Source: Phoronis australis
Taxonomy: Eukaryota > Animalia > Phoronida
Direction of reading: 5' to 3'
NCBI GenBank assembly: GCA_002633005.1
Contig: NMRA01000034.1
Span: forward strand, 407,696-471,695
DNA length: 64,000 bases
Positions 1 to 64,000 of this stretch are shown here, in pieces. The position numbers and the translations under genes were made by a program. The notes beneath the pieces are model-generated. The model did not search any database and was not told where the DNA came from. It saw only the letters and a program-made list of their open reading frames with translations. Numbering within the stretch: the stretch's first letter is position 1; the number at the start of each line of letters is the position of its first letter.

Positions 1-454
1 CCTTGCCCGTTACAGCCGTTTATAGAAGTAAAAAGACAATCTAATGAACGTTATTTTCCGTAATTCTCCGCCTTTTGTAACGAAGGAAATCTGTGGTCGT
101 TTTGAAAACAGTGCATACTTGTGGCACCCGCACGTATGCGCCATTTCCGAAAATTTTGCGATATCTCTCGAGTTTTTTTTCTGAAATTGGGTTTTCTGAT
201 CATAAAGTAGTAAAAACTTGTAATGAAATAAAACCACTTGCGATTGTTATGACATGTACGCAACCTCACATTTGATTGAATAACATGGAAATTGGCCAAC
301 AGGTGACGCAATGTGCAGTATGCTAAACGTTTTATGTATCAATGTAGTCAATCAGCCTTTGAAAAATCAAAAAAGGAGGATCTTGTCAATTAGTTGTAAG
401 CAGAATTGGGCTGAAGAATTATCGCATTGTCTGAATGAGGAATGTAATGAAATT

Positions 455-456
<2 letters not shown>

Positions 457-498
<42 letters not shown>
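457..498. repeat. (AAT)n microsatellite
   Basis: About 14 perfect AAT units; explains the poly-Ile ORFs 311-541 and 367-621. Confidence 0.95.
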
Positions 499-499
<1 letters not shown>

Positions 500-740
500 T
501 TTATTGTACATCGTATATGTAACTCTATTGTAGTCAAATAAAAATAAACAGAACCACTGACAGCTTCAAACATCAATTTCTGAAGTGTGGACGTGTTTTT
601 AGATTTTGAAAAAAAATTCATTTTATTGATTCACTGGACCTCTGTATACATACTACATTACTTGACAAAGTAATTGTACTATGTGTTTTTTGAACTTTAT
701 TTTAAGGAAATTGAGAACGTACAAGACATAATTCATATAT

Positions 741-888
741 ATAGATTATTACATGGCGAAGTCGTTATCTCCCGTTATCTAGAGCCCGAGTGGATTTTGG
801 AGAATTATCGCCCGAGCGTGATAATTCTACAAAATCCACGAGGGCTCTAGATAAGGGGGATAACGACTGAGAACATGTAATAATCTAT
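741..888. mobile_element. Palindromic (foldback) non-autonomous element
   Basis: ATAGATTATTACATG...GTCGTTATC...TTATCTAGAGCCC...GTGGATTTTG..GAATTATC is mirrored by GATAATTC..CAAAATCCAC...GGGCTCTAGATAA...GATAACGAC...CATGTAATAATCTAT; ~70-bp imperfect arms around GCCCGAGCGT. Superfamily not determined. Confidence 0.7.
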
Positions 889-1922
889 TTATACCACATA
901 CTGAAAGAGAAACATTGAAATGAATCGATCTACCTTTCTCGACTCGCCTTGGCTTTGTAACTACTTTCTATGTCAGAGGCCCGGGGTCGGAGGTCGTGAC
1001 CTTTTAAGAAAAGCCGAGATATTTTTGTCAAATATTGCTTTTACTCAAAACCAATTGAAAAATAAAACAAACTAGAAATAAAGTGAATCTATAAATTAAG
1101 GTTTAGCAACTATTATAGCTTACTACACATTTTATCACGCTAAGCTTCGACCGGGAATATATCGTCTGCTAAAGTAGGTTATCACTAGTAATTGACTATA
1201 ATGCTCAAGTCAAAGGATCCCGACGACATGACACCTGCATTCAAATTGGAGATCGGTGATTTCACTGAATTAAAATATCGTTTTTATGGAAATTATGCGT
1301 CTTTTGAACTTCCTACAGGATCCTACTGAACTTCATGCAGAATTCTATTGGACTTCGTTTAGAATAATATTAGAATATTCTGAAAATTTGCTACTAACAC
1401 TATATATTATATAAAAATTATCCTCCTTTCAGTGCCAGAAATACTTTCTTCTGAGGATGACACATATCTATGTTGTGCTTCGTTTTAGCAATGTGCTTAT
1501 ATAATACATTTTGGATCCTTTAACAACACCAACAGGAAATTCTACACAATTTTCAATAAGATCCTATTGAAATTTCAATAAAATCCCATTGAACTTCATG
1601 TAGATGAAGTTTTCTTAAAGCAAAACTTAAATATGGTAAACTATATACCTTTCACTATAGCTGTTTCATTTCTGGTGTTGTAAAATATAACGTTGAGTAT
1701 AAACATGTAAGGGAACATTTTGATTACGTGTACGGCTTAGTGGCTATACTGGGACAGTTTCTCAACTGGAAAACAGGTGTCACTTAAAAGCTATTCAATG
1801 GACAGTAATATTTGCAGCAATTAAAACACTAGCCATAACCTTACAGCACTGACTACCAAATAACACTTCACGAAAAACATATAATATTCAATTAAATATA
1901 AAGTAACAATAACATTATTTAA

Positions 1923-3161
1923 CTAGAAAGATTATTGTCACGGCGTGACAATAATGGACTCTGCGCGTGCATATTACTGGAATTGTTTTGGGAAGTTATT
2001 GACAGCAACCTGTTCACCAATATGAAAAGGATTCTTTAAAATTGTAGGAGAAATTACATGTTAATATTTTGATGACCTTTCCACTAATTGACCACTTCCG
2101 GTGCAATATGAACCCCGATGAGGGAATACTTTTAAACTCAATTTAAAGTGGGGTTATTGGTAAAAATAACAGATGTTTTACTTTAAGCACTTCAGAATAC
2201 AAGATGAATGAATTGGTCAAACTTTCAGAAAAAATGCACCTAATGACCTAATGGATGCACCAAATGACCTGAAAATTTATAATTCAAACTTAATCGCTTT
2301 CAGTAAACAGATATATAATTTTGAAGTCTCTAGCTGAAAATTTTAGTTTGCACTCCATGACCTTTGACCTATTTTTCTGATTAATAAGCCTTATTGCGTA
2401 GTAAAGTAGGGTGTTCAATTGGCATGTTGACTTACCCCAGTGAGCTGAAATTGAAAAGAATTTCTTGAAAAACGTGAGATATAACATTTTGAAAGTTAGA
2501 TGACCTTTGCACTAATTGACCCTACCCGGTGCATTATATGCGTCTTTAGGAGAATTATTGCAAAGCCCATGAAAAATAAGTTTAATGCTGAGAATCACAG
2601 TTGTCTAACGGTTGACACATCAGAATACTTCTTGAATGAAAGGTCAAATTTTCAGAAGATAAATGCACATAATGACTCCATGTTTGCACTAAAGGACCTG
2701 AAACTTTGGATTCCGAATCGAATTACCTGTGCCAATCAGACCTGTGAATTTGAAGTTTCTAGCTTAAAATCTTGGTTTGCATCTAATGACCTTTGCCCTG
2801 TTTAGCCTGATTGGATGACCCGATTACTTAGTAAAGTAATTTTTTAAATTGCCTGATTGACTTATACCTGTGTACCGACTTTGAAAAGAATAGCTTTTAA
2901 AATAAAGAAGGAGGAGCATTTTGTAAATTGCATGATCTTTGCACCAAATGACCTCTTCCAGTGCATTATGGAATATGAATATATAATGAATCAAATTTTA
3001 TATACTGCCTAACGTCATATTTTGAATTTAAAGAACATACCTGTAACCATTTTGGAGTTATTAATTGTCAAAGTTGGTCGGAAGAAGAATAAGAATAAGA
3101 AGAAGAATAAAATTGAAGAAAACCCAGGAACAACAGTACTTTGCGCTTGCACGCGCAGAGT
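1923..3161 (-). mobile_element. Helentron-associated interspersed element (HINE/DINE-1-like)
   Basis: Subterminal inverted repeats ACTCTGCGCGTGCA (1958-1971) / TGCACGCGCAGAGT (3148-3161); 5' hairpin then an AAG/AAT microsatellite (3081-3120); 3' hairpin ATTATTGTCAC-GGC-GTGACAATAAT (1931-1955); minus-strand end CTAG followed by TT; T-run at the 5' flank. Confidence 0.8.
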
Positions 3162-3314
3162 AAAAAACGAAAAAGAACCAACAACAGAGTTTGCTACTCT
3201 ACAAGTATTGTAACCTCACCTGTGTGCCAGATGAACGTTTGAAAAGAATTTTTATTATGAAGAAGACTGTTGTTTTTGTATTATGTATGCATTGAAAGTG
3301 TCATGATCCTTGTG

Positions 3315-3590
3315 GAAAATCCTATTGGGTTCCTTAAAGGTCTTATAGGAATTCCTACTCTCATAGGATTTCCTATAGGATATTCTAAAGGATTTTCTAT
3401 AGGAAATGCTATGGGATCTTATAGGAAATCTAATTAGATTCTGGCCCAATATCTTATAGGATCCTATAAGAAATCCTATAGGATCTTATACAGCTTCTTA
3501 TAGCAAAATATATTAGGTTCCTATAGGAGCTGCTATAGGATTCAATAGAAAATCCATTTGGATTACTATGAAAAGATAGAAGTTCTTATA
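3315..3590. repeat. Degenerate TCCTATAGGA-based minisatellite
   Basis: Many variants of the self-complementary TCCTATAGGA at ~11-12 bp spacing; a more decayed related tract lies at ~1310-1600. Confidence 0.65.
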
Positions 3591-4142
3591 GAAAAGAAGG
3601 TGGTGTTGTACGCGATCCTGTGAGCGTGCGCATTAGGTGTCGCCAATGGAGCATCTTTGTCACTACGCTTTGCCGTGAATATTGCCGATTGAATTAGGAA
3701 AATCTGAAAGTATTTATGGTGTTTATTGGTTTTGATGTCAACAATTGTAAGTAGTGAACGTGTTGCAGTCGCAGACAAAATGTGAATTAAATTACTACTA
3801 GATTTGACACGCTTTGAATTATTCCATTTTAAGCGCTTCGGAATGGGTGACAAACTTTGTGGAGAGTGACAAGGATTCATCTGAAGTGGTAGGTTTCCTG
3901 CTGTCTTCGGTACGTGTTCAAGTATGGTCTAACCACTCCTTAGGAGTTACACGCGCCTTCCGTCAAAAGATATCTTTTGTTTTATAAACTAGTTTACTAA
4001 CGAGATTAAACTTGGTGTCGACATTTTCTGTACTCAAAAAGAGATGATTTTTTAACATAGGCAGAACAAGAACTCGTCATTGCGTCAAACCAGCCTCAGT
4101 AAGTTGGGTTGTAACTATAACCAGGTCACTTTCTAGGCTGGT

Positions 4143-4322
4143 CATGCGCGCACCCGGAGGGGGCTCAAACGACACCCCCCCCCCGTTTGGCAAAGTGGGC
4201 AAAAATGTCCGCCTCAGAGAAACGAAAGTCCGAGAAAACGAGACAAAAGTCCACTAAAAAGTGATCAGCCCAGATTCTCAAAAATTCGAGACCCCTTATA
4301 TTTTAGGCTGGGTGCGCCCCTG
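4143..4322 (+). mobile_element. MITE with CA(T/G)G(C/G)GCGCACCC termini
   Basis: CATGCGCGCACCCGG ... CTGGGTGCGCCCCTG inverted ends; internal part recurs reverse-complemented at ~55643-55753. Confidence 0.65.
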
Positions 4323-4698
4323 GCTCCATGGCATCCAGTAACAACGAAGTAGGAAACCAAAAGTTTGTTTCTTTAGCGAAACACGCACATTTAGAACATT
4401 TAGTGAACAGTGATGACTTCTCGCGGTAACAATCTGTTACTCATTCTGTTTACACGAACACATGGTAGCCTGCCATGCAAGTTGGTCCGGATAGCTATTT
4501 GCATGGTGACTTCATTAGATACACATTTTGCAGTAAAATGACGCTTTGCTATCACGTCCATTTGAAGTAACCATTAGCTCTCCCATATATTGTTCCTCGC
4601 AGGTTGTTGCTTGCTTGATGCATTCTGCCATCCATAAACACCGGGCTTCTCCAAGCTACACCGCAGATTGTTTGAACTTGTGAACCAGTTATACCATA

Positions 4699-4902
4699 TC
4701 ATGCACGTGAGCAATGCGGAATATCTGTCAGTAAATGCAAAACATTCACACAGAGGAACGTGGGGGCTAAGAACACTTGAGAGGCACATTCGTTCACCAA
4801 GCCGAAATAGGTCAACGTTTTTTGTCCTTCTGATGCTGCGACGGTCGCCAAGGCAGATCGCAAGTAATTCATCACGAGAGTCATTGTAATTATCGTGAAA
4901 AT
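4699..4902 (-). CDS. SLC52-like transporter, last coding exon
   Basis: Acceptor CTTTTCCACATTTTGTAG|ATT, phase 0, in frame with ORF 4699-4884: IFTIITMTLVMNYLRSALATVAASEGQKTLTYFGLVNECASQVFLAPTFLCVNVLHLLTDIPHCSRA*, matching the last two TM helices and terminal Cys of SLC52 proteins. Confidence 0.8.
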   Translation of the reverse strand: MFTIITMTLVMNYLRSALATVAASEGQKTLTYFGLVNECASQVFLAPTFLCVNVLHLLTDIPHCSRA

Positions 4903-7718
4903 CTACAAAATGTGGAAAAGATACTTTACTCATACTTCAAAGGTACAGCATGTCATTCAATGATTCGATGTTTATGAGCAGCCTCGTCTTGCATTTCGGT
5001 AAATCCTTATCCAGGTACTCAGGGTTACACAAACTTTTCACAAATTCTTCCCAGCTGACTTGACGTAGTCATTAGTTCAAATCTATTTATATAGTTTTGT
5101 ACAGCCAGTTTACAATTTTTTCGTCAGCAATAGAGACAGATACCTGCAAACTGAAACTAAAATCCTTGAAATGATACAAACCTCTGTTTTGGATGATTTC
5201 AACCAAAACTGTGTCTGCCACCTGCAATTCGTTCACTTACCTGAGACATGAACACAGTACGTACGTATATTTGATCGGCTTCGCAGGTTTCGCTGGGTAA
5301 GACAGTCGATTGGTTCTAGATAACAATTTCCGGCTTGCAGGCCAATCAAATGTCTTACTTGCTTGACCTGTCTGAACCCGTGAAGTCATCAAGTGCAACA
5401 ATTGTCAATTGGTTTAGTTCGTAGTAAAAGGGGTCTTTTCAAACAGCCTTAGAATAAATCATCCAATCCTTAATGTTGCTTGAAGATTGATCAAAATTTG
5501 TAATGTTTGAGAGTTGTCGAAAGTTACAAATTTGATTTATTTTGTTTATCGTCTATGATGATACACACCGTCACCAGGTGGCGAGAACGTATCGAACACC
5601 AGTCGGCTCATCACCAACTGCCACCTTTCGTCATTATCTACTAATTCAGCAGCGAATGCGTGTTTTTTTTTTTGTTTTTCGGTCTTGCAGGACACATAAT
5701 GACATTCCGTCAAAAGTTTTAAGTAAAAAATAACATTTCTAGTGCCAACTGAAAACTGACTATGATTTTTTTTAAATTTCCTTCCGTAACTCTGGCACAG
5801 AAGTTTCTGAGTGCTTCGACGGGAGGCGTTTTACCTTATTGATAGCTGTTACAGCCCATGTGTATTTTATTTGAGGCGTTATTTTGCACATTGAGGAATC
5901 GTCTTGTGTGGATATTTTGGCTTTGCGTTGTCGAAGGTGTTGTCGCTGGGGGAGAACTAACGAAGTGGCGAAACGCGGGAGTGGACATTGCCGGCGAAAA
6001 TGTTTTTAATATTTCTGGTAGGGTTTTTCCTTATCTGGTTCTAAAATCCTTAAAATAACCCATTTCACATCAAAAACACCAACAAAACAACCCTATATAT
6101 ATCTGACTTTCGAAATACCCACGCCATATCGAAATTCATTAACCAGCCAGACGGCGATCAGGTCTTTGGTGGACCGGCGTTCAGCGTCACCTACAAATCC
6201 CACGTATTGCGAACGGGAAGTTTCAAACGGCCTACTGGTATCAACAGCTAGTATATCGCCGGCAAATTTCCACTGCTCTGCGGTGGAATATACCAATGCT
6301 CAGCAAAAAGGCACACCTTTTGAAATATCAATTGATGGGTAAGGACGTCCTATTCCGTGGCGAAGCCAGTGGCTGCCGTTGTTAAAGCGGACGAATTTCG
6401 ATCCTAGGCAGCATCAGAAAACTAAAATAAACTAGTGAATTTTAACTAATGAAATAATGGCGGACTGACAGTGGAATTTATTCCTCTGCTATTATATTCA
6501 TGAACCTTTGTGTAGTAAATTAATTTCTGTCCTCCAAACAGAGTCGGGATAAATTGGAGTTCACGTCCGTGCTCTCATAACTCTAGTGCATGACAGCGTT
6601 TTCCCGTTCAGTGACTTTACCAGACGAAGGGGGTTCTGAGCGTGTGATAACATCTAGCTTCTTTGTTAACTGCCAAGCAGAGTGTTTTGTCTGTTATGAC
6701 AACAGGCACGCCAATCTACCAGACCACGTGTGAACACCGTCAAACCCAGAGTGAATTGGTACATTCGGAAAAAATAGATTATCGTAACTTCGCTTGCTTT
6801 TATTTTTAACAGCACAGTCCAGTCAGGCTAGATACGATCTTATTGAAGATTAGAGCAATTATCGAACAAAAGAGAGCTGTCCCTCCAACCATGACTGTCA
6901 GAGTTAATCAGATATTGGGTACAGGGGTAAACTTCCCAACTTGTTGTTGGGCTATAGATATTGCTATTCATATTCCTGTGGTTCCTGGTATATACTGACA
7001 AAGAATGGCGAGGCGTTGCATTTGTCGTGGTTGTGACAACTCAGTATTTGACCACGCTGTGGCTCTTTTAACTTTCAGGGAGAGGGAAACGCGCGCATAT
7101 GGTACAGGTTTGTACAAGAAACTTGAGTGTTGGTGGACATGGCACAGTGGCGCTGTGCCCGTTCACATACGCCACATTTATGTCTGTTGATCTAAGAAAC
7201 TTTCAATTAAATTCGCGTTTCTTCTATTCTCTCGTTTTTTTGGATATTGAATTCACAGATGTTAGTGCAGTGCTATAAGGAAGGCTTAATGATGCTGACA
7301 ACGCAGCTACTTCTGAAAACATGGTCAACATTGGTTTTTAGTAATTTAATGACCTTTGGATGCCCAGTCCGTATGCCCAGGTAGTGCAGCAGACTCCATT
7401 TTGAACGTGGCGGTACTCCGCGCTACCCATTATGTAGCAATTAGGAACACCGGTTACGCTCTCTACGATCCATAACTGAAAGTAACATAACACACACTTC
7501 GTGCGCTGCATGGAATGAGCGTGCTTTCTTTAAATGAAAGATTAGAAAACTATAAATTATTTGGAATGTCTTTTCTTTCAACCTACCACTTTCCGGGTCC
7601 CCTTTTTCAAGTCACCCCCGTGCCAACCTCACTGGCACCTTGGACCTACTCAACAGATTATTCAAAGTAGTTTTCAGTCCACATATTGCTCACTTAGTTT
7701 GCAGAACGTCATACTCAC

Positions 7719-8978
7719 GGCTAAACTACTGCCAACTCCTGGGTTGGTGTGTACCAAAGGTGGCAATGGACTCATTGTGGCTGTCACGCATACGTACAGA
7801 GAGAGCAGGAGAAAAGCACAAAATGTTATTGTCAGCGACAACAAGGATTTCATAGGCAAGACAGTGTGAACCAAAGAACCTAAGGGCGACACAATACTAG
7901 ACACACGACGAGCCATACTATAGGTAAACAGTCCGTAGGGTAGTGTCGCGTACGTCATCAAGGCGCGTCCTGCGCCACTGCACAGACCTTTCACCACAAA
8001 TGCATAAAACATGATTAATACGGATTTGCGTGATAACGTGTCAGCCGGCAAGTGTATTGGGGTCTTTTTATCACCTCCAAGAATCGGCGAATTCTCGTCT
8101 TTTTCTACACTTGTTGCACCAGTTTTTTCATTCACTGTGTGACCTGTTTTTGGTGATTCTTTTCTGCCACTTTCAGCGACGGAAGCTTCATTGACAGTGC
8201 CTTCTTCAGATGTAGGTGATAATGAATGGTAATCACGGAGGAGAATGTGAGTTACAAGATAAATCGCACAAAATGCAACACAACCTGCAACAACTGCGAA
8301 GTATGTTTCAACTGAAATAGATACTGTTTTGTGCACAACTTCCACAGAACTGTATGGGGTGGTCGAGAAAGAGTTGCTTTTGGAGTCGTTTGCTTGACCA
8401 AACATTTCCATATTTGTTGAATTTCCATGTTTAGGCTTATAAACACACTCAACTTCATCACTTCCCTGTATGAGTGAAATACATCCAAAGGCAGTGGAAC
8501 CGAAAGTAGCTCCAACATAAGACGCAGACACACTCTTTTCCACTGGCAATGTACCGACATATGTCAATCCCCAAATAAATTCGATTGATCGAGCAAAAAC
8601 CAACGTTACATAGATAGATTGGAAAAGGACGCTATATTCGATCCCGTTAATGACAGTTCTTGTATGCCAGAACATGATAAGAACCACCAAAAGAAATATC
8701 TTCACGATTTGCAGGATGACCAAAGCCAGCGCTCTGTTCCTGCTACCAATTTGCGCACCTGCTGTGTACTTGCATTTCATTATCAGAAAATAGATCGCCG
8801 CGCCCAGAGTCCTAATAGTCGCACTCTCCATTTTAAGTGACCCAGGTAACGACCAGTTCTCCGGCAGTCTCTGAACGAGAACCGGTTCCTCGGCTGCAAT
8901 GGAATCTTGTATTACGAACGTGGCGAACCCAATCACAGCAGCAAAGAACAGCAAACCATAGTGTTTCTGATGTTCCAT
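7719..8978 (-). CDS. SLC52 (riboflavin transporter/GPR172) family member, large coding exon
   Basis: EEPVLVQRLPENWSLP matches the SLC52 ELPVVVKELPEGWSLP motif; also LIQG..C, LPYG and MSPLPPLV (SPCPPLV); multiple TM segments. Probable start GCCATGG at 8978 (alternative ATG 9041). Donor GCC|GTGAGT at 7719/7718, phase 0, joins the exon at 4902. Confidence 0.85.
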
Positions 8979-10377
8979 GGCAGATTTCTTTTTTAAATGA
9001 TTAACCGATTTCTCTTGCTTAAACTCGTATCCAGTGAACATGCGTAGCGAACTAGTCAGTGACGTTCCATACGACACACCTACTTCAGCTGATACAAACG
9101 CTCACCGCACAAACTGGGTTTTTGTAATCCTACCCTGCTATCACGTGACCTTAAAGACGCCATATATCGGCCAAATGACTTTTGAACATGTTACATGTAT
9201 GTATCATTGATTAACATAAACATATCATCTCTTCGTTTACTCCTGACATTAACTGATTACGCCACTTACTATCGTAAGGCCCTACCAGGGACCCCATTTA
9301 ACACCGAAAAAACTTTAGGTAGCGCTCGTACTAGACGACGCAAATGACATCCTTAATGTGACCCGAGTCTTACAGTCCGTTGCCACAGGAAATTTACTTT
9401 ACGTTTACGGGTGTATATTTCAAATCACAGAATTTCAAAATTACATCTATTCGATACAATAAAGTTAAATTACGACACATATCTCGACACTTCAACTTGT
9501 ATGTAATTTCCTACCAGTCGCTGTGCCTCGATAGCCTATAGCGTCGCCGAAGTCAATACCACAGTCGCGGATGGACTTTGTGAAATTTACCTCACGTTGA
9601 TATTACCTGTACACTCTGAAAGAGGCGACACGCTCACTGTCTGCGTAGGTCCTAAAATGAGCGAGCCGTTACTTGAATTCGCCTAACGTGTCCACTTGTA
9701 TCTCGTAACACAAAGCCTCACTGGTGTCTGCACTTCGTTGTCCCACAACAGCATACACATAATGAACTTAATTTTATCGGATGGACCCTAAATATCGGAC
9801 ATTACATAAAATGTTACTTGAAGTATAATCAGGGAAATAAATGACACAAATTTTTCTTCTGCTGTAATGCATTCAATATCCCTTTTGAGTTGCCTTGTTT
9901 TGATTTCACCGAGAGATGGAGTCAAAAATGCATGAGAAAAACTCGCCTGGTCCCTAGCTACAACAGTACAGCTCTCTGACTGCTGTTTTGTTTGTAACTT
10001 AGAAAGTGTCAACTTACAAACCCCCCCTGTCAACACTACTAGTAGTTATAATAAATATTGGAACTTAACACCCAGCGACACTAGCCAAACGCTGTAAATG
10101 AATCTTTATGAAATACTTTAAAGACTTTTCGTTGAAATATACAAAAACAACACAAAAACAGTGTTTGAGATGACGTCGACTTTTTTTCTACATCCAAAAT
10201 TTATGATTTTACAAAATATTAAGTTGATGTGAAGGTGGTGTATGAATACAAAACTTGTAGCAATTTTCATTAAAGGCTTTGGTGTTTTATTACAAGATTT
10301 TCAGTATAATTTATGCACTTTCGAGAACGTCATGATATTTTCGTAATAGTGGATATAATAGTTTTACAGCTATATCA

Positions 10378-11052
10378 TTTATATGCGCTAACTGCAAAGC
10401 GATACCGAAGCTAGTTTACAGTGAAACAACACGTGTAGATGAGATAAAAGGTCATACATATTATGACAAACTAAACTACTACAGATATCGGTAATTACAA
10501 AAGTTACATAATATGTTGAACTGTAAAGGTGGGTGACAATCTGCCAAGCAGCAAGGAAGGTATACATAAGTGGTGAATAGAAAGTTTAGTAATAATATGC
10601 AAAAGCATAACAGCAACACCAGGACAGCGACATGGGGAATGTAAGGATAAACAGGGAAGAAAGGAAAATTGGTTTGAGGGAGGGAGGGAAAGAGAAATTG
10701 AGTGAAACTGAAATTTGGAGAGAATTGTGGACGATAGCCCAGTGTTGCGACGAGACAAAGAGATCACGTGGTACAATTAAACCAGTAATCGTACAACAAA
10801 GAGGGTCACTGACCCGAGAATCCAAACAATATGGTAATGAAGACGAAGCAGTATAGCTTACATAAAATAATTTAATACTTAAGTAATTTTTATATCCGCT
10901 AACTGCGAAGCGATACCGAAGCTAGTTTACAGTGAAACAACACGTGTAGATGAGATAAAAGGTCATATATATTATGACAAACTACTACAGATATAGATAA
11001 TTACCAAATTTACATAATATGTTGAACTGTAAAGGAGGGTGACAATCTGCCA
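10378..11052 (-). repeat. Ngaro-type split direct repeats B1-A2-B2
   Basis: ~165-bp direct repeat at 10378-10546 and 10889-11052 (GCTAACTGC..AGCGATACCGAAGCTAG ... GGGTGACAATCTGCCA) flanking a ~340-bp unique block. Confidence 0.8.
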
Positions 11053-11852
11053 CAGATGCAGCAGAAAGATGCATCCGCCCACCCAAGGGAGAGCGAGCGA
11101 GGCTGCCAAAAGGGGCATAAGAAAAAAGGGGGCAAAAGTAAGCACGTAAATAGGAAAATACGAACATGGAGTGGTACAGCTAGGCAGCTTGACAAAACAA
11201 AACAAAATTATAGAGCGACACAAGAAGGAGTCGAAATCATAGTAACTGAAACCCAGAGGAATATAAGGCTAACATGAATAGATAAAAACTAAGGAATATA
11301 CATAAGGAACATGTCAACCAACAAAAAGCACGCTGTCTATATAAGCATGAATAAACAGAAACGGTGACATGTACGAAGATACATACAGATAAGTAACAAC
11401 AAACGGTGGCACCGTCAAAAGTGAACCGATATAAAGTATGGAAAAATATGCTAAGTGGAGAATAACCCATAATAGGGCATGGGGTAAACCAACAAGTATA
11501 AAGGGGGTGAGAAAGAGTACCCGGGAGGGAGAACCCCGAAAAGGTGAGTGAAAAGGGCATACCAATGAAAATGGAGAATGAGTGAAGTAGACACTGGCAA
11601 TACAGGTGCCAATGAACGGGACACTGGCAACATGACGAAAGTTCGCCTGGTCTCAGAATTTTCAGGCCCTTATCATAAACAATATCTAACTACAATAAAC
11701 ACCAGGCTAATTGCTGACACACACATCAGACCCGTGATGAAAATGGAGTGGTGTGCGAGGGGAGGCACTGGCAATACAGTCGCCCCCAGGATGAAGAGGC
11801 GGTGTAAGGAGGGGAAGCACTGACTGTAGAGCTGCCCCTGGGTGGTGGATGA

Positions 11853-12829
11853 TCATATCAATGAAGGAGTGGGAATGTTAGCAGCAAGCAAGTTTATGGA
11901 GGAGAGACGAATGTAGTTCTTGAGCGCGTCAGACTTCCAGCGACCCATACGCTGAATGGTGGAGTCTGGAATTTGGAGGGTAGCAGCGGAGGTGGCTGCA
12001 CCAATACGAAAATTATGAGATTGATAGCGTTGAGGATCGAGACCGACGCACCCGAGTACCAAGTTAAGCTGGCGAGTGAAGTAAGAGCGAGTTACGGGGG
12101 AACCATTAGGGAACTGGAAGAGAGGGCCGGAAGAGTGGTTGGAAAGAGTGGGGTAGTGTTGAAAGGGTTGAAACAGGGCAATGGGGACCGGTAGAACGGG
12201 GGGATAAAGAGAAGGATAGGGGTGTAATCGTGATGTTTGAAGTAGGAGATAGTGAGAGACATGGACGTAGAGGTGACTGAGACGTCAGAGACCTGGAGGA
12301 CAGAAATTGGGGGTGAGGCAGAGGTGGCGACAGTAAATTCGCTAACACGAAGGAAGGTGTGAAAGGCGGTGGAAAACCTAGCAGCACAGAGAGATGCGTG
12401 GAAGTGAGAGTTGAGAGCAGAGGGTAAGGCGTTGAGAAGGCGGTAAAGAATAGGTGTAGTTATTGGGAGTCGGGTGTCCACGGATGGCCGCGAATTGGAC
12501 ACCCCCTTCAGAATTTTCTTGACCAGAAAGGAGGAGGTAGGGTCAGGCAAGCAGTCCAGTTTATGAATGAAACCTATGGCAGAGACATAGGTAGAGATGG
12601 TGGATGCAGTTAAGCCAGACGAGAAGAGATGTGCTAGGTAAGAAGCTAAGGTCGATGTGGAGACAGGAAACACAGGCAAGGGGCATGCTGAGGATGAATG
12701 GTAATGGAGGAAATGTGAAAGGACGCGATGGTAAGTGGAGATAGTGGATGGAGCAAGGGACGCCCGGAGGAGCGAAGTCAGAACGTAAGGAGGTGCTTCT
12801 GAACTGTGGTCGGTGTTGGAGAGAGCCAT
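11853..12829 (-). pseudogene. Tyrosine recombinase (frameshifted)
   Basis: SLAPSTISTY N-terminus, FLRVSE (catalytic R), SHNFRIGAATSAA (HxxR), MGRWKSDALKNYIR (catalytic Y); split over ORFs 12092-12829 and 11853-12062. Confidence 0.9.
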
Positions 12830-13254
12830 GGAGCCATGGAAAAGGCATCTTGGAAAAGAAAGCGAGACAATTTATCGGCAATGAAATTAGTTTTGCCAGG
12901 AATGTGTTTAGCCTTGAAGTGGATATTATGGTGTAGGGTAGAGAGGATCAGGAGTCGGACGAGGCGCATAATGTTAGGGTCCTTAGAGGAAGTCTTATTG
13001 ATGATATGCACCACGGAATGGTTGTCGCACATGAAAAGAATACGATGGTTGGCAAGGTTAGGTCCCCAGATTTCTAAGGCAAGAACGATGGGGAAGAGCT
13101 CCTTGAAGGTGATGGGAAAATGAGAGATGGATGAGGGCGAAGGGCCAGAAAACCAATTATACCCGCAAACCGCGGCGAATCCCCCGTGGACCGAGGCCGA
13201 GTCAGTATACAGTTTGAGTGATTGAGAAGAGGTCCAATGCTCAAAAAGGAGCAT
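12778..13254 (-). CDS. DIRS/Ngaro RNase H domain (truncated pol)
   Basis: LYTDSAS, ITFKELFPIVLA..WG, CDNHSVV, HIPGKTNFIADKLSR: D-E-D-D catalytic set of DIRS-type RNase H. Confidence 0.9.
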   Translation of the reverse strand: MLLFEHWTSSQSLKLYTDSASVHGGFAAVCGYNWFSGPSPSSISHFPITFKELFPIVLALEIWGPNLANHRILFMCDNHSVVHIINKTSSKDPNIMRLVRLLILSTLHHNIHFKAKHIPGKTNFIADKLSRFLFQDAFSMAPWLSPTPTTVQKHLLTF

Positions 13255-14504
13255 GGATTTGCCATAGAAGGAGTGGAGGAATGTAAGCCAAGCGCGAATG
13301 TCAGCACGGGATTTATATTGAGAACTATTTCAGCTGCGCAATTATATGTCCCTGTGCAAGTTGGTTGAGGAGACGTCAATGGTGTCAGCCATTTAAATGA
13401 ACACTTGTGAGTAGAACAAGACACAAAATAATGGCACACTTTAATGAGTTTGGCAGCAGTTGTCAAGAGGATCTTAGACATCATTAACCTAAATAAGCAG
13501 TCTCGTTTATTCGTTATTTACAGTTTTTCATTTGAATGTATAAACTAAAAATGGTCACTACATTGAATGTAACCAAAGTAAACTAATTCTCTATTTTCGT
13601 ATTAAAAGAAACACTTTGAACAATCTTACTGTACACTTTATATGGATCCCAAAATGAGGCTGAAGCTAACCAAGGTGACCTTACAGCTTAGAAATACGCT
13701 GATGTCACAGTTTTCTAAACAATTCTTTTGTCATGGTAGAGGGCGTTTTCTTGAAACCATCATAATTGTGTTCGATCCCAGACTATGATTTGGCTATACA
13801 TGTTTAGACAAACGTTCCACACGTGCTTGGTTAGGAACATTTATGTTAACAGGTCAAATACACAATTGAGTCATATGACCGTAGTTGGGTATTGCTTCCG
13901 TTCCTAGAATCCCATGTACAGTAGTCTGCACCCTGCATGTCTCTTTTTATTCTATTTGTTGTGATAGTGTGGGTTGTGACCTACGACCACTTCAGATAGG
14001 GACTGGGACTAATTCATATGTGAGAGTGGAGATAAAGCCAAGAGAAATAGATAGGGAACATCAGTCCCAAGACAGCACCAAAATACCCCTCCAACATTAA
14101 AGCTCCGTCAATAAGAGAAGAGAAAATAACTATGCATGTACTCAGGGTACCTATAAATAAATGCTCTTCAATTAAGTTTGCTTAACATTAACTGAGTATG
14201 GAATCACTAATTGGTAATTCATTTGTGTTTTGTTAGTGCATGTTCTAAATCATCGAGGGTATTTGATTTATTTTCCGTAGTGTGGGAACCATTATGGTGT
14301 AAACTGTCAAAACTACTGTCTAAAGCACGACCTCCCTATTTTTTCGAAATTCCATAGTTAGATTGGGGTTTATGTCTCTGACGAAAACACGAAATCTATG
14401 TGTAGAAATGTTTACAAAAATAATTGCTAATTGAGGAGAATTTCAACAGCACTTGGCCAAAATATGTCCACAGTTAAATCAGGTAAGAGAATTGTGCTAC
14501 ATGA

Positions 14505-15140
14505 ACTTTATTTATAGAGTATGAAATACAATAGATTTTAAAACACGCTTTAGCCAAAGGCTAATATACAGCATGATGCTCTCCCAGCAATAAATTAAAT
14601 TAAATAAATTAAGATAGATTAGATTAAGTTACATTAAGTTAATTCACTATTTTACAATATAAATTTACGAATTGAATTAAAAATAAATTAAAACTTTTAT
14701 ATGGTATATACAATGAAATAACTGAAAACGAAGGGAGGGACAGCTATGATGACCACATCCACAAGTAACTGATGAGTTTGGATCTGAAGTCATTATAACC
14801 ATCAGCTTCCTTTAGGCTATTTTGTAAGTCGTTCCACTGTAGAATGGTTTGAATAAAAATTACTTAAAATCAAAGTACAACAAAGGTCTGTGTCTAGGCA
14901 CAACAAAATTGATTGAGGAAGAAAATCTGACCCTGATTTGGAGGCTGTTTCGAACGAGTAATAAGTTACGAGATAAGTAAGCTAGTACATTGTTGTGAGA
15001 ACACTTATGCATCATACACAAACGCCTATATATAAAATATTTGTCAACAGGCAGCCACCCCAGTCTCTTAAACATATGAATTGGTGGAGTGTTAAAAGCC
15101 ACAACGAGAATAAGTCTGGCCGCCTGCTTCTGAGAAGGAT
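14505..15140 (-). mobile_element. L2/CR1-group LINE 3' fragment
   Basis: QKQAARLIL...MFKRLGWLPV...RRLCMMHK resembles the L2/CR1 ORF2 C-terminus; followed by an AT-rich 3' UTR ending TATAAATAAAG. Confidence 0.65.
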
Positions 15141-15781
15141 GGATAAAGCCTCGGACATGTGATGTCATATAAGTCCATGCTCCAACCATTCTACGAAGAG
15201 GTTGAATAAACAATAAAACCGAACTACCACCCCCCGCTGTTTTGTAATTTAAGATGTGACATGAGGCCCAATCACACCTTTCCAAGAAAAATGTCATACT
15301 TCATATATATTTATCTGGTAGTTTTATTTTAGTCACTTATTTTGTTTGTGGTCTTTTTAAATGTTTCCTTCGGATTGTGTCTTTTCTAACTTGTTACCGA
15401 TCTTGTTTTGTCCACTTTCAAATCAATATCATGAGTTTTAATTACAGTGCAAGTCAGACGGTTGGGATATTACATTACATATACATCACTTGCTTATAAA
15501 TCATGGACGCTTTGGGGCTTTCTCTGTCAAAATTGGTAGTCCATTGTTACTATCTTATTTCATTGTCAGAAGGTTGCTACTTATGTACCCGGAAAATGTG
15601 AATTTCAAGATTTTCTTTCCTTTTTCCACCAAATTTCGTTTTTCCATGCATTTTTCATTGAATTTGTAGTAGGAATGTGTATTCAGATTATTCAAAATAT
15701 TTTGTTACTTTGCATGACTTATTGATATAGAGCGTCTATATATGTAGCGCGCAATTCTGTATTTATGGTCAAGACCATGGG

Positions 15782-17050
15782 TAAACAGTGACATATAAAT
15801 TTCAGCAAACGTTGTCAGAAGTTGAAAAACGAGTTAAATCTAACATTGACCACATTCCTATATATGCTCGATATGTTAATGATATTTTCGTCTATTGTAA
15901 TTTTGATGATATGGTATCGCTTGACACTGTGCTTGAGGAACATTCATTATTGAAATTCACTCATGAAACACCTGTGAATGATAAGATACCATTTCTAGAT
16001 GTCCTTATATGTAACTCAGACACAAGATTCATCACATCAGTTTATCGCAAGCCTACTGACAAAGGTATTTGTCTCCATGCTGATAGTGACTTTCCTGAGC
16101 GTTATAAGATAGCTGTTTTAGACAATCTCTTAAAGAGAGCTCACACTATTTCGTCAGACTGGAAACTGTTCATTAGTGAAGTCCAACATGTAAAACAACT
16201 TCTAATAAATAATGGATACACAAATTCATTTGTGGATAAGCATATCGGTTTGTCTCAAAAGTTGAACAACATTATCATGTACAAACAATTACTGGTAATG
16301 TTAAAAAACTGTTCTACAAAAACTGCATGTTCAAAAGTTATGTACAAGATGAACAAGTCCTAAAGAACATAATCTATGTAAGAGTAATTAGTCCTAATTT
16401 CTAAACTAGATGTAATTATTTATTACAAGAATATGAAAACCTCTAATTTAGTGATGAGAAACAATATTAGTCGTGAGAAGGTCCGCACTGTTGGTAGATG
16501 TAATGTTGTTTATGACTGTCCCGCGGTTGAATGTTTTCGTCCACATCAGAAACAAAATTACATTGGACACACAGTGTGATCCTTGTCACGGCGACTTTCA
16601 ATGCATTTACAAAACGGTTCCATAAAAGACCATTTTTAAAATGTTCATGGTCGCAAAATAACTCGTCAGGAGATTGTCGACAATACTGTCATTAGATACG
16701 CTGAAAATGATGTACATAGGTTACGAACATTAGAGTCACTTCTAATAATGCTTGAAAAACCCAGTTTGAACGAGCAGCTAACTGGAACTCGTAGGACTCT
16801 TTCGTTATTTCGGTGATCTATAGATTCTGTTGCACAGCAACGTATGTATATTTATATATTTTTTATCGTCATAGTTGCGCATGCCAACTTCACGTGTTAT
16901 AGTGCATTTGTCATTTCTGATGTGCGTTTCATTGTGAAATAGTTGTAAATAGAAGCCTGAAGATGAGATATGTCTCTCGAAATATCGCTTTTTAAAATAT
17001 GTTACCTTCTGATGTCGTTTGGATTTTTGTTGCACTGTTGCGTTGTAAAG
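15782..17050 (+). mobile_element. Penelope-like element family 1 (5'-truncated, decayed)
   Basis: RT motifs YARYVNDIF, KFTHE, IPFLDV, TSVYRKPT, L..NGY; broken GIY-YIG domain CNVVY (~16500) / NYIGHT (~16556) / RRLSMH / LESLLI; hammerhead in the 3' pLTR. Confidence 0.88.
16953..16990 (+). ncRNA. Minimal type I hammerhead ribozyme (Penelope pLTR)
   Basis: AAGC-CTGAAGA-(GAGA TATG TCTC stem II)-CGAAA-TATC-GCTT: core CUGANGA/GAAA, stem I AAGC/GCTT, vestigial stem III typical of Penelope hammerheads. Confidence 0.65.
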
Positions 17051-17091
17051 ACAAGATCTTTATTTAGAGAGTTGGAAACAACTGAGATTAA

Positions 17092-17554
17092 TTAAATCAG
17101 TTTTGGCCACAATAAGATCAAAAACCGGACAATCGCCGCACATTGCATATTGTTCATGTGATTAAAAAAGGTGTTGACTGAGCTCTTGGATGAAAACACA
17201 ACAAATGTATCATCCACATACCTACGATAAAATTGTGGTTTACAGTCCGGTGGACAACTAGCCAGAGCCTCAATCTCGAGATTGCACATGAAAATATTAG
17301 CTAACACTGGTCCCAGGGGTGAGCCCATGGCTACTCAGAGCTCTGTAACCCTGCAGCTATGGTGATGACCAGCTACTGACCATATTCTATGTACATGTAT
17401 CTCTCACTTCACTCTATGGATGTTACCTGAGCTGTATGTTGGCACTTGTTGTCCTAAATTGTTGTAAATATGATCCTGATGATGTCTTATGAAAAGACGA
17501 AACGTTGAATTGAACATGAACTTTTTTATTTGTGCTGCGATTGTCCGGTTTTTG
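17092..17554 (-). mobile_element. Internally deleted mini-Penelope (family 2)
   Basis: Reverse-complement match to 23527-23889 fused to 24879-24931; flanked by a 12-bp TSD AACTGAGATTAA (17080-17091 and 17555-17566). Confidence 0.88.
17472..17510 (+). ncRNA. Hammerhead ribozyme in inverted pLTR
   Basis: CTGATGA-T-GTCTT-ATGAA-AAGAC-GAAA-CGTT, identical to the motif at 24824-24854. Confidence 0.75.
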
Positions 17555-18039
17555 AACTGAGATTAAACTAGTAAAAACAGATCAAAGTCGTGTTTCAAAT
17601 GAAATATGTATACGAGAAAGATTACTGCCAAATTATAGTTATATATATATATATATAATTAAGAGTTAAGTAGTTCTGATGGACAAACGACAGGGTTGTC
17701 CAAAAAGCCTCACCTAAAAGCTGACAGGTTTTCAAAGACTTCAAGTTACACACTGCAACTAGCACAACAAGGCACAGTTATTATTATAAAAATCCCACAA
17801 CTGGTAAAAGACATGTGGTGAATCACTTCGCATGCACGCCTAGGAGATTACAAATTTTGGTAAACAACCAATATGTTTAATTAATTATTCACCAGCCAAT
17901 AAAATTTCATAAGGTTGTGTTTAACTAGACTAAGTATCTACAGCATCAAAAAATGTCACCAACATATATAGACGCTCTAAATCCACGGTCATCCATATCT
18001 ATACATTTATATATATGTGAAGTGCATGGGAAGTGATTC

Positions 18040-18739
18040 ACCATATATATTGAATTTGTTTTTAACAGTGTCATTAGTTATAAATCCTGTTTCAAATATT
18101 TAGGCTGTATTCTGGATCAACACCTTGACTTCAAAGACATGCTGTTAGTGGGGTGAGACTCGACCGGAAACAGATTTAAATTCAATGTGTTGCGTCTCTG
18201 GAACATATTAGTGACCACAGGTGATGATAGTTTACTGAAAAGGTATTTGTATGGGAGAACTCTGTTGGTAAAAATGGTTGGAAAGACAAAAATTTGTTTA
18301 ATATAATTGGCATGCAATCTTGTTTTCAAAATTTGACTACTTGTAACATAGCAGATGCTAGAAACAAACTATTTGAATACTCGAAACATGTTTGGGCTGA
18401 GTCTGTTGTAACAAATTCCAAGTTAAGAACCCTCATTTTATTTAAGCCCAATTTTTAATTGAGCTGTGCCAGTGTGTGAAGCTTAATTCATCTCGTTCCG
18501 AGCGACCTCTTTTCACTCAATTTATAGCATGAAATCTGACTTGGAAACTGGTCTTTACGTAAACACTCCTGTAAGTGAAAGACTTTGCTTGTGCTGTGAT
18601 TCTGATTCTGTGGAGGATGAGCTACATTTTGTGTTTGATTATTCTCTATAAAGCTCACGGAGGTCTATACATGTACTATTTAATAGTGTTTCACTACAAG
18701 TCCTGAAATTTGCAGATTTCAGAAGATTAGATACGTTAA
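18040..18739 (+). mobile_element. RTE-X-like LINE 3' fragment, part 1 (interrupted)
   Basis: Decayed frames give FKYLGCILDQHLDF, LWNIL and LETGLYVNTPVSERLCLCCDSDSVEDELHFVFD, homologous to ORF 45396-46217. Confidence 0.75.
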
Positions 18740-20185
18740 AGGAGCATGTCACCCAAAAAACAACCTAATTTGTATCAATTTAGATCGATTATTTCTACTC
18801 GATAACGGCACGTGCGGTTGCGTTACCTGACACCTGACGGCAGACGGAGGTGTTGAAATTATCCAATGACGTAATTGGTTTCACACGCAGTCTGTTCAGC
18901 AGTTCACAACACGGGTTACTGGTGTTAGCTTATCGCTTGAATTCATCGTTTAACACCAATAAATCATAAAACCCTTAAAATACACCGAGTTCTTATAAAA
19001 ACGTTTTGTTTTATTTCGCTGTTACGGATTTATTGGTATTTGGACACACCGTAGCCTACAGAGTTCGGTAGGCAAGGTCCGTAACAGGAGTTTGGGGTCT
19101 GTTCGGAGATTAATTCGAAGTACTTTTCAGTGAGATACAGACAGGAGAACCTAGATTTGTGTTATTTAGACAAAACGTTTGTTCTCCCGGCCAGTGGCTC
19201 GGAAACCGATCAGGCCCGTCGCGGCCGGCGGGACTGAAGACATCACGAACATAAACCAGCCAAAGTTGGAAACTAAGCTTCCAGTCAAGAAGATACTATA
19301 CTAGTGAGCCAAACAAGTAATGTTCCATGATTATGTTGGTGAATTAGCCACGAAACTGTAAATCTACTTACTCGATCGTCGGGGGCCGCGAATTCAGGTT
19401 CCACTTTGGCAACAGAGCCGTCAGGGTAGAAGTTGTACATTGAAAATCATTTGAATAATGTAAATGTAAATAAAGATTCCCCTAACACCTGACCGTAGGA
19501 TAGAAATCGAGTTGTTTCACAACAGTTTCTGTCAGCAAACACTGAATTAGAATGACCTCACACGGCCTTGGTGTCCCGTCAATTAAGTTTATTGCACCTA
19601 AAGCCGGAAACTCAGTGATTTATTCATTGCTGGCTTCTCAAATCATTTGCACTCACGAGCACTCCAAAGGCATTACAAATTGCATCTAATGAGACAGATC
19701 TTGTTTAAGATTTATATTGGCTAGGGTAGGAATGATTCATTTCGAAACAGAACGCTCAGTAATAAACGCCAACTTGGCAACATACATTATAGACAACAGA
19801 TTCGCAACTCCGGCATATTCTTACGTGATGAGCTGAACTCTCCTGACCTTTCTGGTGCAGTTTCCGGTTAGTGTATTTTGACGAGAAATACTTGCATCTA
19901 CTTTACTGTCCAAAACAAAAAATATTAATTTCGGCATTGAAACGCTTTTCAAAGTCCTTCAATAGTAGAAGTGATGGTATTGTGAGTACTTTTGGCAATG
20001 CTACTGGTAATTTATTACAAAATTCAAACTTCGGTGCCGACTGATTATGTCGTCTGCTTGCCCAATAGCAGCAGTTATCGGACAGTTTTTGATTTATGGT
20101 TCACATAGGCCTACTGAGAAAACTACGAAAGCATGTTTATAAATCAACATTCTCAAGTGAGCAGTTCTTCTAGGAAGTGTTGAGT

Positions 20186-20201
20186 GGCCCTTAAAAGGGC
20201 C
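20186..20201 (-). terminator. Histone-mRNA-type 3' stem-loop (distal, canonical)
   Basis: Minus strand CAACCAAC-GGCCCT-TTTA-AGGGCC-ACTCA, then purine-rich AGAAGAA starting ~14 nt after the stem (histone downstream element position). Confidence 0.75.
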
Positions 20202-20226
20202 GTTGGTTGTAGGTATAGCGTGAAAT

Positions 20227-20242
20227 GATTCTTAAAAGAACC
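20227..20242 (-). terminator. Histone-mRNA-type 3' stem-loop (proximal, one G-U pair)
   Basis: Minus strand TTCAAC-GGTTCT-TTTA-AGAATC-ATTTCA, 10 nt after the TGA at 20255-20253. Confidence 0.6.
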
Positions 20243-20252
20243 GTTGAATAAT

Positions 20253-20507
20253 TCAACATAAATCACACAGTATACCATGCTCACTCAAGTACTGAAGGTC
20301 CTCTTCATTCAAGTTTTCATCTGGGAAGGTTGGAAGAAAACAGAGGAGATGACAATATCGATGACAGTTGTAACACCTTATATAAATGTTACCGTTCTCC
20401 AACGTTATCACGAACCCTGCCTTTTTCAGTTCTTGTTCCTGTGTTCCTGGATTCAGAAGTAGCCCTGAACCATAGGGAAAAAAAGACATACTACGAAAAC
20501 GAATCAA
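20253..20507 (-). CDS. PHD-finger-like C-terminal segment within the Kolobok-like element
   Basis: CYNC-HRYC-H-LL-C ... CDLC* fits C-x2-C-x4-H-x2-C...C-x2-C, the last six ligands of a PHD finger; the first Cys pair is not evident; true start unknown. Confidence 0.55.
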   Translation of the reverse strand: MIRFRSMSFFPYGSGLLLNPGTQEQELKKAGFVITLENGNIYIRCYNCHRYCHLLCFLPTFPDENLNEEDLQYLSEHGILCDLC

Positions 20508-20976
20508 ATTTTGAAAATCATCGCCTTCGTGCGATTCCGTATTGCTGTCGCCAGACTGATGTTCCTCCCCAACATCAATGTCAAAAATCGACGTTACAAG
20601 TGATGGAAACTTGTGTCCTTTGTTTCTAACTTTTAACCCATTTTTTAAGAAAGTGGTGTACTGATTTTGTCTAACGTTTAAAGACTGAGCATAACTTTTG
20701 GTTTTTACAATGCATTAATTGTGTTGAATGCATTCATATTAGGTGGCTTCATTGAGTTGAACAGAAAATAAACTAAATGTAACACAATAAAATTTTGAAA
20801 ATAAATAGAACAGTAAAACAGGACTCCCTAAAAATCGAGCTGTTATCGAAAACTTTGCGCCATTGGTGATCTGATTGGTTCATGCATTTACGGCGGGAAA
20901 ATAATAGACCAAGTATCGTGCACGTGTGCATTGTAGCAACACTTTGTATCTTATTCTTATTTGGCCAATCTGTTGA

Positions 20977-21688
20977 TACAGTAAATTTCCTTATTTATCC
21001 CCATCCTGATTTGACTGCAACTTGAGCTAGTTGGGTTCTATCATATATTGAGTTGGCATTGGGACCCACATGGTGCTTACTCGAATGGGCTTCATTTTAC
21101 CAAGTATTTCAAATTGAGGAGAAGTTAATAAACAAAGCGGGTGATTATCATCGCCAGAATTTCATCATTAGTATCTTTTGTCGGGTGCTCAAATTTTCTG
21201 AGTCTAGGGATTGTCAGATTTGTAAGGTAGAAGTGTTTTGCTGCATTTCCATGTCTGTGGCGTTATTTATACCGGACCAAAATTAAAAAACAGACCTTTG
21301 TTTAAATCAGGAGCTGCACGATACACATTTATTAGACGTGCGTAGGCATTGCACTGGTCACTTGGAACCATTTTTATGGTTCATTAATATATAGTTAAAC
21401 TAAGCTGAGGAGCTTGAAACCTGATTCACGGCAATTTTTGACAGTGGTATTTTCTGAAAAATGCTCGGAAGTTGACAACAAAGTTTGATAGCAATGCACT
21501 GCAGTTTTGTAGAAACTCTGTTCATAGGTTACAGATGCGTCACAGAGCGTTACTTTGATGAATTCTAGCTTACGATTTCACCTGTTTCGGTGACCGGGTT
21601 TCAACCACTTTTGGGCTATAATAAGCACCCCCTTCCTGAAGCGGATTTTTCTAAGCACCCTGGCCGCTTATTAGGGCGCATACGGTAA
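20977..21688. mobile_element. Possible TA-flanked Tc1/mariner-type MITE nested in the Kolobok-like element
   Basis: Ends TACAGTAAATTTCCTTATT ... TTATTAGGGCGCATACGGTA; only weak TIR match. Confidence 0.3.
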
Positions 21689-22329
21689 TATTTCAGAAGA
21701 CCAATACTTAGTATCCTTTATGCACGGGACCCTTTTGTTACTTTAGGAGTGGGATTGGCTCATTATGTACCCTACAGGTGGCATAGGACTTTACAAAACT
21801 GGTTGAAGAATTTTGTTTTCGTCATAAACGTTCGTTTGAATGGCTTAAGTTTAGAAATGTTAGGACTTAAGGCGGAAATTTAAAAAAACATATGTCCGCT
21901 TACAAAAAATTTAACATTGAAGAATAAAAACAACCTTTACACCCCTCTGGTGTTCCTGCTCCATGTTTTCAAAGAAGTTGGTTGCATTTTCATAGAATGC
22001 AGTCGAGAGATTTTGTGCGGCATATATTCGACATGAAGGTTTTACCAACGTTCTATTTATTTGTAAACGAATGTGAATTTCTTGAAATCGCTGATCCAAA
22101 TCCTGGCCAAATGTGCGCATTCTGCTGAGACCAACCGTCAGATCAGGGCCAGCGAAGAGTAATTTGGTTAATTCGCTCACTAGGCTATGGCTGAACTTCC
22201 TCGTAAGGACAAGAGTTTACGAGTCACTACCTTTGGAAGAAATTTAGAGGATAATTTTCGTCAAAAAGTTTACCAGATAGTTTTCATCAAAAAGAAGAAA
22301 ACAAAAATGGATTTGTGAAGACAGGATTA

Positions 22330-22545
22330 AGTAGTAGAGTCTCTTAAAAACATTCATCTTCGAAGTGCCTAAGTTGCCTTGAACAAATGTATAAAGTCAT
22401 TGCTGAAACAACTGCCATTCACGTTGACACAAGAAGTAAGGTTTTCTTCCCACAGCCGATTATGGGGTCATCGGATGGTATGGAAGCTAATTCCTTTGCA
22501 TTTCGCGTGTGTGGCCGAACAACCGGCCACACAGTAGCCGACCAT
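22330..22545 (-). pseudogene. THAP domain remnant 2 (not in ORF track)
   Basis: Manual translation from ATG 22545: MVGYCVAGCSATHAKCKGISFHTIR*..LWEEN... then, after a frameshift, RHFEDECF. Confidence 0.65.
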
Positions 22546-22869
22546 GTTTAGCAGACGACGTACTTGCCAGAAATTGCACCAGAAAATTTAGCCAGGTGTC
22601 GCCAGTGAATAATGACGTAAGGGCTTGTGCGTAAGCTCACAGATTTCGTCCATTGAAAGTATACGGAGTTGGCAACTCGTAATCCCGACTTAGACGAGAG
22701 CTCATCCCGACGAAGACTTCGCAGGTGGATCGTTAAGTTTCACAGGCTATCAGTTCGAACCGGAATACAAAGAAATACTAGAGAGGCGACGTGAACAAGC
22801 TCAGACAACGGAACGTATGGATAGCTTTTGGTAAGCCAGCATTCGCCAGGCACTGTCGACGACTGCAGG

Positions 22870-23048
22870 CCATAGACACGGAGATGTTTCACGGCCTCAT
22901 ACTTGCTATTTACAGCATACTTTTCATTCTTCACTTCTGCGAGCCATTTTCTAAGCATTTCGAATTCTCGAGGAAGTCGAAAAATCGATATGCCCGCTTT
23001 CGTCGCAGCTGCATTGTTCGGACAAGCGGGAACGATGCACCGCAACAT
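22870..23048 (-). pseudogene. THAP domain remnant 1
   Basis: MLRCIVPACPNN...ISIFRLPREFEMLRKWLAEV...HLRV: C-x4-C, F-x-x-P and W of THAP; the CxxHF part is lost. Confidence 0.75.
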
Positions 23049-23220
23049 AGCGGCATTCACTCTGCAAATGAACTACTGACGTCGCCTCGTCGTTTCTCAC
23101 CTTCCTCACAGCTTAACGGGACACCTCTCCGCAAAGTTAGGTCGACCGTGTGCGAGGCGATGTGGATATAGACCGATTAAGACGGCAAAACAGACTAATT
23201 AAATAGGGTGGCATTTTTCT

Positions 23221-23429
23221 TTAAAACTGCTGTTTCAATATTTCCCTAAGCAGTTCGCCAAATATATCAAGTCTGCTTTTGAACGTAGAAACTGTTGCAT
23301 TTATGGTATAGCTGAGTTGTGTGACTACTATGCCCAACAGGACTGCGTTCTTATTTTTCTTACGAATGTTATACTTATAACCGTTTGAATTAATTGTATT
23401 TGCCACTATAATAAATAAATACAATACAA
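23221..23429 (+). mobile_element. RTE-X-like LINE 3' fragment, part 2 and tail
   Basis: LKLLFQYFPKQFAKYIKSAFERRN aligns with LPQIFQNNLKGLAKFIQDALQVRSN (46xxx); tail CACTATAATAAATAAATACA is shared with 46358-46377. Confidence 0.78.
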
Positions 23430-23704
23430 TATAGTGTCTATATATATAACGCGCTATTCTATATTTATGATCATGACCATGGATGATCTAGAGTGTCTAT
23501 ATCAGTAGCGCGCTATTCAATATTTTCAATTCAACGTTTCGTCTTTTCATAAGACATCATCAGGATCATATTTACAACAATTTAGGACAACAAGTGCCAA
23601 CATACAGCTCAGGTAACATCCATGGAGTGAAGTGAGAGATACATAGAATATGGTCAGTAGCTGGTCATCACCATAGCTGCAGGGTTACAGAGCTCTGAGT
23701 AGCC

Positions 23705-24673
23705 ATGGGTTCACCCCTGGGACCAGTGTTAGCTAATATTTTCCTGTGCAATCCCGAGATTGAGGCTCTGGCTAGTTGTCCACCGGACTGTAAACCACAA
23801 TTTTATCGTAGGTATGTGGATGATACATTTGTTGTGTTTTCATCCAAGAGCTCAGTCAACACCTTTTTTAGTCACATGATCAATATGCATCCGTCCATCA
23901 ACTTCACCATTGAATCTGAGCGCGAGTCGTGTTTACCTTTTCTAGATGTCTTGGTTAAACGTGATAATAGCACCGTTGTTATATCTGTGTATCGTAAGCC
24001 CAGTTTTTCTGAGCTCTATCTTAAATTTGATAGTTTTGTGCCTATCCAGTACAAGAGAGGTCTAGTCAATTGCTTGTTACACCGTGCCTGGAGAATCTGC
24101 TCCACCAATTTAAATTTTGATAGTGACGTAGCTATGATTTTCCAGTTATTGCGTTCCAATGGTTACCCTCTGAATTTTCTGAATAGCTGTAAAAGGAACT
24201 TTCTTTCAAAAATGAATGAGGCAGATAAGATAGCTGTTATTGGACCCGAGAAAAAGAAAGTTTTCTTTTCTCTTGGTTACACCGGGCCAAGTAGTATAAA
24301 ATTGAAACGCCAATTATCTCGCCTTATTCACTCCATAGACCCAGCAGTTGAACTGATTGTTGTTTTCAAACCCCTTCGGAAACTTTCCAATATCCTGTGT
24401 AAACTGAAGTCACCCACCCCTTTATTGAACAAGAGCAATGTTGTGTATAAGGTTGAATGTGACAACTGTAATGAATTCTATATAGGACTCACACAGAGAC
24501 GCCTCTGTGACAGGCTGAAAGAACATCACACCTCAGAGAAAAGTAACGTATATAGGCATTGTATTAGCTACAATCACCAAGCCAACTCTGTTAGTATTAT
24601 CTGCAGAGAACCCAATAAGGAGTTACTGTACATTAAAGAGTCAATTGGCCATTCAGAACCAGCATGCCACTGA
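23705..24673 (+). CDS. Penelope RT (motifs 4-7, thumb) plus GIY-YIG endonuclease, 5'-truncated
   Basis: MGSPLGPVLANIF, YRRYVDDTF, FTIESE, LPFLDV, SVYRKP, L..NGYP; NVVYKVECDNCNEFYIGLTQRRL..RLKEH, IKES. Confidence 0.93.
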   Translation: MGSPLGPVLANIFLCNPEIEALASCPPDCKPQFYRRYVDDTFVVFSSKSSVNTFFSHMINMHPSINFTIESERESCLPFLDVLVKRDNSTVVISVYRKPSFSELYLKFDSFVPIQYKRGLVNCLLHRAWRICSTNLNFDSDVAMIFQLLRSNGYPLNFLNSCKRNFLSKMNEADKIAVIGPEKKKVFFSLGYTGPSSIKLKRQLSRLIHSIDPAVELIVVFKPLRKLSNILCKLKSPTPLLNKSNVVYKVECDNCNEFYIGLTQRRLCDRLKEHHTSEKSNVYRHCISYNHQANSVSIICREPNKELLYIKESIGHSEPACH

Positions 24674-24819
24674 TTCTCTGAATAACATGCAGAGCTCTGT
24701 GGCCCTGCAGCTATGGTGATGACCAGCTACTGACCATATTCTATGTATCTCTCACTTCACTCTATGGATGTTACCTGAGCTGTATGTTGGCACTTGTTGT
24801 CCTAAATTGTTGTAAATAT

Positions 24820-24858
24820 GATCCTGATGATGTCTTATGAAAAGACGAAACGTTGAAT
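24820..24858 (+). ncRNA. Minimal hammerhead ribozyme (Penelope 3' pLTR)
   Basis: CTGATGA (24824-24830), stem II GTCTT/AAGAC, GAAA (24847-24850), palindromic ACGT in place of stem III; an inverted copy lies at ~23531-23569. Confidence 0.78.
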
Positions 24859-26255
24859 TGAACATGAACTTTTTTATTTGTGCGGCGATTGTCCGGTTTT
24901 TGATCTTATTGTGGCCAAAAACTGATTTAATTTATTCTATATTTTGGTCATGACCATGGATATAGAGTGTCTATACATGTAGTGTTCTATTTCACATTAT
25001 GGTCATGACCATTGATACAGAGTGTCTATACATAGCGTATCTATATCTATGGCCACGACAATCAGTATAACCAAAAAAATAGAAAATAGAACCTGTAATT
25101 CGTTTAACCACGGGGTGAGATGAACTCTTTATAGAATATTTTTTTCTATTTTGTTTTAATATGTCTTACAACTTGAAGCTTGTAATGCACCAAGGCCAGT
25201 CAATGAATGTATATTGTGTTTAATGAAATACCTTTAGGCAATCATTAGTTTCAACAGAATTAATAAAGTTTAACTCGTGGCAGTATTACGTAGCGTTTTA
25301 AGACACATGTTCATATTGACGTCATTCAGCATTGAATTGCAAAATCCAATGCTCCAACGCCAAGGATATTTGTCAAGTTTGATATATGTAACCCCCCTCT
25401 TCTTGCAATAGCTAACTACACATGGTTTTTACAAAGTTCTAATGTTTCAATTTATGTTTAGCAACTATAAGAGGCGAGACGTGATGTTATTACAAAAATT
25501 CATAAGCTGTAATAGAATTGCTGCAGGACAGGGGATTGAACTGGAACCATGTTGTACAACACTTCGGGGCGGCAGGTGGCGCCGTTGGATTATTAATGAA
25601 GATGCGTTAGCCTGACTTAAATGATTTTATTTAATATTTCTGATGCTAAAATTTTCAACTGGCCGATCATCACCGATTGTTGTGTCCATCCCCCTTCTGG
25701 AGAGGAGGCCGCACGAGACAAATCTCCCTCCGTCCTAGCTACATGTACGCTACTTAGGCTGTACACAGAAATTCGTACCCTGACTGTTGCGTACTTCGGT
25801 ATGCACTATACATGTACATTGTTCGTTACTAGTTCAAAGGCTTAGTTTTGACCCCTTATATTTACCGTCTATCTATATGTACTTGTACGTAACAAAATAG
25901 CTAGACATTGTGTACTCTTCGTCTTCGTCACTGTTTTAATCATATTTTCTAAATTTAGAATATGTAATGCTTATGTAAAAATCTTGCACTTGCATTTTGG
26001 TTGATGTGAATTCTTATGAGACTAATCATCGTCCACATATATCAGTCTGATCATCGTTTACAATCTTATTCTTAGAATTGTTTTTGGTCAGTGGCAAGAA
26101 CTCGTATAAATTACTGGTGAAAAAACTTAGATCTTATATTATACCAATCGCAAAATTAATATTAATTCAAGATCTTATAACATGTCATAATATTGGTAGA
26201 AATAGTCGAAATTAATCTCTTTTAAAGAATCATTTTGCTCGATTTTACTAACCAA

Positions 26256-26518
26256 AATTGCTTGTGTAAACCTGCCGTGCACACGCACACATAGTGCCTG
26301 TATACACCAGTCGTGCACGTGCACTGAGAAATTGTGCCTATGTACACCTGTTGTGCCCGCGGAGATATAGTGTCTGAGTACACCTGTCGGCACGTGCAGA
26401 TATTGTGCCTGTGTACACTTGTGCAAGCGCAGATCAATATAGTGCCTGTGTACACATGTCGTGCACGCGCAAATATAGTGCTTGTGTACACATGTCGTGC
26501 TCCCCCAGATATAGCGTC
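26256..26518. repeat. ~36-bp minisatellite, ~7 copies
   Basis: Unit ~ATAGTGCCTGTGTACACATGTCGTGCACGCGCAGAT starting at ~26291, 26331, 26367, 26402, 26439, 26475. Confidence 0.9.
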
Positions 26519-26951
26519 CTTTCTTGGTCAGTTGTAAAAAATATGCTGAAAAGTCCGGACCGCTCGCGCAAAATGGAGAATCTTGACCTACATTCTACAG
26601 CTGCTGACGTCATACCGCCGCTGTAACGGTGCTTCACGCTTTGTTTATGCTGTCAGCTGTTATTAATCATGGCCACCAACATGTTTGTAGTGCATGCTAG
26701 TAGCTGTGATCAGATCTTTAAATACATGTAGATACCAGTCTTGCCTTAGAGTTGACAATGCAAGACAGCCAATTCCAGCCGTGAACCATTTTAGCTGCCC
26801 TGGTGTCCGTCTGATGGACCGTTAATTTTGTTGGCTATCGAAACACTGAAGACCGAAAATATCTAAACACATTAAAACATGAACATTGCCATGTATAATT
26901 CAAGTATAATTTAAAAAACATGGATTTCAACCTAATTAAAAGTTGTGATTG

Positions 26952-27024
26952 CATGGGCGGCACACTATAATAGGGCGCTGGGAGAGCCATGGCCCCCACT
27001 TTTTTCAGTACTGCGCCGCCCATG
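26952..27024. mobile_element. 73-bp MITE with 5-bp TSD
   Basis: TIR CATGGGCGGC / GCCGCCCATG; perfect TSD GATTG on both sides. Confidence 0.8.
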
Positions 27025-27253
27025 GATTGGTCAGTGAGTTGCCGAAACCTCTGGCGGAAAGTGGGTTTATAGCCGCTTTAAAAGCTGGTGTGGTGGCAAA
27101 GACAAGATTCACATGCTCTCCCAAAGGTTTGCAACATTGTAGACTATATATAAATATTCAAATATAAATTTCACCTCACTGCCTCAGCCCAACAGAAAAC
27201 GCTGAATAACACCGTAATGGTCTGTTATAACGCCCCGATTTTTGGTAACCAGT

Positions 27254-27979
27254 TTTATGATCGACATATGTCCCGGATAATAAATAAATGATACGTGCGT
27301 CGCAAGGTCGTTACCAGACATGAAAAGGAGATTGATGTAGGCGATATAAGGTCATTTATTATGACTAGTACAATTACAATAAAATGAATACAGGTAAATA
27401 ACGTATTATAGGTAATCTCTGGTAAGATGGGCAATAAAAAGCGCCGGCCACGTGGAAGTACGAGAGAATGACGAAAAATGGGAGGAACAGGGTGGGAAAA
27501 TTGAATGAGTTTTTGACGTACAACAATGTGGCCGGAACAAAGTGAACTGAAAGTGAGGTTACAATAACAAAGAAAAAACGCCCCTAAAGACACGTGACAA
27601 TCATCAGCCTATAAGAGCCAAGAGCTGACCAAACTCGAGGCACGTGATAACAACAGACCAATGCGAAGGCTGGAAAAACGACGCGTAGTCCTACACAAGT
27701 GAATAATGGAATAGACCGAGATGAGGGGGAAAAGGAGTAAGGCGGGTCCATATGCTCACATAAATATATTTAACGAGTGAAATACCATTTATGATCGACA
27801 TATGTCCCGGATAATATATAAATGATACGTGTGTCGCAAGCTCGTTACCAGAGATGCCAAGGAGACTGATGTAGGCGATATAAGGTCATTTATTATGACT
27901 AGTACAATTACAATAAAATGAATACAGGTAAATAACGTATAATAGGTAATCTCTGGTAAGATGGGCAATAAAAAGCGCC
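27254..27979 (-). mobile_element. Isolated B-A-B terminal repeat block of an Ngaro-like element
   Basis: 192-bp near-identical direct repeats (27254-27445, 27788-27979) around a 342-bp purine-rich spacer; shares TGTAG..GATA.AAGGTCAT..TATTATGAC with the B repeats at 10378-11052. Confidence 0.65.
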
Positions 27980-28589
27980 ACAAGAGATGTTGTAAGACAG
28001 CTCATGCCCATCTTTCCACTGAACAACGGGTATATGAAATTGGTTCTCAAAATACCGGCATGTAATATCAGACTATTGCCGAATATTACAAACTAGGCAA
28101 AGGCTTGAACATCTTACCGAAAGAGGTCGGCAGCCTGTTTAATCTCGTTTTGAATATACCCGCATTTACTGAGGCCGAGCAAGCACTACAACGTAGATTT
28201 TCTGAACACTTTCATCTTAATTAATTCTCATATGTTGTAAATAATTATTACAAAATGGGTGTCAAACAAAGAGTTGATTCTACGTGGGACACAAAGATAT
28301 CTTTTCCACACAAATTCACCACTCATGAGGGACACTTTCTGTGGTTCATGAACTCTCGTGACCTAGCTGTGGCTAATTTTACACCAGCCGTGTGACGTCG
28401 GTCAGCAGCAGAATGTAGGTCAAGGTGCTTGGTCAAGATTCCCCATTCCCGCAGTTGGGACCAGTGTTGGAACTTCAGCGAGTAATAAGTGCTAATTTTG
28501 CTTCATTTGGAGTCGAAGTTAATTCTAATTGATAATGCCAACTGGCGCGACGTATTCCGAACTATGACATCTTTCTGAAAAAATAATTG

Positions 28590-29930
28590 TTGCGAGTAAA
28601 GAAGACTTTTTGAATCAACCTTTGTGGTTTAATGGTAACTTAGGTATTGGAGGCAGACGTGTTTCTTATTTATAAGTCTTAGTTTGTAAAAGGCTTAAGA
28701 TTTATCAGAGATATGTATACCTCTAATGGCGATTTCGTTAGTTTAGACCATATCATAAATGGGTTCGATGTAAAAACTAACTTTGTAGAAAATATTAGTG
28801 TTGTTTCTGTACCAAGAAGGTTTCAAAAAAGTCTATTTCAAAGTAACTTTAAAAGTGTAAACGCCTATTCTCCTTGCATGCCTTTAGCAATTACTCATTT
28901 AGGGAAAGATGTGAAGGGTTGTAGACAAATTCTGTTGTTTCTTAAACGGCCTTAAGAAATCTGAGTCAGAGTGTAAATGGGAAATACAGTTAAGAGTTTA
29001 GATTGGAAGAAAATATGCGCATTGCCTTATGAAATTACAAAGGCCCCAAACATTAGATGGCTCCAACCCGCCTGAGATGAGCAAATTTTGCCACAGGGCA
29101 TCTTGTGATAAAAATGTTTACTTTTGATCTGTTGAAGTATGCTCATTTAGATTGTTCTGCGTATTTGGGGGCAGTAAAAGATTTTCTCTTTTTTGTCATT
29201 GCTCTATCCAAGCCCTGTATCTTACAAACGTGTTATTGTTGGACTTTATGGGCATAAGCGGATTTAGAGGGGCAAGTGCCTGGGCCCCACCCCCGTCGGG
29301 TGCCGCCAAAAAATAAAGCAGCAAGAGCTTGAGGAAATATTGAACTTATTAACCAACCCCGGTAATTAACATGCGGCTGAAACAATATTTTGTAGTTTGT
29401 GGATGGGGGGACTCAGACCCCATTGCGGGTTTCCGAGAGAGACCACCGGCATCCAGTTTCCCTTTTTTGTTGGTTCGTTATTTTTGTGAGAGATATATTT
29501 TAGGCTGGGTATGCGAATACAGTCGTGCTTTGCACGCTTACCCGAGACAAAATGCTGGGCCCTCCTTATGATATCCTAGATCTGCTTATGGTGGGACACA
29601 TGATTTTCCATTTAACATTTTGCTGTTACTAGCCAAACAGTACACATACAAGAAGAAATGCCACAAAAATATACTTAATATTCCCAACTATGCTTATGAG
29701 TACTATAATGCTGAAAATTAATTACAAATAAACATTTTGTATGTGACATCTTCTCTGGGAAATGGGAAAATCTTATTGTTCAAGTTAACTTCACTTAGCA
29801 GTTGTGTACTTTATACGAGATAGAAGAATGGCCTCTCCTGACGTGTGCATGCGTGAATGAATGGATATATTTGTTTCTTTGTTTTTTATACTTGTTTATC
29901 ACTGGTTATAAACATCTGAGAAGAAAAAAG
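28590..29930 (+). mobile_element. L1/Tx1-like LINE 3' fragment (decayed)
   Basis: QPLWFNGNL, KGLRFIRDMYTSNGDFVS, and VGLYGTHDFPFNILLLLAKQYTY (restored after removing the MITE at 29253-29590). Confidence 0.65.
29253..29590. mobile_element. MITE with CATAAGCGGATTTAG termini
   Basis: TIR CATAAGCGGATTTAG / CTAGATCTGCTTATG; flanks ATGGG / GTGGG. Confidence 0.7.
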
Positions 29931-30675
29931 AGTTATAGGTAAAGCTGGAATTGCAAAATTCGTGGATTTTTTCTGCTGAAGCAATCATTCAAATCTATGT
30001 TTTGTATAGGTATGCAAATTCTCGTATTAAAAAAGCGCTTCATCACTGAACATGAACCAAGAAAATGGCTTTGCATGGGGTTTCATAGATGTATTTGCAT
30101 GCTCTTAACTGCATGTGTGCAGGAACTAAACGACAATGATATTTAATACGATCCACGCTAAATAAAGTGCAGTTGTTTTCAGTGACAATTTGTAAACGTG
30201 AAACAATTTTGCAAAGAGGAGACCCTCGCACTAATGATATACCTTGCTGGTCCAAATAGCCCGCGTCATGCAGTGTTATTCCCCAGCACCATCTCACGAT
30301 ACTTATTTTGAAGGATTATTTTCGCCAAGAAACACTTAGTCAAAAACATTTGGCAATTTTCAACCCACTTCATATTTACATCATCGCTATATGTTGTGTT
30401 TTTAGCTAATTTGGATATGCAATCGCAGAGATAAGGAATTAGACTGCAATTTCCAGTTTAATATTTTATATAATCCTTGAAACCCAACATGTTTGCAAGG
30501 CAAGAAACTACATTAGGATACTAACAAAATAATATAGAATTGTAGGCATGGTCTTGCACATTAAATTTTTACATCCTTGGAAGACACTGTTTCTGAATCA
30601 ACTTTAGGGGCTAAAATTCGTAGCAGCAGGTCTTTACCTTTTTTGAAGGTCATATTTACTGATGATAAAAGATTT

Positions 30676-31003
30676 TATTCGGGATAAATAAAACAACAAG
30701 AATATTTTAAGTTGTATTGGGAATTTCAGGGTCACAGCTCTACAAATAAATATTTCACAGAAGGAACCAGGTGGGTTCCTTAATTACAAGAGATAACACA
30801 AACATTTCCGATACCCAAAGTGTAATTGAGTATCGGATAGTGGCACAGGTTAGCATAGTACCAAATGGGTACAAAAAGAACAAACAACGCTACTATCGGA
30901 CTTGATAGGAGCTAACTAGGAGTTGGATATGAAGGATGAAGGGGTGTATAATAGTATTTGCCCAAATAATAGGATTTATGTCAGAGTGCCATAAGTCTCA
31001 TTA
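30676..31003 (+). repeat. Dispersed ~325-bp repeat
   Basis: High identity, same orientation, to 51824-52147 (AAATAAAACAACAAGAATA...GTCAGAGTGCCATAA). Confidence 0.85.
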
Positions 31004-34000
31004 TTACCAATAAGTGAATGTGTTTAATAGTCTACAGCCGACATTGGTGGTAACATTCCCAGTTGCATGCCCTTCGTAATTTCACAACTTTGTTCTTAGT
31101 TCCTGTTTTACAACTTACTGTATGTTTACATAGTAAAGGCACTGGCAGTGTTCAATATAACTGTACATGTACAAAATGGAGATGTCCTATAACTGTATCT
31201 TTTTCAGTAGCGTAGATTTTTATAGCTTCATTTTACAGAAAGAATTGGCTATACAATGTACAATGACACTTTGTCTTGCTTCAATTTGGACCTTGCATAT
31301 AAGTATTTGTTGCTTTCGTTGCAGACCAGGTATCTGACGAATCAGACTCAGATGAACAACATGCCACTGAATACGACACAGAAGGTATGTGTACTAAATT
31401 ACTTAACATTTTTAAGTGACCTTGTTGGTTATTTATAAAATATATTTCTTGCATGCTGTTGACGGTTAAAGTTAATTTCACGTGCTGTTTACTAACAGAT
31501 GTTTATGAATTCTAAACTGAAGCACTATGGGGTTTTATAATCACTACCACGCTCGTCTGTATCACTCAATTATTCTATTCTTTCTATCTATTTTTCTGAC
31601 ATATCATTTTTTTAAATAATATGGAAGTAGAAAAATCATTTTTGATAATAGAGATTTAACTTATGTAAGTTTGCTTTCTCCTAGTGAAACCTCCAGCAGC
31701 AACAGAGTATTTAATCTTCCTTCCAGAGTTAGTGCATAATAATTCACCAGTCTGCTTGACATCATTGCATTATCTTTAAAGCTACAGTCAGCCCTGTTTA
31801 CCTGACTAAAAAAGGAAAACAAATTAGGCGCTTTCTTTCACAATCTCATAATGATCCTTAATGTGTGGTCTGTTTTCAAATTCCCAGTTTTAGGATTGAA
31901 CAACCCCAATCCCATGCCTTTTCTTGCCTCCCTCAAGGTTTACAAAACATTTTATAAACCGTATCACGGTAATGAATATTACGTAACCAGTTTGATGAGC
32001 ATCGAAGGTCTAATTCCAATTTTTGACCGCTCAACAGGGCGAACTGCAGTTTCAACTACTTTGCTGCCAGCTAACAAATGGAAAATGCAGTGCAATCCAA
32101 CTGATACTACATTGAGACATTTAACTTTGCTATTCAGAAAAAAGAGGGTTGTCAACATAAACTATGTTTCAAAGGAGGGAAGAAAGTAGTTGTGAAGGAG
32201 TTCAATGACGCAATCAGAAAACAGTGGTGTGGGAAAGGCAATGTGCAATACCTAACATAAAAGAATCCTATTCTAATTAAGAACAGAACCTGGGTTAGAT
32301 TAAATATTTTTGTCAAAATATTCATTGAAAAACAAGAGAACCAACTTGACTTAAATGATTGTTTTGTAAAGCCAAGCGCATTTGAAACCTTAAGTTGAAT
32401 AAATGTAGACTGTTATGAAGTTTGAAACGCAATTGAGCTCTATAATTTTTTTAATAATTCATTTGTTGAATATTAAACTCTGAATGAAATGAACTTGCCA
32501 CAGTGTTTGGCCTTTGCTGCATAGAACTGTATATTATTCGTTATTCAAGTAAATTTTGAATCTCATGTACAGGTCCATTTCTGTCATTCTTTAACCATTT
32601 TCAGAGATAAAATATAATAAACCTTGCCTTACACTACTGGCGGAATTAGCGTGAAGGTTTGTAGTGTTAGATACAAGATCGAATTGTACTACATACGTTG
32701 CACAACCGAGATTATTATAACAACAAGAGGAGTCTGTATCACAAAATAATGACTCGGAAATATTGATCGCTGATGAGTTAGATATGACATAATCTGTACC
32801 GACCGTATAATAACGAAAATGCAATGTTTTTTCCATAATTGGGTGTTTGAAGTAACCCAACTTTCCCCATGGTCGCGCAATTTGGTGAACCCACTCTGTT
32901 GTGTTTCATTTTGAACCGAATCTGAATAAACATAATAATATATATTACATGGAAGCTAATTAGGCTAGTTCGCAGCATGTATTGATGTGGTCAGTTGGCC
33001 GCATGTGTCATGGCCATGTAGTCGTTATTGTGTATTCTGGTGTTGTAGACAGCTGACAAGGTGTATCCTGGTCATGTAGTCAGTTGGCAGCGTGTGTCTA
33101 GTAGCTAGTGTCAATCTTGAGACTCTTGCAGTCCCATGCAAACTTTTACCTAGCTATAGTCACTCTAACCCTATGTAGCCATTAGGGTCCAAAACTACAC
33201 ATGTAGTCACTTTGTACTCAGGTTACGTACCTGTGAAATGAAATTTTAAAAAAATGAAAATTTTACTTTGCAAAAGAACCCAGTCAGGTACTTCGTGTTG
33301 GTGTCAGCGTACAGTGTATTTGTCAATTGCCCCGCTCTTGGCGTAATGTCTCACTTTTTGAACTTTTCCGCCATCTTGCCACACCATCTAAACGTTCCGT
33401 TTTTTCCTTTTTGATACACGGCCGAATTGAGATGCGTCTATTATCATGTACTATTGTATTTTCCCACGTGACATAGCCGTATTTTCTCGTTCGACTAAAA
33501 AGAATAAACGGGACGTTTCATGCGTTCTTGTGGCCCCGCAATTTCCCATTCAAGTATAAAACAACAACAACAAAAATTCTTCTCGTCCATTTTTGGGTGA
33601 CATCTCCCTTTCGACAAAAAACGCTGTCGGTACATCTTTGTGTGTTGCAGCGAACATTTCCCCACTTACGTTTTGACTTAGACTCGGACGTCGCTCGTTA
33701 TATCTTGAAGTCCCACTTTTCAATGCAGTTGTTCCGCTTTTTTCTTTCTTGGATGTTGACTGTGACAACTATGCAGGCAACAAGTGTTCAATATTGTCTC
33801 TTTCTATGAATATTGCAATTTTCCAGAGTCCACTTTCTTTAGTAGCATAACAATCGTAAAAACATATTTTCTAAAGAAAAGAGTCTTACACCGCAACCAG
33901 TGTGATAAGCTATCCACATTATATTTCAAAGCTACGTGTTTGCCTACTTTTATCTATCAGAAAACTTCGTCAGCAAATTTAGGATAGATACACTAAATGT

Positions 34001-34589
34001 CGCTGCATTCTGATTTCTTACTGAATAACTGTATCAAACTGCACAAAAAGTCCAATTAATTATAATATATAACGATGTACATGTATAATTTTGGATGGAT
34101 GCGTGACTAAATTATCTTCAGCAAGTATGAGAGATCCATATTCTAAAACGTTTGTCTTTATAGGGTAGAAATCTTTTGAATCATTGAAATTTTTCCCCAC
34201 TAATGGATTTAACTAGTCATCTATATAACCTCTCTGGTTCATTTCTTTTTATGTTGCTACACGCTGAACACTATTGGTTTTTAAAATTGAAAGATATTTT
34301 TAAACCAGTCAGGTATGTAAAATGATAATTGCTTATGAATTAAAGTATTCATATTTTGCTTCTGGTATAATCATCAAGAACTGACAAAGGCATGTCTAAT
34401 GATATGACTGTTATGCAATTCGGTTGAAAAACAGCGGGTTGCGAAAAATTTTAATGGCAGTAAATTCCATAGCAAGTACACTCTCCGGAACAAACGAAAG
34501 GGAACAACTGTCACGCATACGCGGCGCAACCTCAGAGGCCGCGAGATCGGGGATGCGTTCACTAACGCAAGGACCTACGCTAGAACCTA

Positions 34590-34829
34590 GCTAAAATCAA
34601 GCCAAAGTCACGTGTTCTCATTTGAAATACACGGCAATATCTCACGAAGTCTCGCGAAGTCTTGCTTTTTAGCGAGGTTCAAGCGGTACTGAACGGGAGG
34701 CGGATTTGGCATTGCAGGGCTAGAGTTCTATGAGTTCAGGTACGCGCTAAAAATCAAGACTTCGCGAAATTACGTGAGATATTGCCGTGTATTTCAAATG
34801 AGAACAAGTGATTCTGGCTAGATTTTAGC
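34590..34829. repeat. Inverted repeat with ~85-bp arms
   Basis: 34590-34674 (..TTCTCATTTGAAATACACGGCAATATCTCACG..) versus 34745-34829 (..CGTGAGATATTGCCGTGTATTTCAAATGAGAA..). Confidence 0.85.
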
Positions 34830-34830
34830 A

Positions 34831-35343
34831 CTCGCTGGTTCCATGTGTGCCGTTAGATGGTAGCCAGCACGCATGTATCACTTAATTTTCCTCCGAAATA
34901 TTTTTTACACCAGCGTTTCTGATTGGCTGGTCGAATTCTCAACAGGCATCGCTTTACGCAAACAAAGTGGCAAGATTGATGGAGGCAGTGTAAATGTGGT
35001 CTCTTATACAGACAAATCTGCGCTTAAAATTCAGGTTCAAGAAATGTGAATCCCGGAAAATTGTGGTTGCGCCTTTTCTGAGTGCATCTTTCTACTGTCG
35101 CTGACTTTTGTTTACGTTGCTTTCCTGTATTCATACGGTATGAATAACACACTAATTAAACCGCCGTGTTTATTGTACATGTATGTGCTTCAAGCACGCA
35201 GCCTATTAAACCTAGTCCGCCAATTTCTCAGTTTGTTGTAAAGCTAACCAATGAATGCCGAGGTTACATCAACCAATGATAAAGCCTACTGCCTGCTACC
35301 TGCATGCTTGCTACCACCTAGCGGCACGCAGGGAACCAGCGAG
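34831..35343. mobile_element. MITE with ~47-bp TIRs and 10-bp TSD
   Basis: CTCGCTGGTTCC.TG.GTGCCG.TAG.TGGTAGC / GCTACCA.CTA.CGGCAC.CA.GGAACCAGCGAG; TSD GATTTTAGCA at 34821-34830 and 35344-35353. Confidence 0.78.
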
Positions 35344-35731
35344 GATTTTAGCATAGAACTCGAACCCTGAACTGCCAACTCCCGCACGTGACCTATGTAG
35401 TCTATTATTAGAACTTACGATCCCGAGACTAGCCGCGAGAGGTTGCATTGAGAATTTCCGGCTGCCTGCATGCGATATGAAAGAGGGCGTCCTTGAAGGT
35501 CGGACACGTGAAGACAACGCTCCGTCAATTATGTTCCTTTATCCTTCAAAAGTCAGACAACCATCGTATTTTCTGCTCAACAGCATTCATTGCAGTGGTG
35601 TCGCTGCCCCTGGCCTTCTGGAAACATTATTTCATGAACATTTCGTGTAATTTGGTGAGTTTTCTCTTTCGAGTTTACAGCTATTCGATCGAACATTACA
35701 TATCGCCATTGTTAGTTTCTCTCAAACCCCC

Positions 35732-37285
35732 TGCAGCCGATTTCATAAAGGTGGTTTAAAGTTAAACCTGGTTTAAACTGGACTTAGACCAGGATAATCT
35801 GCTTTCCACAAAGGTGGTTTAACTTTTAGACCAATGGTCTAGTAAAACCTGGTTTAACTCCAGTTTAGACCTGGTCTAAGTCAGTTTTCATTTCACCAAC
35901 GAGGTATATATTACTTATACCTGTATTAAGATCTTAAACCATGTTTAACTTTAGATTTGGTCAGACCCAGGTTTAATACTATTAAATTTGGCAGACTTGT
36001 ACGATATAGGTGTAACTGGATGATACTGTGGTTTGCATTTACGACGCAGTTTTAGCGGGGGAACGGACTATTTTTAATATTCAGTTTCAGGATGACACAA
36101 GATCAAACGTAACAGGGGAGACCAAGAATTTTTAAAGGGGAGGGGTCGGATGAAGGATTTTGAAAAGGAGGGTCGGCGTCAACAATTTAAAAATTATAGA
36201 TTTCATATCATTAAAATAAGGAAAAAGGGGGCCGGGACCCCCTGAACCCATGGATCCGCCCAAGTATACGTACATGTAGACCAGTACGTACTGAAGGGTA
36301 TCCTTTGGATTCCTCAGAATATTGCGGTTCGAGCAGAGCGTCATCGTCGCAGGCGCTACGCGTATGACTAAAAAGGCATCTAATGATTATTCTGACCGAG
36401 TTTCATCTCAATTGATCCCCGATTTAGGTTGCCGGGCAGGGGTCCTGTCTGCCCCAATGGCGGATTTAGTGGGGGGCCATGGCTCCCCTAAAATTATCCC
36501 AGATTGCATTTGGCAGTTCCGGGGGTGCGAATGTCTGGCGGGTAAAATCCTAGTTATTTTACTCTGCTCTGACCCCCCAAAACTCAAAATCCTGGATCCG
36601 CCCCTGTGCCTGCCCTTTTACCTCAAAAAAGTAAAATGACACCGAAACAAATGTGTGCATTTACTTTTACTATGTTGCAGTTAATAGTGAGCAAGTACTT
36701 TAATGTGTGTACGTGTGTTGTACACAGACAATACAAAATTATAAATATCTCCTATCTTAGATCTGTAAGTGGGTCCCTCGCCGTTTTTCTGGGTACAATT
36801 TTTCATTGATGAAATTTTCTTTCTGGCCTTTATTCTGGAGCCATATCTCTGCAAGCCTGCTGCATACGTTGACTAGATTTGGCATCTATTTTCTTGTTGT
36901 GGACTATGACATAGCATTTTTCTGCGATCAGTTATGGGAGGGAACATTTTTCCTCGTGAGAAAAGCTTTTAGCCCTTCTTCGCAACTGTGTGCACTGATT
37001 CTACTCAGTGTTGTGTGCCCTTGTGTACCCATATGATCAATGTTTCATTGAAGCACTTCAATAGTTTCTTTGTTGGGTTAATCCAAATAGACATAGTAGG
37101 GTGGCTTGGATACTTTAAACCTGGTTTTACTAAACCGGCTACACGGTCAAACAAAACCAGGTTTTCAGACTTATAAACCATGTTGGTGAAATGCAAGTTA
37201 GGTCTAAAATTAGACCAGGTTTAGGAAGACCAGGTTTAAGTCTTAAACCCGGTTTTGTTGAACCACCTTTATGAAATCGGCTGCA
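35732..37285. mobile_element. PIF/Harbinger-like non-autonomous element
   Basis: Perfect TIR TGCAGCCGATTTCATAAAGGTGGTT / AACCACCTTTATGAAATCGGCTGCA; subterminal arrays of AAACCTGGTT/AGACCAGG; TSD not clear; carries nested small MITEs (~36113-36264, 36455-36606). Confidence 0.75.
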
Positions 37286-37289
37286 AAAG

Positions 37290-40200
37290 TTTAATATTAA
37301 GTGCGTGTTTATAAATGTCCGAGGCATTAATTCAGAAATTAAGTGAGCTCAACTCTTTAAATGATTGAAACAAAAGAATTATGATATAATTTACTTACAA
37401 GAAACATACAGCGTTCCTGTCTCCATTGGTAAATGGGAACGTGAATGGAGTGGTCCGGTATTTTCGAGTCACGGCACTAACCATAGCAAAGGCATTGCCA
37501 TTTTAATTCATCCAAGTTTGGATTTTGAACCTTTTTTAGTCCAGAACGATACTTACGGTAGATACAATGTTCTCAGTTGCAAAATTTCAGAACAAGATTT
37601 CGTTTTACTCAATCTATCCTTTCCAAATGAAACCAGGAAACAACTCGAATTTCTGGATTTCACTAATTTAGAGCTCCATAATTTTGTAAACAACCAAAGT
37701 ATTCTTTGTGCTGGTGATTTTAACTGCTTTCCCACAGACTTAGATAAGATAGGAAAACTAGTGTATTCCACGAAAAATCCTGTAATACAAAACATCAACT
37801 TTTTAAAATCAAGTTGTATGGCGTATGCCATGAAAATGACCCAGGTGTGAGGAAGTACACTTGGAGGGATAACATCATGCCAAAGTAGAATTGACATGTG
37901 ACTAATTTCCAGAGAAGTAGCAGTCAAAGACGTTGCCATTATTAACGACTTTGTGTTTTCAGACCACTCTGCCATTACTTTACATTTTGAAATATCCGAA
38001 AATGCGAAGAGAGGTCCTGATCTTTGGAAATTTAACACTAGTTATTTAATCGATACCAATTATATAAACAAAATAACTAAACCTAATGTCGAATTTTATA
38101 CTACTCAATACCGACATATTGAAGACATAAATTTAGTGTGAGAATTAATTAAAATGGAAATAAGGAAAAGTTCAATCTCTTTTGCAAAAGAGGTTGCAAA
38201 GAAGACCCGCTCTGACAAAATTGTTTTCATAGAAAAAATTAACGCTTTGACATCCAATGTGGAAAGCGACCTTTCATAGGAATTAAAAACAGATTTACAA
38301 AAAGCCAAAAAAAATTTGCAAATTATCCAAACCCAAAAAATTAAGGGCTCGATTCTGCGTAGTAAAGCACAATGGGCAGAACAAGGCGAGAATGGAAATA
38401 TTTTAAAAACCTAAAGTTGCGCCACAGCAAGCGAAAACATATTAACGCCCTTAAAGATGGTGCTAAAATTATACACGATGCAGCAAGCATACGGAATATG
38501 CCAGTGAACTATTACAAAATACACAAAAAGCTATCTCCTGCAGCTTCTGACGAGCTGGAAAAAATCTAACAAAAGAAGGATTGTACGAATCTCTGTTGGA
38601 GACGAAACCTAACAAGACGCCTGGTAATGATTTTTATGAAACTTTTTGGAAGGTAATTAAATACAATTTATTGGCGAGCGTCACATACAGCATTGGAAAC
38701 GGTCACATGTCCAGTCCTTAAAAGCAAGGGGTAATCACGTTATCCCAAAAAGTAAACAGTCCGAGGAATTACTATCTTTACACAATTGGAGACCTATCTC
38801 TCTTTTGAACTGTGACTATAAATTAATAACTAAAATAATCGCAAACAAAATATACAAATATATTAACAATTTAATTCATCCAGATCAAACACGTTAAATA
38901 GGCCAGAATATACGTGTAATTGACGATATGATTGAATTTTATAAAGGAAAGCTCTCCCCCGGTCACATTGTATTCCTCGATTTCGAGAAAGCCTAGGATA
39001 CTGTAAAGTGGGAGTTTTTATTTCAGTCCTTGAAAGCTTTTAATTTTGGTGACGTTTCTATCAAAAGAATCCGTACATTGTATTCTGGAATTTCGTCATG
39101 CATGTTGAAAAACGGATTTCCAGTGACAGTATTTTAACATAGAGAAAGGCCTCCGACAAGGAAACCCACTATCAAGTCCGCTGTTTGTCCTGTGTGCGGA
39201 AATAATGTCACATCATATCAGAAGCAATGAATTAATTAGAGGCTTCACAATAGCCAATCACGAACTTAAAATTGCACAATATGCAGACGATACAGTTCTT
39301 TTCATTAAAGACGTAGAATCTGGCAATAAGTGTCTTAAATTTTTAGATTATTTGGGAACATTATCTGGACTCCACTTGAATTATGAAAAATACCTAGGGA
39401 TGTTTGCCTCAACAATGCACCGAAACCGTAATCCACTTTACGGAATCAGCTGGCCCCAAAAGCCCATTAAAAGTCTAGGCATATTCTTTGGCGGAAAAGG
39501 GGGAGACGCTGAAAAACTCAATTTTGATGAAAAAAAATCCAAAAGCTTAAAGACCTGCTTAATATTTGGAAAACACGAAATTTGTCCATAAAAGGCAGAA
39601 TCTTCATTACGAAAACTTTTGGTTTATCGAAACTTATTCATATAGTGTCAACTGTGGGAATCACCAAAAAGGGAATTCGCGCAGTTAAAAAACTTATCAG
39701 AGAATTTATTTGGTTAAATAAACCACCTAAAAATAAAGAAACTGTGACTATTTCGCCATATCAAGAGGGTGCTTAAAAATATTCTAACATGGAACTGCTC
39801 AAGTTAAACTTATTATTTAATTGGGTCAAGCGTTTTAATACAGAGGATGAGGCAAGTTAGAAGATATACCTGAGGATCTTTTCAGTCGTGTTGGCGGTGT
39901 CCTCATTTTTCATCCAATTTTCAACTGAAATCTCTAAAATGGGAAATTTAAAACCCTTTTTACAAAGATGTTATGACAACCTTAGATATTCTTAATCCTG
40001 AAATATTTAATGAAGTACCAATAGCCAAACAAGTTATATGGAACAATTGTAACTTTTAAGATATTATTTTACCATGATCTGTACAATGCAGGCCTCATAT
40101 TTTGTTACGATTTTTAGATAGCCAGAACAAACTTCTTAAATGGGAAAGCATTAAGAAATATCATAACTTGAAGGATACATCTATCATATCATTTTCTTCC

Positions 40201-41236
40201 ACTACAACGACCTTGAAGAAAGTTCTGAGTGTGTCGTATAGAAGGATTGTTAGTTGTAATAACATTAGATTGTTATTGTTCAATAGTTCCAATTCATGGA
40301 TCAAAAACACATTTATTCACAAGTTTTCTGTAAAACCAGGTAATTATGCGTCTTCACGCAAGTAATACACAGACGACGAAATTAAAGAAATATATAATCT
40401 CTCTTTCAATCTACCCATAAACCCTCATTTGACAATGTTTTTAAATACTTTTTCATCCACAAAATAATTTATACAAACAAAATGTTAAAAATATTTGGTA
40501 TTTCACAAACAGACCAACGTCCCTACTGTGGCGAAATCCAGACTTTTCAGCACATGTTTTACAGCTGCTTCTGTGTTTAACGTTTCTGGAATTCTTTTCA
40601 TCATTTCATAAGTAAAGTTTTAATTTACACTCTGAGCTATCTATGTATCACTTCTTAATTGGCTTGTTTGGCAATCTAAGAGAAATCTTCAATACCATAT
40701 ACACTCATGCCCAATATTATATTTATACATCATCGAGAGATGGGTCTCAACCTTGTTTTAATAAGTTCCGATGTATATTTTTTGACGCAGAGAACCTCAT
40801 TGTATTCAATGCCTCGGATAAAACTTCAGAACAGTGGAGGGTTTTGCAGGCATCTCTTTGAAATGATTCAAACAATGTATGGTGTTATTTTTTAACCACT
40901 TTTGTTGTATTATAAGAAAACTGACCTTTTCATACATATGCACCTAGTACGTAAATATAAACATAAGTTAGGTTAATTAAAGCGTGTGAATGTGAGTGTG
41001 AATAAGTGTATGAAAGTCCTTCCCCTTCCCGTTTCCTTCCCCGTTTAATATTACTCTCAGTTATATATCCGCCCAATCAGTAGGAGTTATTTTCCAGATA
41101 CTTATTTGTTCTATTAATATGATGTATTATACTCTAGTAAGTTGTACAGATATGTAGTTGGTACTACCCAACCCCAGCCGTATCTACTATTCACTAATGA
41201 TATGCTTTCTGGGTAAACAAACGTATTGGAAAAAAG
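37290..41236 (+). mobile_element. L1/Tx1-clade LINE, near-complete but decayed ORF2 plus 3' UTR
   Basis: APE: NVRG, IYLQET, SHGTNHSKGIAIL, GDFN, SDH, WKFN; RT: NWRPISLLNCDYKI, DFEKA, GLRQG, QYADD; C-terminal YCGEIQTFQHMFYSC; many stops and frameshifts; ORF ends 40861. Confidence 0.92.
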
Positions 41237-41416
41237 AGAGTATATCAAATCAAGCCTAATTTCATTGCTTCATTTTCATTTTGTTATTATTGAATTCAGC
41301 GATGTTGGTGGTGACCATCCACTGAGCGGCGCAATTTTTCGATTTCGTCTCTTGAGTCTTTACTTTATGAGTCTTAACTAATAGTTCGAAACGAAAATTC
41401 ATAAAAAACATGGGCT

Positions 41417-41499
41417 TAGTACGGGTGGGACTTGAACCCACGCGGACATACGTCCATTGGAACTTAAGTCCAACGCCTTAACCACTCGGCCACCGTACT
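41417..41499 (-). tRNA. trnL-TAA: tRNA-Leu(UAA)
   Basis: AGTACGG/CCGTACT acceptor stem plus A73, D-arm TGGCCGAGTGGTTAAGGC, anticodon arm TTGGA-CTTAAGT-TCCAA, long variable arm, GGGTTCAAGTCCC T-arm, and a T6 Pol III terminator 8 nt downstream. Confidence 0.95.
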
Positions 41500-41595
41500 G
41501 TACGCGCCTCACCGATGGGTTAAACAGATTTAGAGCTAATTACCGTTAATAAATATTTCATTAGACATGGCATTTATACCCAGTGCAGGATTTAT

Positions 41596-42500
41596 AGGGG
41601 GAGGGGGGAAAACGGGGCATTTGCCCTTCCTGGACCTCCTTATAGATGGACTCCTTTAAATGAAACATGGATGCTTAAAATTCACTGCAAAAATAACATT
41701 GATCGTGTGATTTCCAATTAGCTCCACCATGACGAATGAAAGGGTCTCCTATTTTATTGGGAGGGGGATACGAGGTAAGCGCTTGTTCCAGAGCCTCCCC
41801 GCCCCCGTTTCCTGGGAAGAACCCTTTGCCTCTCAGCGTAAAAACAGTACGCATCAACGGTGCGAACTGGGGTGGCAGCGGCTATCAGCCCTCCCTCAAA
41901 AACCCCGCCCCTGCAGCGCTTTTTTGGCCTAACTGTTTCGACGTTGAAATCAAAAGGTCCGTTCAGGCCTTTGATCCCCTGGCGCATGTGAACGCTGAAA
42001 GGCCCCATGCTGTAGTATTCCAACACAACTTTTGATAATCTATACTTNAGGGGGAGGGGGGCAAACGGGGCATTTGCCCGGCCTGGACCTCCTTATAGAT
42101 GGACTCCTTTAAATGAAACATGGATGCTTAAAATTCACTGCAAAAATAACATTAATCGTGTGATTTCCAATTAGCTCCACCATGACGAATGAAAGGGTCT
42201 CCTATTTTATTGGGAAGGGGATACGAGGTAAGCGCTTGTTCCAGAGCCTCCCCGCCCCCGTTTCCTGGGAAGAACCCTTTGCCTCTCAGCGTAAAAACAG
42301 TACGCATCAACGGTGCGAACTGGGGTGGCAGCGGCTATCAGCCCTCCCTCAAAAACCCCGCCCCTGCAGCGCTTTTTTGGCCTAACTGTTTCGACGTTGA
42401 AATCAAAAGGTCCGTTCAGGCCTTTGATCCCCTGGCGCATGTGAACGCTGAAAGGCCCCATGCTGTAGTATTCCAACACAACTTTTGATAATCTATACTT
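41596..42500 (+). repeat. 452-bp tandem duplication across a single N
   Basis: 41596-42047 and 42049-42500 differ at only a few bases and meet at an N (42048); probably an allele/assembly artefact. Confidence 0.85.
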
Positions 42501-42618
42501 AACCCCCAATCAATTTCCACTGATATTATTGATTTTTTGCCCTCCAAGGCCCATTGTTGCAGTAATACAACAATATGGGACCTCTTTTGACAAATGAGCA
42601 AACTATTTGAATTAGGCT

Positions 42619-43910
42619 TAATACCCAGTTGATGCTAAAAAGCCCAGTAGTTTGTTTTTTTCTTATGCGCAGTATATTTTTTCTTCTAATAAGTGTGTAA
42701 GTTTGACTTAGTAGATTTTAATTTTTGTGTAATGTGTAAATAAACATAAACATTTGGCTTTTTTGTGTTACGTCGTCTGACATCCCATTCAACGGCATGA
42801 TTGTATAATGGATCTCAACCAGCGTCTTTATGAGCATTATGTAATTATTTATTATTCAAAGCGCTATTTTTCACGATTCTTATCCTTTGAAACACACGTA
42901 ATGTAGCACCAATATTGAATGGGCTAATCGATTTTCTGATTAATAATTGTCAGATTCAAGTTGGGGGTGTGTAACATTTGTTAGATGGAGGTGAGAGTGA
43001 CTTGGATGGCTTAGTTAGTGATACTGATAATGATGAATAGGATTTCGTTCTCTAGAAACTGGATGGCGAGGATGCAAGCTCCGTCAGTGACGACGAACCA
43101 CTAGCGCGTATTATAAACAAGCCTGCACCGAGCACTAGTAGCAGCTTTTCAAGTGCTGGAACGAGGTGCTCGAACTTGGGGATGTTATTCACAGGTTCAA
43201 GTCATAAAGCACATTTTGATGGAGAGATTCTGTTCTGTCAACAAAGTTCACAAGCGGCATCACACCCAGAAGGTGTTATCTATACTTGATTTGGCACACT
43301 ATATCCGTTGTTGTTGTGAATGCAAGGTTGTTGTACCATAGACTATAGTACATGGACCGCAAACTCCGTATACTATCAATGGACGAAATCTATGCTCTTA
43401 CAGAAGCAATGACATCATTATTCACTAGCGACACCTGGCCAAATTATTTGGTTTTATTTCCGGCAAGTACGCGTTGTCTGCTAATTATAGTCAGCTGTTG
43501 TGTCGTTACAATCAGAATCTGAAACAAATAATTTAGGAGAGTGGCGCCTCCTCTATGATAGTATGGAAGAAAATGTCGGGGTTGCGAATCTCTTGTCTAT
43601 AATCTATGGTTGCACCAAAAGGAATTTCGTGCTCTTCAAAAGCCCGAAGGTGAGCTCATGAAGCTGAGAACTTTTCAAGCCGAGATTGCGACGTTGCTGA
43701 TCATGTACAACGCTTCCAAGCGAGGCCGGCCATCGTTGGATGAGGTTAAGCCGCCAAAACCTGAATCAGCAAAGATGACAAGAAAGGCAGTTGTTTCGTG
43801 TGACGTTAAATGTGATGGTATTGGTCACTGGCTCATAAAAGTTGCTAAAATAGGTCGTTGCATGTACTGTGTTGACGGCATTGCTGGAAATTCATTTAAA
43901 AACACTTAAC
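42619..43910 (+). mobile_element. piggyBac-like transposon remnant
   Basis: Acidic N-terminal remnant LLDGGESDLDGLVSDTDND (~42978) and C-terminal LRTFQAEIA..KRGRPS..DVKCDGIGHW..KIGRCMYC (43610-43909), typical of PGBD-type transposases; catalytic core deleted; ends uncertain. Confidence 0.7.
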
Positions 43911-45004
43911 TGTTGAAGTCTTATCACATCTAGTTTTTACCACTAAATTGTGTGACGATATGATAAAACAGTGTGCGCCACTTTCCAATAGAGGCTACCA
44001 AAGAGATCTTTGAACACATTGTATTGACAGCATTGCAGGAATTGTATGTGAGAAGGTTGAGCTTTCATCTATACTAAAGTAAATACTATACTATTATAGC
44101 AAAGTTAGTATTTGCAATTGAGCAGAAGGAAATCTGGAACAATTTACGCTGATAATTAAAGTATTTGTGATGCAAAAAGTGTTTTATCATTTAAAAAAAT
44201 GATGTTGTGTTGTAACGATTTTCACAAACAATTGTCTGGGTAAACATGGCACACTTGCTACTATCAGCTCCCACTGTTGCAAAATTGTTGAGTACATCTC
44301 TAATGCTTTTCCATCATCTTGTGACCTATCTTCAAGTGTTATTGAGGTTAAACATCTGAGCCTTCTGAGGTTGGATGATCTTGTGCGTGCAAATATTGTT
44401 CTCAAGCTTGGAGAACATTCTCGTTGAAACCTCTGAGGAACGCACGATGTCACGAAAAACCCCGCTATGCAGGGCTCAAAAGAGAAACTTTTTCAAAAAC
44501 GAGAATAAATGCAATTATGTAGTCTTTCACCCTGCACCAAAAAAAAACGCTTATTTGGACAAACTGGCAAACAAACTTAACTCCAATGCTTTAACCATTC
44601 AGCCACCACACTCAACGATGGAAACGAGGATTCTGGACATGCTCAATTTTTAAAGAGCCTTCATCGGTTTTGTGGCCGAAAATGTATTTTGTGATTGCTA
44701 TTGGATGAGATAAAGTTTTTAAAGTCAAGTTATTAGCTTAAACGAGAGCTATAAAACCTGTTCCTCTCCACCCTCCGTCCCTCTCTCTCCTCTCGTTCTC
44801 CCCACCCTCCCTCCATCCCCTTTCCTCGAGTCCTTCATACCACTTGACCCACTTTCCCAGCGATTTGCAATGTTAGTGGGGCATGCGGGACACTTCTCTG
44901 CCATTGCCGGATTGATGCTCTGTGCCTTGTTCATGTGTTCACGGCGATAGTTACCGCGGCACGTTGAACAAGCATGGGTTTCGCATCTTACAATACCTCT
45001 GAAT

Positions 45005-46382
45005 GTCGAACACAGACTGAATGAAGAACAAAATGGTTTCCGACAGGGGAGGTCTTGTCTTGACCACGTGTTTACACTAACGTCTATTGTTAGAAATAGA
45101 ATAGCTTGTAATAGACCAACATTTGCGATATTCGTCGATATGGAACGGGCTTTTGACAATTTAGATAGAAACTTCTAATTGAAAAAATTAATTAATTTAG
45201 GAGTGGTTGGAAAATTCTATCATTCAGTAAAATCGTTGTATGCGCAGACAGAAGCCTGTCTACAATTAGGTCTGTCAAGTTATACCAACTGGTTTCCAGT
45301 ACAAAGAGGGGTCAGGCAGGGAGATCCATTGTCGCCTACATTGTTTTCAATTTTCATAAATGATTTGATTAATGATTTGAACAGTTGTAGCAAAGGTGTC
45401 AATTTTGATGGNNNNNNNNNNNNNNNNNNNNNNNNNNNNNNNNNNNNNNNNNNNNNNNNNNNNNNNNNNNNNNNNNNNNNNNNNNNNNNNNNNNNNNNNN
45501 NNNNNNNNNNNNNNNNNNNNNNNNNNNNNNNNNNNNNNNNNNNNNNNNNNNNNNNNNNNNNNNNNNNNNNNNNNNNNNNNNNNNNNNNNNNNNNNNNNNN
45601 NNNNNNNNNNNNNNNNNNNNNNNNNNNNNNNNNNNNNNNNNNNNNNNNNNNNNNNNNNNNNNNNNNNNNNNNNNNNNNNNNNNNNNNNNNNNNNNNNNNN
45701 NNNNNNNNNNNNNNNNNNNNNNNNNNNNNNNNNNNNNNNNNNNNNNNNNNNNNNNTTTTTAGAAAATTTCAGGAACAAACAAGTTGTGTCTCTCGAAAAC
45801 TTCAGAACATTCAGGTTCCAGTTAGAAGAGTTAAATTGGTTAAAAATAATCACTGAGAAACCAAAACTGTACTTATATAGATCTATTAAGAATGACTATT
45901 GTGTAGAAGAGTATTTACGTCTGCCGGTGTCTCAGAGGTCCGTCATAGCTCGATTGAGAGCAGGTATTCTACCATTAGAGGTTGAGGTGGGGCGGTACTT
46001 CGGAATTCCTGTGAATGAACGGATTTGTCGTGTTTGTAAAAAAGGAATTGAAGATGAAGTTCATTTCATTTTTGATTGTGAAAAATATACTCACATTCGA
46101 CCATATTTTTTACGGCGTTCTGCCCTACCTCAAATATTCCAAAATAACTTGAAAGGTCTAGCGAAATTCATTCAAGACGCTTTGCAGGTTAGAAGTAATT
46201 GTTTGTTTATAAACTAGTCTGAAGTGGTCATATTTGAGCTTGTGCAATTTGTTATGTAATGATTTAATTATTATTAGGTGACTGAGTAAGCCCATTGAGG
46301 CTGGGGGGTGTGGTGAATAATCTGTCTTTGATATTGTATTTACTGGTACCCTTATGTCACTATAATAAATAAATACACACAC
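45005..46382 (+). mobile_element. RTE-X-like LINE, 5'-truncated, spanning the gap
   Basis: EEQNGFRQGRSCLDHVF, FVDMERAFD, GVRQGDPLSPTLFSIFIND; after the gap LRAGILPLEVEVGRY..ERICRVC..EDEVHFIFDC; tail AATAAATAAATA(CA)n. Confidence 0.85.
45412..45755. other. Assembly gap (344 N)
   Basis: Run of N. Confidence 1.
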
Positions 46383-47999
46383 CTCTATCCGGAAAACCTT
46401 GGATGTTTTCGTTGGGTCAAATAATTCCTCGGCGGTGTTTCATATTCGCAGCAAATCACCTGAATTAATGAAGTATTTCGTCTAAAGAGAAGGGATACCC
46501 GTATGATAAACATGAGTTTACAGTTTACGAGGAAGCATAATGACTTTTGAGAAAGCCTTCAGTGGACCTTGTTTCTAGCTCGAAAAACGATATCTCGCAC
46601 TAAAGACGTCGCAAAATCACGCGAGTGAGTTTTTCGTAAGTACATGTATGCTGGAGAACTTATTAGCCTGTTCCAACAAAATGTCAGTCACTGAAATGAT
46701 TGGTCGGCGAGTTTAGGGTGTTGAATTGTGAATTGAATTCTGTGTTTCCGCAGAATAAGTGCAGCTAAATTTTTCGCCACGAGTGCAAGCTTAATGTCTT
46801 GTAGTCTACCGAACTCAACTTGTCTTGATTTTAGCCACCTCTTAACCAAACCCGTTTACTGTAATGAGTGAAGTTCGCATATGTGCAGATATGAAACACC
46901 GAGGGATAAGTTGAAGCTACGAAAATACCCGCTTGGTTCCTGAAGGCTGTTTGAGTGAACGAAGACTGGCTATCATACAGACAAGGGATTGCTGAGTCAC
47001 TGAACATTCTTTGAACAAGATGACGTTACGTTATCTCACAAGTACACCTTGTACTGTGCGCAGTGAATACGCGCGCCCACATGCTGTGACCCGTGCAGTG
47101 CATATCATGCAAATGAGAGTCGACGTGGGCAACGGGGGAACTTGCGTATTTCAAATATTTCGAAACTAATCTTCAGGCCAACTGACATTTAATATGCGGT
47201 ACATTCAGTACTTTGGGTTAAAGTTCCCCCTCCCACATCACATCCCCGTCCAAAATGAAAGTTATGAATATATGAATCATTACGGAACGATTTTGACAGC
47301 ACTTCTCTTTGCTCTACAGTTGGATCAGCACGGTGAGCGTTTTGCTGGATTTCAATGTTGTGAATAGTTCTTTATAAATATCAAGCACGCAAGAATCGTT
47401 TTGCTAATTTGTATTTTTTTAGGTTTTAATTGTTTTTGTACGCCATGATTTAATGTAAAGGAAGTTCTTTCTGTAACCCAGTACAATTAACGCACCTGTT
47501 TCGCACAGGCGTTTTACGGAGTTTGAAATATGACCTCAATAATTATTGGGCGTTTTCTCTTGTATTCTCTATATTTCTTGTCTTTGACATTTTCAATCCT
47601 GTTTTTCACATCTTTCATGTTTTTACTCGTTAATAACGAATCACGGAATCTTTAAAGCGGAACGTTGCCCTTTTGAAGGCGTTTTTAGTCAGGTTAGCAT
47701 ATTTTACTTTCTATAATATGAATTTTGAAATTTTTGTCAAGTTCTATAAAATTAATCCAGCGAGAATAACTGAGCAAGTTAACTTCTTAAAATCTCAGCA
47801 AATTGTGTTCTCGCAATTTTCCGTTCGATGGTCGCCAATTTTAGTTCCAATCGAAGTACAATTTGTCTGTCGACTTGAGCAAGGATGTCGTAAACAGGTA
47901 ATGGAATGATTCAGGCCGATTAGACATTTTGATTTTGTAATCATATAACGTCAGTGGTGTTTTTTTCATTGCTGAAAACGGTTTCATGACTTAAGACCG

Positions 48000-48450
48000 A
48001 GACCGGCAAGAGATCTTTTATTTATGTTGCCGCTACAATATGGAACTCTTTTAGCCCAGAAATTAAACGGAACGATTCAATTAATGCTTTTAATTTTAAT
48101 ATTTAAAAGTGGCTGTAATTCATTAACTCATTCTTACGCCTGTACCTGTCTTAATGATGCTATTTTTGTTACTGTAAATACTCTCACTGTTTATTATCAT
48201 ATTTTTGTTTAATTTCATATCTCTTATTAATAATCTAATTTCACCATCCTTCGTTATTTATTTATTTATTATCTGAATTCTCAGCCTGTTTTAATTGTTG
48301 CTTTGTTACCTGTTTTTAATTATTGTTTTACTACTTTATTGTATTATATTGAAATGTATTACACCCTGTTGTTGAGGTCCCTCTTGAAAAGCAGTGCTGA
48401 CACTGATGAGGCAACCTCGTTTTAAATGTTACAATAAACAAATAAATAAA
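48000..48450 (+). mobile_element. L2/CR1-group LINE extreme 3' end
   Basis: YVAATIWNS remnant, T-rich UTR, terminal stem-loop GAGGTCCCTCTTGAAAAGCAGTG..CACTG..CAACCTC and an AATAAACAAATAAATAAA tail. Confidence 0.55.
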
Positions 48451-50579
48451 TTTGAGAAACACTTCGATGCGCTTCAGATACCTATGGCTTTGTGATCTGA
48501 GCTAGCTGTTACCGTCCAGTAACACTGCAATTTTATTATCAGTACGGTAAGAATCTAATAGTCAGCGTCGCATTCAAGGCATGTTTTGGCCAAAATTATT
48601 CATTAACGCCCGAGAAGGATTCAGACGCTCCGAGAACGCGTTTTGAGTGACAGGGCTCGCAGGGAAGTGCACGCATTCGTTACCAAGATTTGTATTTTTT
48701 AACCTAACTTTCCATTGTATACATCAAGAATAACGCGTAAAAGCGTAAAAGCGTCGTTTTTTCTTGTGGATAATAATTTCAGTGTTAGTCATAATCGTTT
48801 ACGATTGCACTAATAACCAAAGTATACTCTTCAGGTAATACGTTTTAAACCAAATTTCCGCACTGTCGTCAAGATCACGTGGTACTAACACGATAATTAT
48901 TGAAGCTGCGTACGTTAAAAACGTTTTGGACTTGAAATATATCGCCGGGCGTAAATTCCGCTTAGTACCGAGAAGCCTGCTAGAAGTTTTTGTATCCCCC
49001 AAGCGCCTTTCTCGTTCGTCTCCGTAACTCGTTGCTTTGTGCTGCAAGTGTCCGCTCCAAGTTCGGCTTTCTGTTTTCGTTAGCAACGGATGTTTGTGGT
49101 GCAAGATGGAGGACAATCATAGCGTTTTCATTTTCACCTGCACTGATTGACTGGAACTGATAGCTTGATTGACATGTCGTTTCCGCAGTAGCATAGCGCG
49201 GTGGGCATCCGATGAGTTTTGTCGAAACTTCCGTTCTTCGCGTCTGCTGGTCCTGTTTCTTTGGGTGCGGCATTCAGCGTATTCACTTTTCTTAATTAGG
49301 GTTGGACAAGAAGAATGATAATGCAATCTAATGCGCGAAAAAGTATTGCGTAATCGGAACCGCTTGAAAGAGCTTATGGTATGAGTACGTCTGCTCTAAT
49401 AGGTTATGCCGGCTGTCTGGGCAAGACCCGGATGTACAGAAATAACGAACTGAATGTAATCTACCGATAACGTATATGAAATAGTGGTCTCGACTGGAAT
49501 TCTTTCCTTAAAAGGTTCCTGGAGTACAAAAACATGGATTTTTAATGTAATTTAGTTAATGAATAAAGTCTATATCAAAAATCACAATCATATTTTTTAT
49601 TCTTTCGCATTTTTGTAAAAAGCTGTATTTTCGAATGTTAATTCCTATTGGCTAACACTCATCTGATGTCACTGAGGCTGCACCGTGGGTGAAGACAATG
49701 AGATAATTTAAGGAGTACAGCTCATTGGGTGAAGGCCTCTCAGTAAAGAACTGTACTGTATATGTATAAGTCGTCTACGATCTCAGATCTCAAAAGATCA
49801 AAATGCAAGTTTACTGCCTTGTCGTGTTGACTGTTAGTGGAACGACACAGTTTTGCATGGCCCCGCGTAGCCTTGGTGCAAAGCTGTATACTAAATATAC
49901 AGCCGTTGCGCCAATGTGGATAAAACACTGATGAAACAAAACGTGACCCAAAATTAGTGTCATTAAAAACTACAGTCTTCCTTAAGTAAACTAAATTATT
50001 TATCGGTGTTGGAAAGATTGGCGTTCTACCGGTGTGATTCTGTTTCTTGTAAGATAGTGGTGCTCTCTTTTGGTCGGCTTTCAGCGACGTCACCTATTGG
50101 CCAGTTTCTGTTCCTCGATTCTTTAATTAACTGTTCTTCTCTTCCACGAAGTTGCGTCCATAACACAACAAAATATCGTAACTATACTTTCATTTGAATT
50201 TCGTGACAAATTTTCAATATTTCAAAACCAGCAAACGGAATTTCAGATCAAATTTTGATGCAGCAGTGCCGGTTGACTCCCAGATTTTGCATGCACTCCG
50301 CCGGTTTATAGCTCTACATGTTGATAAGTTTCACATCGAGTTAGGTGACGATCAGAAGTACTCGGGCTATGTGAGATTTAGGGGTCTAACGGAGCTTAAC
50401 ACACATGCAGTGGTACCTAGCTGTATTCTGACGGTAGTCTTCATACAGCTAGCTGGCTGGCTAGGCACTGTAACGCACCAACGTCCCCGGGAAGAAAGAC
50501 AAAAACGTTGTGAGTATGCACAGGTTGACTGGAATATGTAGTCGCGCGGCCAATGACCTATATCTCTTTGTGCTGTGTA

Positions 50580-53458
50580 CAAGGAGTGTAGTAGAGTAGA
50601 AGAGTTCACTCCGCCATTTTGCCATTCGCCGCAATGGTTACCGGTCGAAACACTAGCGTACCAAGCGTGAATAATCAACACTTAGTTAGGAGCACAGTCC
50701 GAACAAACACTGATAAATTCATACTTTAATGACATCCAACGTGCAATAAAATTACTGTGTGATTGAAAATGGTTAGAATACATAAACTAACATCCACTTA
50801 TAATCGAATGAGAACGAAAATGTGTATTTTAATCAATAATTGTATTTGTTTTTATTCTCTTGAAGCTCCCTTCAAAATCCATCATGGTTTTGTTTCATGT
50901 TTGAGTTCTTAACAAGGCAATTATCGTTCCTTATAACAGTTCATACCTCCATGGACTACATAATTTGAATGATTGCTCCTGGGGGTTCAGAGGGGAATTC
51001 CTCCCAGGTGCCAACTAAGGGAGTACCAGGCAAAAACCAGGTGGGCGCCAAATGGGTGTTGACCCCCTCCCAAGGGGGTTACATGGGAGGAGTGCTAAAC
51101 GGGTAAAAACCAATGGGGTATGCCACAAGGGAGTTGAGCCCCTCCCATCGTCACACATTTTGGTTGCTCCTCTGACCATTAATAAACATGTTGCTCCAGC
51201 TCACTGCTGGTTTCATCTCCACCCAACAATTTCCCATGTGTTCCCTATTCAATGCACCAGGATACTAGCAATGCGAACAATTGTTTTGTGCAGTGGGTGT
51301 TACACAAGTAAGAAGAAGAAACCAAAGCAATTCATCACTACCACAAAATCGTAATATAATTTTAGAACATTCCATTATTTCTTAGACATGCCAGTATAGG
51401 GTAAACTCGATTCCACTCTCCCAATATAATCGCCAACAGTTACAAGTCAGTTGCTAATCTGTAGAATAGCTCACAACTTACAAAACGAAGTAACATTGAG
51501 TATATCACTCATAACTAGTCCAAGTTCAAAATGTCATGACAAAGAATTAAGGTACTGAACAGCAATCAAAATATTCACTACCCACATAGCTTCATACAAA
51601 ACTTAATTAAAAAGAGTGACTTGGATTATAAAACCAAAATTTAATTTTACACATCCACTGTTCCTATTATCAATAACAGCAAGTATTTCAGGTAAGTTAA
51701 AGCCAGACCACAAGTCAGATCATATCTGTTACCTAGCCACAACTGGGGCTTAAATTAATCACAATCTCCAAAAACGTACACAATAGCCAACACATACACC
51801 AATACAACCTTGTCACTCTCTATTATTGGGGACAAATAAAACAACAAGAATAATAAATATTTTAAGTTGTATTGGGAATTTCAGGGTCACAGCTCTACAA
51901 ATAAATATTTCACAGAAGGAACCAGATGGGTTCCTTAATTACAAGAGATAACACACACATTTCCGATACCCAAAGTGTAACTGAGTATGGGATACTNGGC
52001 CAACAGGAAGCTGGAGAGAAAGAACAAACAGCGCAACCATCGGACTTGGTAGGAACTAACCAGCAGTTGGATATGAAGCATGAAGGGCTCTATAATGGTA
52101 TTTGCCCAAATAATAGGATTTATGTCAGAGTGCCATAAATCTCATTAATTCACTAGTAAACAACAACACTTTTCGCCACAGAAATGCGTTATAAATAAGG
52201 CTAAAAACTAATTTACACTCAGAGGTGTTTGTCATCGAGAAGTAAAATGATACGGATAGCTTGGGTTTAACAAAATTTCAGCCCACCATTCAGACTCAGA
52301 AAGATCCATCAGTTTCACTTTGGCTCTCTCCAAATCACAGGCTTAACCATTCATAAAATGTTTCAATCTGATCAACCTTAGTAAAATACGAAAACCAGAT
52401 TTTGACTAATTGTCCTCTCTACACGTGATGTTCCAGTACTTGCTTTGTGAGACGATAATCACAAATGCAAAAGCCTATTCCAGAGTTGGGGAACTTTTTG
52501 ACATCTTCATTTTTGGTGGATTCGGGACATCAAATATTGCTCGAGCACTCCATTCAATATTAGCTTGTTCTTCATTTGTCAACATGGACTCCTCGACGTA
52601 ATGAGAGCAAAACTTGCAGTTCTTGGACAAGCAGGCTGCATCTCTATTCATAAGGTCGGCTCCAACTAACAGCACTTGCACCTGAACAGAAATCAATGAG
52701 AGACTCAGGAACAAACCTCATACTCACTAGGTTCACAGAAGACTGGTAGCCTAGTACACTAAATTACACCACACTACAGAATTCCTGTCGTACTGTGATT
52801 GTGGTAGAGACAAAAGCGTCTTGGTGTCAACTGAAAAAATAGGACTCAAATGTCGGTCCACGGATATTTTAAGGGCCGCGCCCCTGCATCATTGGCATAT
52901 AGAATCAAGTTTTCAATGACGCACTGCTTAACTTAATTGGCCCAACTAGCACATTAAAATTATGTCGATTTCTTACCTTTTCACCGAGACCAACAAATTC
53001 TCTAACTTGACTCATGACAGACTTGAGGCCCTGTGGTTGTGAAATGGCCGTGTCACCAGTTATATTACCCACATCGTACGTTAATCATAGTGCTTCCGCC
53101 GGCAGCCCGGCTGTACAGTAGGCCTAGCTTGCTACACTGCAGCCAACAATGGCAACGGCAGGGGACTGCGATCAACTTGTCTAACAACTGTGAACAGAAC
53201 ACACAAAATGAAAGACAGTGTATCACATTATTGAATAACAGATAATCCTTACCTTTCTGGATCCTTAGGGAACCTAAAAATGACACGTCTGGGGTTTTCG
53301 TGGATGAATTCATGCAATTTATCGCACTGCAAAATGCGTCTTTCTTCATTGTTTTGGCGCTTCCTGGTTGACCGTTGCTTGTTCACCACTTGGCGGCGCT
53401 AGTAGTAGCGGTAACAGCGAACTCGCAAGTGAATTCTCCTACTCTACTACACTCCTTG
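50580..53458 (-). mobile_element. P-superfamily-like non-autonomous DNA transposon
   Basis: TIR CAAGGAGTGTAGTAGAGTAG / CTACTCTACTACACTCCTTG; perfect 7-bp TSD CTGTGTA; spliced THAP remnant at the right end. Confidence 0.82.
52475..53349 (-). pseudogene. Two-exon THAP domain remnant
   Basis: Exon 53349-53253 MKKDAFCSAINCMNS..VSF(frameshift)FPKDPE-AG|GTAAGG; exon from 52681 (TCTGTTCAG|G TGC AAG = R-C-K) with LSKNCKFCSHYVEESM..AIFDVPNPPK. Confidence 0.72.
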
Positions 53459-54818
53459 CTGTGTAGCTTCAGTGACGTCACGAATAACAGCGCTCCCAGT
53501 GGGGCTTTATAGAACTAATGATTTTTTATTTAAAAAAGAAAAATACTGGGCACTATTTAAGAAGATTGAATGTCACTAACGAACCTTTATACTTTCAAAG
53601 TGTATACTAAAATGCTGAAAAATGTAGTTCAGGTTTCTCTTAAGGTTACGTGTGACCTAGTTGAAAAACTGTCAAAACTTGAGGCGGTAATGAATGTGGC
53701 TGTTGAGCCAATTTAGATTTTAAAAGTATATGGCTTCAAAAATTAAATCTTAAAATCTTCAGTAATAATTGAAGAAATGAAACCCTTGGTAATGAAAGAA
53801 GTCAGTACCTAAAGCAGGCCCGTAGCCAAGGGGGAGGGGTTCGAGGGGTTCGATCGAACCCCCCTCCGCGAAAAAGGTCCAGCCTCAGCCTATCGGTTAA
53901 AGATAGGACACAGATAGATAACAAAATTGTGGCAGCTACTGGTACTACTTACTACAATGATAACTGACTTAGTAATGATTTTGAATTTGCTTCTGATTCA
54001 AAGCGCTTCGCGTATTCTTCGGGCCGTACCCGGCCAACTTCGCTCGAGTTGTGTTTCCGTAGATGACAGGATCGTGCAGAGGATTAGAGGAGGCTTTATG
54101 TTACTCACCGGCATTGAACACACGTGATTATACACCGTAGGGTAACACGGGAGTCTAGAAGTAAATGTCTGTACCTAGTTAAGCTATATAGCAGCGAGAG
54201 ATCTCCCAAAAAGTAGTGCGGTGTGAATGTCTAGTTACAATCGACCAAGTAACAAAACAGCAGAAAATAGGCTTGTTATTTTACATTGCTTGCTAGCATA
54301 GTACGGAAAAGGGTAGGCGTTTTCAAATTTGGAATTAAAAGTGTTCGTAAAATACAGTTATGTTTTTCATCCAGTGTCCAATTCGACTGTGGATTTGTGG
54401 ATTGACATACATGCGTGCTCACATGTGTGGGTTTCCGTCCTTTTAAATTAAGTAGAAGCCGAAGCTAAGTTAACTACAGGTAGCCCTCCGCCGTTGCTCA
54501 AAAAATTGAATTTAACTAAATTAGTGTGTTTTCTTGCACTGAGAAAACACCGACGAGCGTGTTCACATTTTTGGGGAAAAGTTGGTCTAGATCCAATCAA
54601 TCATTTTGGTCAATGAAGATAGACTTCTCTTGTCAATAGTGTGGTGCACAGCCTCAAAAACTTCATACAAGCAACTAAGTTGATGGAAAAGATTTCCAAT
54701 GTTACATGCCACTATTCCGGAGGTTTGTCACCTTTGAAATTCACTACTTCATTCATTTTTGCATGTAAAAGTGTAAAAATTACACACGAGTTGAAAAAGT
54801 TAGATATCTTCGTAGTAT

Positions 54819-55118
54819 GCAGAATTGATTAAGCACACGACAGTTTTCGTTGTTGACAGTCTTTATTCCATTTCGTTCATATTGTTCGGATATTGATGTG
54901 CGTTTCGTTCATATGTTCGGAATAAAACTCTACACTCAACGGAACATTGATGAAGTAACTTACCAAGAGACATGATTAAAATGTACTCGATAATGATGTC
55001 TCTTGGGCAGTTACTTCATCAATGTTCCGTTGAGTGTAGAGTTTTATTCCGAACATAGGAACGAAACGGAATAAAGGCTGTCCATAACGAAAAGTTTCGT
55101 GTGTTTAATCAATTCTGC
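54819..55118. repeat. ~300-bp near-perfect palindrome
   Basis: TGTTCGGAATAAAACTCTACACTCAACGGAACATTGATGAAGTAACT is mirrored exactly by AGTTACTTCATCAATGTTCCGTTGAGTGTAGAGTTTTATTCCGAACA; outer ends GCAGAATTGATTAA / TTAATCAATTCTGC. Confidence 0.9.
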
Positions 55119-55270
55119 TTATCGGAAAACTTGCTCCCGAAGTACAGCCATTTTCATAGTAGGGAACCTTTGAAATAGTGAACCTTCGGAATGGCGAAAC
55201 GAATGATGAGTAGTGGACTGTTCTCATTTCCAACGACGTAAGCAACTTAAGTAACATGCAAAAATATATA

Positions 55271-55415
55271 TACACAAAACGTATCGAGAGTGACGCAGAT
55301 GAAGTGCACATTATTCCGCGTAGTATCGACCGAGACCGAAGGTCGAGGTTCGATACGCGGAATAATGTTGAGTGGGATATTACTTCATCTACGCCAATCG
55401 ACGTACGTTTTGTAT
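55271..55415. repeat. ~145-bp imperfect hairpin
   Basis: ACATTATTCCGCGTA..TCGACC.AGACC-GAA-GGTC.AGGTTCGA.TACGCGGAATAATGT core with outer CAAAACGTA..AGATGAAGT / ACTTCATCT..TACGTTTTG. Confidence 0.7.
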
Positions 55416-57261
55416 CCCACACGCGTTGAATCTGTCGAGGGAAATACCGCCACGTAATATTTTCCCGCACTACTTCAACAGTGACCTCTGACATGAAAAG
55501 TTCAAAAGGTAGGGCAATGTCGACTCGACGTCGTTAGCCGGTTAGATCGAATTTCTGACGATATGGACCTTTTGCTAACAAAAAAGCGGGAAGAGTAAAA
55601 AACGGGATACCACCTTCAGAGCAGTGAATTGTTTGTTTACGCCTTTTTAGTGGATTTTTGTCTCGTTTTCTCGGACTTCTCGTTTCTCTGAGACGGACCT
55701 TTTTGCAAACTTCGCCAAATCGGAGCCCCCCCTCCCCTCTGGGTGCGGCACCCTCATCTCTGGTATTACTAATTCCGTCTCATCTCATCTCAAAAATATT
55801 GAGCTGCATGAGAGCCATCGTTGTCTATACAAATTTCCCTTTCCCCTGATTAAGCTTCCTCAACTGAGGGCCTTAATGAAAACCCACAATGTCGACGTTT
55901 GCAAAATATCAAAGGTCCACCGTTCAAGAAATTCGAACCACCACTTGCGCAATGCTGGCTACGAGCCTGCAAAGTTATGGGTCTCTGTCTTGCAAAGCAG
56001 TGGGCCGCTGGGTCATGACTAGAATTACCGCAATTTTACAGCAAATGTGTCTGATGGTTGCAAAAATGTGTTAGGTGTATGCCTACAAACAATAATCTAA
56101 GTTTTTGGTGATAATTAAAATACCTTGTGGTGTTATATTCACGCTCTGCAGTATATGAGCAGCAGTGTTTATTTTCCTTGCGTTGTTGCATTGCCGTCTT
56201 CCTCAAATTTGAAGTTGACACGCTAAATGGAATAATTCATAGCAGGAATTTTCAATGAACCCGTGCATGTGATAGATCGATCTCTTCTTACGAAAGTCCA
56301 GAAAAGAGTTATTTTGTACTTCGTCTCTGCACGAGTGATAATTTGCATGAATATAGTGTTATTTTGATGTTCATAGCCATAAATAATCCTTTTTAAAATT
56401 GTCGATTTCATACTACTTCAATTTTTATTCATTCTTAGTTAAGTGTGATGCGTGTTGTAATAACGTCTGCCTTGGCAAAGGAATTTAATGACACGTCACG
56501 AGCCGTTTAGATCAATGAGAGGACTTGACAATGTGCATTTGAGCATAGAGGGATGCTCTAAAAAGCCACAAGACAGTTCCATGCAAAGCAGAATCAAAAC
56601 AATAGAAGGTTTGACTGTTGTACAATTGAATACAAGAATGGAAAGGCGAGAACATGGTGGTCGGTAAACCTTTGTTTGGGTTAAGAAAACGATTGTACAA
56701 AATGATGCTATGACAAATTCTACATTTTCGCTACAAGAATTCGGAGAAGATAATCATTGAGAAAAAAAATATTTATGAATGGGTGCTGTTCTTGCGACAC
56801 GTCACTGAGCGAGTCTCTCAACCAGACGTGAGACAGCGTGATGGCCGTATACATGCCGTGTCTTTTTAGAATTCCAAGACCCATAAATGTACTGACAGCC
56901 TAAACAACAAGTTTTGTGGCTTTTGAAATTCTACTTGAATTCTATTCTGAAACCAATGAAATGCACCATAATTCACCTTATTACGTATTCCTTCCGAAAA
57001 TTTCATATGGCGGTGCTCCAGACCTGAGTATGTAAGGGGTTGCCAGGCTTTCATGTTCTCCCAAGAATGCGCTTTAGATACGACAACAACAATAACTTGT
57101 GGAACTCCAGTCGAGTGAAAAGGATGCTGCAAAAGTGCTTGATATTTCGGCATTGTGGGTAAATACAACGCGATTCGAGTCTCACTGTGAAATCCTGGTA
57201 GGATCCATTATGTGATGTATGTCCCTATTCAGCATTGCAGGTAGAACATAATAAATTCAAG

Positions 57262-57402
57262 ATGGCGCTTATTGTTCCGTTTGCGCCTGACATGAAGCTA
57301 GGTGCAATGTACGATCCGATGACTGGGACGACCAAAGGTGCTGCGATCCTCGAATACACCGATGATAAAACTAGCACGGAAATTCCTGATGTTAAGTACA
57401 AG
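57262..57402 (+). CDS. Stonustoxin-like MACPF/CDC protein, exon 1
   Basis: AAGATGG start; MALIVPFAPDMKLGAMYDPMTG resembles the LG(M/x)LYD N-terminal motif of stonustoxin-like proteins; donor AAG|GTATGG, phase 0. Confidence 0.7.
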
Positions 57403-57874
57403 GTATGGCAGTTTAATTATACGATTTACTACATGTTTAATGTTCCTGAATGCGTCTCTTGTTCTTTTTATAGGTAACCTTTTGTGATTCATTGTTTGTT
57501 CCCTAATGGTCGTGCGCTGGCAGTTATTGGCAGTTTGTTTCATTGTAAATATGGACCGGTGGCCTTTACAAAAAACAAAATCTATTCTATAGACACACGG
57601 TTTCTATGCCTACGGATTTTCTGGAATTTAGATTTTTCGTACGTACCGTTGGTTGGTGCATTTTACTTTTGCATCTCTGGTTTTGAACTTTGTACCTTCT
57701 GCAAAGAGTTTGTAATAAAGATTGTCCACAACTTACCTTTGACAATAATAATTTCGCTCGGACCTTTACCGGACGAAGTAATACTCTTAACGCCGCACCC
57801 AAGACGTGTACTATTTTACTTTATATTGTTTTACTGGACGCTGAACTCAGCACCAGGATATAGAGGGCTCAGCA

Positions 57875-58569
57875 ATGGCCCATCTAACAGAAAAGGTCTG
57901 AGAAAATTGTATGCTGACCATCAGCACCAAGATGAAGGTCTACCAGAATTGCGTCCTCAGTACCCTCCTATACAGCAGCGAACCATGGTCCCTTTACAGC
58001 CGACAAGAGAGCAGACTCAACTCTTTTCATTTACGCTACCTGAGGATAATTGGCATCAAATGCGAGCATCGTGACTTAACAATGTTAAATTCTAACTCAA
58101 GTGGATCTGGGTAGTATGTACGCAACGCTTACCCAGAGGCGCCTTCGTTGGCTTGGCCACGTCAGGCGCGTAGTCGATGGGAGAATGACAAAGGACATAC
58201 TCTGTGGCACATGCTTCGCTATATAAAGAAGTGTGCAAGCGCGATCTGAAGACAGGAAACATCACGGTAACCGTCGCAGACTGGGAACCTGTGGCCTCCG
58301 ATCGCAGCAGGTGGAGGTCCAATGACAAGTTGTGCATTAAAACCAGCGAGCAAAAAAAGAGAAGTATAACAGACACTACTTAAAAACACAGGCGTCACGG
58401 GACAGCCTCTGATCCTACTGAACAGGATCAAATACACACCTGTGACAGCTGCAACAGATTATGCAGCTCCAGAATCGGACCTTTTGTCACAGCCGATGCT
58501 GCAGTTCAAGCAATGACTGACAAAGAGGGCATACCCATTGTCTCTCGAGACCGACGGCTGCCAACCAAT
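57875..58569 (+). mobile_element. RTE/BovB-clade LINE 3' fragment in intron 1
   Basis: TKMKVYQNCVLSTLLYSSEPW, FHLRYLR, QRRLRWLGHVRR..DGR..KDIL, RYKEVCKRDLK, DRSRWR, YTCDSCNRLCSSRIG. Confidence 0.88.
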
Positions 58570-60345
58570 TCTGTCCATTTTTGAAATTTTTCGCGTACGT
58601 AGAAACTGCAAGTAAGACATGAGCCTAGTGTATAATTAGTCAATGGTTTCTTCACAAATCATAGTTGTTGCAGGTAGTTCTTTTTCATGTGCAAACTTCA
58701 TGTCTTGTAAAGGTTTGTACGAGAATGGATTTACCTAAGTATGTGCAGAACGAATGCGCAAATTCTCACACTCCGACTAGTCACAACAAGCGTCATGGTA
58801 TCGTACATTGTTGAATTGTTTCGCACACTTCCCCCGCCAGACATTGCTTCGTTTCTGTTTGTCTCGTTCAAATGAAAGTGTACCATGGATAAATTATGAC
58901 TAGAGGTGCATAAATTTTGGCGTTGCCTAAGACTTTTATCCAAGAGCACTGTTCATGAACTTGTAACATTTGCCAGGACTGAAGACGATACTGGACTACG
59001 AGTAAAACCGGGTGTTACCCGATTCAGTGAGCCAATGTCAATCAGTAAAGTGTTTACTGGTGCAACGCTCTTCTTACACGATCAGTGATTCTTCTGTCCC
59101 TTGATTGTCCGAAACACAGTACGATGACTTCCGTTCTGAAGGGATATTACCTCTGCGTTGGTTCTCGCGACAGAGGTAGTATAATCTACCGCGGTTACCA
59201 GAATAGTTGACCCGCTGTTTAACGACATTTACAAGAGATGGAAACAATTCCGTGGCCGCCGCAGTGCCTTCCGCCTAAGATCCTCTAAGCCCCAGTACCG
59301 GAGCAGTTAACAGCAAACCCTCAGTGAAAATCTTCAGGCACGCGTCCCTCAGTAAACTGAACACATAATGATATGCCGGAAATGCTCAATGCGCGGTGAC
59401 CAAACTCCAGTCCCGGAGACCAGTCTGATTCCTCAGGTCCGGCAAGTCCTGTGTGAAGTTAAGGTGCACAGCTGTGGGGATTTGTAAGTAGTGGTCGGGA
59501 CTGCAAGTGACTGCTGAAGCAGGAATTAGGTTTACAGGATCGCAGTCAAAACTTTGAGACACGGGGATGAAATTGTTCAACCCCTTGCAAATGCCCCCGA
59601 CATGTTCCATTCGGCTTTGTTTTCCTCGACCATAGGCAAAGCCAAAAAGGTAACACAATTGATTCTGGTTTGTGACTTCTTATTTTGATAGGTGTGCCTC
59701 ATTGTTTGAAGAAAAAGAGCACCAGTTTTAGCAAAAGTTTTTTCCTAATTTTCAGAAACTTCAAAACATGTCTATTGAGGTAATTCTTAACAAACTGGCA
59801 TGACAACTTACCGAAAATCACCTTTTATGGCCAAGTGGAAGGAGGGTTTGTTTCATGGTCAACATCCCCTCCCTCCGATCGTAGTACAACCAATCGCGTC
59901 ACTGACCACTGTGGTACTAAAATAAAACAAAATATAGACTAATCCATCGGGCACATGAGGTCACATGGATCTTGAACTGGGTCCTAGTTATCAAAACCGA
60001 TCCTAGTTGTCGCGCCGGTCTGTTTCATTTTCATTCCTGCAATCGGGTTTTCAAGAAATAATTATGAAGTAAGTGTATGATCTCATCATCAGAATATGAA
60101 GACGAGAATACATCACGGAACGCTGATGATTTCTGGTGAAATCGACACCTAACAAGTTCGGATATTTCTCATTTGACTTTACAAGACCCCTATGTCCTTA
60201 TTGATCAGCAGCATGACCTAGTACTGGCTTGCAAAACATAATGAAAAATAAGCCTGTGTACATCACTTGTATTAAATATGACGTCCACGTACAAGTCTAT
60301 ATAGTCAAAAAGCTGGTCTTTATAGTTTCTCATATCTTTCGTCAG

Positions 60346-60519
60346 GTTTTTCAGCGGACTACAGATGTGATCGATTTGTTTCACTTGACCCCTCGCCAGA
60401 TGTTATGGGCCGCGTCCAACGCCGATACCACAAAATTAGGATATGCTTCTCCTGCAGTAACGAGCCCAGAGTACGACAATGGCTTCTCAAAAGTGATTGA
60501 AAAACACGAGTGTATTTTG
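60346..60519 (+). CDS. Stonustoxin-like MACPF/CDC protein, exon 2
   Basis: TCTTTCGTCAG|GTT ... TTG|GTATGT; 58 codons, phase 0/0: VFQRTTDVIDLFHLTPRQML...KHECIL. Confidence 0.68.
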
Positions 60520-60867
60520 GTATGTCGTATAGTTGTAGATTACTACAACTGTAATTTTACAGAATCATTTAACAGATGAAAATTCTTGCATGGATAACGT
60601 TTAAAATTTATACGTCGTAATATGACACTGAAGAATAAATATTGACTGTTCAGGGTCTAAGACCTCTAAACATCTCCCGAAACTCGATTAGAAAATTAAT
60701 CAATGGCATTCAATGAAAGCCAAAAACTCACTTGAAGAGTGCGACGAATTTAACCTTGAGCCTAGTCTCGAGTGTCGTTTAATGGACTTTGAACCCGATG
60801 CTATGTGACCGGAGCAAACGCATAATAAGATTTCATCGAAAAACTACTCTATGTATTTTTGATTTAG

Positions 60868-61065
60868 TATGACCAAAACATTCGAACAACTGTGAAATTG
60901 AATGACAAGTATGGTGACGAAGTGACTGATCAATTCAAGCCGACGCATTACATCAGCCAAATTCGATATGGCGGCTTCATCGTGGCTGTCACAAAGCTCG
61001 ACTTGGATTGGAGAATTGCGGACAGTGAATTGTTCACTAAAGATCGCCTCCCTTTCGGGGATATG
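60868..61065 (+). CDS. Stonustoxin-like MACPF/CDC protein, exon 3
   Basis: TTTTTGATTTAG|TAT ... ATG|GTAAGG; 66 codons; PTHYISQIRYGG fits the MACPF signature T-H-Y-x6-G-G. Confidence 0.8.
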
Positions 61066-61652
61066 GTAAGGAAGGCTCATTATAACCTAGTACATGTATG
61101 CGCCCCAGCTTATAGTTAAGGCGATAAGTATGGACTTTTTTCGTAATCCTGAGCTTCATCGTTGCATGGTGGTCAAATCCTATCTTTGACAAAATAAAAC
61201 GTTTGTTTATCTTGTAATGGAAATTGAAGAGGTTTTGCCTGCTTTTACTAATAGTAAACCCAGTTGCAAAATATCAAGAAATGGATACTTGAATTATATC
61301 CCGGTGTAGTCCCATGGAAGGTGCATACGGGACGTTTCAGAATAGGATGTTTTTCGGGACCAGATTTGCTATGAAACGAAATCCCGTCCGAAAGAGTGCA
61401 TTTCCGGTTTAGGACTTAACACATAAAAGTAGACGTCAATGAAATATAATTCGAGACCCTATTTGCGGAAGACAGGATGAATCCTTTTTCATGTTGCCTC
61501 TTTAGAACGGTGGGTTTCCGTATTTTCCAACCACACATTTAGGTAAAATAATAGCAGAGGCTATGCTTTAGCCGCACGTGCAGCAGCTTGTCCTAAACAA
61601 CTCTGCAATATTCAATAATTCAATGACTTAAGAGCTGACTCACCCGTTGTAG

Positions 61653-61970
61653 GTCAAAACAAACGGCCTTGAGAACTCTATACAGATGATTAAGAAGGAT
61701 TTCCCGGAAGTGACAGACGTCCAACTCCGCTACTGGTCATCATGTCTTCCGGATGGCGGGAAAGACGCTCATTCTGCAGATACATTCCAGAAAGCTATGG
61801 CTGGGTTTCCAACGGATATAAAAACTAACGTTGCAACTGCCATCCCTTTGTACGTTGTATTGCAACCTTTAACCGACATCTACCCTGAATATAAAGTTCC
61901 AGCTTCGTGGCCGTCATCAGATGAGGAAAATTTAGTTAAATTAAGTAACATTGCAGGAGAGCTCGCTATG
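61653..61970 (+). CDS. Stonustoxin-like MACPF/CDC protein, exon 4
   Basis: CTGAC branch, CCGTTGTAG|GTC ... ATG|GTAGGT; 106 codons; TFQKAMAGFP..AIPLYVVLQPLTDI matches the end of the domain (stonustoxin VPMKVWLAPL). Confidence 0.8.
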
Positions 61971-62442
61971 GTAGGTAACAGAAAATACGTGTGCACTCCA
62001 AACAGAAATTCAAACAACACTTTCTTTTGTTTACCCAGGCAGCATTGTATTGGTCTCATGGTTGGGTATTCAAAATATTAAACGTGTGCCCAGCTATGAC
62101 AATTCTTTTTGTTTTGATTTAAATTAGTCTTAGTTTCAATTACTACATCTCGGCGCATTTAAAACTCTTCAATGAATTCTCCACCGCAACTTTTCACCCA
62201 TTTGGTTTTGCTCATTTTCCTACTGTTTTCTTTTCGATTCGTTTGTCTGTTGTGCGTGTTGTTGAACCTCTCGCTCTTATGAAAATTAAGAATTTGCAAA
62301 AATCTAAGTTGTTCCAAATGCAACCGATGGGTTTTTTCAATGTCCGAGTATAGTGCATCTACTTGAGACACTCGATATACATGGCACGTCAGTGCGTTCT
62401 ATTTGCTACGTATTAATTTCGTTTCATTTTCTCACACAACAG

Positions 62443-62583
62443 TTGATAGGCCTCGGTACTCAATTGAAATCTCAGCTCCTGAAGATCCCGCCTGCGAAAG
62501 ATAACTTGATGGAATTACAAGCGTTTTTCGAGAAACTACCCTTGAAGGACTTCGATGAGGTTATGCGCTGTCTTGATTATACG
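62443..62583 (+). CDS. Stonustoxin-like protein, helical exon
   Basis: TTTTCTCACACAACAG|TTG ... ACG|GTACGC; 47 codons. Alternatively starts at 62450 after a 22-nt micro-exon 62039-62060 (AALYWSHG), which keeps the same frame. Confidence 0.6.
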
Positions 62584-62823
62584 GTACGCATGGGCAAGCG
62601 CTGAACAAGAAATTTCAGTTTTACGGGTTCGTATACATGTATGCGAGGCCATATTGTCACCATTTTATCCGTGCGTCCGGTTTGTGGGCGTTTGGTTGTC
62701 CTCGCAATACTTCAAAACCTCCGTTATTTTGAGGGGATGAGCTACATAGAGAATTTGCCTGTCTGTTATGCTTAATAGAAATGCAAGAGATGGCTATAAG
62801 TGAACGCTCACTGTCGCTTTCAG

Positions 62824-62889
62824 TACTGCGACATTGGAGGTGAAGATGATGGTCTGACAACAGATATTCGGCGAAGCTCTCCTCCATAA
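62824..62889 (+). CDS. Stonustoxin-like protein, candidate terminal exon
   Basis: CTCACTGTCGCTTTCAG|TAC, phase 0: YCDIGGEDDGLTTDIRRSSPP*. Confidence 0.4.
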   Translation, partial: YCDIGGEDDGLTTDIRRSSPP

Positions 62890-63036
62890 ACGACATTGTA
62901 AACAATTGTAGGCTAATAGTAGTGGATCTGAATCTTTATATCGAGGACAGCCTTTGGGATCGCTACTGCAAGCCAATATATTCAAATGTGACTGTGGAAA
63001 AACAAACGTTCACAGGCAACATACATTGAGTCTCAT

Positions 63037-63285
63037 TGAGTCTCCAGTGGAAACATGGGGAGACGATTAGTGTTCCATGTCATCAGTTACCCTATCTGCC
63101 AATGTTATTACAGGTAATCTAGACAACCGATTGACAGATTTTAATGAAACTTGATACAGAAGCCTCTGTCGGTTTTCAGGCGAATTCGATAATTACAGCA
63201 CCGCCGGTAACCATTTTCTTGTTTTCTGTTGTTGTCAGAATGACTCAACACGTCGATTTTCGCACAGCTTTGACTATTCTAGTAC
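63037..63285 (+). mobile_element. Possible short HINE-like fragment
   Basis: 5' hairpin GTCTCC..GGAGAC, internal GATTTTAATGAAACTTG motif common in HINE/DINE-1 cores, and a CTAGT end. Confidence 0.35.
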
Positions 63286-64000
63286 CTCTCTTTGGCCATT
63301 ATTATTTTCGACAAGATATTCCTTGTCAAACGAGCTTCCGGATGGTATCTAGAGAACCTATGCACAAATCTTTTTGAAACCTGACACACACATGGGATGC
63401 CCGCACCACTCAATCTGTGGGTTGTTTTGACTACCCTACCTCCTGTAGTCGCCATTTTACTTTGTGACATCATATTACTTTGCCAAAAGCGTTCACAGGT
63501 GGTTTCTGGAGAATGAACTGACGGATAGGGATAAAACTTTGACATAGAGTTATGTATACAGTGAAAGTGCGCTAGCGACAGTCGATGTACGGTTGATAAC
63601 GTTTTGGTCAAATGATCTTAAGTTATGTTATTGTACCTTATGAGGCTAATAGCTACTCTTGAAGCGTACAGCTTACGATGCACCGTGAGCGCACCACTTT
63701 CCGATGCTCTTGTTAATTTTGCTGTGGTAGCATTGTCTTAATCTCATCAGAGGACACTTTCATGACTAAACTCGATTTCGTTGACGGGAAGTTCCAAATA
63801 AGATTGATTTCTTTCCCCTTGTTCTTTATCGTCCAGGCAACTGAAATGGACTGCCATCAGATCTTGAAGCCACCAAACGCAGTGTGCTACGATTGTTAAA
63901 AGAACGTTCCCATATAAGGCGTTACTTCGTAAAAACTTAAAATTGCAAAAGTCAATTTTGGTAATCACAAAACACCCAATCATTTTATACGTCCCCACTG

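Follow-up and report, generated by a model that had tools for sequence, protein, structure and literature searches.

Two histone-type stem-loops behind a PHD-like reading frame in a nested DNA transposon: a candidate for SLBP/U7-type 3' ends outside histone genes

Can the gene of a DNA transposon end its message in the way that is regarded as reserved for histones? The window analyzed here, which is the whole 64-kb stretch of DNA, raises this question because an earlier note on it described, within a transposon, a minus-strand open reading frame (ORF) followed by two hairpins of the histone mRNA type. Histone mRNAs are the only messages known to have this type of end, and CLIP of SLBP in HeLa cells gave no true non-histone target, according to the available portions of three papers (PMC5054213, PMC7026596, and PMC4604434); the available part of another, PMC13525598, mentions no exception to the histone-only rule. 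A transposon-borne, non-histone client would break that rule. The features that we located are collected in Table 1.

Table 1. Features of the hairpin gene and of the elements around it, in window coordinates
Feature	Position	Strand	Basis or remark
Outer Kolobok-like non-autonomous element	18740..23220	(-)	AG...CT ends; imperfect ~15-bp inverted repeats
THAP-domain remnant of the outer element	22743..23048	(-)	Pfam PF05485, 27.4 bits, cut-off 23.9, E 6e-6
Nested P-superfamily-like element (likely) carrying the hairpin gene	19781..22673	(-)	CAT...ATG ends; 2.9-kb insert
Frameshifted THAP-like remnant near the 5' end of the nested element	22347..22545	(-)	C-x4-C ... W ... C..HF, by eye
Promoter-like cluster, two E2F-like sites flanking two CCAAT boxes	20854..20900	(-)	Motif scan
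PHD-like zinc-finger ORF, ~108 aa, broken in the window copy	20253..20579	(-)	Homologue alignment
Stop codon (TGA) of the PHD-like ORF	20255-20253	(-)	Sequence
Stem-loop 1, GGTTCT-TTTA-AGAATC	20227..20242	(-)	Starts 10 nt past the stop; RNA fold
Stem-loop 2, GGCCCT-TTTA-AGGGCC	20186..20201	(-)	51 nt past the stop; Rfam RF00032 and fold
Purine-rich tract, candidate histone downstream element	20162..20171	(-)	8/10 purines; starts 15 nt past stem 2
Junction of the window copy and many others versus longer family members, likely an internal deletion	20131..20138	(.)	Loose ends
272-bp short derivative (MITE)	43337..43608	(+)	Resembles the two ends of the nested element

We began with the hairpins themselves. 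Sequence, coordinates, and an Rfam match agree that two histone-type stem-loops lie in sense orientation 3' of the ORF, as had been claimed. The second one is 25 nt downstream of the first and is directly followed by ACTCA, and its segment gave the sole match to the Rfam Histone3 model in the 64-kb window (20206-20160, 37.3 bits versus a gathering threshold of 34, E value of 2.7e-7); the window copy of hairpin 1 was not reported by that model anywhere in the 64 kb. Both hairpins form in the predicted RNA fold and are exactly the two places in the window where the 16-nt consensus occurs with at most one mismatch. Among 200 first-order Markov simulations of the window, such occurrences numbered 0.575 per simulated window (0.025 for an exact match) and a pair within 100 nt never arose (0 of 200). 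A chance origin of the hairpin pair is very unlikely.

A G-C pair at stem position 2 together with a U at loop position 3 is diagnostic of the histone stem-loop, which lies 25 to 60 nt past the stop codon, as stated in the available part of a preprint (bioRxiv 10.64898/2026.10.14.759114). Both hairpins keep the two diagnostic features; the distance of hairpin 2 from the stop falls inside the histone range, and that of hairpin 1 is outside it, nearer the stop than usual. When the family base at position 20228 is used, the two stems differ at pairs 3 and 4, where both sides are changed from U-A to C-G, and CAAC before the stem and an A after it are common to the two. The compensatory-type differences announced by the earlier note thus hold for two base pairs, each changed on both sides, provided that the family base is taken at 20228.

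Behind hairpin 2, AGAAGAA (20171-20165, minus strand) follows the stem after a 14-nt gap, and no purine-rich tract was found behind hairpin 1. The core of the mouse downstream element is AAAGAG, and the conserved box of U7 is UCUUU, in the portions available of PMC5054213, PMC7026596, and PMC4604434; the tract behind hairpin 2 has neither the AAAGAG core nor AAAGA, the complement of the U7 box. We take hairpin 2 as the candidate cut signal, because it combines the right distance from the stop with a purine-rich tract behind it. Known steps of the pathway predict a cut 5 nt past stem 2, after position 20181, and hence a sharp outcome: RNA would end at one base.

We then analyzed the ORF. A homologue search against 1.84 billion representatives gave 7 matches at E≤0.001, one of them spurious, and a subsequent profile search gave 14; P0004, an unrelated repetitive protein, was dropped from the alignments. 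The homologues define a stand-alone protein of ~110 aa with a C4HC3 pattern in the alignment of intact members, and the ORF is 68% identical to P0001, 62% to P0002, and 36 to 39% to P0003, P0017, and P0025; named homologues come from the zebra mussel Dreissena polymorpha (KAH3730070.1 and KAH3735093.1). P0003 matches Pfam PHD_NSD (27.7 bits, cut-off 23.9). Its structural model (pLDDT of 72) has a best Foldseek E value of 0.13, and PHD fingers rank first among its fold matches (Z up to 4.6, rmsd of 3.1 over 68 residues), so that a PHD-like fold of the family is weakly supported by modeling. Sequence searches of solved structures returned nothing below an E value of 0.01, an LSm4 match at 0.011 being taken as chance, and viral contigs contained no relative of the ORF.

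The window copy of this gene is damaged. A 153-aa stop-to-stop frame was discarded as the gene, since the homologues begin at ~20579 and the frame is disrupted. At about that position the window has ATT where P0001 has Met. Comparing the frames with that protein, we interpret a +1 insertion and an 8-nt duplication as the cause of a short out-of-frame stretch and of the loss of the first Cys pair. Judged from its sequence, the window copy is a pseudogene; its two nearest relatives, P0001 and P0002, seem to be damaged as well, and we saw no intact copy in the transposon family. The PHD-like character proposed earlier is consequently borne out by the C4HC3 pattern and by PHD_NSD in a homologue, with a weak fold and with the first Cys pair missing from the window copy. 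A test for selection on the ORF gave no sign in either direction, 6 of 20 listed variants being synonymous versus 19% expected (P=0.17, from a biased list). A Pfam search of twelve read-through frames of 18740-22600, covering the insert and the left host arm, returned no histone at E≤1, which agrees with the statement of the earlier note that no histone coding sequence is nearby and speaks against a fragment of a histone pseudogene.

Upstream of the ORF, about 270 to 320 nt from its presumed start, lies the only E2F/CCAAT cluster of the window, defined with a motif that we assume to represent E2F-like sites. Of 300 Markov simulations, 2 held such a cluster, the motifs having been picked with the sequence already in view. 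One of the loci described below (L003) likewise has an E2F-like site accompanied by CCAAT boxes, some 1.1 kb 5' of its homologous ORF. Such a cluster would be compatible with expression in S phase.

We next looked into the elements that carry the gene, which had been assigned to a TTAA-flanked Kolobok-like transposon. That element exists: TTAA is found at 18736-18739 and 23221-23224, the end at 18736 shows loose ends (agreement of 0.39 to 0.42 in X8 to X10), and an empty site with a single TTAA was recovered as a joint 18723->23221 in 12, 13, and 24 reads. Of the parts expected in a Kolobok transposase (THAP, H2CH, and the DDE core), the THAP remnant was found; long relatives of it were absent at E≤0.1 among 43 candidates in a weak search, remnants of KolX or of a P2X7 tail gave no Pfam match, and no transposase core was found by Pfam in this element or in the one nested within it. 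The hairpin gene, on the other hand, sits in that separate, nested element. Some Kolobok-like copies do not have the interior 19781-22673, for which we found separate ends, a separate duplication, and a short derivative, and this argues against the hairpins being a Kolobok feature.

The nested element is delimited by the 7-bp duplication TTGGCAA (19774-19780 and 22669-22675), a word that occurs 4 times in 18700-23300, and its right tip was apparently lost in the window copy via a 5-nt microhomology. Before 19781, loose ends with varied flanks were seen in 142, 123, and 112 reads (agreement of 0.45 to 0.53); behind 22673, those of 225, 229, and 288 reads share a common 22-nt tip, which is the tip seen in the 272-bp relative. 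Host-like molecules skip the interior with a joint 19781->22715 (56, 43, and 40 reads; the intervening letters are not known), one X5 contig and one X9 read have the joint 19773->22672, and a short form of the nested element has the joint 19874->22529. The MITE is 80% identical to 22529-22673 over 147 nt and 88% to 19781-19822 over 42 nt, has CATAGA ends and 11-bp inverted ends that match at 10/11 positions, and is flanked by GTTGTAC and GTTGCAC, identical at 6/7 bases; two insertion sites were seen in all. The frameshifted THAP-like stretch had no Pfam match (first piece, read-through frames) and no BLASTP alignment to the THAP remnant of the outer element. Because no transposase core was found, we call the nested element P-superfamily-like, which is likely, and do not assign it as a member.

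No single record spans the whole insert, which holds a further repeat at about 21300-21620. The junction 20131-20138 is flanked on either side by conserved loose ends, in RNA as well as DNA runs, beside reads that span it. Considering this junction and the repeat, the gene cassette could be one more layer of cargo. The region of the nested element also holds other short palindromes.

The family offers many copies to compare. Over 20100-20310 we used 141 and 153 RNA reads (X8 and X9, of which about 18 to 19% of each run was read, the RNA runs being chosen by species label), 188 DNA contigs (X1), and 4 contigs from X6. At position 20228, the pairing base that completes stem 1 was present in 21/23 and 21/23 X8 reads, in 33/33 and 21/21 X9 reads, and in 46077/46100 of the DNA-contig depth, so the mismatch in hairpin 1 is private to the window copy and the stem is fully paired in almost all family reads and contigs. 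The hairpins are therefore present in other family copies, with both stems fully paired in nearly all RNA reads and DNA contigs. Among 40 of the 95 variant rows, the only stem variant with DNA support was at 20199 (0.4% of depth), and it stays within the consensus, giving a U-G pair. The spacer between the hairpins is ~16 nt longer in some copies, where hairpin 2 would sit ~67 nt past the stop. The 20-nt hairpin pattern had no match in viral contigs.

The family is young, with 100 of the 188 X1 contigs at least 95% alike; X1 has six places that vary at ≥5%, of which two are specific to the window copy. None of 4 polymorphic DNA sites fell in the 32 hairpin bases, which is not a significant sign of selection on the stems (P=0.52). 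The summed contig depth of 6,000 to 95,000, which is not a copy number, compares with 25 to 71 for single contigs and suggests, very roughly, hundreds of copies. One X6 contig, under another organism label, covers 20131-20260 with 3 differences; with a depth of 2.3 it was too thin to be taken as conservation across species.

Homologous ORFs were also found away from this family. A metagenome scan of 116 candidate stretches identified three loci (L001 to L003) with such an ORF, and in 3/3 a long ORF opens with an ATG within 1 to 2 nt past its stop; at L002 this long ORF is transposase-like (Pfam DUF7869) and presumably "Sola-like". At none of the three did we find a Histone3 match at E≤10 or, in a search extending 150 nt from the stop, a sequence deviating from the hairpin consensus at 3 positions or fewer. 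Since 3/3 homologous loci are without hairpins, we regard the hairpins as a trait of the window lineage and not of the protein family, and this lineage specificity would fit the transfer of an accessory gene from one carrier to another, with the acquisition of a 3' end of its own.

We propose, with a probability of about one half, that an accessory gene of this transposon adopted ends of the SLBP/U7 type. The sequence shows a DNA transposon with many copies, which likely belongs to the P superfamily and is inserted here in a Kolobok-like element; it carries a small PHD-like gene with the two stem-loops behind it, and intact copies likely make a short, non-polyadenylated message. SLBP is predicted to bind this message and U7 snRNP to cut it after hairpin 2. 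Hairpin 1 may offer SLBP a further binding site or represent an older duplicate. The PHD-like ORF would be an accessory gene that moved between types of transposons and that became, in the window lineage, a stand-alone unit with a promoter of the E2F/CCAAT type and a histone-type end. More tentatively, and at somewhat less than even odds, the transposon may have plugged a chromatin-reader gene of its own into both the SLBP/U7 pathway and an E2F/CCAAT promoter, the protein being made in S phase only or its message being stored in eggs. These are the times at which cut-and-paste jumping can raise the copy number, and chromatin would be where the PHD-like finger acts.

The hairpins could instead be captured cargo, a piece of a histone-type 3' end or a host gene that had one, which was acquired a single time, duplicated, and then spread passively with the transposon family, without use. 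We consider this unlikely. Uniform hairpins need no selection in so young a family, the element is a layered patchwork with a broken ORF in its window copy, homologous ORFs work without hairpins, and no RNA end was seen at the predicted cut. Cargo accounts less well for the exact sense placement just 3' of a stop codon, for two hairpins that differ by fully compensated pairs, and for a matching promoter cluster of the cell cycle type upstream; moreover, the 12 read-through frames of the insert and left host arm hold no histone coding remnant.

RNA reads bear on the cut itself. With strands assigned by the usual stranded convention, X8 and X9, for which the library selection is given as "unspecified," had no place in 20100-20310, including near 20181, at which the starts or ends of reads accumulate. 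Sense depth upstream versus downstream of the predicted cut was 25.6 versus 24.4 in X8 and 36.0 versus 44.2 in X9. An apparent beginning of 6 molecules at 20212 in X8 was rejected as an RNA end, as it sits at the spacer indel and was unrepeated, which points to a clipping artefact. Antisense depth was similar to sense depth over 20100-20310, and A-to-G changes at 13 places (150 versus 15 variant calls by read direction) were absent from the DNA run, the DNA being from another sample. The reads look like host transcripts that read through repeat copies and were edited as double-stranded RNA. With the library selection unspecified, a non-polyadenylated message could have been missed, so that the flat depth lends no support to cleavage and does not refute it either.

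The same reads would suit a message that SLBP binds and U7 does not cut, polyadenylated further on and using its hairpins for storage, translation, or the control of decay, which we judge improbable. Sense reads cross both hairpins, but they can stem from host read-through transcripts. The same strand of the window copy has an AATAAA at 20016, in a window where such signals are common (230 AATAAA/ATTAAA sites). Two hairpins exceed what cleavage needs, hairpin 1 is without a purine-rich tract, and AGAAGAA is without AAAGAG or AAAGA; against this, a tract stands behind hairpin 2 at the expected distance. We give hardly any credit to the idea that the resemblance is fortuitous or that the hairpins are palindromic transposon sites acting as DNA: short palindromes are frequent in DNA transposons and this element holds others, but the Rfam E value and the absence of pairs from 200 simulations oppose it, as do a loop and flanks that are strand-specific and fit the histone consensus in the sense direction of the ORF only.

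If an SLBP/U7-type end is indeed used here, the nested element would be the first case of a mobile element using a pathway regarded as histone-only. A cut-and-paste element could then time its activity to DNA replication or to early embryos, a class of transposon transcripts would be invisible to poly(A)-based surveys, and transposons could be among the vehicles that bring histone-type ends to non-histone genes in invertebrates. In the literature searched (titles and abstract openings), we found no report of a transposon gene with a histone-type end and no direct description of the nested hairpin-bearing element.

Four known systems can be set beside this one. The PHD-like ORFs upstream of transposase-like genes at L001 to L003 belong to the same C4HC3 family of ~110 aa (36 to 39% identity for three proteins) and differ in having no hairpin and so no separate 3' end. 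Kolobok elements are described with a TTAA duplication, RR...YY ends, and THAP (available parts of PMC6004289 and PMC9587614), and the outer element shares all three with Kol0, KolobokP, D, E, and H; the hairpin gene lies in the nested insert and not in the Kolobok-like body. Their accessory proteins, in the available part of PMC9587614, are KolX, nucleases, and RecQ, and the words "PHD," "histone," and "stem" have 0 occurrences in its main text. P-superfamily elements make target duplications of 7 to 8 bp, have short inverted ends beginning with CA, and encode a transposase with an N-terminal THAP (C2CH) and a P-type DDE core. Among them, Galileo makes a 7-bp duplication (PMC4168063, available part) and the ends of zebrafish Pdre2 start with CAT (PMC10983969, available part). 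Like P, Galileo, 1360, and Pdre, the nested element has a 7-bp duplication, CAT ends, a putative THAP-like remnant, and short deleted derivatives; unlike them, it has no transposase core that we could find in the window copy, and an accessory PHD-like gene with histone-type hairpins goes unmentioned in the available parts of PMC4168063 and PMC10983969. Compared with the 3' end of metazoan histone mRNAs (RF00032), the hairpin gene differs in its non-histone ORF, in being borne by a transposon, in having two hairpins, and in a cleavage that is only predicted here; it has in common with it the 16-nt stem-loop, the AC-rich flanks, the 51-nt distance from the stop, and a purine-rich tract as a candidate downstream element.

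We examined the three metagenome-scan loci (L001, L002, and L003) with ORFs homologous to the PHD-like ORF of the window. The ATG of a long ORF lies 1 to 2 nt past the stop codon of the small PHD-like ORF in 3/3 loci, and the long ORF of L002 is transposase-like. The pair is possibly a two-ORF, stop-restart transcript of a DNA transposon.

Positions of the ORF pairs, the tRNA gene, and the MITE
Feature	Sequence	Position	Strand	Details
Small PHD-like ORF and following long ORF	L001	2120-2868		
Small PHD-like ORF and following long ORF	L002	1-2462		
Small PHD-like ORF and following long ORF	L003	3073-3755		
tRNA gene	window	41417-41499	(-)	Rfam, 64 bits
MITE	window	43337-43608		272 bp; CATAGA ends; kin to nested element (19781-22673)

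Within the nested P-superfamily-like insert, one contig of sequencing run X5 skipped 171 nt (20670-20840) between the promoter-like cluster and the PHD-like ORF; since the ends of this skip are non-canonical as splice sites, it may be either an intron or a deletion. RNA depth was raised at 21303-21620, with loose ends at 21399, and these features point to a further repeat nested within the insert. Clustered A-to-G changes, seen at 20100-20310 in RNA reads of one direction and absent from the DNA run, included the four loop bases at 20193-20196 and look like hyper-editing of repeat RNA. The MITE has a near-perfect 7-bp duplication.

A reverse-transcriptase-like repeat is present around the outer Kolobok-like element as two or three pieces (17092-17558 and 23522-24920), which are nearly identical, rearranged, and in inverted orientation. 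The tRNA gene, whose anticodon was read by eye as UAA, adjoins a direct repeat with 453-bp spacing (41596-42348), and two 31-bp inverted repeats separated by 2.8 kb (50580-53458) possibly belong to another DNA transposon.

Opposite the THAP remnant of the outer element, a YQFEPEY stretch (22694-22900, plus strand) is reminiscent of the start of KolX-like proteins, a reading for which Pfam gave no support. ORF pieces at 11853-13329 (minus strand) resemble, as judged by eye, the DIRS-type retrotransposon enzymes RNase H and tyrosine recombinase.
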